From the NCBI GenBank assembly GCA_964514455.1, contig CAZEWI010000001.1, forward strand, positions 1 to 40,816: 40,816 nt of DNA. Reading direction: 5' to 3'. The stretch comes from an uncultured Bacteroidales bacterium. Its GTDB lineage: Bacteria > Pseudomonadota > Alphaproteobacteria > Rs-D84. Positions 1 through 40,816 of this stretch are shown piece by piece. The stretch's first letter is position 1. Every line of letters starts with the position of its first letter. Under the pieces are notes generated by a model, which was given only the letters and a program-made list of their open reading frames with translations, was not told the DNA's origin and made no database searches. The position numbers were made by a program, and so were the translations under genes.

Positions 1-2
1 AT

Positions 3-653
3 ATTCTTGGTGATGAAGATCATCTTGGAGATATGGATTTCAAAGTTACTGGAACTGATTCTGGTGTGACCGCTCTTCAAATGGATATCAAAATTACTTC
101 TATAACTTTTGAAATTATGAAGCAGGCTCTTAAACAAGCAAAAGAAGGCCGCTTACATATCTTGGGAATTATGACTAGTGCTATTAAAGAGCCTAGAAAA
201 GAATTATCAAAATACGCTCCTCAAACAGTTATGATGAAAATCAATACTGATAAAATTCGTGAGGTTATTGGTAAAGGCGGTAGTGTTATTCAAGATATTA
301 TCAAGAAAACTAATACTGCTATTGATATTGCTGATGACGGCACAATTAAAATAACTGCTAATGATATTGAAGATATAAATCAAGCAAAAGCAATGATAAA
401 TAACATTGTTGCTGAACCTGAAGTTGGACAAATTTACGAAGGTGAAGTTGTTTCAATTAAAGATTTTGGTGCTTTTGTAAAGTTCTTTGGTTCAAATGAA
501 GGACTTGTTCATATTTCTGAAATCACAGGCGAAAGACTTGAAACTATGAAAGAGTCTGGTCTTAAAGAAGGTCAAAAAGTTAAAGTTAAATTCCAAGGTT
601 TTGATAAACGCGGAAAAATTAAATTGACTATGGTCGGTGTAAAACAAGACTAA
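3..653 (+). CDS. pnp: Polyribonucleotide nucleotidyltransferase (PNPase), 5'-truncated by the window edge; end of RNase PH2, KH and S1 domains
   Basis: Frame is open from base 3: [18 protein letters not shown]...ALQMDIK, KH motif [13 protein letters not shown]1 motif FGAFV...EGLVHISEI. Confidence 0.97.
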
Positions 654-671
654 TTGATTTAGTTTATAAAC

Positions 672-699
672 AAAAAAACCGGTAATTGCCGGTTTTTTT
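672..699 (+). terminator. Rho-independent terminator after pnp (bidirectional form)
   Basis: AAAAAAACCGG-TAATTG-CCGGTTTTTTT, 19 bp after the pnp stop. Confidence 0.85.
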
Positions 700-702
700 A
701 TA

Positions 703-731
703 TTGAAATGAAATTTAATATATGATATAAT
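703..731 (+). promoter_or_regulatory. Sigma70-type promoter with extended -10 for the 756 ORF
   Basis: TTGAAA (703-708), 17 bp, TATAAT (726-731) preceded by TGA; SD AAGGAGGA just upstream of ATG 756. Confidence 0.7.
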
Positions 732-755
732 AGTAGCATTACAAGGAGGAGAGTA

Positions 756-1148
756 ATGAAAAAATTTTTAATTTTAAGTTCATTTTTAGTGCTAGGGGTA
801 ATTTCAAATGCTTCCGCTGGAACTTTTATGCCTGTTAGAGATACTGTGAAAATGGCAAAATCTTTAATGGAAGAAGGTTATGATGTGAAATTTAGCTGTC
901 ATAGCGGTTTTTGTTGTGGATCTACTGGGTATCATCAAAGTTCTGACGATCTTTATCCTATAATATATTTTGATGAATTTAATGAAGAGTATTATAAAGA
1001 TTGCGAAAATAACAGGCCTGAGATGGAGTTTGACAGAGATGTTTTTCCTCCTAAAAATCAGAAAAAAGCAGCACCTTTTTTCGCTGAAGATCCAGAACCA
1101 ATAAACACAAAGCCTCAAATGCCTTTTAATATAGTTATTTCTAAATAA
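756..1148 (+). CDS. Hypothetical exported protein, 130 aa, four Cys
   Basis: Strong SD; Sec signal MKKFLILSSFLVLGVISNASA; SCHSGFCCG motif; no family recognised. Confidence 0.75.
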   Translation: MKKFLILSSFLVLGVISNASAGTFMPVRDTVKMAKSLMEEGYDVKFSCHSGFCCGSTGYHQSSDDLYPIIYFDEFNEEYYKDCENNRPEMEFDRDVFPPKNQKKAAPFFAEDPEPINTKPQMPFNIVISK

Positions 1149-1170
1149 TTTATATTTTATAAAAATATTT

Positions 1171-1226
1171 TACCTGTATTATCAGGTCTTCGCAAAATTG
1201 CGGTTCTCGCAATGACGGGGTATAAT
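1171..1226. repeat. Degenerate GC-rich palindromic element (right arm CTCGCAATGACGGGGTA)
   Basis: 27 of 60 bases are G/C at 1171-1230, unlike the other intergenic DNA; internal hairpins ACCTG/CAGGT and CGCAA/TTGCG; 1171-1180 imperfectly pairs with 1211-1222. Confidence 0.4.
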
Positions 1227-1309
1227 GTGCCTTATGAAATTCACTGACTAAATCAGCAAATGACATCATAAAAACAGGAACTGCGATGCAGAAAAGATAG
1301 TTTAATATA

Positions 1310-1870
1310 TTATAATGTAGTTCCTAAAATTCCGTGGAAAAAGTTATCTGTTTCACGAATCGTTTTCATAACTTTTTTTGGATTTAATGTCTGCATTAAA
1401 GTTAAAATTGTTCCGTGTGATGTTGGGAGCATATCACTAATATGGACACTCTCACGAGGCAGTTTTTCAAAAAACTTTGACTCTGGTTTTATTTCAGCCA
1501 CCATCAATGGTTTATCCGACTTAGTTTTTTGACATTTTGCTATATAAATTATACATTCAGGAGATGCTATAATCTTACTAGTAATTTGAGGTGATGGGCA
1601 TCTATTTGTTTGAGTCAATGGAAACCACCAACCATGAGAATTTGAAAAAACTGGAATACACAGCGAAATATCAGGATATTTTTCCCATAAAGTTTTAATA
1701 TCTTCTATGGATTCTATCATATGAATAGGGGTGCCGGTTATATCAAGTTCTGAAACTGTTTTGAAACATGTGTGATACTGATTTTTTGATAACTTAGAAA
1801 AAGCCCTATCTGACGATGGCCAAAATAAAGCATAACTTGGTGGAAAAACGCTATCTACAAACTCTCTCAT
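1310..1870 (-). CDS. Hypothetical protein, 186 aa
   Basis: Long ORF with no competing ORF; extended -10 (TGATATAAT) 6 nt upstream of the ATG; no family recognised. Confidence 0.7.
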   Translation of the reverse strand: MREFVDSVFPPSYALFWPSSDRAFSKLSKNQYHTCFKTVSELDITGTPIHMIESIEDIKTLWEKYPDISLCIPVFSNSHGWWFPLTQTNRCPSPQITSKIIASPECIIYIAKCQKTKSDKPLMVAEIKPESKFFEKLPRESVHISDMLPTSHGTILTLMQTLNPKKVMKTIRETDNFFHGILGTTL

Positions 1871-1924
1871 AAAAACATTATATCATAAAAATTGGCCTAA
1901 AATCATAAAAAAACTTGTTTTTTA

Positions 1925-4723
1925 CTACAAAAACTCCTTGACACGAGCCAAATGAGCATATTTTTCCTCATTTTTCTGATAATTGTTAGTTGCTCTATAT
2001 TTATATGGATTTTTCTCATTATTATAATAATAAAGCCATTTATTTAGATTCTCTTCTGTAATTTCAATCAAATTATCTATGTCTTCTGAATCATCATAAT
2101 TCAAAACTTTTATATTTTTACTAGAACCTTGAAGTATTTGAATGACTATGGCTGAAGTGTTTTTTAAGCCTGTATAACCGCCTTTTTTCAAAATCAATGC
2201 CTCTATCGCCAGTTGAGGTTTTTTGAAATTCTTCATCATAGTTATATTTGGAATGTTTGAACCAGTCTTTATATCCATTATATAAGATGTATCATTATTT
2301 TGCCAAATTTTATCTGCTTTTGCTGTTATTACAATCCCCGAATCGGTTTTAATCTCGCCCGTATATTCAGTCCAAGATTTATCACTTTTATGAGAAGCCC
2401 ATAAATCTATGACTTGTTTTGATATATCTACAAATCTTTGATTCCAAAAACCATATAAATATGAATTTTTTGAAATATATTTTAAGGCTTCTTTTTGAAA
2501 ATCTTCAATTAAATTTTGTTCCGTTATATCTTTATCTATTTTTTCTAAAACATTATGAATTAAATTTCCAAAATCCATAGGCATTACATCTCTATTAATT
2601 TCGTCTTTTGGATAAAGACTTAAAATTTTGCTAGCATAAAATTCATACGGATTATTTCTCCATTTTTCTATATTTGTTGCTGCTATTTTTTGAGGCCTGT
2701 ATTCCAATGGTGGATTGGCAAAAATACCAGTGTTTTTATCATTCTTTGTAAAGTTTTTCAAAGGAGTATTTAATTCTTTTGCGGATTCTAAATACACATT
2801 TGAATCAGATAATCCGACCTTTAATTTATTTAATAAAATTTTTACTCTGGATAAAAATCTGGATTCCGAGGCCATACTTGAACCGAGTTTTTTTGAACGA
2901 ACCCAATAGACTTGTGGAGCAGATGATAATGTTATAAAATCCAAAGCCATTAAACCAATTTTACGAATCGCTTTTGGCCAGCCAATTTTATCTGCCATTT
3001 TATTATTTAACCAAGGGTGGCTAAACCCAAGTTTTGGAAATAAACCATCATTTAATCCTGCTAAAATAATAATATCTGTTTTAATCATACGGGCTTCTTG
3101 AGTTCCCATTACAAAGATGTTTGTATCTTTCGCTTCCCGAATTGATATTCCAGATAAAGTCTGATTTAATAACGATATATAATCGTCCCAATCCAAGTCT
3201 GTTAAAATCTTTTCAATATTATTTTGAGACTCTTCTAATTTTATTAAAACTTGTTTTGATTCATCACTATAAATTTCACTATCTTGCTGTCCTTTATCAT
3301 CTATTGTTAGTTTATCAAATATATCTAAAATTTGATTAAAACAAGATTCTTCTTTTTTTACTTCATTTAATTTTACTAATTTATCAATCCAAATCAAAAA
3401 TTCATCAGAAAACTTTTTATGTCTTTCTGTTGCAATTCTATCTATAAAAGACGGTAATTCTGTTAAATCATTTACTAAATATAATCCACTAAAAACATCG
3501 TTTTCTAAAATAGAAACAAAAAGTTTATGATTGAATTCTGATTCTCCAAAATAAACCCATTTATGTTTTAACAAACTTAAAATATCAATTGGATTATTTT
3601 TTGTTTTTATAAATTTAGCAATTCTTAAAAATAATTGCCCAATCAAAATTTCACTACCAGATTTTCCACTGGAAAAATCCGCAGAGATTCCATAATTTTC
3701 AAAATCAACTTTTAGTCTATTAGTTAGTCCTATATCTGGACTTATAACAGCAATAGATTTATTTTCTTTATGTTTTTCACTAACTATTAAACTAATTAGT
3801 TTAGAAGATACAGCCTCATCATCGCATTCTATATTTGATATATTCAATTTATTTAATTCAGTTTTTGACTCTGGATTTCCGTATAAGTAAAATGCATCTG
3901 ATAAAAATTTATTTGTAGAATTATCCCCTGTATCTATTATTTCAATATCATTTGGTTCTAAATCTAAATGCTTTAACAAATTAAAAATACCAAAATATGG
4001 ATGATGTTCTGATTCTGTTTTTAGAACTAAATCCATTTCATTTTTAGTCATTAAACTGACATTTCCAGGAAGTAAAATTTTACCATTTTTATTATGATAA
4101 ACTGCCTGAATTAAATCAGAGGTAATAGGTGCAGATGCTGTTGAGCCACAAACTATAATTCTGTTATAATTATCAAGTTTATTTTTCCAATTCTTTGTTG
4201 AAACTATATTTGATTTTGCTTTTGTTATAGAATTAAAATCACTTGCTAAAATAGCCGGTAAAACCCTTGTAGTTAAATCAAAAAATTTAGCCTTGTCTTC
4301 AAAATTTTTTGCTAGATTTGTGTCATCAATTAAACTGGTCCAGTCTGGAATTTCTAAATCTTCCACCGTCATAGTATTAAACATTTTAATCAGACTTTCA
4401 GCCATAGGTAATAAAAATCTTACATGTAATTCTGGTGATTTTTTTTGAAGAAGTTTTATAACTAAAAAAAGTTCAATTTGAGAATCTATAATATCTTGGT
4501 CTTCGTTATCTTCTCCTGTTCCAATCGCAATCATTTCAGGAAGTATTGTTGTCCCAATTTTTTCGGCTAGCATTTTTTGGCAAAGTCTAATTGCTCGGTG
4601 AGATGGTAAAAATAGCAATGTTTTTTCAAAATTATTGATTTCTGGCTCTAATAAACTCCATAGTCCATCTATTAAATTAAAGGGATTTGAACAAGTAAAA
4701 ATTTTTTTATTGAGGTTTTTCAT
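1925..4723 (-). CDS. addB: Double-strand break repair protein AddB (inactive helicase-like domain plus C-terminal PD-(D/E)XK nuclease)
   Basis: N-terminal LFLPSHRA...ILPEMIAIG, IILAGLNDGLFP, VRSKKLG...ESRFLSR, NPYEFYA..IL, AKADKI...IMDIKTG, PQLAIEA: typical of alphaproteobacterial AddB. Confidence 0.88.
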   Translation of the reverse strand: MKNLNKKIFTCSNPFNLIDGLWSLLEPEINNFEKTLLFLPSHRAIRLCQKMLAEKIGTTILPEMIAIGTGEDNEDQDIIDSQIELFLVIKLLQKKSPELHVRFLLPMAESLIKMFNTMTVEDLEIPDWTSLIDDTNLAKNFEDKAKFFDLTTRVLPAILASDFNSITKAKSNIVSTKNWKNKLDNYNRIIVCGSTASAPITSDLIQAVYHNKNGKILLPGNVSLMTKNEMDLVLKTESEHHPYFGIFNLLKHLDLEPNDIEIIDTGDNSTNKFLSDAFYLYGNPESKTELNKLNISNIECDDEAVSSKLISLIVSEKHKENKSIAVISPDIGLTNRLKVDFENYGISADFSSGKSGSEILIGQLFLRIAKFIKTKNNPIDILSLLKHKWVYFGESEFNHKLFVSILENDVFSGLYLVNDLTELPSFIDRIATERHKKFSDEFLIWIDKLVKLNEVKKEESCFNQILDIFDKLTIDDKGQQDSEIYSDESKQVLIKLEESQNNIEKILTDLDWDDYISLLNQTLSGISIREAKDTNIFVMGTQEARMIKTDIIILAGLNDGLFPKLGFSHPWLNNKMADKIGWPKAIRKIGLMALDFITLSSAPQVYWVRSKKLGSSMASESRFLSRVKILLNKLKVGLSDSNVYLESAKELNTPLKNFTKNDKNTGIFANPPLEYRPQKIAATNIEKWRNNPYEFYASKILSLYPKDEINRDVMPMDFGNLIHNVLEKIDKDITEQNLIEDFQKEALKYISKNSYLYGFWNQRFVDISKQVIDLWASHKSDKSWTEYTGEIKTDSGIVITAKADKIWQNNDTSYIMDIKTGSNIPNITMMKNFKKPQLAIEALILKKGGYTGLKNTSAIVIQILQGSSKNIKVLNYDDSEDIDNLIEITEENLNKWLYYYNNEKNPYKYRATNNYQKNEEKYAHLARVKEFL

Positions 4724-4738
4724 AATAATGATTATGAT
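4710..4738 (+). promoter_or_regulatory. Sigma70-type promoter for xth, overlapping the addB start codon
   Basis: TTGAGG (4710-4715), 17 bp, TATGAT (4733-4738). Confidence 0.5.
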
Positions 4739-4759
4739 TCATAATATATTAAAAATCAA
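4731..4759 (-). promoter_or_regulatory. Sigma70-type promoter for addB
   Basis: Minus strand: TTGATT (4759-4754), 17 bp, CATAAT (4736-4731), 7 nt before the ATG. Confidence 0.55.
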
Positions 4760-4772
4760 GAAAGGAGTTTTT

Positions 4773-5549
4773 ATGAAAATCGCAACTTGGAATGTCAATA
4801 GTATTCGTGCAAGAATGGAAAGTTTTTTATCTTGGATTAAAGAAGAAAATCCAGATGTTATTATGATTCAAGAATTAAAAGTTATTGATTCTATGTTCCC
4901 TTTTAATATTTTTGATTGTCTGGGCTACAATATCAAAGTTTATGGACAAAAATCTTGGAATGGAGTGGCTATTTTTTCTAAATACTCCATAGAAGATGTC
5001 GTTAGAGGACTCCCAGATTATCCAGATCAAAATGCTAGATTTATAGAATGTTTAATTGATGGAAAAATTCGCCTTATAAATGTCTATATGCCTAATGGAG
5101 AGGCCGAAGATAGTCCAAAATTCCCTTATAAATTAGAATGGATGCATGCTTTTACGGATTATATTAAAGGATTTGTTGATTCAGAAGAGCCAGTTTTTAT
5201 TGGTGGAGATTTTAATGTTGCTCTGTTGGATAGAGATATTTATAATCCTGCTGCTTATAAAGGTTCTTCTATTTCTGCTCCTGCAGCAAGAGAAATTATG
5301 TCTGGCTGGATAAATAATCAAGGTTGGACCGATGTTTTTCGTTATAAAAATCCAGACTTAGAAAAGGCTTATACTTGGTGGGGATATAGGGGTAATGGCT
5401 TAGAAAAAGATTATGGCATTTTATTAGATTATTTTCTGGCAAATAAAGCCGCTTTAAGTCTTGTAAAAGATTGTAATATAGACAAAAAACCTAGATATCA
5501 CAAAGGTGCAAGTGATCATGCTCCTTTGATAATGGACATAATAAATTAG
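4773..5549 (+). CDS. xth: Exodeoxyribonuclease III / AP endonuclease
   Basis: MKIATWNVNS, QELK, YMPNG, GDFN, YTWWGYR, LDYFL, SDHAP; start moved to ATG 4773 after SD AAGGAG. Confidence 0.96.
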   Translation: MKIATWNVNSIRARMESFLSWIKEENPDVIMIQELKVIDSMFPFNIFDCLGYNIKVYGQKSWNGVAIFSKYSIEDVVRGLPDYPDQNARFIECLIDGKIRLINVYMPNGEAEDSPKFPYKLEWMHAFTDYIKGFVDSEEPVFIGGDFNVALLDRDIYNPAAYKGSSISAPAAREIMSGWINNQGWTDVFRYKNPDLEKAYTWWGYRGNGLEKDYGILLDYFLANKAALSLVKDCNIDKKPRYHKGASDHAPLIMDIIN

Positions 5550-5578
5550 TTGTATTTTAATTTTTTATTTGCTATGCT
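5550..5578 (+). promoter_or_regulatory. Sigma70-type promoter for the frr-bamA operon
   Basis: TTGTAT, 17 bp, TATGCT; SD AAGGAG before ATG 5605. Confidence 0.5.
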
Positions 5579-5604
5579 ACACAAAACATAAGAAGGAGTA
5601 ATAT

Positions 5605-6168
5605 ATGTTTGATTGGAATTTATTACAAGAAGAAGCAAATTTAAGAACAAAACAAACTCTTGAAGTTCTTAAAACTGAATATACTGGACTTCGTACTAGT
5701 CGTGCAAGTGTAAATATGCTTGATCCTATTCGTGTTGATGTCTATGGTTCTTTAATGCCTGTAAATCAACTTGCATCTATTTCAACCCCAGAGGCTCAAA
5801 CTATTTCAGTTTCCGTTTGGGACTCATCTGTCGTTTCTAAAATTGAAAAAGCAATTCGTGAATCTGGTCTTGGATTAAATCCTCAGGTTGATGGAACTTT
5901 AATTCGTCTTCGTTTGCCAATATTGACTGAGGAAAGACGTAAAGAATTAGTAAAAGTAGCAAGAGAATATGCTGAAAAATCTCAGGTTGCTTGTCGTAAT
6001 ATTCGTCAGGACATTATGCAGAAAATCAAAAAAGCAGAAGCAGATAAAGAAATCTCTGAAGACGATAGAAAAAAATATGAAGAAGATATTCAAAAAGTTT
6101 TTGATGCTCGTTCAGTTGAAATTTCTGATATAGCTAAACTCAAAGAACAAGATATTATGAGTGTATAA
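5605..6168 (+). CDS. frr: Ribosome recycling factor
   Basis: LRTSRAS..MLDPIRVDVYGSLMPVNQLA, GLGLNPQVDG, LTEERRKELVK. Confidence 0.97.
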   Translation: MFDWNLLQEEANLRTKQTLEVLKTEYTGLRTSRASVNMLDPIRVDVYGSLMPVNQLASISTPEAQTISVSVWDSSVVSKIEKAIRESGLGLNPQVDGTLIRLRLPILTEERRKELVKVAREYAEKSQVACRNIRQDIMQKIKKAEADKEISEDDRKKYEEDIQKVFDARSVEISDIAKLKEQDIMSV

Positions 6169-6170
6169 CT

Positions 6171-6878
6171 ATGATTCCTAATCATATTGCTTTTATTTGC
6201 GATGGTAATGGTCGTTGGGCTACCGCACAGGGTAAAAAAAGGACTTATGGTCATAAAATGGGTGAAAAAGTTTTTGAACCTGTTGTAAATTACCTGTTAA
6301 AACAAGGTGTTTCTACTATCACATTTTTTGTTTTTTCTACTGAAAATTGGAAAAGGTCTGAAGAGGAAGTAAATTACCTTATGGAGAGATTTGAGTATGG
6401 ATTAAAATCTCAGGCTGATATGGCTATGAAAAAAAATCTTAGGATTAGAATTCTTGGAAGAAGAGATAGAATCTCTAAAAAGATTTTAACTTTAATTGAA
6501 AAAATTGAAAAAGACACTTCTGAAAATACTGCGGGAACTCTTTGTTTTTGTTTAGATTACGGCGGACAGAATGATATTGCTGAGGCAGGAAAACAAATTG
6601 CACTAGATGCTAAAAATGGAATTATAGAACCTGAGAATATAAATGAAGAGATTTTTGGTAGTTATTTGCCAGATGCTGATATAATCCCCATTGATTTAGT
6701 TGTTAGAACTAGTATGGAACGAAGAATATCTAATTTTATGCTGTGGCATTTGGCTTATAGTGAGTTGGTTTTTATTCCTGAATATTGGCCAGAAATGAAT
6801 GAAAAAATTTTAGCAAGAATTTTAGATGATTATCAAAATAGAGACAGAAGATTTGGAGGACTCAATGAAAAAAAATAA
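6171..6878 (+). CDS. uppS: Undecaprenyl diphosphate synthase (cis-prenyltransferase)
   Basis: PNHIAFICDGNGRWA, FSTENWKRS, YGGQ, RTSMERRISNFMLWHLAYSEL, RDRRFGG. Confidence 0.96.
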   Translation: MIPNHIAFICDGNGRWATAQGKKRTYGHKMGEKVFEPVVNYLLKQGVSTITFFVFSTENWKRSEEEVNYLMERFEYGLKSQADMAMKKNLRIRILGRRDRISKKILTLIEKIEKDTSENTAGTLCFCLDYGGQNDIAEAGKQIALDAKNGIIEPENINEEIFGSYLPDADIIPIDLVVRTSMERRISNFMLWHLAYSELVFIPEYWPEMNEKILARILDDYQNRDRRFGGLNEKK

Positions 6879-7512
6879 TACACTATTAAGAATCAGTTCT
6901 TCTATAATAATGTTTTTAATTTTGTTATCATTATTTATTTTTCCTAATTTATTGCCTTGGGTAGGTGGATTTGTTTTCGGTGGAATTTTATGGGAATGGG
7001 AGTCTATATTCAAAAAAGCCGGCTTTTTTACAGATTATAATTTTAGATTAAATGCTATAGGTTTAATTTGGATTTTAATTTTAATAGCCTCATTTATTTA
7101 TCTTTTATCAATGCCTGTGTTTTTACTTTGGTTATTACTAATTGTTGTCGCAACCGATATAGGAGGCTGGGCTTTTGGAAAAACTTTCAAAACTGATAAA
7201 TTATGGGAAAAAGTTAGTCCTAATAAAACTTGGGGTGGTCAAATTTTTGGAATAATTATGGCTATGATTATAAGTGGATTTTTTGGATTTTATTTCAAAA
7301 ATCCTCCTTTTATTATGTGTGCTTTTCTTGGTGTTTGTTTTTCTTTGTTTGCTCAATATGGAGATTTAACTATGTCTTGGGTAAAGAGAAAATATGGAAT
7401 TAAAGATTTTTCAAATCTAATTCCAGGTCATGGTGGATTTTTTGATAGATTTGATGGGTGGATTTATACTTTGCCCATGATGGCTATCTTTGTAAAACTA
7501 ATAATAGGATAA
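6865..7512 (+). CDS. cdsA: Phosphatidate cytidylyltransferase
   Basis: DIGGWAFGK, SPNKTWGG, GDLTMSWVKRKYGIKDFSNLIPGHGGFFDRFD; start at ATG 6865 after GGAGGA. Confidence 0.95.
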   Translation: MKKNNTLLRISSSIIMFLILLSLFIFPNLLPWVGGFVFGGILWEWESIFKKAGFFTDYNFRLNAIGLIWILILIASFIYLLSMPVFLLWLLLIVVATDIGGWAFGKTFKTDKLWEKVSPNKTWGGQIFGIIMAMIISGFFGFYFKNPPFIMCAFLGVCFSLFAQYGDLTMSWVKRKYGIKDFSNLIPGHGGFFDRFDGWIYTLPMMAIFVKLIIG

Positions 7513-7516
7513 TAAT

Positions 7517-8563
7517 ATGTTATATGGAATAATCGGATTTTTTATAATTTTACCAATAGTTGTTTTAATTCATGAATTAGGGCATTTTTTAGCCGCTAGA
7601 TATTTTGGTATTCGTGTTGATGCTTTCTCAATAGGTTTTGGAAAGCCTATTATAAAATGGAAAGATAAAAAAGGAACAGAATGGAGAATTGCTTGGATTC
7701 CTCTGGGTGGATATGTTTCTTTATACGGACAAGATATGTTGTTTGAAAGAGAAAAATATAAAGATTTACCAAAAGCAGAAAAAAAAGATCATTATTTGTC
7801 AGTATCGGCTTGGAAGCAAGCAATAGTTATTTCTGCTGGTGTAATTTTCAATTTTATTTTAGCATTTTTAATTTACTTATTTATATTTAGTTTTAGCCCT
7901 ATAAAACAAGTTCCTGCTTATGTTGGAAATGTTATGGAAGACTCAATTGCTTTGAAACAAGATATAAGAAAAGGTGATAAAATAACTTCTATCAATGGTT
8001 TTCAAATTTTAAGTTTTGATGATATTAGAAATGTCAAAATTAAAAAACCAGCAAAAGAATATAATTTAGAAATTGAAAGAAATAATAAAACAATTACTAA
8101 AATAGTATCTGGTGATGTTTGGGGAATTGAAATTGATGAAACTAAATCTATAACTCTAAAAAAGACTCCTTTATTAGTTTTAGAAAAAGCATCAGAAAAA
8201 TTTTATTCTGAATGTTCTACTATTTATTATGTATTAAAACAAATTATTACAGGTGATAGAAGTTCTAAACAATTAGGTAGTTTTTTAAGTATTGCTCAAG
8301 TCTCTGGAAGTGCATTGCTAGCAGGATTTATGGCTATGCTAAGTTTAATTGCTATGATTAGCATAAATTTAGGAATAATCAATTTATTACCTATACCAGC
8401 CCTTGATGGAGGATACTTATTTATTCTTTTAATAGAAGGAATTATAAGACGAAAATTATCTGGAAAATATATGAAAATTTTATTCACTATTGGCTGGATT
8501 TTTATAATAGGATTATTTATACTCACTATGAAAAACGATATAGTTAGGGTCTTTATTAAATGA
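7517..8563 (+). CDS. rseP: RIP metalloprotease RseP (site-2 protease, one PDZ domain)
   Basis: HELGH, FSIGFG, IPLGGYV, GDKITSING (PDZ), NLLPIPALDGG. Confidence 0.95.
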   Translation: MLYGIIGFFIILPIVVLIHELGHFLAARYFGIRVDAFSIGFGKPIIKWKDKKGTEWRIAWIPLGGYVSLYGQDMLFEREKYKDLPKAEKKDHYLSVSAWKQAIVISAGVIFNFILAFLIYLFIFSFSPIKQVPAYVGNVMEDSIALKQDIRKGDKITSINGFQILSFDDIRNVKIKKPAKEYNLEIERNNKTITKIVSGDVWGIEIDETKSITLKKTPLLVLEKASEKFYSECSTIYYVLKQIITGDRSSKQLGSFLSIAQVSGSALLAGFMAMLSLIAMISINLGIINLLPIPALDGGYLFILLIEGIIRRKLSGKYMKILFTIGWIFIIGLFILTMKNDIVRVFIK

Positions 8564-10833
8564 ATAAAAAATTATTATTTTTAATACCTTCTTTAATTGC
8601 TGGCTCAGCAAATGCTGTTGTAGTAAATAATATTAAAGTTTCAGGAAATAAAAGAATGGACGAGGAATCTGTTCGCCTAATGATGCCTTTCAAAGTTGGA
8701 GATACATTAAAAGCCGGAGATTTGAACGAATCTGTTAAAAGAATTCAAGAAACAAAAATGTTTTCTGATGTCAATGTTAGTGAGTCCAACGGTTTGGTTT
8801 CTGTTATTTTGAAAGAAACCCCTATTATTGATAAAATTACCATTGAAGGAAATGATGTTGTTGGAACTGATGAATTAAAAAAAGAAATTCGCTCCTCGGA
8901 AAGAGAATCTTATGTTGAAAGTACAGTCGGTGGAGATATTCAAAGATTACTAACTGTATATCAAAGACAGGGTTATTTTGATGTAAATATAAGTCCTAAA
9001 CTAATTAAACAACCTGATAATAAAGTTAGTATAGTTTTTGAAATTAAAGAAGGTGAGCCTACTAAAATTAAAACTATTAAATTCACTGGAAATAAAGTTT
9101 TCTCTGATTCTGAACTACGTTCAGTTATTCTTTCAAAGCCTTATGCTTGGTGGAGGTTTTTAAGTAGTTTTGATGTTTATGATGAAGACAGAATTCAATA
9201 TGATCAACAATTACTCCGTCAGCATTACCTTAAATCTGGATATCTTGATTTCAAAATTAAAAACTCAGAAGGGTACTTTTCCAATAATAGAACTAATTAT
9301 TATCTGAATTTATCTCTTGATGAAGGAAATCGTTATAAAATTGGAACTATTGAAATTAAAAATCCATACCCAGATTTAGAACTTGATGAATTAAAAAATA
9401 ATTTAGTAATAGAAGAGGGCGATTACTATAATATAGAAAAAATTGATAAATCAATTTCTAAAATGAGAGAAATTACTTCCGATAAAGGCTATGCTTTCGT
9501 AAATATAGATGCTATACCCGACAAAAATAATGATACTAGAATTGTAAATATAGTTTTTGAAATTAAAAAAGTTCCTAGAATGTATATAAATTCGGTAAAT
9601 TATGTTGGTAATGTCCGAACTTTTGATTATGTCTTGGAACAAGAAATGAGAATGCAAGATAAAGATGCTTTTTCTTTACAAGGTGTTGAACAATCTAGAC
9701 AAAGACTTATGAGAACTCAATTCTTCAAATCTGTTGATATGCTACCTTCTAGACTTGAAGGGACCAATCTTGTCAATCTTGATGTTAAAGTTTCAGAGCA
9801 ACCTACTGGTGAATTATCAGGTGGTATTGGTTGGTCTAATTTAAATGGTTTTATGTTAGAAGCAGGAATCACTGAAAAGAATTTTATGGGTAAAGGTCAA
9901 ATTGTATCTCTAAAAGGAACTATTGCAGAGTATCAAAGTCAGGCTGTTTTTAGTTTTACAGAACCTTATTTATTCGGTCGTGCTTTGTCAGGAGGTTTTG
10001 ATGCTTCCTATACAGATTACAGATATGGAAGTTTAGGTTCTTATGGTTATGATAGACAGACTATCGCTCTTGTCGCGAGGTTGGGTTGGAATCTTACTGA
10101 ACATTGGAATCAAAACCTAAGATATACAGTTATGTTTGACCATAATAAAGATACTCGTTTTGATTATACTCAAATAGCAAGACTTTATACAATTTCAACT
10201 GGATTTAAATACTATAATTTAGATACTGACTTCGTTCAAAATACTCATACTGGACTCATATCAAGTTTTAATATAGGTTATACTGGATTTGGCGGAACTG
10301 AAGAATATATGAAATATGATTTTAGTATTATTGGATTATTAAACTTTTTTGAAAATCGTTGGCAATTCAAAGTTGATGCTAATGCTGGATATATTGATGC
10401 TCTTGATGGAGATTATGTATCTCGTATGTATCGTTACTTCCTTGGTGGTGAAACTCTTCGTGGTTTTGAACTTGCTGGTGTTGGTTCTAGAAACTGGTAT
10501 TATGATAATTATGCTTATGGTGGATTATGGAAATTAAATGGATCTTTCCAATTAAATTTTCCTATATTCATTCCTGATGAATACCAAATGAAAGGATTTG
10601 TTTTTAGTGATTGGGGTGTTTTGGGTAATCCTCCGGAAATAAATAGAACATCAACAGTTGGAGGAATAACAAAAGATAATTATTGGGGTGAAGAATTACG
10701 AATTACTTGGGGTGTTGGTATAAATTGGAAGACTCCTATGGGACCTATGAGTTTTTCTTGGGGATTTCCAATTAAAAAACAAGATTATGATAAAGAACAA
10801 ATTTTCTTATTGTCTTTTGAAACTCAATTCTAG
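8560..10833 (+). CDS. bamA: Outer membrane protein assembly factor BamA
   Basis: Signal peptide, POTRA repeats (GNxRxD; I.FTGNKVFSD..L; YLKSGY), VxEQPTG, LRGFE loop-6 motif, GINWKTPMGPMSF, terminal Phe. Confidence 0.97.
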   Translation: MNKKLLFLIPSLIAGSANAVVVNNIKVSGNKRMDEESVRLMMPFKVGDTLKAGDLNESVKRIQETKMFSDVNVSESNGLVSVILKETPIIDKITIEGNDVVGTDELKKEIRSSERESYVESTVGGDIQRLLTVYQRQGYFDVNISPKLIKQPDNKVSIVFEIKEGEPTKIKTIKFTGNKVFSDSELRSVILSKPYAWWRFLSSFDVYDEDRIQYDQQLLRQHYLKSGYLDFKIKNSEGYFSNNRTNYYLNLSLDEGNRYKIGTIEIKNPYPDLELDELKNNLVIEEGDYYNIEKIDKSISKMREITSDKGYAFVNIDAIPDKNNDTRIVNIVFEIKKVPRMYINSVNYVGNVRTFDYVLEQEMRMQDKDAFSLQGVEQSRQRLMRTQFFKSVDMLPSRLEGTNLVNLDVKVSEQPTGELSGGIGWSNLNGFMLEAGITEKNFMGKGQIVSLKGTIAEYQSQAVFSFTEPYLFGRALSGGFDASYTDYRYGSLGSYGYDRQTIALVARLGWNLTEHWNQNLRYTVMFDHNKDTRFDYTQIARLYTISTGFKYYNLDTDFVQNTHTGLISSFNIGYTGFGGTEEYMKYDFSIIGLLNFFENRWQFKVDANAGYIDALDGDYVSRMYRYFLGGETLRGFELAGVGSRNWYYDNYAYGGLWKLNGSFQLNFPIFIPDEYQMKGFVFSDWGVLGNPPEINRTSTVGGITKDNYWGEELRITWGVGINWKTPMGPMSFSWGFPIKKQDYDKEQIFLLSFETQF

Positions 10834-11174
10834 AAATTATCAAAAAAATCTTCATTACAATAAAATTTTAATACTTGTAATGGTGTATTTTTATTTACCC
10901 AATCCGAACTTTCATAATATGGTAGAATTTCAGTTTCATAATCATCATCAGATTTAGTGGCTTCATTTTTTATTTTTTTTGAACTTGTAATGGTATAATC
11001 TCCATTACAATATTCAGATGCTTTAGCAACACAATCATACATATAACTATTATAATCATTACACTCTACACTGTAAATTCTTTTACCTGCAGAATTTCTA
11101 TATATTCTGACACTATCATCATAATAACAACCTGATAATACTAAAAACGATAAAATTAAACAAATTTTTTTCAT
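10830..11174 (-). CDS. Hypothetical small lipoprotein, four mature Cys
   Basis: Lipobox LSGC after a short signal peptide; VEC..YDC..EYC..FYC; candidate promoter TTGATT-17-TACACT at 11226-11198. Confidence 0.75.
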   Translation of the reverse strand: MKKICLILSFLVLSGCYYDDSVRIYRNSAGKRIYSVECNDYNSYMYDCVAKASEYCNGDYTITSSKKIKNEATKSDDDYETEILPYYESSDWVNKNTPLQVLKFYCNEDFFDNF

Positions 11175-11246
11175 ATCTTTTTATCTCTATATTATTGAGT
11201 GTATAAATTTTAACCACAAAAATCAATAGGATTTGGTTGCTATAAA

Positions 11247-11272
11247 AAAACTCCTCATATAAGAGGAGTTTT
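11247..11272 (-). terminator. Rho-independent terminator after the Yip1-family gene
   Basis: AAAACTCCTC-ATATAA-GAGGAGTTTT with an A-tract on the left (U-tract on the minus strand). Confidence 0.8.
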
Positions 11273-11292
11273 CTTTATTTTTATTATTTACA

Positions 11293-11961
11293 TTATGCCA
11301 TCATACAAGATAAATAAGCAGACGTATTCTTTAATAAAAACCATGTCATTCTATTATCTGTCATATAAATTGTTAGCATAAATACAGCCATTGTTCCAAT
11401 AACTATTTGAGTGTTGATTTTCTTTGCTTTCATACAATAGACAACTATATTATAAAGTAAAAATAAAATATAAGCATCAACAATTATAGAAATTAACCAT
11501 AAACTCCAACAATTAAACGCAAGTTGATTCAATGCAAGCATAACTGGATACATAAAGAATACAGAACCAAGACCTTTTACTGCAATTTCATAATCCATAT
11601 CTCCGCCTGTTATTTCTGAAATCAACATTATCAATCCTGATAATATGAATAAAACAACAACAGCAAGTATAGGTGTTATCACTAATTTAGCAAATACAAC
11701 TCCCATTGTAATCGCTGTTCCGCCGAGTAATTGCATAAACAATACAATCAAACCTCCGATTAAACCATAAATAAAGGCCTTTATCATAGGTGCTTCATAA
11801 CTACCATCAGCAACGATTGAAGAAAAATATCTTCTAGGATTCATTAAAATTGTAAAAATATGATAAACCCATACTTTCCAGCCTTGCATTTGAACACTTT
11901 TAGATTTTTTAGCCTTTTTTCCAGATTCTACTACTGGTTCAAGAATTTTTGATTTAGCCAT
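11293..11961 (-). CDS. YIP1-family integral membrane protein
   Basis: ILMNPRRYFSSI motif followed by about five hydrophobic helices; start at ATG 11961 after GGAGGA. Confidence 0.75.
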   Translation of the reverse strand: MAKSKILEPVVESGKKAKKSKSVQMQGWKVWVYHIFTILMNPRRYFSSIVADGSYEAPMIKAFIYGLIGGLIVLFMQLLGGTAITMGVVFAKLVITPILAVVVLFILSGLIMLISEITGGDMDYEIAVKGLGSVFFMYPVMLALNQLAFNCWSLWLISIIVDAYILFLLYNIVVYCMKAKKINTQIVIGTMAVFMLTIYMTDNRMTWFLLKNTSAYLSCMMA

Positions 11962-11979
11962 TTTGTCCTCCATATTTTT

Positions 11980-12022
11980 CTAGACTTTTGAAATTATAAA
12001 TCACATAATAAAAAAAGTCTAG
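11980..12022. promoter_or_regulatory. Interlocked bidirectional promoter between the Yip1 gene and der
   Basis: Plus strand TAGACT-17-CATAAT (11981-12009); minus strand TAGACT-17-TATAAT (12021-11993); inverted repeat CTAGACTTTT/AAAAGTCTAG. Confidence 0.6.
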
Positions 12023-12042
12023 TAAAAAGAAAAGGTAAAATT

Positions 12043-13389
12043 ATGTTTAAAATTGCAATTATTGGTCGTCCTAATGTAGGTAAATCTACACTCTTTAATC
12101 AACTAACAAGGACTAGGAATGCTCTGGTTCATGATAGGCCTGGTGTCACAAGAGATATGATTGTTGGAGATCTGGTTTTGTCTGATATAGAGGCCGAAGT
12201 TGTGGATACTGCGGGTATTGACCTGAATGCCAAGGTTGGTGCGGTTGATAAAGCAATGTCTGATTTGGCTATAAGTGCTTTAAATATCGCTGATGTTTGT
12301 CTGATGATTGTTGATGGTAAATATGGACTAAATCCAGATGATAAAAAATTAGCAAAAATTATTCAAAAAACTAAAAAACCAACTTTACTATTAGTAAATA
12401 AAACTGAATCTAAAAAAGGTATGGAAAACTTTTATGATTTTTATAGTCTTGGTCTTGGGGAGCCAGTTGCTATATCTGCCGAACATCGCGAAGGATTTGC
12501 TGAAATTGCTTCTTGGCTAAAAAAATTAGCAGAGAAATATAATGATAATGAATCTGAAAAATCAGAAAATAAAAAAATTAGACTATCTATTGTTGGACAA
12601 CCTAATGTCGGTAAATCAACTCTCACAAACACCTTACTTGGAGAAACAAGAGTTTTAGTTCATGATGAACCAGGTATTACAAGAGATACGATTCTTATTC
12701 CTTTTAATTACAGTGGGACAGATTTTATTCTTGCAGATACTGCTGGAATCAGAAAGAAAAATAAAGTCAATGATGATGTTGAAACTCTTTCTTCAATTAA
12801 AGCAATAAATGCCATAAACGAATCTGATATTGTAATTTTAGTAATAGATGCAACTCTTGGAATTGAAAAGCAAGATTTAACTCTTTCAGGAAGAATTTGC
12901 GAAGAAGGACGGATTTTAGTTATTGCTATCAATAAATGGGATTTAATTAAAAAAGAAGAGCAAGATAATTTACTCCGCGATATTCAAAAGAAATTTAATC
13001 AAAACTTTTTTCAAATTCAAGAGCCTGCCATTATTCCAATCTCAGCCTTAAATACTTTTGGTATAAAAAGGCTTATGAAAAAACTTATAGATTTATGGAA
13101 TAAAACAAATACTAGAATTTCAACTAGTGCATTAAATAGATTTTTAGATAAATTAATATCTGAAACTCCCGCTCCGTTATCTAAAATGAAAAAGCCAGTT
13201 AAAATTAAATTTGCCGCTCAATCAGAAATTAGGCCTATCACTTTTACCTTGACTATTTCTGGTGGCGGTGAATACCCAGATTCTTACGAGAGATTTATTA
13301 AAAATAATATAGCAAAAAAATTTAGCCTAGAAAATTTAGTCGTTCGTATAAATTATAAGAAAACAGAAAATCCATTTGCTGATAAATAA
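12043..13389 (+). CDS. der: Ribosome biogenesis GTPase Der (EngA)
   Basis: Two G domains: GRPNVGKSTLFN...DTAG...NKTE and GQPNVGKSTL...DTAG...NKWD; C-terminal KH-like domain. Confidence 0.97.
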   Translation: MFKIAIIGRPNVGKSTLFNQLTRTRNALVHDRPGVTRDMIVGDLVLSDIEAEVVDTAGIDLNAKVGAVDKAMSDLAISALNIADVCLMIVDGKYGLNPDDKKLAKIIQKTKKPTLLLVNKTESKKGMENFYDFYSLGLGEPVAISAEHREGFAEIASWLKKLAEKYNDNESEKSENKKIRLSIVGQPNVGKSTLTNTLLGETRVLVHDEPGITRDTILIPFNYSGTDFILADTAGIRKKNKVNDDVETLSSIKAINAINESDIVILVIDATLGIEKQDLTLSGRICEEGRILVIAINKWDLIKKEEQDNLLRDIQKKFNQNFFQIQEPAIIPISALNTFGIKRLMKKLIDLWNKTNTRISTSALNRFLDKLISETPAPLSKMKKPVKIKFAAQSEIRPITFTLTISGGGEYPDSYERFIKNNIAKKFSLENLVVRINYKKTENPFADK

Positions 13390-13415
13390 AAAAACCGGCA
13401 AATTGCCGGTTTTTT
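13388..13415. terminator. Bidirectional terminator shared by der and efp
   Basis: AAAAAAACCGGCA-AAT-TGCCGGTTTTTT between convergent stop codons. Confidence 0.88.
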
Positions 13416-13438
13416 ATTTTAATGACATTAGAAATAAA

Positions 13439-14005
13439 CTATTTTTTTGCTCTTTCTACATATTCATTATATTCTGTATTCACGACTACTTGCTCACCTT
13501 CATTTACAAAAGTTGGAACCATTATTCTTATTCCGTTATCAAGTATAGCAGGTTTATTTGAAGAAGCGGCTGTTTGTCCTTTTACTACTGGTTCTGTTTC
13601 TGCAATAGTGCAAATTACAGTTTGAGGTAGTGAAATTGAAACAGGATTTCCCTCTATTAAACTGGCAACTACTTTCATTCCTTCTATTAGATATTTAGCA
13701 GAATCTCCCAAAGTATCCAAAGGCATTGTAAATTGCTCATAACTTGTTAAATACATAAAATATGCATCTGAGCCATCATTGTATAGGTATTGAGAATCAA
13801 TATCTTCCACCATAAGTTTTTCAACTGTATCTTCGGTTCTGAATCTTTCATTTCCTTTTGATCCAGTATCTATATCTTTCATTTCAACTTGGGCAAATGC
13901 ACCGCCTTTACCAGGTTTTACTTTATATACACTAGTAACAGTATAACGTCTTTTATTGAGTTCTATGACCCAACCGACACGGATATTTCCAGCACTTTCT
14001 TTCAT
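13439..14005 (-). CDS. efp: Elongation factor P
   Basis: VKPGKGGAF loop (Lys type), TEPVVKGQTA...KPA.LDNG..IMVPTFV. Confidence 0.97.
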   Translation of the reverse strand: MKESAGNIRVGWVIELNKRRYTVTSVYKVKPGKGGAFAQVEMKDIDTGSKGNERFRTEDTVEKLMVEDIDSQYLYNDGSDAYFMYLTSYEQFTMPLDTLGDSAKYLIEGMKVVASLIEGNPVSISLPQTVICTIAETEPVVKGQTAASSNKPAILDNGIRIMVPTFVNEGEQVVVNTEYNEYVERAKK

Positions 14006-14040
14006 ATTAAATCCTTTTGTTTTTTATATTAGACCCTTGT

Positions 14041-14068
14041 ATCATACCCAAGTTTTTTATAATTTCAA
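14041..14068 (-). promoter_or_regulatory. Sigma70-type promoter for efp
   Basis: Minus strand: TTGAAA, 16 bp, TATGAT. Confidence 0.5.
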
Positions 14069-14143
14069 GAGAAAAGATAAGACATTGAAAAACTTATCAG
14101 CAAAATTAAAATTATAAAGTGTTTATAATTATCCGTTTGCACT

Positions 14144-15334
14144 TTATACTCCACTGGATCCTAGTTGAACATCTTTGTGAATATAAATGTTTTGAATAAG
14201 CCCCAGACTGAACATAATTGACAACAGTGAAGAGCCTCCGAAACTCATCAATGGTAATGGAATGCCCACTGTTGGAATTAAACCAATCACCATTGCTATA
14301 TTCAGGCAATAATAGATAAAGAAATTTAACGCTATTCCAAATCCTAGTAATTGACCGAATCGATTTCTTGTTATCTTGGAAATTCTAAACATTATAAATG
14401 TCATTATGGAATATATTATCAATAAAAACAAACAACCAGCAAATCCAAATTCTTCTCCAAACATAGTAAATATAAAATCTGTCTGCTTTTCCGGTAAAAA
14501 ATTCAAATGAGATTGAGAACCAGATAAATAGCCTTTACCTGTAAATCCACCACTGCCGATTGCAATTTTAGCCTGATTTATCTGATAGCCAGAGCCCTGC
14601 GTATCTGATCCTGGACTTATAAATGTAGTAATTCTGGCTTTTTGATAATCGTGTAATCCGTAAGTCCAAGCAAGTGGTGCTATTACAACTAAAGATGTTA
14701 AAATAATTATAAACCATTTCTTAGCAACACCAGATATAAAAAACATTCCACCTCCAAGTATTGCCAGAGTTAAAGCCGTCCCTAAATCAGGTTGCTTTAA
14801 TACCAAAACAAAAGGTGCTAAAACTAATAAACTAGGAATAATCAATTTTTTTGTATCTAAAATATCATTCTGATTCATCCAAGAAAAGTATTTTGCAAGA
14901 ACTATAACTGTCGCAATTTTTATAAACTCAGATGGTTGAATCGCAAAAAATCCAATATTTAGCCACCTTTGAGCACCCATTCCAGTATGCCCTATAAATG
15001 AAACCAATAACACAAGTATAAAACAAATTCCCCAAATTAAATAAGAACTCTTAATCCAAAATTTTATATTTGATAATGCAACTACAAAAAATAATCCCAC
15101 AGCAATTAAAATCTTTATGAGTTGGCTATATGCCCAAGGTGTCCAAGAACCAAAACTATACAAACACTCATTTTGATTTTCACATAAATTATAACCAGCC
15201 GAATACAAAGTCAATAAAGATAGACTAAGAACTACAAGAGTCATAAAAAATAATTTCCAATTAAATCGCGATAATTTATCTTGAATAGATATGTTTTCTG
15301 CACGGGATATTCTTGTAGATGTTTTTCTTATCAT
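14144..15334 (-). CDS. rodA: Rod shape-determining SEDS transglycosylase RodA
   Basis: GAQRW...IQPSEFIK, QPDLGT, HDYQKARI, GYQINQAKIAIGSGG, FLPEKQTDFIF, GIPLPLMSFGGSS. Confidence 0.96.
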   Translation of the reverse strand: MIRKTSTRISRAENISIQDKLSRFNWKLFFMTLVVLSLSLLTLYSAGYNLCENQNECLYSFGSWTPWAYSQLIKILIAVGLFFVVALSNIKFWIKSSYLIWGICFILVLLVSFIGHTGMGAQRWLNIGFFAIQPSEFIKIATVIVLAKYFSWMNQNDILDTKKLIIPSLLVLAPFVLVLKQPDLGTALTLAILGGGMFFISGVAKKWFIIILTSLVVIAPLAWTYGLHDYQKARITTFISPGSDTQGSGYQINQAKIAIGSGGFTGKGYLSGSQSHLNFLPEKQTDFIFTMFGEEFGFAGCLFLLIIYSIMTFIMFRISKITRNRFGQLLGFGIALNFFIYYCLNIAMVIGLIPTVGIPLPLMSFGGSSLLSIMFSLGLIQNIYIHKDVQLGSSGV

Positions 15335-17154
15335 TTCAAATCCTCTTTCAAAGTTGCTCTCATCACTTCTGCCGCAATAGGTCCAGATACAGAAGATCCT
15401 CCACCACCATGTTCCATTACAATTGATATAGCATATTTTGGTTTTTCTATTGGTGCAAATCCAACAAATAATGCATGATTTCTTAAATTAAATGGCAATT
15501 CTGAATCTTTTCTGATTCCAGTGTCTCTTTCTGACATGGAAATTCTACGAACCTGAGCCGTTCCAGTTTTTCCACCCATTTTAAGCCCATTTACATTGAT
15601 AGAACTCCAATATGCTGTTCCACCTTCTTCACAAACCCTTTTCATTCCTTCTATTACAATATCTAAACTTTTTTGTGAAATTCCAAGAGAGTTAAATTCT
15701 GATGTATTTTTTTGATCTACAATAAGTGTTGGAAAAACTTCTTTTCCAGAAACCGCTCTCGCAGTCATAATTGCAAGTTGTAATGGAGTAGTAAGAATAT
15801 AACCCTGTCCAATACTTGATAATATAGTGTCCGATTGCAGCCATTTTTGACCAATGTTTTTTTCTTTCCATCTTTTATCTGGAATTAGCCCTGGGTGTTC
15901 CCCTAATAAATCTGTTTGTAGTGTATTTCCAAGTCCTAATTTTAAGGCCATATTTTTTATCGCATCAATTCCAATTCTTCTGGACATCTGATAAAAATAA
16001 ATATCACATGAATGAGCCAATGCATCATAAAGATTTTGCCAACCATGACCTTCTTTTTTCCAACAATGGAACTTTTGATTTCCATATTGCCAAAAACCTT
16101 CGCAATATATTTTTTCTTCTGGTAAAATTGCACCAGATTCTAAGCCTGCCAAAGCAACTATAATCTTAAATGTAGATCCAGGAGGATATGCCCCCTCAAT
16201 AGTTTTATTTATAAATGGCTTATATGGATTATTTACTAAATCCCTAAAATGAGCATCGGAACCTTTTTCTTGAAGTGTTTTTGGATTAAAACTAGGGTAT
16301 GAAGCCATTGCTAAAACACCTCCAGTTTCAATATCAACAACAACTCCAGAACCACTATTGTGCTTAGCAAGTGCTTTTTCTAAAACATCTTGAATGTTCT
16401 TATTTATAGTAATTTGAATATCCGTTCCTGATTCTGGTAATACTGCCTCATCGCTAAAATCTTCAACAGTTCTTCCAATTGCATCAACAGTATAGATATT
16501 TCTGCCGGCTACTCCACGAAGAATAGGGTCATATCTTCTTTCAATCCCATATTTACCTGTCTTAAAATAAGGTATCTCCATCATAGGATGGAATCTTCTC
16601 TTTAAGTCGCCATCAGACACATCTCCTACATAGCCAAGAACATGTGCTGCACATGTTTCAAATGGATATAATCTGGTCCAGCCAGATTCTATATGTAATC
16701 CAGGTAATTCCTGTTGAAGACTTTGAATACTAGCCATTTGTTTCCATGATAGATTTTCTTGAATTAAAGTTGGAATAAATTTTCTTTGATCATTCATTTG
16801 TTTTTTTATTTTTTCAATTTCTTTGTCAGAAAGTTTTAATTCTTTGGAAATTATATTTACAACATCTTCCGGATTTGTATTTTTATCAATAGCCTCTTTA
16901 GGTATTATATATGCCCTATAAGTAGATTTATTTGTTGCTAAAATTATTCCATTTTGATCAATTATTTTTCCCCTCTCTGGAAGAATCGCTTTGATTCGGA
17001 GATAATTATTGTCGGCGAGTTTTTTATATTTTTTATGTTCAAAAACCTGTAAATGAACAAGTCGCAACACTATAAAAGAAGTGAGTATTACTCCGGCAGA
17101 CAATACCATTGCCGATCTTCTGTCATATAAAGATGATAATTCTTTATCTAACAT
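15331..17154 (-). CDS. mrdA: Penicillin-binding protein 2
   Basis: PERGKIID, YPPGSTFK (SxxK), SCD (SxN-like), KTGTAQ, NHALFVGFAP. Confidence 0.95.
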   Translation of the reverse strand: MLDKELSSLYDRRSAMVLSAGVILTSFIVLRLVHLQVFEHKKYKKLADNNYLRIKAILPERGKIIDQNGIILATNKSTYRAYIIPKEAIDKNTNPEDVVNIISKELKLSDKEIEKIKKQMNDQRKFIPTLIQENLSWKQMASIQSLQQELPGLHIESGWTRLYPFETCAAHVLGYVGDVSDGDLKRRFHPMMEIPYFKTGKYGIERRYDPILRGVAGRNIYTVDAIGRTVEDFSDEAVLPESGTDIQITINKNIQDVLEKALAKHNSGSGVVVDIETGGVLAMASYPSFNPKTLQEKGSDAHFRDLVNNPYKPFINKTIEGAYPPGSTFKIIVALAGLESGAILPEEKIYCEGFWQYGNQKFHCWKKEGHGWQNLYDALAHSCDIYFYQMSRRIGIDAIKNMALKLGLGNTLQTDLLGEHPGLIPDKRWKEKNIGQKWLQSDTILSSIGQGYILTTPLQLAIMTARAVSGKEVFPTLIVDQKNTSEFNSLGISQKSLDIVIEGMKRVCEEGGTAYWSSINVNGLKMGGKTGTAQVRRISMSERDTGIRKDSELPFNLRNHALFVGFAPIEKPKYAISIVMEHGGGGSSVSGPIAAEVMRATLKEDLK

Positions 17155-17651
17155 TAAATATCCTCCGCCAATCTATTAAATATCTTGGCCATAGGTGTAT
17201 ATAATACTATCAATAATATCACAGTCCAAAATGTCCGAAATAAAAAGAAATGAGAACCATATCTTAAACTCATACTAATCGCAGACAGACTAAATAGAGT
17301 TATAACTATTATACTGAAAAAAGTAATTGAATAAAAATTCTGCTTTTTCAAATCAATCCATTTTTGAAAACTTAAAAATAAATAAATTATTAAAAAAAAT
17401 ATCAACCAAATTGAATCCATATTATAATAATAATCTATTAAAAATACCCCTATGAGAGATATTGGAAGTGGTAATAATGATGGATAATAAAGTGTATAAA
17501 AATAAATAGGAATTATTGCAAGAATTCCACCAGGATTTAGCACTGGATTTTGAAAATACAATAAAAAAAGCAAAATAAAGCAAGGAAAAATCTTTTTGAG
17601 AAAATCTTTGAATGGTTTTGGAATAAATAAATGCTTCTTAAAGTGTCTCAT
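17154..17651 (-). CDS. mreD: Rod shape-determining protein MreD (divergent)
   Basis: Polytopic membrane protein between mreC and mrdA; sequence is too divergent for motif support. Confidence 0.7.
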   Translation of the reverse strand: MRHFKKHLFIPKPFKDFLKKIFPCFILLFLLYFQNPVLNPGGILAIIPIYFYTLYYPSLLPLPISLIGVFLIDYYYNMDSIWLIFFLIIYLFLSFQKWIDLKKQNFYSITFFSIIVITLFSLSAISMSLRYGSHFFLFRTFWTVILLIVLYTPMAKIFNRLAEDI

Positions 17652-18528
17652 TTGATGCTTCCAAATCTTTTATCGCATTTTTATATTCTCCCTTTATGTC
17701 AAAAGGAACGATTCTAACTGAATAAATAGAATCTACATTTGAATATAATTGAATAGCCGATGATTTATTCTTGAATATCTTTGATATATAGCCAATAGGC
17801 AAATTCGCAGGCATTGTCCCATATATTCCAGATGTCATAATTGGCATTCCAACCTCTGGAATAAAGTTAGGGTCATTGTATAATTCAAAGATGGGTTTTG
17901 TTGAATTATTACCCTTGATAAATCCTTGGATATTTAATCCCGGGACTCTGACGGGTATTGACGATGATAAATCTGTTAAAGCAATTGCGCGGGAATAGTT
18001 TTTTCCTGCTATTGTGATAACTCCAACTAATTCACCCGTTGGAGATAAAACAGCCATTCCTGTCTTTACACCGAGTTTACGGCCTGCGGTAAGTATAAAA
18101 GTATGATGTAGAGAATTTTCCGAATCATGAATTATATTTGCCACAATAGATGGTCGTGTTTGATGTGGTGCCTGATTTAATAATTCTGATAGTCTGATAT
18201 TTTCCTGTTTTAATATATCATTTTCAAGTTTTATTCCCTTTAATTCCTCTAATTCTTTAACTAGAGCCTTGTTGTCAGATTTTGCAACAAGTGTTTCTGT
18301 AAAGTTATTAAATCCGATTTTTACCAATCTTATTGGATAGAAGACAACCCTAGATACAATGTTTGTTGTTTCAACTATCGGAGCAGAAACTCTGGAATAA
18401 TTTTTATCCCCTTTATCTAAAATTAAAAAATAAATTAAAAGAAAAGGTATTAAAATCAATATAATAATACGCTTTATCCAAATTTTTAGATTCTTTAATT
18501 TTGTAGAAAATGATAATCTTTTTGCCAT
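17638..18528 (-). CDS. mreC: Rod shape-determining protein MreC
   Basis: TM helix, coiled coil (LKQENIRLSELL), AGRKLGVKTGMAV, G.LVGVI, TSG..G.MPANLPIG. Confidence 0.92.
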   Translation of the reverse strand: MAKRLSFSTKLKNLKIWIKRIIILILIPFLLIYFLILDKGDKNYSRVSAPIVETTNIVSRVVFYPIRLVKIGFNNFTETLVAKSDNKALVKELEELKGIKLENDILKQENIRLSELLNQAPHQTRPSIVANIIHDSENSLHHTFILTAGRKLGVKTGMAVLSPTGELVGVITIAGKNYSRAIALTDLSSSIPVRVPGLNIQGFIKGNNSTKPIFELYNDPNFIPEVGMPIMTSGIYGTMPANLPIGYISKIFKNKSSAIQLYSNVDSIYSVRIVPFDIKGEYKNAIKDLEASNETL

Positions 18529-18607
18529 TTGTTTTTCTTGATTTTTAGATTTTTTATCTTATTATACTGCCAATATACAAACAAAAAAATAAAAAATCAA
18601 TTTTTTC

Positions 18608-18636
18608 TTGATTTTTTTAATAAAATTTTGTATAAC
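18608..18636 (+). promoter_or_regulatory. Sigma70-type promoter for rpmJ
   Basis: TTGATT, 17 bp, TATAAC. Confidence 0.5.
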
Positions 18637-18667
18637 ACTCTGGATTAAACAACAAAAGGTATTTATC

Positions 18668-18799
18668 ATGAAAATTTTAAGATCTCTTAAAGGATGGAAA
18701 AAACGCGGTAAAATTAAACAAATTCGCCGTGGAAAACAGGTTATTTTAATGGACCCAACTAATCCTAGATTTAAGGCAAAACAAGGACAAAAGAAATAA
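18668..18799 (+). CDS. rpmJ: 50S ribosomal protein L36, Zn-free (C-minus) type
   Basis: MKILRSLK...IRRGKQV...NPRFKAKQG with no Cys; start at ATG 18668. Confidence 0.88.
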   Translation: MKILRSLKGWKKRGKIKQIRRGKQVILMDPTNPRFKAKQGQKK

Positions 18800-18821
18800 G
18801 TCTTGTTTTTTTTATAAATTT

Positions 18822-18851
18822 AAATGCCTATATTATTTTATAGGCATTTTT
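18822..18851 (+). terminator. Rho-independent terminator after rpmJ
   Basis: AAATGCCTATA-TTATTT-TATAGGCATTT followed by T residues. Confidence 0.75.
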
Positions 18852-18935
18852 ATTTATCTTTTTTAATTTTATTCTTGCTTTATTATAGTTTTTTTTGTAT
18901 TACTAATAATGTGAAGAAAATAAAAGGAGAAAATT

Positions 18936-19589
18936 ATGAAAACACAAAACATAAATATAAAAAATTTATCTGAAAATAAAAAGAAATGGGGAAAACTAAT
19001 AATTATAATCCTCATTCTAATTGGTCTACTTGTCCTTGGATCTTATCTGTTTGGTTCTAAATCTGGAAAAATAGATTTGTCCGATGTTTCGACTGAGGCT
19101 GTTTCTGGTGCTGATTTAAGAATGGCTGTTCTTAGAATGGATTTAATTCAAGAAGAAGCAACTGTCTTAAAAGATTTACGTAATCAACGCGAATCAATGG
19201 AGAAAAAATTAAAATCAGAATTTGAAAGAACTCAAAAGGCTCTTGAATCAGAGAAAAAAGAAATTGAATCAGAACAAAGTGTTCTTTCAAGAGAGGCTTT
19301 ATCTAAAAAAATAAACGAATACCAAAATAAAGTTGCTAATTTCCAAAGAAGTGTTGCTGAAAAAGCCCAAGGATTAGAAACTGCTTATCAAAAAGCTTTA
19401 TCTGAAATTCAAAAAGATCATTTAGATCCCGTTGTTGATGCTATCTCAGAAAAAAAACAATTAGACCTTGTTCTTGATGGTCGTTTTTCAAAGGTATCCA
19501 AAGCATCTGCTACAAAGTTAGATATAACTCCTGATGTTATCAATGTGTTAAATAAAAAAGTATCTAAAGTTCATTTGGGATCTATCTAA
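18936..19589 (+). CDS. skp: OmpH/Skp family periplasmic chaperone
   Basis: MAVLRMDLI N-strand, long coiled coil, AISEKKQLDLVLD...DITPDVINVLNKK C-terminus; lies upstream of lpxD. Confidence 0.85.
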   Translation: MKTQNINIKNLSENKKKWGKLIIIILILIGLLVLGSYLFGSKSGKIDLSDVSTEAVSGADLRMAVLRMDLIQEEATVLKDLRNQRESMEKKLKSEFERTQKALESEKKEIESEQSVLSREALSKKINEYQNKVANFQRSVAEKAQGLETAYQKALSEIQKDHLDPVVDAISEKKQLDLVLDGRFSKVSKASATKLDITPDVINVLNKKVSKVHLGSI

Positions 19590-19599
19590 GGAGTATCTT

Positions 19600-20421
19600 T
19601 TGAAATATATACCAATTTCAATTTGTATTTTACTCGCTGGGTGTCAATCTTCTGACTACTCAGCGAGCGATGTTGATAATATATCTATGGGCTCTACTGG
19701 TGAATTATATGGTTATCAAGTAGATGTTTCGGATACCGATAAATATATGTTTGTAAAAAATAATAAAGATGATGTTATTCAGGTTAAAATTAGAGAAGTT
19801 GTAGAAAAACAACCTAGGAACTGGATTGAAAAAATGGAAAATTGTCCCCTTGATACAGTTAGAGAATGTCTAGTCTGGCTTAGAAAAGAACCTGTTAAAG
19901 AGACACTATATTTAGAAGACAATATTAAATATAATGATGTCAATTATGTTATAGAATATGATGAAAATATATCAGGACAAAAAAAAGAACTAAAAGGACT
20001 TGTTGAAAGATATAAACTTTTATTGAAATTATCACGAGTTTGTTGTGTTGAAAATATTTTGAACCAGATGGATATTATGAATATAGATAAAAATTTAATT
20101 TATAAGTTTTTAGAAGATGATGCTATGTTTTATAATCTTGGTTCTAGATGTATATTCACTAATTCTAATAAAAATATTGATGTTGAAAAAATAAATATGA
20201 TTGAATTGGCTGAAAATGCTAAAAGAAGTTGTGTCTGTAAAAATGCAAAAAAAATTCAAGAGGTTATAAAACCTTTTGATAGGGTTTATGCCGAAAATCC
20301 AAAATTTATGGATAAGGTATTTGTTGTATCTATAACTGATGGTTTAAACAGAACAAATCAATATGATATCAATTACGATATTAAAAACATTAAAAGACAA
20401 TTACAGTCTTGTGTAAAATAA
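19600..20421 (+). CDS. Hypothetical Cys-rich lipoprotein, 273 aa
   Basis: TTG start after AAGGAG; lipobox LAGC; eight mature Cys including CC and CxC. Confidence 0.8.
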   Translation: MKYIPISICILLAGCQSSDYSASDVDNISMGSTGELYGYQVDVSDTDKYMFVKNNKDDVIQVKIREVVEKQPRNWIEKMENCPLDTVRECLVWLRKEPVKETLYLEDNIKYNDVNYVIEYDENISGQKKELKGLVERYKLLLKLSRVCCVENILNQMDIMNIDKNLIYKFLEDDAMFYNLGSRCIFTNSNKNIDVEKINMIELAENAKRSCVCKNAKKIQEVIKPFDRVYAENPKFMDKVFVVSITDGLNRTNQYDINYDIKNIKRQLQSCVK

Positions 20422-20447
20422 TTTTGTACATATAAAGGATTTTGAAA

Positions 20448-21506
20448 ATGTTTAATTTTATAAAAAGTTTTTTCGTGCCTAAATCAAATATAGTTATGAC
20501 CGCTGGTGAATTAGCAAAAAAATTAGATATAGATATTAAAGGAAATCCAGATATTATAATTGATAAATGTGCATCTATCGTTGATGCTAAATTTGGTTCT
20601 ATTAGTTTTTATTCTAGAGAAAAAAATAGCGACAATTTTAAGATACTTCCAATTGATATGTTGAAAAACACAAAGGCTTCGGTAATTGTTCTTGATGAAG
20701 CAGATAAAAAATATGCACCTAAATCAGCAACTCTACTTTTTGCTAAAAGTCCGAGATTGGTTTTTGGAAAAATACTTACAATTTTTTATGCTGATCCTAA
20801 AAAAGTTGGTATTCATAAGTCTGCTGTCATTGCTCGTGGTGTTATATTCAAAGATAAAAAATCAGTGTATGTTGGACCAAATGTCGTAATTGAAATGGGG
20901 GCTGTTATTGGACCAAATGTTAGTATTGAAGCAAATTCTTATATAGATAGATTCGTTTCTATTGGTGAAAGTACTAGAATACATTCAAATGTTAGTATTT
21001 CTAATGCTATAATTGGAAAAAATTGTGTTATTTATCCTGGGGCTAGAATTGGTCAATCTGGCTTTGGATACACTGTTCAAAATGGTAAAAATGAGCCAAT
21101 TCAACATCTTGGAAAAGTCATATTGAATGATTTTGTTGATGTCGGTGCTAATGCTTGTATTGATAGGGGGGCATTAGATGATACTATTATTGGAGAAGGA
21201 ACTAAATTAGATAATATGGTTCATATTGCTCATGGGGTTAAATTTGGTAAGTATGGATTTGTTGCAGGAGAAACAGTTCTTGCTGGTGGGGTTGTTGTGG
21301 GAGATTATGTTTTTATTGGTGGAAACTCATCTATTTCTAATAAAATAAAAATTGCAGATAGAGCAAAAGTTGCAGGACATACAGGAGTAATGAAAAATGT
21401 TGAATCAGATACTAGTGTTGTTGGCTTTCCTGCTCGTTCATCTGGAGAATTTTTTAGAGAAATAGTATTATTAAAAAAAATGATAAATAAGGACGAAAAA
21501 AAATGA
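20448..21506 (+). CDS. lpxD: UDP-3-O-(3-hydroxyacyl)glucosamine N-acyltransferase
   Basis: Hexapeptide repeats, IGQSGFGY, IDRGALDDTIIGEGTKLDNMVHIAHG; ATG 20448 fits SD spacing better than TTG 20442. Confidence 0.96.
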   Translation: MFNFIKSFFVPKSNIVMTAGELAKKLDIDIKGNPDIIIDKCASIVDAKFGSISFYSREKNSDNFKILPIDMLKNTKASVIVLDEADKKYAPKSATLLFAKSPRLVFGKILTIFYADPKKVGIHKSAVIARGVIFKDKKSVYVGPNVVIEMGAVIGPNVSIEANSYIDRFVSIGESTRIHSNVSISNAIIGKNCVIYPGARIGQSGFGYTVQNGKNEPIQHLGKVILNDFVDVGANACIDRGALDDTIIGEGTKLDNMVHIAHGVKFGKYGFVAGETVLAGGVVVGDYVFIGGNSSISNKIKIADRAKVAGHTGVMKNVESDTSVVGFPARSSGEFFREIVLLKKMINKDEKK

Positions 21507-21949
21507 TGAAAATAAAAAAGACTATGATTCAAGATGATATAAAAAAAAGAATACCACATCGCGATCCTTTTTTATTAGTTGATTCTGTTGATATTATGGA
21601 AGATGAAATACATTGTGTAGGTCATAAAACTTTTACAGGAAATGAATTTTGGTCAAAAGGACATTTTCCAGGAAATCCAATTATGCCAGGAGTTTTAATT
21701 TTGGAAGCAATGGCTCAAACAGCATCTGCTGCAATTTTTGAAGTATTAAATTCTCCTCTTGAAAAAAATATGGGCTTTTTTGCGACTATTGAAAAAGTTA
21801 GATTTAGAAAACCTGTTTTACCAGGAAATAAAATTGTTATGAATATAGTTAAATTATCTCATAAATTAAATCTGTGGAAATTTAGTGGATCTGCATTTGT
21901 TGGTGATGATTTAGTTGCTGAAGCGGTTTTTTCTGCTATGATGATATAA
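21503..21949 (+). CDS. fabZ: 3-hydroxyacyl-ACP dehydratase
   Basis: IPHRDPFLLVD, GHFPGNPIMPGVLILEAMAQ, RFRKPVLPG. Confidence 0.97.
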   Translation: MMKIKKTMIQDDIKKRIPHRDPFLLVDSVDIMEDEIHCVGHKTFTGNEFWSKGHFPGNPIMPGVLILEAMAQTASAAIFEVLNSPLEKNMGFFATIEKVRFRKPVLPGNKIVMNIVKLSHKLNLWKFSGSAFVGDDLVAEAVFSAMMI

Positions 21950-21966
21950 AATAATTTATTTTGTAT

Positions 21967-21995
21967 TTGTTTTTTTTTAGATTAGGTTCTATAAT
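21967..21995 (+). promoter_or_regulatory. Sigma70-type promoter for the ftsEX operon (predicted leaderless)
   Basis: TTGTTT, 17 bp, TATAAT, 6 nt before ATG 22002; no SD. Confidence 0.55.
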
Positions 21996-22001
21996 TAAAA
22001 T

Positions 22002-22928
22002 ATGCAATACGAAGATTTAATTTCAACAAAACAAGGAACATCGGAACAACCTGTGGTTATTTCTATGAAAGATGTTTCCGTTCGTTACGGTAAGGGCGAT
22101 ATTATTTTATCAGATATAAATTTTCATATTCGTCAAAAACAATTTTATTTTTTGACTGGTCCTTCGGGGGCAGGTAAAACAACTTTGATACGATTGATTT
22201 ATAATCTACATAAACAATGTGCAGGTAGAATCACTCTGTTTAATAAAAATACTATTGATTTAACAAGAGATGAACTTGCTGAACTTCGGCGTCATATGGG
22301 AATTGTTTTTCAGGGTTATTGTTTAATAAATTCTATGTCTGTTTTTGATAATATAGCATTGCCTTTGAAAATTATTAAAAGGCCTAGTGATGAAATAAAA
22401 AAAAGAGTTTTTGATATCTTAGATTGGATTGGTATGAAAAAATTTGCACGAGCAAATCCAAAAACTTTATCCGGAGGACAACAACAAAAAGTCGCTGTCG
22501 CTAGGGCTATTATAACAAATCCAAAAATTTTAATTGCTGACGAACCTACAGGAAATCTTGATGATGATAGTGCTAAAAAATTGATGCAATTATTTGTTGA
22601 TTTGAATGAAAAATTAGGCACTACAATTATAATCGCTACTCATAGTAAAAAACTTATGGAAGAATACAGATACCCTAGAATTTATGTAAATGATAAACAG
22701 GTTAAATTCAAAAAACCTTATGGTGAAGATATGACTGATTTAACCAAAACTACAGATATTTCTGATGTAGTAAACCCAGCAGTGAATTTGAATAATATAT
22801 TTCAACCTCAAACAAAAAAACCAGATGTTCAAAAGTTTTATAACAGTATGATGGAGAGAATTGAAAAACAAAATGAAAAATTTTCTGATGCATTAAAAAA
22901 TATAGGAGATAAAAAAGATGAGTTATAA
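22002..22928 (+). CDS. ftsE: Cell division ATP-binding protein FtsE with C-terminal extension
   Basis: Walker A GPSGAGKTT, GIVFQ, LSGGQQQKV, ADEPTGNLD, ATH; followed by ftsX. Confidence 0.93.
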   Translation: MQYEDLISTKQGTSEQPVVISMKDVSVRYGKGDIILSDINFHIRQKQFYFLTGPSGAGKTTLIRLIYNLHKQCAGRITLFNKNTIDLTRDELAELRRHMGIVFQGYCLINSMSVFDNIALPLKIIKRPSDEIKKRVFDILDWIGMKKFARANPKTLSGGQQQKVAVARAIITNPKILIADEPTGNLDDDSAKKLMQLFVDLNEKLGTTIIIATHSKKLMEEYRYPRIYVNDKQVKFKKPYGEDMTDLTKTTDISDVVNPAVNLNNIFQPQTKKPDVQKFYNSMMERIEKQNEKFSDALKNIGDKKDEL

Positions 22929-23793
22929 AACTGGATTTTTTCGTCTGAAAAATCAATCTCCATTTTTAATTATTATCTCTGGTTTAATGGTTTTTTTATC
23001 AGTTTTATGTCTGGCTATTGTTTTATCACTGAATGGTGCTGTTAGAGATTGGTCCAGAGAATGGCAAAATAATGCCACTATTCAAATTATACCTTCTTTT
23101 TCTGGGGGGCAATCATTATCTGATAGAGAAGAGCAATTAAAACAAATTTTCAAAGATCATAAAAAAATAATTAAAAAAATAGAATTGGTCTCTAATGAAA
23201 AAAAACAATCTCTTATAAGTCCTTGGGTTTCTGTTTCTTCTAGTCTAAATAATTATATGCCTGTTATGTATAATGTTGAATTCAAAGATAAAGCCAATCA
23301 ATCCGTATTCAAATCTAAAATAGAATCTATGGAAAATACTAAATTTATGACCCATCAAAAATGGCATAACGAAATGAATGAATTAGGTGTCAGAATTATT
23401 TTAGTTGCTTTATTTTTATTTGCTTGTGTTTTTTCTGTGGCAATGATTGCTGTAATTTACACTTGTAAAGCAAGTATGGAAATAAATAAAAGAGAAATTG
23501 AAATTTTTGATATTGTGGGTGCTTATGATAAATTTATTGCTAATCAATTTGCTAAAATGGTATTGTTTCAAACTCTAATAGGTGGAATAATCGGATTTTT
23601 AGGTGGAATACTGATTCTTGGAACTATGATTTCTGTTGTATCTAGGCAGCAAATTGGTTTAACTGGTATGATTCGTGCAGAAAGTTGGTTTGTTGGAGTC
23701 CTATTTTTAGTGCCAATTTTTATAAGTTATGCATCTGTAAAAATTGCCAAAAAAACAGTTCTTAAAAAATTACAAGAGATGGATAATGTGTAA
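22918..23793 (+). CDS. ftsX: Cell division permease FtsX
   Basis: TM1, large periplasmic domain, REIEIFDIVGAYDKFIANQF, three further TM helices. Confidence 0.9.
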   Translation: MSYKTGFFRLKNQSPFLIIISGLMVFLSVLCLAIVLSLNGAVRDWSREWQNNATIQIIPSFSGGQSLSDREEQLKQIFKDHKKIIKKIELVSNEKKQSLISPWVSVSSSLNNYMPVMYNVEFKDKANQSVFKSKIESMENTKFMTHQKWHNEMNELGVRIILVALFLFACVFSVAMIAVIYTCKASMEINKREIEIFDIVGAYDKFIANQFAKMVLFQTLIGGIIGFLGGILILGTMISVVSRQQIGLTGMIRAESWFVGVLFLVPIFISYASVKIAKKTVLKKLQEMDNV

Positions 23794-24322
23794 AAAATCA
23801 GGGTATATTTTTTTATTAGGATTATTTATTTTTCTCTTGGGAGGAATTATATTTTACGATTTAACTCCTAAAAAGGGAATTATTAAAGATGGTGATATTC
23901 TAGTTGTTCTTACTGGTGGAAAAGGCCGTATTCCTATCGCTGTTGAATTATTGAAAAGCAATCCTCATAATGCATTATTTATTTCTGGTGTAGGTGCTAG
24001 TCAAATTGCCGATGTTGTTGGTAATCCAGATTTACTAAAACGAATCGGATATGAACAAAATGCTAAAACAACCAGAGAAAATAGTTTTGAAGTGAATCAA
24101 TGGATAAATATGACAGGAGTCAATAGAATAGTCTTAATAACTTCTCAATATCATATGAATCGTAGTTTGTTGTTATTAAAAAGACAAATGCCTAATATAG
24201 AAATTATACCGTATCCTATTGGACAATTTAATATATCAAATCCTAGATTTTTCAAATTATGGGTTAGTGAGTATATTAAATATCTTTATGCTTTTTTACT
24301 TTATCATAGGGTTGAGTTATGA
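23786..24322 (+). CDS. YdcF/DUF218-family protein
   Basis: LVVLTGGKGRI, LFISGV, TTRENS, LITSQYHMNRS, SEYIKY; start at ATG 23786. Confidence 0.88.
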   Translation: MCKKSGYIFLLGLFIFLLGGIIFYDLTPKKGIIKDGDILVVLTGGKGRIPIAVELLKSNPHNALFISGVGASQIADVVGNPDLLKRIGYEQNAKTTRENSFEVNQWINMTGVNRIVLITSQYHMNRSLLLLKRQMPNIEIIPYPIGQFNISNPRFFKLWVSEYIKYLYAFLLYHRVEL

Positions 24323-24981
24323 ATTTAATTAAATCATTTTTATGGACTTGTAGTTTTTACGGATTTTTAACTTTGTATTCGCCAGTTGTTTTGTTTTGTC
24401 TGCCTTTCAAAAAAATCACAGAATACAATGCAAAATTTATAATGAATGCCTTGCTCTTTTTACTAAAATACACAGTCGGTATAACTTATAAAGTTTATGG
24501 AACTATTCCTAATCAGGCTATATTTGCTTCTAAACATATGTCTACTATGGACGTTATTCTATTATGTAAATTAGTTAAAAAGCCGGTATTTATTATGAAA
24601 AAAGAATTAGGATATGTTCCAATATATGGTTGGTTTTTTCTAAGACTTGGTTTTATATCTCTTGATAGAAAAAAAGGTGGAGCGGCAATGAGATTAGTCA
24701 AGGAACAAATGGAAAAACGAATCGCTGAAGGTTATAGCCCAATTATTTTTCCAGAAGGAACACGAGTTCTTCCTGGTGTTTCTAATCAATTTAAGAGAGG
24801 TATTTTATTTTTTGCTGAAAATCTAAATATAAAAATAGTTCCAGTTGGATTAAATACAGGCCTTTTTTGGAAAAAAAATCAGTTGTTGAAAAAATCTGGT
24901 GAAGTAAGTATTTATTTTGAACAACCCCAATCCTTGGATTTTGATTCTATAACCCAAGCAATTCAAAAGCATTCAGCATAA
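24319..24981 (+). CDS. plsC: 1-acyl-sn-glycerol-3-phosphate acyltransferase
   Basis: SKHMSTMD (HX4D), MKKEL, LDR, IFPEGTR. Confidence 0.9.
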   Translation: MNLIKSFLWTCSFYGFLTLYSPVVLFCLPFKKITEYNAKFIMNALLFLLKYTVGITYKVYGTIPNQAIFASKHMSTMDVILLCKLVKKPVFIMKKELGYVPIYGWFFLRLGFISLDRKKGGAAMRLVKEQMEKRIAEGYSPIIFPEGTRVLPGVSNQFKRGILFFAENLNIKIVPVGLNTGLFWKKNQLLKKSGEVSIYFEQPQSLDFDSITQAIQKHSA

Positions 24982-25044
24982 TCCATATTTTTTATTTATT
25001 CTAACCATAGGAATACTCTCCTAGGGATTTATGTAATTTTTTGA

Positions 25045-25073
25045 TTGAAATAAGATTTTATTTCTAGTAAAAT
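25045..25073 (+). promoter_or_regulatory. Sigma70-type promoter for the HTH gene
   Basis: TTGAAA, 17 bp, TAAAAT; SD AAGGAG. Confidence 0.5.
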
Positions 25074-25108
25074 TAGAATACGGAAACAATAAACAAAAGG
25101 AGTGAAAT

Positions 25109-25348
25109 ATGAACCACCTACAAATCTGGACAGCAATAGAACTTTTTGCTAAAGATCATGGAAAAACTGTGTCCGCTTTAGCCAGAATGTCGGGATTAGA
25201 CCCTACAACTTTTAACAAATCAAAAAGGTTGTCAGAAAATGGACAAGAAAGATGGCCATCAACAAACAGTATCTCAAAAATACTGAAAGCAACAAACAGC
25301 ACTTTCTCTGATTTTGCAAAATATTTTGAACAAAAAAATATCGCTTAA
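25109..25348 (+). CDS. Small helix-turn-helix regulator (alphaproteobacterial phage-repressor-like N-terminal domain)
   Basis: IW.AI...A...G...SALAR.SGLDPTTFNKSKR...G.ERWPST.SI.KIL signature. Confidence 0.85.
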   Translation: MNHLQIWTAIELFAKDHGKTVSALARMSGLDPTTFNKSKRLSENGQERWPSTNSISKILKATNSTFSDFAKYFEQKNIA

Positions 25349-25352
25349 ATTT

Positions 25353-25426
25353 TGGAGGCCGATACCGGAATCGAACCGATGTACAAGGATTTGCAGTCCT
25401 CTGCATAACCACTCTGCCAACCGGCC
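25353..25426 (-). tRNA. tRNA-Cys (GCA)
   Basis: GGCCGGT...ATCGGCC-T-CCA acceptor stem, anticodon loop CTGCAAA, GGTTCGATTCC T-arm, encoded CCA; 74 nt. Confidence 0.97.
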
Positions 25427-25486
25427 TCTGATTACTTAAATATTAAAGATTTTTATCTAATAGTCAAGCGGAAAATAGTCGGATTA

Positions 25487-26470
25487 TCATTTTTTAGTAG
25501 GGGTATAATCGTTAAGACACTCCTCAAACTCTAACATATCAAGGGGTAGTTCAGTTTGAAAATTTAGTTTTTCTTTTGTTATAGGGTGAATAAACTCCAA
25601 AGTATCTGCGTGTAATAATTGACCCCTATGTTCTTTCAAAAATTTCCAAAAGTCAGAGTTTATATCAATTTTCAACATATTATTTTTGTCTTTACCGTAT
25701 AAATCATCACCAATTAAAGGAAGTTTATTTGCAGATAAATGAACACGAATTTGGTGAGTTCTGCCTGTTTTTAATGTGCAATGAATTTTACTAACATTTA
25801 CCAATCCCCAAAAATCCATAAGTTCAATTTCGGTTTCTGCATATTTTCCACCTGTTTTTACCATACTCATTTTTTGGCGATTCTTAAAATGCCTGTCTAT
25901 ATTTCCAGTTATAGTCGCAGAGTCAGAATTTGGAACTCCCCAACAAAAGCAGGTATATTTTCTGATTAAATTATGCTCACTAAACATTTTTGTAAGTTCG
26001 TAATATGCTGAATCAGTTTTAGCAACGACTACAATTCCAGAGGTGTCTTTATCTATTCTATGAACGATTCCAGGACGATTTTCTCCGCCGATTTTTGATA
26101 GATGTCCATTAGTATGATGGAGCAACCCAGATGCCAATGTTAAATTGTCCAGATGCCCCGGACCTGGATACATTGTAAGTCCCCTAGGTTTATTTACTAC
26201 TATAATATCATCGTCTTCAAATAATATATCTAAATCAAGTTCTTTACCTTTTATATCAAGAGGTTCTTGCTCGGGAATATCAATTTCCAAAACATCATTT
26301 AACTTAGTTTTAATTGACAATTTATTTAGCATATTATTGTTTAATTTAATTTTATTTTGTTCTCCAAGATTTTGAATATTAGCACGAGAAATTTCAGGAC
26401 AAAAATCAGCAAGAACTTTATCTATACGTTGATTTATATATTCTTCATTTATAGTGAATGTTTTAATCAT
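25487..26470 (-). CDS. rluD: RluA-family pseudouridine synthase with S4 domain
   Basis: RIDKVLA (S4), VVNKPRG, RPGIVHRIDKDTSG, TGRTHQIRVH, GDDLYG, QLLHA. Confidence 0.93.
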   Translation of the reverse strand: MIKTFTINEEYINQRIDKVLADFCPEISRANIQNLGEQNKIKLNNNMLNKLSIKTKLNDVLEIDIPEQEPLDIKGKELDLDILFEDDDIIVVNKPRGLTMYPGPGHLDNLTLASGLLHHTNGHLSKIGGENRPGIVHRIDKDTSGIVVVAKTDSAYYELTKMFSEHNLIRKYTCFCWGVPNSDSATITGNIDRHFKNRQKMSMVKTGGKYAETEIELMDFWGLVNVSKIHCTLKTGRTHQIRVHLSANKLPLIGDDLYGKDKNNMLKIDINSDFWKFLKEHRGQLLHADTLEFIHPITKEKLNFQTELPLDMLEFEECLNDYTPTKK

Positions 26471-26472
26471 AT

Positions 26473-26982
26473 TTATTTCTCCGCTTCATTAAAAAACACT
26501 TCTGCCCTTGCAACAGAATCATTAGGTGGTGTTATTAAATACTTAAATTCAATATTTTGTTTTGAATCAATAAGAGGACTAGGAGGAATCATTGCAGATT
26601 GGTCTATAACTTCATTCTCTGCACTAAATAGTTTTATATTTATAGTCGGAATAGGCATAGTATTATTCGTAGGATTGGCAATTGTTCCAGAAACATTCAA
26701 CTTAAAAGAGCCGTCAAACTGAGGAACTGCCGTCAATTCGCTTAAAGTTATATAAAGATTATCAGAAACCCTAGATTTTATTACAAAAGCATAAATTGAT
26801 AAAACAATCAAAATAAATAATAAAATACAGATAATTTTAGGTTTTATGTTTGATTTTTTCGCTTTGTTTAGTCTTGTTTTTTTTTCAGTCCATATTTTTC
26901 CACAAACAACACACTCCAAAAGTTTTTTATCTTCTGGAATATCAAATTTAGTTTCACAATTAGGACAACAAACCGTTTTCAT
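26473..26982 (-). CDS. Zinc-ribbon / TM / DUF3426-like protein (ZitP-type architecture)
   Basis: CPNC-x14-CVVC-x3-W, basic linker, one TM helix, then V.GTIANPT....PIPTINIKL Ig-like domain. Confidence 0.8.
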   Translation of the reverse strand: MKTVCCPNCETKFDIPEDKKLLECVVCGKIWTEKKTRLNKAKKSNIKPKIICILLFILIVLSIYAFVIKSRVSDNLYITLSELTAVPQFDGSFKLNVSGTIANPTNNTMPIPTINIKLFSAENEVIDQSAMIPPSPLIDSKQNIEFKYLITPPNDSVARAEVFFNEAEK

Positions 26983-27101
26983 AAAATCTCCGTTTTTTTA
27001 TTATATTTTGTATTCTAAAATGTTTTTTATCTAATCGCAAGATTATTCTTTTTTTTTAATCAAATATGTGTTATAATCAACCAAAAGAAAGAGGATAATT
27101 T

Positions 27102-28085
27102 ATGTTAAAATTTGGAAAAATAGCATTACTACTAATGGTTTTATTACCAACTTCTGTTTATTCTAATTGGTCTAGACCTTATCGTAAAGATGATGGCGGA
27201 CGAATCTATATCTCGGCTAAAATTGGTGGAGTTGGCATTTTTTCATCAAAAATGGAGAATGAACTAGGTAAAGATTTTACTTCGGAATATATTGTTATAG
27301 AACCAACAACAAATAATTTTCTTATGGTCTCTCGTATTATTAAAGATTATGAATATAATTCCGACACAGCACTGGATACTCAAAATTTAAATCTAGGTGA
27401 TTCAAAACCAGAAGAAAAATTAAAAAGTTTTTCTTTTTATTCATCGTTGGCTCTTGGTTTTGTTGTTCCTGAGCACCCAAATTGGAGAAGTGAATTTTCT
27501 TGGGATCATATAGCGGAATTTAATTATGATGCTAGTCCTATGTTTAATCAAACAGCATATTATATTGACTCTAGTTCTGTTTTACATAGTTTTAATATAA
27601 ATACCGGTGCTATGACCTCTACAAATAAAATTGATTTGTATATGCTAAATTTTTATCACGATTTTTTTGATTCAAATATAAAAAAACCTAATGAATGGAT
27701 TCCTTATATTGGTGCTGGTATTGGTTATGCTAGTATAACTACAAAAATGCAACTTGTTGATCTATATGCTGATCTTAGTTATAATGCTGCTATTGCTGCT
27801 TATGGATACACACCAACAGATGTTTTATCACCAACAGGATTATTAGATTTTTATGAGTCTAGTTTGCAAAAAGGCAGTTTAGCTCTTTCGGGAATGTTTG
27901 GTTTTTCTTTTGGTTTTACAGAAAAAGCGTTCCTTGATTTAGGGTTAAAACTTACTTGGATTGATAAAATTCATTGGGGACTAACAGATTCTAGTTCATC
28001 AACAACTATTGGTAGTAAAAATATAATAGGTTCTGATTCAAATTTCTTAACATCAGCACATGTTGGTCTAAGACTAGAATTTTAA
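27102..28085 (+). CDS. Outer membrane beta-barrel protein (opacity/OmpA-TM-like, large loops)
   Basis: Signal peptide; strands YISAKIG, WRSEF, YMLNFYHDF, PYIGAGIGYA, LDLGLK, VGLRLEF with terminal Phe. Confidence 0.8.
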   Translation: MLKFGKIALLLMVLLPTSVYSNWSRPYRKDDGGRIYISAKIGGVGIFSSKMENELGKDFTSEYIVIEPTTNNFLMVSRIIKDYEYNSDTALDTQNLNLGDSKPEEKLKSFSFYSSLALGFVVPEHPNWRSEFSWDHIAEFNYDASPMFNQTAYYIDSSSVLHSFNINTGAMTSTNKIDLYMLNFYHDFFDSNIKKPNEWIPYIGAGIGYASITTKMQLVDLYADLSYNAAIAAYGYTPTDVLSPTGLLDFYESSLQKGSLALSGMFGFSFGFTEKAFLDLGLKLTWIDKIHWGLTDSSSSTTIGSKNIIGSDSNFLTSAHVGLRLEF

Positions 28086-28182
28086 TCATTTGTTATATTT
28101 TGTTATAAGTTTTGATTACCCTTTTTATTCTAATAAGATTATAATTCTAAAATAATCTTACTGAATATAAAAAGGAAAAGAA

Positions 28183-28989
28183 ATGACTAATCTTATTCAT
28201 GAAACTGCTATTGTCTCTCCTAAGGCAAAAATTGGAAATGATGTAAAAATCGGACCTTGGTGTATTATTGGAGATGATGTAGAACTCGCAGATAGAGTAA
28301 ATCTTATTTCTAATGTAATGATTGATGGAAAAACATTTATTGATGAGGACACTATTGTCTATCCTTTTGCAGTTATCGGTGTTATGTCTCAGGACTTAAA
28401 ATTCCAAGATTCAGAATCTATGACTGGTGTCAGAATCGGAAAAAGAAATCGCATTCGTGAATATGTAACTATTCATTCTGGAACTCCTGCTTCCAAAGGA
28501 ACTAAAATTGGTGATGATAATCAAATTATGGTAAATGCTCATGTCGCTCATGATTGTATTTTAGGCAACCATATAATTTTATCTAATCTTGTTCAATTAG
28601 CAGGACATGTTGAAGTTGAAGATTATGCAATTGTTAGTGGTATGACTGCTGTTCATCAGTTCTGTAAAATTGGAAAGCATTGTATTATCGGAGGTTGCTC
28701 TGGTGTTGGCAATGATATTTTGCCTTATTCTATATCAGCAGGAAATGTTGCACGATATCATTCTATAAATCGTGTAGGTCTTACTAGAAGAGGATTTACA
28801 AACGAAGATATACATGCTATTTATAAGGTTTATACCACAGTTTTTGATAAAAAAAGAGAAGATGCTATTTCCGAAAGATTAAAAGAATTAAAACACACTG
28901 TTGGAAAAAATCAGTATGCTATGGACGCCATAGATTTTATTGAAAATCGCTCAACTCGTGGTGTTACCGATCAGGAATCCAAAAGATAG
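28183..28989 (+). CDS. lpxA: Acyl-ACP--UDP-N-acetylglucosamine O-acyltransferase
   Basis: IHETAIV hexapeptide repeats, QDLKF, IREYVTIH.GT, HVAHDC, GHVEV, VHQFCKIG. Confidence 0.97.
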   Translation: MTNLIHETAIVSPKAKIGNDVKIGPWCIIGDDVELADRVNLISNVMIDGKTFIDEDTIVYPFAVIGVMSQDLKFQDSESMTGVRIGKRNRIREYVTIHSGTPASKGTKIGDDNQIMVNAHVAHDCILGNHIILSNLVQLAGHVEVEDYAIVSGMTAVHQFCKIGKHCIIGGCSGVGNDILPYSISAGNVARYHSINRVGLTRRGFTNEDIHAIYKVYTTVFDKKREDAISERLKELKHTVGKNQYAMDAIDFIENRSTRGVTDQESKR

Positions 28990-28998
28990 GATTATATT

Positions 28999-30141
28999 AT
29001 GAATAAAGTTTTTATTATCGCGGGAGAAGTATCTGGTGATGTTCTAGGTTCTTCTATTGTTAAATCATATTTGAAAAAAAATCCAAAGGCTCAAATTATC
29101 GGTGTCGGTGGTGAAAATATGATTAAAGCAGGTATGAAACCTATTTTTAATATGAAAGATATTGCTGTTATGGGTTTAGTTGAAGTTTTGAAAAACTTAA
29201 AACAAATAAACAAAAGAATGAAAGAAACTATACAATCAATTCTTGATTTTAATCCAGATGTTTTAATTACTATTGATAGTGGCGGTTTTAATAAAAGAGT
29301 TGTAAAGGCGGTTAAAAAGGCCGGATTTTCTGGAAAATGCTATCATGTAGTTGCTCCTGCTGTTTGGGCTTGGGGTCCAAAAAGGGCTAAATCTTTTGCG
29401 GAAACTTTTGATAAATTATATTGCTTTTTTGATTTTGAAATTCCTTATTTTACTAAATATGGATTAAATACTATGGCCGTCGGTCATCCTATTTTAGAGT
29501 CTGGAATACAAGAGGCTAATCCAGAAAATTTCATAAAAAAATACAATATTAAAAAATCTGATAAAGTTATTATGATTCTTCCTGGTTCTAGAAAAACAGA
29601 AGTTAAATCTATTATGTCTGAATACAAAAAATTAGTATCTGTATTATCAAAAAAATACACAAATATAAAAATAGTAATACCTGTTGTTGAAACTATGAAA
29701 AATGTAATACAAGACGAAATAAAAGATTGGAAAATTAAACCTATTATTGTAAATACTTTAATGGGAAGATATGATGCTATGAGTAGAACTGATTTGGCCA
29801 TTGCTGTTTCGGGAACTGTATCAGTTGAACTCGCAATACTGCAAGTGCCAGCAATTATAGTTTATAGATTTAATAGATTATCTTATTTAATTGCTCGTCT
29901 TTTAATAAAGTTAAAATGGGTATCTCTTGTAAATATCATTAGAAATAAGTCCATTTATCCAGAACTTATACAAAATAAAGCCAAAACAGAAAACATTTTA
30001 CCTTGGATTGATAAATTATTGTCCGATAGTAAGGCTATAAAGTCTATGAAAAATGAACTGAAAAATTCTGATAAAATTTGGCATAAAAATAAAAATGCAT
30101 CTGATTTAATAACTGACGATATTCTTATAAAATCTAAATAA
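28999..30141 (+). CDS. lpxB: Lipid A disaccharide synthase
   Basis: IAGEVSGD, AVMGLVEV, TIDSGGFN, VAPAVWAW, VGHP, LPGSRKTE, SGTVSVEL, PELIQ. Confidence 0.96.
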   Translation: MNKVFIIAGEVSGDVLGSSIVKSYLKKNPKAQIIGVGGENMIKAGMKPIFNMKDIAVMGLVEVLKNLKQINKRMKETIQSILDFNPDVLITIDSGGFNKRVVKAVKKAGFSGKCYHVVAPAVWAWGPKRAKSFAETFDKLYCFFDFEIPYFTKYGLNTMAVGHPILESGIQEANPENFIKKYNIKKSDKVIMILPGSRKTEVKSIMSEYKKLVSVLSKKYTNIKIVIPVVETMKNVIQDEIKDWKIKPIIVNTLMGRYDAMSRTDLAIAVSGTVSVELAILQVPAIIVYRFNRLSYLIARLLIKLKWVSLVNIIRNKSIYPELIQNKAKTENILPWIDKLLSDSKAIKSMKNELKNSDKIWHKNKNASDLITDDILIKSK

Positions 30142-30157
30142 TTTTTTCACTTATTTC

Positions 30158-30186
30158 TTGCCATATTTTTTATAGCATTTTATAAT
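30158..30186 (+). promoter_or_regulatory. Near-consensus sigma70 promoter for the pilin-like trio
   Basis: TTGCCA (30158-30163), 17 bp, TATAAT (30181-30186). Confidence 0.65.
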
Positions 30187-30196
30187 GGCTGTATAA

Positions 30197-31705
30197 ATGG
30201 AGGGATTTTTGAAAAAGACTCAAAAGGGCGGATTTTTATTAGAGACTTTATTGATATTGGCTGTGATAATAACCATTATGCCATTCCTTGTTGAAAAATT
30301 AGCAGATAGAAAAATATTAAAAGAAAATATAGCAACAGAACAATATATTGAAACTCTATTCAATGCTTCAAAAACTTTTATTGTAGAAGGACAAGATACT
30401 CTTCCTGCTGGAAATCTTAATCTGGAAGGAAACTCTTTAAGACAATTTCTAGAACCATATGGACTACCTTCGGGATTTAATTTCAAAAGTCCATTAGGAC
30501 AAAATATTTCTCTTTTTATATCAAAAGGAGAAGACGATATCTTTGCTGTTTTATCTTTGTCAGATGGCAAAAAACATTTATCTCAAAACAGAAAATTAGA
30601 ATTAGCACTTAGAATAGGTTATTTTGCAGGTATGTTAAATGATGACGGAATGCTTGTTGGGGCGACTGGAGGTTGGGAAGAAAATCCAATAAAATATAGT
30701 ATGAATTTATCTGGAAAAAATATCTATATATTAATTCCTAATAGCCCTGATTTAAATGAAATGGTTTCTAGAAAAAAAATAGGATTTTCAACAGAACAAC
30801 AAAAAATGCATGTGAATCTAAATATGGGAAATAATGATATTTCCAGTGTTGCTATTTTTGAAGCAAATAAAGGAGATTTTGATTCTGTGGAAACAACAGA
30901 AATTAAAGTCACCGCCGATTCTGATTCCGGAATAGAAAATAAAATTGGCCAAATAATTGCTAAACATCTTATATTTTCAAACAATTCAGAATCTTCTGAT
31001 ACTGGTTTAACTATCAATAACTCGGGGCTTTTAATTGATAATTTAAGTGTAAAAAATATTGGAAAATCAGATAATCTGGGATTGAATTTATCTGTATCAG
31101 AAAAATTATCTGTCGCAAATTTTGAAACAACAGATATTAAAAATCTATCTACAATAGAAGTTAGAGAAAATCTTATTTCGGCTGATAAAGATTTAAATCT
31201 TATTGATTATAGTGGTGGAAAATTAGTTGTTCATAAACAATTAGTATCTCCTATTGTGTCAAATGAGTCTTCAAATGAGGATAATTCAGATTCTTTAACT
31301 TATATTTATTCCCCAATTGTTTATTCAGATTATATTGGTTTTTTTAATACTTCTTCAACCAGTCTTGCGGGAGATTATGAGACAAGTCCAATAGCAATCA
31401 TTGATTTTAATAAATCAACGATTGTTCCAGAAATAAGATCTGATAATTTTAATAATGATAATATAAAAATTCTGGAATCTATTGAAGGAGACTCTGAAAA
31501 CTCTGGATTTGCAAAAGAAATATCTTGTCAGGATTTTATAAAAAGTTTAGATGTAACATATAATTCTAAAAGTTTATCACAAAGAATGATTTGTTTGAAT
31601 GTAAAATATTACAGACTTTGGGTTCGTGCAAAAATAAAAAATTGTATGAATAAAGATAATAATAATACTTATGAGGCTTGTAAAATTGCAATTAAAGACT
31701 ATTAA
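30197..31705 (+). CDS. PilV/shufflon-N-like long type IV pilin family protein 1
   Basis: Class III signal QKG|GFLLE plus hydrophobic helix; GLPSGF, IG..AG...DG...GA.GGW and KMHVNLNMGNNDI match the PilV constant region. The true start may be TTG 30209 (SD GGAGG). Confidence 0.75.
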   Translation: MEGFLKKTQKGGFLLETLLILAVIITIMPFLVEKLADRKILKENIATEQYIETLFNASKTFIVEGQDTLPAGNLNLEGNSLRQFLEPYGLPSGFNFKSPLGQNISLFISKGEDDIFAVLSLSDGKKHLSQNRKLELALRIGYFAGMLNDDGMLVGATGGWEENPIKYSMNLSGKNIYILIPNSPDLNEMVSRKKIGFSTEQQKMHVNLNMGNNDISSVAIFEANKGDFDSVETTEIKVTADSDSGIENKIGQIIAKHLIFSNNSESSDTGLTINNSGLLIDNLSVKNIGKSDNLGLNLSVSEKLSVANFETTDIKNLSTIEVRENLISADKDLNLIDYSGGKLVVHKQLVSPIVSNESSNEDNSDSLTYIYSPIVYSDYIGFFNTSSTSLAGDYETSPIAIIDFNKSTIVPEIRSDNFNNDNIKILESIEGDSENSGFAKEISCQDFIKSLDVTYNSKSLSQRMICLNVKYYRLWVRAKIKNCMNKDNNNTYEACKIAIKDY

Positions 31706-33116
31706 ATTAGAAAAAGGGCTTACTATTTTTGAAGCAATACTTGCTATTGCTATAGTATTTTTAATTATACCTTTTGCATATAAAAAAATAAACTCCACCA
31801 CCCAAGAAATACAAGATATTTCTATCGCAAAATATATAACTAATTTTAATAATCCTATTTTGAATTATATTAAAATAAATCAAAATCTATGGGAATCTAT
31901 TGGAACTCAAGAAATTGATTCAAATGAATTTCTATCAAAACTTGAAGATTATGGCCTGAAAGAATCAGATATGAAATTTCAAAATTATATTACAAGTTAT
32001 TCTGTTATTATAAAAAAAACAACTAATGCAAGTGGTGGTTCTATTATAAATGCTTATTTAATTGTAGAATTTAGTAATGATTTTAGCCAAATCCGTTTAA
32101 CTAAAATAGCAAAGCAAATGGGTGCTTCAGCAGGAACTATTGGACCAGATGGAATCGTTCATAGTATTCTGGGAAATTGGATTTTAGATTCTTCTAATAT
32201 AAAAAATAATGTAATTGTTTATAAAGTAGATACAACAAATCAAACAGTTCAAAATATATCTTATTTACATAGACTTAAAATGGGTTCAAGAGAAGATCTA
32301 AATAAAATGGAAACAACCCTTTATTTTGGTGATGCTTTTTATAAATTCAATATTGCTTTTACAAAAGATGTTTTTGGAAACTTATTAAATATAACACGAG
32401 ATATCGCTACTTTTGTGTTAAATGCTGATAATATAGAGACAGATACGGTATATTTTTCTGATGGTGCTATTTTTAATCCTTTGGAAAAATCTAATCAAAT
32501 TTTATCAATACAAAATATTATTATAAATGGTTTAATTATAGGAGAAGATAAAAACTTAATTAAAACCAAAAATCTATTTGGGGCTATTGATTTAGATAAT
32601 GTATCAGAAATAAAAAAACAAACTTATCACCAACAAGGTAGTATAATTTCTAATACAACAACTTTCAAAGATAATGGAAAAATTATTGTTGGTAGGTTAT
32701 TAGATTTATCTGGAATTTCATCTTCCGAAGATGATATTGATTCTGATAAAACAGAATCTGAAAATGATATTATTTCAACTTTTAATTATATGGAGACAAA
32801 TTCCCTATATTTGAATTATTTAACAGCATCTAATAGTATAAATTTTACAAATGGAGTTATGATTTCTTCTGGTGGAGGCATTTATTTGTGTGCTTATGAA
32901 AATTGTGATTATACTAAAAATAATAAACAAAGATTTACACCTATTATTTCAGAAGATAATAATTTAGATACTTATTTTATGGATCTTAAAAAACTAACAA
33001 TATATTATAAAAACAATCAAGAACAAATGGAATCGGAAGACTATATCCTAAAATTAAATAATCTAAACACATCTAGCCCTAGTAATATAGGAAGAATAAT
33101 TGGAAATTGGAGATAA
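31671..33116 (+). CDS. PilV/shufflon-N-like long type IV pilin family protein 2
   Basis: Class III signal EKG|LTIFE; IAKQMGASAGTIGPDG...GNW; YLHRLKMGSREDLNKMETTL resembles PilV [18 protein letters not shown]. Exact start is uncertain. Confidence 0.75.
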   Translation: MRLVKLQLKTIKLEKGLTIFEAILAIAIVFLIIPFAYKKINSTTQEIQDISIAKYITNFNNPILNYIKINQNLWESIGTQEIDSNEFLSKLEDYGLKESDMKFQNYITSYSVIIKKTTNASGGSIINAYLIVEFSNDFSQIRLTKIAKQMGASAGTIGPDGIVHSILGNWILDSSNIKNNVIVYKVDTTNQTVQNISYLHRLKMGSREDLNKMETTLYFGDAFYKFNIAFTKDVFGNLLNITRDIATFVLNADNIETDTVYFSDGAIFNPLEKSNQILSIQNIIINGLIIGEDKNLIKTKNLFGAIDLDNVSEIKKQTYHQQGSIISNTTTFKDNGKIIVGRLLDLSGISSSEDDIDSDKTESENDIISTFNYMETNSLYLNYLTASNSINFTNGVMISSGGGIYLCAYENCDYTKNNKQRFTPIISEDNNLDTYFMDLKKLTIYYKNNQEQMESEDYILKLNNLNTSSPSNIGRIIGNWR

Positions 33117-33117
33117 T

Positions 33118-34398
33118 ATGAAAAAAGAAAACGGATCTATGCTTTTAGAATTATTACTTTTAACATCTATTATTATGATGATTTTTCCAATTATTTATAA
33201 ACAAGCAATTCAGAGAAATGAAAGATCAGTAGACAATGTTTTAGTTGAAGAAATGAATACTGTTAGTATGGCTCTTGAAAAGTATATTGAAGAAAAAGGA
33301 CCAAACTTATCTGGTTCTAATACTGGAAAAGTTTATTCTGTTGAATTAGAAGATTTAAGAGAATCTGGATTACCTGATTATATTAAAAATAATCAAAAAA
33401 CAGGAAATGAATATAAGTTAAGAATTGTAAAGAAAAACGATAAATCAGGAAAATCTTATTTATATGGAATGGTATTTGCTTCTAATCCAAAATTTACACC
33501 TCTTAGAACACGACAGATTTCACTTGCTCTTGGAGAGCAAGGGGGCTATTCTGAATCGGATATATTATATGGAAGTTATGGAACTTGGATTCAAAATGAA
33601 GGTAAATTAGGTTTAACAACTGATGATAACTCCATTATTTTGAATACTGACATTGTTAAAGTAAGGCCCGAATATCTTATGAGATTACACTCAGAAGATA
33701 GGTCTCAAAATACAATGTTTGCAGACTTAAATATGAATAATCATGATATCTTTAATCTTAAAAGACTTTTTGCAAATCAAGCAAACTTTAATCAAGAATT
33801 GACTACAAGAAACTTATTTGCAAAAAACTTAGAATATTTAGGCTTGGTTAAAATTTCTGCTTTATTAAAATCAGAATCTGCTGTTATCAATAATAATTTA
33901 AAACTTACAGGAGATGCATATCTTGATGTTAAAGATGCTATTTTATTGGAAAATACAGGATCTTTTAATGAAATAGAATTAAAGGATTTAAACATAAATA
34001 ATAATCTAACTATCCATGGAAAAATAGAATCAAAAGATACAAAATTACAATTATTAGTAAATGGAAATAGTTATTTCCAAAATAACACTAATGTAAAAGC
34101 AGCGGAAGTTGATTGTATTGGTTATGGATCTGTTGTTCAAAATATATTTACACAAGAAATAAAAGATATAACAAGCAATCAATATAGTTGGAATCTTTTA
34201 TATAAAACATTTTTTACTGCAGGCTCTGTAATTGTATCAGAATACAAGAATTTAATTTCTCTTACTAAAAGTAAAATATCAGAAATAGATGTTGGACAAT
34301 ATGAATTTAATAAGTTTCTAAATGATAATCAAGACATTAAATCTATTACAGATAACCTAGAAAAAAAATATTTAGAAATAGAAAATTTATTACAATAA
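33118..34398 (+). CDS. PilV/shufflon-N-like long type IV pilin family protein 3
   Basis: Class III signal ENG|SMLLE; LRESGLP, ISLALGEQGGY...GSYGTW, YLMR...NTMFADLNMNNHDI; start at ATG 33118 after GGAGA. Confidence 0.75.
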   Translation: MKKENGSMLLELLLLTSIIMMIFPIIYKQAIQRNERSVDNVLVEEMNTVSMALEKYIEEKGPNLSGSNTGKVYSVELEDLRESGLPDYIKNNQKTGNEYKLRIVKKNDKSGKSYLYGMVFASNPKFTPLRTRQISLALGEQGGYSESDILYGSYGTWIQNEGKLGLTTDDNSIILNTDIVKVRPEYLMRLHSEDRSQNTMFADLNMNNHDIFNLKRLFANQANFNQELTTRNLFAKNLEYLGLVKISALLKSESAVINNNLKLTGDAYLDVKDAILLENTGSFNEIELKDLNINNNLTIHGKIESKDTKLQLLVNGNSYFQNNTNVKAAEVDCIGYGSVVQNIFTQEIKDITSNQYSWNLLYKTFFTAGSVIVSEYKNLISLTKSKISEIDVGQYEFNKFLNDNQDIKSITDNLEKKYLEIENLLQ

Positions 34399-34403
34399 TT
34401 TAT

Positions 34404-35969
34404 TTAATTTTTCTTGTTTTCTTTAATTTCCATACTATCAATATACTCTTGTTGAATCTTTTCATTTTGGCTTGGAACAAATTCTTCATTTTCTATGATT
34501 TCAGTTGTGTCTTCAGGATTAAAACGAACTAGTTCCTGATCAACTGATTTAGAATCATCGTAAGTGATTCTAGTTATTTTACTGGAATCGGGCAATACAA
34601 TATATTTATAAATATCAATATCTGATGCTTTTATTTCAAAAGGAGATGTTCTGGAATAGTCTTTAATCAGTTTATATGATTTTCCAATAAAATTTTCAGG
34701 AGCAGGACTAAGTATTACTGGACTATAAGAACTTATTTCCATAACGGAAAGACCTCTTTCTGAAACTCCATTTGACTTAAATCTAATTATTCCATCTATT
34801 CCATAAAACCCAGATGGATTTGTGAGATTGTCTGAAATATTATCATTATTTTCAAGTGTTTTAATTGCTATCATTGTAGCATCATAACCCATACTAGCCA
34901 TACGATTAGGCATTTTTCCTTCCATAGTTCCGTATACTGAAATAAAATCAGAATTTTGTGCTGGTAAATTAGGATAAACAGCATTTAGAAAAGTTGAATC
35001 ATTTATAATCTCGGAATTGTCCCACATCGCTGTTCCTATTCTTAAAATATCAGGTCCAACATCATAAAAACGAAGATAAGAATTTAATGTAGATAAATCA
35101 TTCCCTGAACCTAGTAATAAAATAGAATCATAAGGTAATTCCCCAAGAGTATCTTTTTTTGATAACTCATCAAGTTGTTTTTTTATTTTATATTTATCAT
35201 TTTGTGTTTGTGTAGGATTTGATGATGCTAAATTTTCAGATAGTATTGCTTTTGCTTCTTTGTTGGCTTTATTTCTATTTTCATAATTAGCAGCATTTGT
35301 TGCAATTTGTTTTATATTGTCTTTATCATTCTCAATATAATAATAAAGTCCCTCAATTTCCATATCAAAATCGTCGGCAATTTTCAAAGCAGTATTTGAC
35401 ATTAAATACCCAGACTCTGATTCTGGTGCTATAACTAAAATTCTAGATTTACCTTTGGATTTAGCAACGGATAAAACCCTTTCTATTTGTTGATTAGGCA
35501 GTAGTGCCATAGTCCAAATATCAGATTCTAAAATTTTTGGATTTGATGAAAATGATATTATTGGTGTATCGTTAAATGTATTTTTTATCAATTCTACATC
35601 ATTAGAAAACACAGGACCTATAATTAAATCCGGATAGTTTTCTTTTGCTTTTTGAATGGAGTCATTTTTATCTAATCCACCAATATCATAAAAAGAAAAA
35701 AGAATATTTGTAGGCTTGGTTTGAAATACAGCCATTTCAATAGAATGAGCAATACCTTGGCCTAATTCAGCATTCGTTCCTGATAATGGTAAAAAAACAG
35801 CGACGCGTTTTTGTTGAATTTCAGAGATTTGTTTTGGCTGACCATATAATAAATTAGATGTTAAATTCTTTGGTTTTTGGGTATTTGCTATCATTGGAAC
35901 TAAATCCATATTTTTAGATGAACAAGCACATAGTAATAAAACTAAAATAAATTTAATTGAGCGTATCAT
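34404..35969 (-). CDS. Penicillin-binding protein activator (LpoA/LppC-family) lipoprotein
   Basis: Lipobox-like LCAC; VAVFLPLSG...LGQ, IIGPVFS, PIISFS, ASMGYDA, GFYGIDGIIRF..NG..ERGL.VMEI; divergent from rsmI. Confidence 0.88.
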   Translation of the reverse strand: MIRSIKFILVLLLCACSSKNMDLVPMIANTQKPKNLTSNLLYGQPKQISEIQQKRVAVFLPLSGTNAELGQGIAHSIEMAVFQTKPTNILFSFYDIGGLDKNDSIQKAKENYPDLIIGPVFSNDVELIKNTFNDTPIISFSSNPKILESDIWTMALLPNQQIERVLSVAKSKGKSRILVIAPESESGYLMSNTALKIADDFDMEIEGLYYYIENDKDNIKQIATNAANYENRNKANKEAKAILSENLASSNPTQTQNDKYKIKKQLDELSKKDTLGELPYDSILLLGSGNDLSTLNSYLRFYDVGPDILRIGTAMWDNSEIINDSTFLNAVYPNLPAQNSDFISVYGTMEGKMPNRMASMGYDATMIAIKTLENNDNISDNLTNPSGFYGIDGIIRFKSNGVSERGLSVMEISSYSPVILSPAPENFIGKSYKLIKDYSRTSPFEIKASDIDIYKYIVLPDSSKITRITYDDSKSVDQELVRFNPEDTTEIIENEEFVPSQNEKIQQEYIDSMEIKENKKN

Positions 35970-36027
35970 TTGATTTTTCTCCCCAAATAGTTTAATATAA
36001 ACTTATATTAAAAATAATGGTGATAAA

Positions 36028-36870
36028 ATGCAAGAAAATTCATTAAAAAAAGGCTTATATGTTGTTGGAACTCCAATTGGTAATCTATCTGATTTTTCAG
36101 AACGAGCAATACATGTTTTGAAATCAGTTGATTTCGTGGCTTGTGAAGATACTAGGGTTTCAGGAAAATTATTTTCTAAATTTGATATAAAAACTAAAAG
36201 AGTTTCTATGCATGAGCATAATGAAAAAGAAGTTCTGGATAAAATGATTTTAGAATTAAAAAATGATAAAACTATTGCTGTAATTTCTGATGCTGGAATG
36301 CCTTTGATTTCTGATCCTGGTTTTATTCTGGTTAGAGAAGCAAGAAAACAAAACATTCCTGTCTATGTTGTCCCTGGACCAACTGCTGTAATTAGTGCCT
36401 TGGTTTTATCTGGATTTCCAACTGACAAATTTTATTTTGGCGGATTTTTACCAGCAACAGAAATGGCCAGAGATAAAACAATTCATGATTCTCGCAAAAT
36501 TAAACCAACTTTAATTTTTTATGAATCACCAAAACGGCTGGAAAAGTCCCTACAATCTTTTGCTAAAATTATGCCGGAAAGAAAAATTGCTGTCGTTAGA
36601 GAAATTACTAAAATATACGAAGAAACAAAAATTGATTGGCCTGCTGGACTTATAAATTATTATTCCGAAAACGGCTGGCCAAAGGGTGAAATAGTACTGG
36701 TTGTTGATTATGCTCAAGAAACTCAAATGAGTGATGATGATATAAAATCTATCATTGATAATATATTAGAAAATAATAATTTGTCTTCAAAAGATAAAGC
36801 ATCTGAAATTGCTAAGCAAACAAATATCTCTAAAAAAACTGCTTATGATATAGTCTTAAATAAAAAATAA
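36028..36870 (+). CDS. rsmI: 16S rRNA C1402 2'-O-methyltransferase
   Basis: LYVVGTPIGNLSD, ACEDTR, ISDAGMP.ISDPG, PGPTA, FYESPKR, REITK.YEE, KGEIVLVV. Confidence 0.97.
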   Translation: MQENSLKKGLYVVGTPIGNLSDFSERAIHVLKSVDFVACEDTRVSGKLFSKFDIKTKRVSMHEHNEKEVLDKMILELKNDKTIAVISDAGMPLISDPGFILVREARKQNIPVYVVPGPTAVISALVLSGFPTDKFYFGGFLPATEMARDKTIHDSRKIKPTLIFYESPKRLEKSLQSFAKIMPERKIAVVREITKIYEETKIDWPAGLINYYSENGWPKGEIVLVVDYAQETQMSDDDIKSIIDNILENNNLSSKDKASEIAKQTNISKKTAYDIVLNKK

Positions 36871-36937
36871 CTATTGCAAATAGTTTAGGATTATAATAAA
36901 CTACAACTATGTAATTATTTTAAGGAAGGATTAAAAA

Positions 36938-38677
36938 ATGATGCAATCAATTTTGTTTTTTATACTAATTTTAACGGCTTTATTAGTTTTATTTAAAAAG
37001 GCTAAACTTGTCGCAATTTTGGCTTTTGTAGCAACTGGTATGGTAGTCGGACCTTATGGATTAAAGTTATTTTCAGGTAATCCTATGTGGGACTTTTTAG
37101 GTGAAGTTGGTATTATTTTTATGTGGTTTTTACTTGGATTAGAACTAAGTACAAAAAGACTCTGGGTTATGAAAGATAAAGTTTTCGGATTTGGAGGTAT
37201 GGAAGTTATTTTTGTCACCCTTTTATTTGCTCCTCTTTTATATTTTCTCACAGATTGGAATATTTTAGCCGTCATTATGATTGCTATGATGTTATCTATG
37301 TCTTCAACAGCAACCGATGTTCAGATTTTAGCAGATAGAAATCAATTACAAACAAATGTCGGAAGACAAGCATTTTCTGTTCTTTTATTTCAAGATTTAC
37401 TAGCGATTCCTATACTTGCAATGTTGCCAGTTTTTGCTGGTAAATCAGTTCATTTAGGGGCGGAAATAGTTGATGTTATTGTTATGGGATTTGCTCTAAT
37501 AGGTGCTGTATATCTAGTTGGACATTTTATATTAAATCCTCTGACAAAATTTGTTTCAAAAACAAAAAGTGATGAAGTTATGGTTATGTTTATTTTAACT
37601 AATATAGCCGTTTGGGCTGGAGTTTTTACTCAGTTGGGATTACCTGTTGCTATGGGAGCATTCCTTGCTGGTATGATGTTCTCAGAGACAATTTATAAGC
37701 ATCAAATTCAATCACAAATCTCCCCTTATAAAATGATAATGCTTGGATTTTTCTTTATTGCTCTGGGTTTGTCTATAAATATGAATCTTTTAACTGATTA
37801 TTGGGTATTTATTTTATCTGCTATTTTGGGTATTATAATAATTAAGTTTTTAGCAATTTATTTTATTGCTAGAATTCGTAAAATTGCTTGGAGAGATGCT
37901 CTTGAAATCGGAGTTTTACTCGCTCAATCAGGAGAATTTGGACTGGTATTATTACAAGTTATTTTAAGAAATGATTTATATATTATTCCAGAAATTGATT
38001 CTCAAATTTTAACTATTATTTTAGTTGGATCTTTAACTTTTACCCCTATATTAGTTGGTTTATTTGATATGCTAAAATTGAGTGGAAAATTATTTAGTCC
38101 TGATACGGCTAAAAATATAAATGATGAAGAAATAGGTAAGGTTGATGTTGTAATCTGTGGATTTGGAAGAGTTGGACAGACTCTTGTTAAAATGTTTGAA
38201 AAATTTAAGATAAAATATATTGCCATAGATAATGATGTTGATTCGGTTTTACTTGGCCGTGAAAATAATCTGAAAGTTTATTATGGTGATACAACAAAAT
38301 TAGATGTTTTACAATCTCTTGGATTAAAAGGTGCTAAAATAGTAATAGTTGCTCTTGATAATAGTTCTGTCGCTAAAAAAACAGTTAGAACAATTAAAGA
38401 ATTATCTAAAAGAGTTAAAATTTTTGTAAGGGCAAGAAATGTCTCGGAAGCAATACAATTTAATGATTTAGGAGTTTATAAAGCAATGCCTGAAACTATT
38501 GAATCTAGCCTTGTTTTAGCTGGTGAGGTTTTAGAATATTTTGGAATTAAGGATTCTACAATGGATAAAGAAATTTTAGAATTAAGAAATAATAATTATA
38601 GAGGATTAACTTTTGATGAAGTTGAATTTGAAAAATTATATAAAAATAAAAAAAGAATAAGAACGAGGAAAAATTAA
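36938..38677 (+). CDS. Kef-type K+/H+ antiporter (CPA2 domain plus TrkA-N/KTN domain)
   Basis: VGPYGL, GLELS, SMSSTA, LLFQDL, MGAFLAG, LAQSGEFG; C-terminal ICGFGRVGQ and YGDTT. Confidence 0.9.
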   Translation: MMQSILFFILILTALLVLFKKAKLVAILAFVATGMVVGPYGLKLFSGNPMWDFLGEVGIIFMWFLLGLELSTKRLWVMKDKVFGFGGMEVIFVTLLFAPLLYFLTDWNILAVIMIAMMLSMSSTATDVQILADRNQLQTNVGRQAFSVLLFQDLLAIPILAMLPVFAGKSVHLGAEIVDVIVMGFALIGAVYLVGHFILNPLTKFVSKTKSDEVMVMFILTNIAVWAGVFTQLGLPVAMGAFLAGMMFSETIYKHQIQSQISPYKMIMLGFFFIALGLSINMNLLTDYWVFILSAILGIIIIKFLAIYFIARIRKIAWRDALEIGVLLAQSGEFGLVLLQVILRNDLYIIPEIDSQILTIILVGSLTFTPILVGLFDMLKLSGKLFSPDTAKNINDEEIGKVDVVICGFGRVGQTLVKMFEKFKIKYIAIDNDVDSVLLGRENNLKVYYGDTTKLDVLQSLGLKGAKIVIVALDNSSVAKKTVRTIKELSKRVKIFVRARNVSEAIQFNDLGVYKAMPETIESSLVLAGEVLEYFGIKDSTMDKEILELRNNNYRGLTFDEVEFEKLYKNKKRIRTRKN

Positions 38678-38678
38678 A

Positions 38679-39179
38679 ATGAAAAAATATGTTTTTGGAC
38701 TAATTGGTTTAGTCTTATTAGATTTAGTATCTAAATCAATTCTTGTAAATTTAATAACTAATAGTTTTATTATATCTGAAAATGCATTTAGTTTAATTCC
38801 TCACCCTTATTTAATGGCCAGAATAACATCATTTTTTAACTTAGTCTTTACTTGGAATCCAGGAACTAGTTTTTCAATGTTTCAAAATATTGGATTAAAT
38901 AGTCAATTTGTTATTATATTTTTAACTTTGATTATTATAACTTATTTAATTTATTTATGGGTTTCAAAATTACATACAAATATAGAGAAAATATCTTTTA
39001 TGATGATTATTGCGGGTGCTATTGGTAATTTAATAGATAGAATTAGATTTAACGCAGTTGTTGATTTTCTTGATTTTCACATAGGTGCATATCATTGGCC
39101 AGCATTTAATATAGCCGATGTTTTAATTTGTTGTGGAGTTTTATTATATATCTATTCTCTGATTCGCAAAAAACACTAG
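38679..39179 (+). CDS. lspA: Signal peptidase II
   Basis: DLVSK, WNPGTSFS, GAIGNLIDR, VVDFLDF, WPAFNIAD. Confidence 0.96.
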   Translation: MKKYVFGLIGLVLLDLVSKSILVNLITNSFIISENAFSLIPHPYLMARITSFFNLVFTWNPGTSFSMFQNIGLNSQFVIIFLTLIIITYLIYLWVSKLHTNIEKISFMMIIAGAIGNLIDRIRFNAVVDFLDFHIGAYHWPAFNIADVLICCGVLLYIYSLIRKKH

Positions 39180-40174
39180 TGTGATTTTGAGCAAGGCATT
39201 GATATAACCAGAGATGGAGTATCTAAAATAGATATGTCTTGTTTTTTTCCACATTTAACACAAAGAGTTTCATAATCTTTTATTGCTTTTTTAGGAAAAC
39301 TTAAAATTTGTTTTTCTTGTCCTAAATGCTCAAAAGTCTCCATGTCATAAGCATCAATTGTAATTGTAAAATATGAATTTATATCAGATGGCTTAAAATA
39401 TTTTGCAATAACTTCTCCATTATGAATATCTGATGGTTTCAAAATCCAAGTATTTGATGGACCTCGTATTCCAGATGATAAACTAATATACTCAGGAAGA
39501 GAACGAATTATCAATATATGATTATTAGCATCAAGTTTTAATACTTGTTCTCGGTAGTATATTTTTTTTAATAGGGAAATTTGATCTTTGATGTTTATAT
39601 TTATAGAAATGGAACTGATTAAATGATTTTTATGAATGTTTATAAGTAGTGATATGTCAGAAAAAGACTTTATATTTTTAGGTGGATTTAAATAAAGTAA
39701 AAAATCCTGAGGGCTGGGATTTTTTATTATCCAGATATTTTCATCAGGGTCATTATTTGCTCCCCGTATTCTCCAACCGCCAGGAAGGCCCTCTATCTCA
39801 ATTAAATCCACTTCGCTTGGAAGAATGTCCAAATGAATCAACCAGTCTTGAATCCTTTTTTCAACAGATGCATTTAACCATGGTGCAAAAGAAATTTTTC
39901 CCGAAGAAATATATGCATTTGAATGATATTCAATAATTTCTAAATCTTTTGTTATAGATTGTAGAACTATTAAAAATTGAGTATATTCCTTATCTGTTTC
40001 TACCACTAGTTCTTTATACTCTAACAAAGTAAGCATAAATAAATTATCAGAAATTTTTTTACCTGTATTTATACGAACATACTCGTAATCAGGAAGAAGA
40101 ACAAAAATATTACTAGAATTTGAATACAAATCCGCTGTCTTTGGGAGAGTATTTTTTACTTTATATTCCATCAA
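39176..40174 (-). CDS. Hypothetical protein with three about 100-aa cadherin/Ig-like repeats
   Basis: Recurring LP..G....W/F.L motif at aa 27, 130 and 226; SD-like AAAGGA upstream; C-terminal CVKC. Confidence 0.65.
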   Translation of the reverse strand: MMEYKVKNTLPKTADLYSNSSNIFVLLPDYEYVRINTGKKISDNLFMLTLLEYKELVVETDKEYTQFLIVLQSITKDLEIIEYHSNAYISSGKISFAPWLNASVEKRIQDWLIHLDILPSEVDLIEIEGLPGGWRIRGANNDPDENIWIIKNPSPQDFLLYLNPPKNIKSFSDISLLINIHKNHLISSISININIKDQISLLKKIYYREQVLKLDANNHILIIRSLPEYISLSSGIRGPSNTWILKPSDIHNGEVIAKYFKPSDINSYFTITIDAYDMETFEHLGQEKQILSFPKKAIKDYETLCVKCGKKQDISILDTPSLVISMPCSKSH

Positions 40175-40280
40175 TAATCCTTTTATTTAATTGTTGATAA
40201 AGGGTTATGAAAATATAATACAACAAAAGCAAGAATAAATCAAGAAAAACTATTGATAAGTGATAAATAAGACAGAAATC

Positions 40281-40700
40281 CTAGGAAATTTCAATTGTCC
40301 TAATTCCGTCAGAATTGGATTGTATATCTAAAATCAGGGTATTTTTAGGGTTTATAAACCTTTTTGCTATCTCTGGCCATTCAATAATAGTTATACCATT
40401 TTGCATTGCATCAAACAAACCAATTTCTTCCAATTCTGATTCGTTTTTAATTCTGTATAAATCAAAATGATATATATCTCCGATTTTTGTTTCGTATGTT
40501 TGAACTAGGGTAAAAGTGGGAGATGGAACGATTGTATCATCTCCTGTCAATTCACGAATAATAGAGCGAGTTAGTTCAGTTTTACCAACTCCTAGATTTC
40601 CATTTAATAAAATGGTCATAGGACTGTGTAGAGTTTTAGCAAATTTCTTACCAAACTCCTGCATTTCAGATAAAGAATTTATAATATATTTTTCAGTCAT
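40281..40700 (-). CDS. tsaE: tRNA threonylcarbamoyladenosine biosynthesis ATPase
   Basis: GNLGVGKT, VPSPTFTLVQTY, HFDLYR, IEWPE. Confidence 0.96.
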   Translation of the reverse strand: MTEKYIINSLSEMQEFGKKFAKTLHSPMTILLNGNLGVGKTELTRSIIRELTGDDTIVPSPTFTLVQTYETKIGDIYHFDLYRIKNESELEEIGLFDAMQNGITIIEWPEIAKRFINPKNTLILDIQSNSDGIRTIEIS

Positions 40701-40723
40701 AATTACATTCTACAAAGTTTTAA

Positions 40724-40752
40724 TTGAAAATCTAGAAAAATTTTTGTAAAAT
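40724..40752 (+). promoter_or_regulatory. Sigma70-type promoter for tRNA-Thr, overlapping the tsaE promoter
   Basis: TTGAAA, 17 bp, TAAAAT; opposite strand TAGATT-16-TAGAAT (40734-40707). Confidence 0.5.
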
Positions 40753-40762
40753 GAAACAAATT

Positions 40763-40816
40763 GCCACAATAGCTCAGTTGGTAGAGCACTTCATTCGTAA
40801 TGAAGGGGTCGCAGGT
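40763..40816 (+). tRNA. tRNA-Thr (CGT), 3'-truncated by the window edge
   Basis: GCCACAA-TA-GCTCAGTTGGTAGAGC D-arm; anticodon stem CTTCA/TGAAG with loop TTCGTAA. Confidence 0.92.

Follow-up and report, generated by a model that had tools for sequence, protein, structure and literature searches.

PilV of the IncI1 and IncI2 plasmids (R64 and TP114, respectively) is the minor pilin and tip adhesin of the type IVb thin pilus, and it belongs to the Pfam family Shufflon_N (PF04917). In the GspH/I/J/K and FimU-PilV-PilW-PilX sets, several pilin-like genes with class III signals are co-transcribed; GspK has lost the Glu residue at position +5, and type IVa minor-pilin operons can be unlinked to the pilus machinery. 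Two other large minor pilins of the type IVb class, CofB of the CFA/III pilus of ETEC and TcpB of the TCP pilus of V. cholerae, each assemble into a homotrimer at the tip of their pilus (PMC6048534, PMC9565799). In the present work, a 40,816-nucleotide stretch of DNA (hereafter the window) from an AT-rich uncultured alphaproteobacterium was found to contain three neighbouring, closely packed genes, A, B and C, each coding for a large protein that resembles PilV in its prepilin-type signal, its overall length of 400–500 aa, its distinct C-terminal part and its homologous N-terminal domain of ~220 aa with the motifs YI, G(Y)LP, R..IA..G..GG, G..G.W and YL.R...NTM..LNMG..DI. Yet, unlike the single pilV gene, the trio consists of three diverged paralogues in tandem that lie outside any pil operon and not on a plasmid, are accompanied by neither shufflon segments nor the Rci recombinase, and have C-termini that are conserved rather than switchable.

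The longest open reading frames, all on the + strand, extend over positions 30197–31705 (A, 502 aa), 31671–33116 (B, 481 aa) and 33100–34398 (C, 432 aa), whereas the gene callers used for the public assemblies place the starts a little downstream, giving proteins of 498, 476 and 426 aa, respectively (Table 1). The listing of open reading frames thus agrees with the initial annotation, which had noted three consecutive frames, and so does the 1-nt gap between the stop of B at 33116 and the start of C at 33118; the 35-nt overlap that it gave for A and B applies when B starts at ATG 31671 and shrinks to 20 nt when the start is TTG 31686. The same annotation credited the trio with a promoter of its own. 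A TTGCCA-17-TATAAT site does exist, matches 11 of the 12 consensus positions and is the top-scoring one of the region, but this AT-rich region holds 46 promoter-like sites where shuffled sequences lead one to expect 36, and the site is therefore weak evidence and a candidate only. We give even chances to the view that A, B and C form a three-gene operon coding for a candidate tip or initiation complex.

Table 1. Positions of the three genes and of their predicted features in the window
Feature	Position	Strand	Description
Sigma-70-like promoter candidate	30158..30186	+	TTGCCA-17 nt-TATAAT inside the 55-nt gap downstream of lpxB
Gene A	30209..31705 (alternative ATG 30197)	+	PilV-like prepilin with its own C-terminal part; TTG 30209 preceded by GGAGGGA
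Leader peptide of A, MKKTQKG	30209..30229	+	Predicted cleavage after Gly (G/GFLLE); inferred from sequence
PilV-like (Shufflon_N-type) N-domain of A	30209..30898	+	Alpha1 helix plus beta-sheet; Pfam, AF2, alignment
Gene B	31686..33116 (TTG, 476 aa) or from ATG 31671 (481 aa)	+	PilV-like prepilin with its own C-terminal part
PilV-like N-domain of B	31686..32400	+	BLASTP, group profile, alignment
Gene C	33118..34398	+	PilV-like prepilin, 426 aa; ATG 33118 preceded by GGAG
PilV-like N-domain of C	33118..33820	+	Pfam, tblastn, AF2, alignment

The prepilin-type signals can be read directly from the sequence as KKTQKG/GFLLE in A, KLEKG/LTIFE in B and KKENG/SMLLE in C (the slash marks the predicted cleavage site), each with a short basic leader closing with Gly at –1, and with Glu at +5, ~20 hydrophobic residues and an invariant Pro; this reading bears out the class III signals QKG/GFLLE, EKG/LTIFE and ENG/SMLLE reported initially. 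Of 152 family representatives, 141 carry such a signal, in which Gly occupies –1 and the residue at +5 is Glu in 108 sequences and Gln in 29. The Gly at –1, the Glu or Gln at +5 and the Pro of alpha1 are near-invariant across hundreds of divergent sequences. Gene A of most relatives has Gln, not Glu, at +5, a loss that recalls GspK; in the window, A, B and C all retain Glu. The three N-terminal domains are also related to one another: pairwise BLASTP of the first 210–250 aa gave 23–26% identity with E values of 1e-9 to 4e-6 (gene B, 1e-9 against A and 3e-6 against C), which is above chance. Of the motifs originally described as common to all three proteins, R..IA..G..(A/G)G....G...G.W and R......N.M...L.(M/F) are seen in the alignments, whereas 'GLP' is GLK in gene B.

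Sequence comparison shows all three N-terminal domains to be homologues of the PilV constant region, as the initial annotation had proposed. In the Shufflon_N search that it recommended, the model, matched over its first two thirds only, scores 29.5 bits against aa 57–230 of gene A, above the gathering cut-off of 27.5, but 24.0 bits against gene C, which is under that cut-off, and gene B had no match in Pfam. Other comparisons point the same way for all three proteins. In tblastn, aa 1–234 of gene C matched annotated plasmid pilV genes (25% identity, 92% coverage, E=1e-5); a family profile matches the annotated PilV proteins of Erwinia (plasmid, E=3e-32) and Bosea (E=6e-25); and the profiles of the A, B and C ortholog groups, with the window sequences left out, each match PilV by themselves, group B matching annotated plasmid PilV. 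Word-based searches for homologues gave only 3, 2 and 1 matches, and the relatives were recovered by an exhaustive HMM search. This search also retrieved, at ~1e-26, a PilV (P0082) encoded in a complete type IVb operon of the order TcpQ-PilM-secretin-PilO-ATPase-platform-PilS-SLT-peptidase-PilV-integrase. On the other hand, A, B and C had no Pfam or NCBIfam match to family models of the T2SSI/J/K, GspH-K or FimU/PilVWX type, the similarity being limited to weak hits of the N-terminus to ComGE (E=0.027) and GspG (E=0.13). A sequence search of the PDB matched the N-terminus to the pilin alpha1 of solved geopilins (E=4e-5); the matches were pilin alpha1 segments only, with no PilV, CofB or TcpB among them. 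The trio resembles the GspH/I/J/K and FimU-PilV-PilW-PilX sets as a group of several apparently co-transcribed pilin-like genes with class III signals, but differs from them in having no such family match, in the two- to threefold larger size of its proteins and, in the window, in the Glu at +5 of all three. The analogy with GspI/J/K drawn at the outset is a loose one; PilV, CofB and TcpB, as large minor pilins of type IVb systems, stand closer to the trio.

Structure prediction gives the N-terminal domains of A and C a long alpha1 helix plus a beta-sheet. The AF2 models show a helix at residues 5–64 (alpha1, ~55 residues) followed by strands, with pLDDT values of 90–97; the N-domain of gene A reaches ~96, and the model of aa 1–240 of gene C as a whole has a pLDDT of 85.7 and a pTM of 0.74. 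Foldseek searches of the PDB with two models, that of gene A over its full length and that of the N-domain of gene C, returned no significant pilin neighbour, the best pilin matches being C. difficile PilW (E=0.2) and S. Typhi PilS (E=3.2), neither of them significant. The C-terminal parts, of 200–270 aa, are different in A, B and C, and model confidence is low in these halves: gene A ends in a four-Cys region with predicted helices at 456–482 and 488–496, and the C-terminal part of gene C appears beta-rich with a terminal helix. The idea that they are mutually homologous repeats was rejected (hhalign probability <32%). In some lineages, their lengths vary independently of one another, and a simple stalk of three intertwined chains is therefore not favoured. 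By analogy, a pilin-like N-domain joined to a large beta-rich C-terminal region, together with a proposed three-subunit initiator or tip role, would liken the trio to CofB and TcpB (PMC6048534, PMC9565799, PMC5207764); unlike these proteins, to which neither sequence similarity nor significant Foldseek similarity was detected, the trio would fill the three positions of the homotrimer with three different gene products.

The A-B-C trio is an ancient module. It is present, in this order, in each of the fetched loci of uncultured Alphaproteobacteria (Rs-D84/Ca. Enterousia among them) that was long enough to show it, a strongly positive outcome of the synteny comparison across related MAGs that the initial annotation had called for. 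The order is kept in more than 15 genomes, some of them from tiny-genome gut Alphaproteobacteria, and in a further MAG the three genes bear consecutive locus tags. Assignment of the window genes to their ortholog groups is clear-cut: A, B and C score 250, 197 and 263 bits against the profiles of their own groups and <57 bits against those of the others, all profiles having been made without the window sequences. The dN/dS ratios of A, B and C, 0.03–0.23 for the N half as well as the C half, indicate purifying selection, and the C-terminal halves are constrained as strongly as the N-domains, so that a conserved structural complex fits better than a fast-evolving adhesin head. The trio was found in at least four different housekeeping neighbourhoods; its neighbours are envelope and housekeeping genes, and its GC content agrees with that of its surroundings. 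The family numbers ~1,500 clusters at 50% identity, and all named relatives that were looked up are annotated as 'hypothetical protein'. The cassette is chromosomal, set among housekeeping genes and undescribed, as the initial annotation had supposed. Relatives of ~1000 aa sit at the edge of flagellar, not pilus, gene clusters, and one relative carries the IMG label 'pseudopilin PulG'.

No gene for a pilus ATPase, platform protein, secretin, prepilin peptidase or major pilin was found in 55 kb of the window's contig, nor any pilus machinery within 10 kb of any trio, and 508 kb of fetched loci gave no tblastn match to either of two sets of machinery proteins from type IVb systems. A shufflon is ruled out: neither an sfx-like repeat family nor a recombinase was found at the trio, where the repeats are only short, AT-rich and at chance level. 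Conserved under purifying selection and never adjoining pilus-building genes, the trio probably represents a cell-contact device of an undescribed kind. A location apart from the machinery is common for minor-pilin operons, as in the case of fimU-pilVWXY1E of P. aeruginosa. We propose that the leaders of A, B and C would be removed by a prepilin peptidase encoded elsewhere, and that the mature proteins would dock through their alpha1 helices, probably in a 1:1:1 ratio, into a complex that starts a type IV filament or forms its tip. The homotrimers of CofB or TcpB at the tip of type IVb pili, or the GspI/J/K cap, would be its counterparts, and the co-linear order, the close packing and the three separate ortholog groups lend such a trimer indirect support. 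The conserved C-terminal parts may face a partner cell, a host surface or a secreted ligand, and a position at the top of the complex would fit the Gln that gene A carries at +5 in most relatives. The initial suggestions of a pilus-tip adhesin and of a heterotrimer, which might bind host, prey or partner cells, are plausible inferences, and the proposal that A, B and C are co-expressed as an initiation or tip complex that displays its C-terminal parts for contact is, in our judgement, one that might equally prove right or wrong. A bolder version is tentative and rather doubtful: A, B and C might be an obligate heterotrimer, derived from PilV, that initiates or tips a minimal type IV filament, and this filament might serve as the main organelle of partner or host attachment in the genome-reduced, partner-dependent gut Alphaproteobacteria (Rs-D84 and relatives); more radically still, the complex might work without canonical type IV pilus machinery.

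The most serious alternative, which we consider unlikely, is that the machinery was lost or never present and that A, B and C are orphan pilin-like envelope proteins, which alpha1 would hold in the inner membrane and which would build a complex, either periplasmic or spanning the envelope, for a task unrelated to pili, for instance tethering the envelope or docking another apparatus. The absence of pilus machinery from all neighbourhoods seen would be accounted for in this way, as would the envelope and housekeeping genes around the trio, the equal constraint on its C-terminal parts and the flagellar rather than pilus surroundings of the ~1000-aa relatives. Moreover, the carrier genomes are <1 Mb in size, and type IV pili were not reported for them in the survey of Rs-D84 genomes, which lists such pili for another lineage only (PMC12306168); this absence, however, is only implied there and is not stated for the A, B and C genes. 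Against the orphan role, it is difficult to see how the Gly at –1, the Glu or Gln at +5 and the Pro of alpha1 could have stayed near-invariant with no peptidase and no packing of helices, and a classic small pilin is kept near the trio of Rs-D84: genomes of <1 Mb from this lineage encode, 2 kb from the trio, a fourth pilin of 150 aa with a C-terminal Cys pair.

A short periplasmic pseudopilus, similar to type II secretion or to TCP/CFA-III, that exports cargo rather than mediating adhesion appears improbable. The PulG label on one relative would fit it, and trimers of type IVb minor pilins do bind secreted proteins, as in the CofB-CofJ and TcpB-TcpF pairs (PMC6048534, PMC9565799, PMC10120004); yet A, B and C match no T2SS family apart from the weak similarity to the GspG N-terminus, they are much larger than GspG-K, and neither a secretin nor GspE/F was found near the trios. 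Finally, despite the homology to plasmid PilV, a decaying remnant of the type IVb pilus or shufflon region of an integrated IncI-like plasmid or ICE is effectively refuted by the conserved gene order and the dN/dS values, and the intact open reading frames, the lack of sfx-like repeat sets and of a recombinase, the GC content and the housekeeping flanks also speak against it.

Among the uncultured gut Alphaproteobacteria, Rs-D84/Ca. Enterousia and its relatives have genomes of <1 Mb from which most biosynthesis is missing, and they are presumed to rely on partner cells (PMC12306168). The presence of this 4.2-kb module in every locus examined, the strong purifying selection on it and its descent from a PilV-type tip adhesin make the trio a concrete candidate for the apparatus by which they attach. 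If the proposed tip or initiation complex is correct, the trio would provide the first example of a single large type IVb minor pilin replaced by three specialized paralogues, and a natural test of how pilus tip complexes are built. Downstream of the trio in Rs-D84 lie a Zn-ribbon gene and a gene for a 155-aa protein, which were considered as obligatory partners and rejected, both being missing beside the trios of three loci (L007, L034 and L035); the window has no 155-aa gene, and its Zn-ribbon gene is on the opposite strand at a distance of 3 kb.

On sequence comparison, the homology to the constant region of PilV that the initial annotation had proposed for the N-terminal domains (~220 aa) of genes A, B and C, the three consecutive prepilin genes referred to here as the trio, is confirmed. 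The first 210–250 residues of the three proteins align with one another at 23–26% identity (pairwise BLASTP, E 1e-9 to 4e-6). The suggested Pfam match to Shufflon_N (PF04917) held for A (29.5 bits, cut-off 27.5), but C fell under the cut-off at 24.0 bits and B gave no match. When residues 1–234 of C were compared with plasmids by tblastn, 17 records were obtained, and most of the matches listed fell in genes annotated pilV (shufflon pilus tip adhesin), with ~25% identity over ~90% of the query and a best E of 1e-5. A profile of 36 family N-terminal domains matched an Erwinia plasmid PilV (E=3e-32) and a Bosea PilV (E=6e-25), and profiles of the ortholog groups of A, B and C, built with no window sequences, each matched PilV independently. 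An exhaustive HMM search with the family also retrieved the PilV protein P0082, which ends a complete operon (TcpQ-PilM-secretin-PilO-PilP-ATPase-platform-PilS-SLT-peptidase) and is followed by an integrase. Motifs common to the family and true PilV are visible in the alignment; the motifs first listed as shared by A, B and C were all recovered apart from 'GLP', which is GLK in gene B.

The N-termini (A, KKTQKG/GFLLE; B, KLEKG/LTIFE; C, KKENG/SMLLE; slash, cleavage site) all carry the class III signal described initially, with Gly before the cleavage site and Glu at +5, and each continues into a hydrophobic run of about 20 residues, then a Pro. Gly-x4-(Glu/Gln) and a hydrophobic stretch behind a short basic leader are found in 141 of 152 family representatives, with Glu at +5 in 108 and Gln in 29; the Gln forms carry the group-A N-terminus G/NFLLQALLAL. 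Across the family, Gly at –1, the residue at +5 and the Pro of the helix hardly vary, which speaks for continued selection on both leader cleavage and helix packing. In GspK-type tip subunits the Glu at +5 is lost. One member of the trio, group A, likewise lacks it in most relatives, whereas A, B and C of the window all retain it. The extreme N-terminus matches the pilin alpha1 of solved geopilins (E=4e-5). AlphaFold2 modelling of A, from an alignment with 58 relatives, gave a helix at residues 7–60 followed by strands and short helices in the N-terminal domain (pLDDT about 96), a beta-rich middle part of low confidence and, at a confidence above that of the middle, helices in the C-terminal four-Cys region. 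Residues 1–240 of C had the same helix-plus-sheet layout (pLDDT 85.7, pTM 0.74). The predicted N-domain architecture is pilin-like, with no solved relative among Foldseek PDB matches to confirm the fold: neither the A model nor that of the C N-terminal domain had a significant neighbour, and pilins were among the weak, non-significant matches (C. difficile PilW, E=0.2; S. Typhi PilS, E=3.2).

Features of the window and of loci fetched from relatives (prefix L)
Feature	Position	Strand	Details
Gene A ORF	30197-31705	+	502 aa (ORF listing)
Gene B ORF	31671-33116	+	481 aa (ORF listing)
Gene C ORF	33100-34398	+	432 aa (ORF listing)
Candidate sigma-70-like promoter	30158-30186	+	TTGCCA-17-TATAAT; region's best match; in 55-nt gap after lpxB
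Putative Cys-rich lipoprotein	19600-20421	+	273 aa; no Pfam match; kept near lpxD in Rs-D84 loci (cluster C11)
RluD-like pseudouridine synthase	25487-26470	-	follows MJ0042-type gene
MJ0042-type zinc-ribbon membrane protein	26473-26982	-	weak Zn_ribbon_4 and DUF3426 matches
Outer-membrane beta-barrel-like protein	27102-28085	+	327 aa; signal peptide; C-terminal ...GLRLEF; weak sub-threshold match to Rickettsia adhesin Adr family (E=4e-4)
tRNA gene, 5' part	40763-40816	+	cut by window end (Rfam 38.5 bits)
Classic type IV pilin	L009:4872-5327	-	151 aa (~150); MREQSG/RSLIEIIGVLAIGA...; two conserved C-terminal Cys; weak N_methyl match
Large Cys-rich secreted protein	L009:13351-16638		C-terminal membrane segment; no family match
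~1000-aa subfamily	L027:10001-13123; L029:10001-13012		N-terminus almost invariant, QKG/SMMVEALAMLGLITMVTPILYKKAAERTTELQ
VirD4/TraG-type coupling protein	L001:6503-8749	-	
GmrSD-like/HNH nuclease gene adjoining EcoRI-type methylase gene	L020:15771-17983		3.7-5.9 kb past window right end

The ORF listing places all three genes consecutively on the plus strand, as originally described. In public gene calls of identical proteins the starts lie slightly downstream, giving 498, 476 and 426 aa, and the DNA is consistent with this, since GGAGGGA precedes TTG 30209 of gene A and GGAG precedes ATG 33118 of gene C. Gene B starts within the 3' end of A, with an overlap of 20 nt from TTG 31686 or, from ATG 31671, of the 35 nt first reported; gene C starts 1 base past the B stop, again as reported. 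The promoter-like match first assigned to the trio was located, in DNA of 29% GC where similar matches are frequent (46 found versus 36 expected).

With a threshold of E<=1e-3 the exhaustive HMM search returned 1,530 cluster representatives, of which 570 reached E<=1e-10; those with a name are all 'hypothetical protein' and derive from MAGs whose label is Alphaproteobacteria, Rickettsiales or Proteobacteria. Twelve loci were taken from species-representative genomes of gut MAGs, Ca. Enterousia (order Rs-D84) among them; the samples included goat, yak, sheep, horse and human ones. The synteny raised as a check at the outset was found, with three consecutive family members in every locus of sufficient length; the same arrangement occurs in L001, L005, L007, L025/26, L030, L034 and L035 and as consecutive accessions MBN2676110-12. 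Against the profile of its own ortholog group, window protein A reaches 250 bits, B 197 and C 263, with no score above 57 bits for the profiles of the two other groups, and the group alignments extend across the C-terminal parts. Profile comparison detected no relationship of the three C-terminal parts to one another, and their mutual homology was rejected. The trio lies between lpxB and an LpoA-like gene in the window, before efp in L007, between DUF4167 and Zn-ribbon-RluD genes in Rs-D84, and between ksgA and recO in L034 and L035. Being kept while its neighbours change by lineage, it is, judged by gene order, a self-contained, ancient module, undescribed and widely conserved in uncultured, partly genome-reduced Alphaproteobacteria.

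The best-supported reading is that the trio encodes, as one operon, three specialised minor pilins of PilV type. The proteins would be produced together, their leaders would be cut off by a peptidase encoded elsewhere, and their alpha1 helices would join them into a complex for the initiation or the tip of a type IV filament, with the conserved C-terminal parts facing outward. Mechanistically, the nearest parallels are large type IVb minor pilins: PilV, which sets recipient specificity (PMC9045228), and CofB and TcpB, which form tip trimers, start assembly and have secreted binding partners (PMC6048534, PMC9565799, PMC5207764, PMC10120004). A heterotrimer of A, B and C in place of a homotrimer is attractive, being indirectly suggested by the three distinct ortholog groups, their fixed order and their tight packing (1-nt gap and overlapping ORFs in the window), and both this heterotrimer and a tip-adhesin role are plausible.

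The leading alternative sees A, B and C as orphan pilin-like envelope proteins that function without a pilus. It fits a C-terminal constraint as strong as that on the N-terminal domain: dN/dS is 0.03–0.23 in all three genes, N and C parts alike (Nei-Gojobori, five Rs-D84 genome pairs). It also fits the missing pilus machinery. The window (Pfam scans) and 55 of the contig's 61 kb (precomputed annotations) showed housekeeping genes only (including pnp, frr, uppS, bamA, der, efp, rodA, pbp2, mreC, lpxD, fabZ, ftsEX, lpxA, lpxB, rsmI, lspA and pyruvate kinase) and no pilus machinery, and tblastn with 15 machinery proteins of the Erwinia and Bosea type IVb operons gave zero matches in 508 kb of fetched loci. 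Because minor-pilin operons of well-studied type IVa systems are often unlinked to the machinery, its absence near the trio is weak evidence. In a survey of Rs-D84, whose genomes are all below ~1 Mb and for which a partner-dependent lifestyle is proposed, type IV pili are mentioned for another lineage only (PMC12306168). A shufflon was rejected, as the trio has no inverted-repeat set and no recombinase. Nor does the trio lie in a type IVb operon.

For the minor-pilin reading, the 151-aa Rs-D84 pilin is a candidate major pilin. In Rs-D84 loci it lies ~2 kb from the trio, beside an OmpA-like lipoprotein and OmpH, and is kept at the equal relative position in L010-L014, L016-L018 and L025/L026; no copy was detected in the window or its contig extensions, nor in L001, L007, L027 or L029.

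Members of the ~1000-aa subfamily are single genes preceded by a gene for a ~230-aa membrane protein, with a repeat-rich C-terminus giving weak DUF2345 (VgrG-like) matches. They border flagellar clusters (fliL-fliM in one locus, fliF-fliG-fliN-flhA in the other), which may be inherited synteny because the two genomes are related. The large Cys-rich protein, absent from the window, lies just downstream of RluD near the trio, with equivalents (960–1240 aa) in L010-L014, L017-L019, L025, L026 and L030. L018 (OZ246409.1, a 716,531-bp chromosome) is titled 'uncultured Muribaculaceae bacterium', a label that looks wrong given its Rs-D84 alphaproteobacterial synteny (OmpH, OmpA-like, small pilin, dnaX, trio, RluD, VirD4). 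The VirD4/TraG-type gene recurs in L019 and at the right end of L018; it lies 1–9 kb from the trio in two lineages, amid housekeeping genes, and indicates that a type IV secretion system is present, at least in part, in these genomes. In Rs-D84 genomes the zinc-ribbon/RluD pair and a 155-aa gene directly follow the trio; in the window the pair is inverted, with an outer-membrane protein gene, lpxA and lpxB between it and the trio. The nuclease/methylase pair forms a small defence island on an otherwise housekeeping contig.
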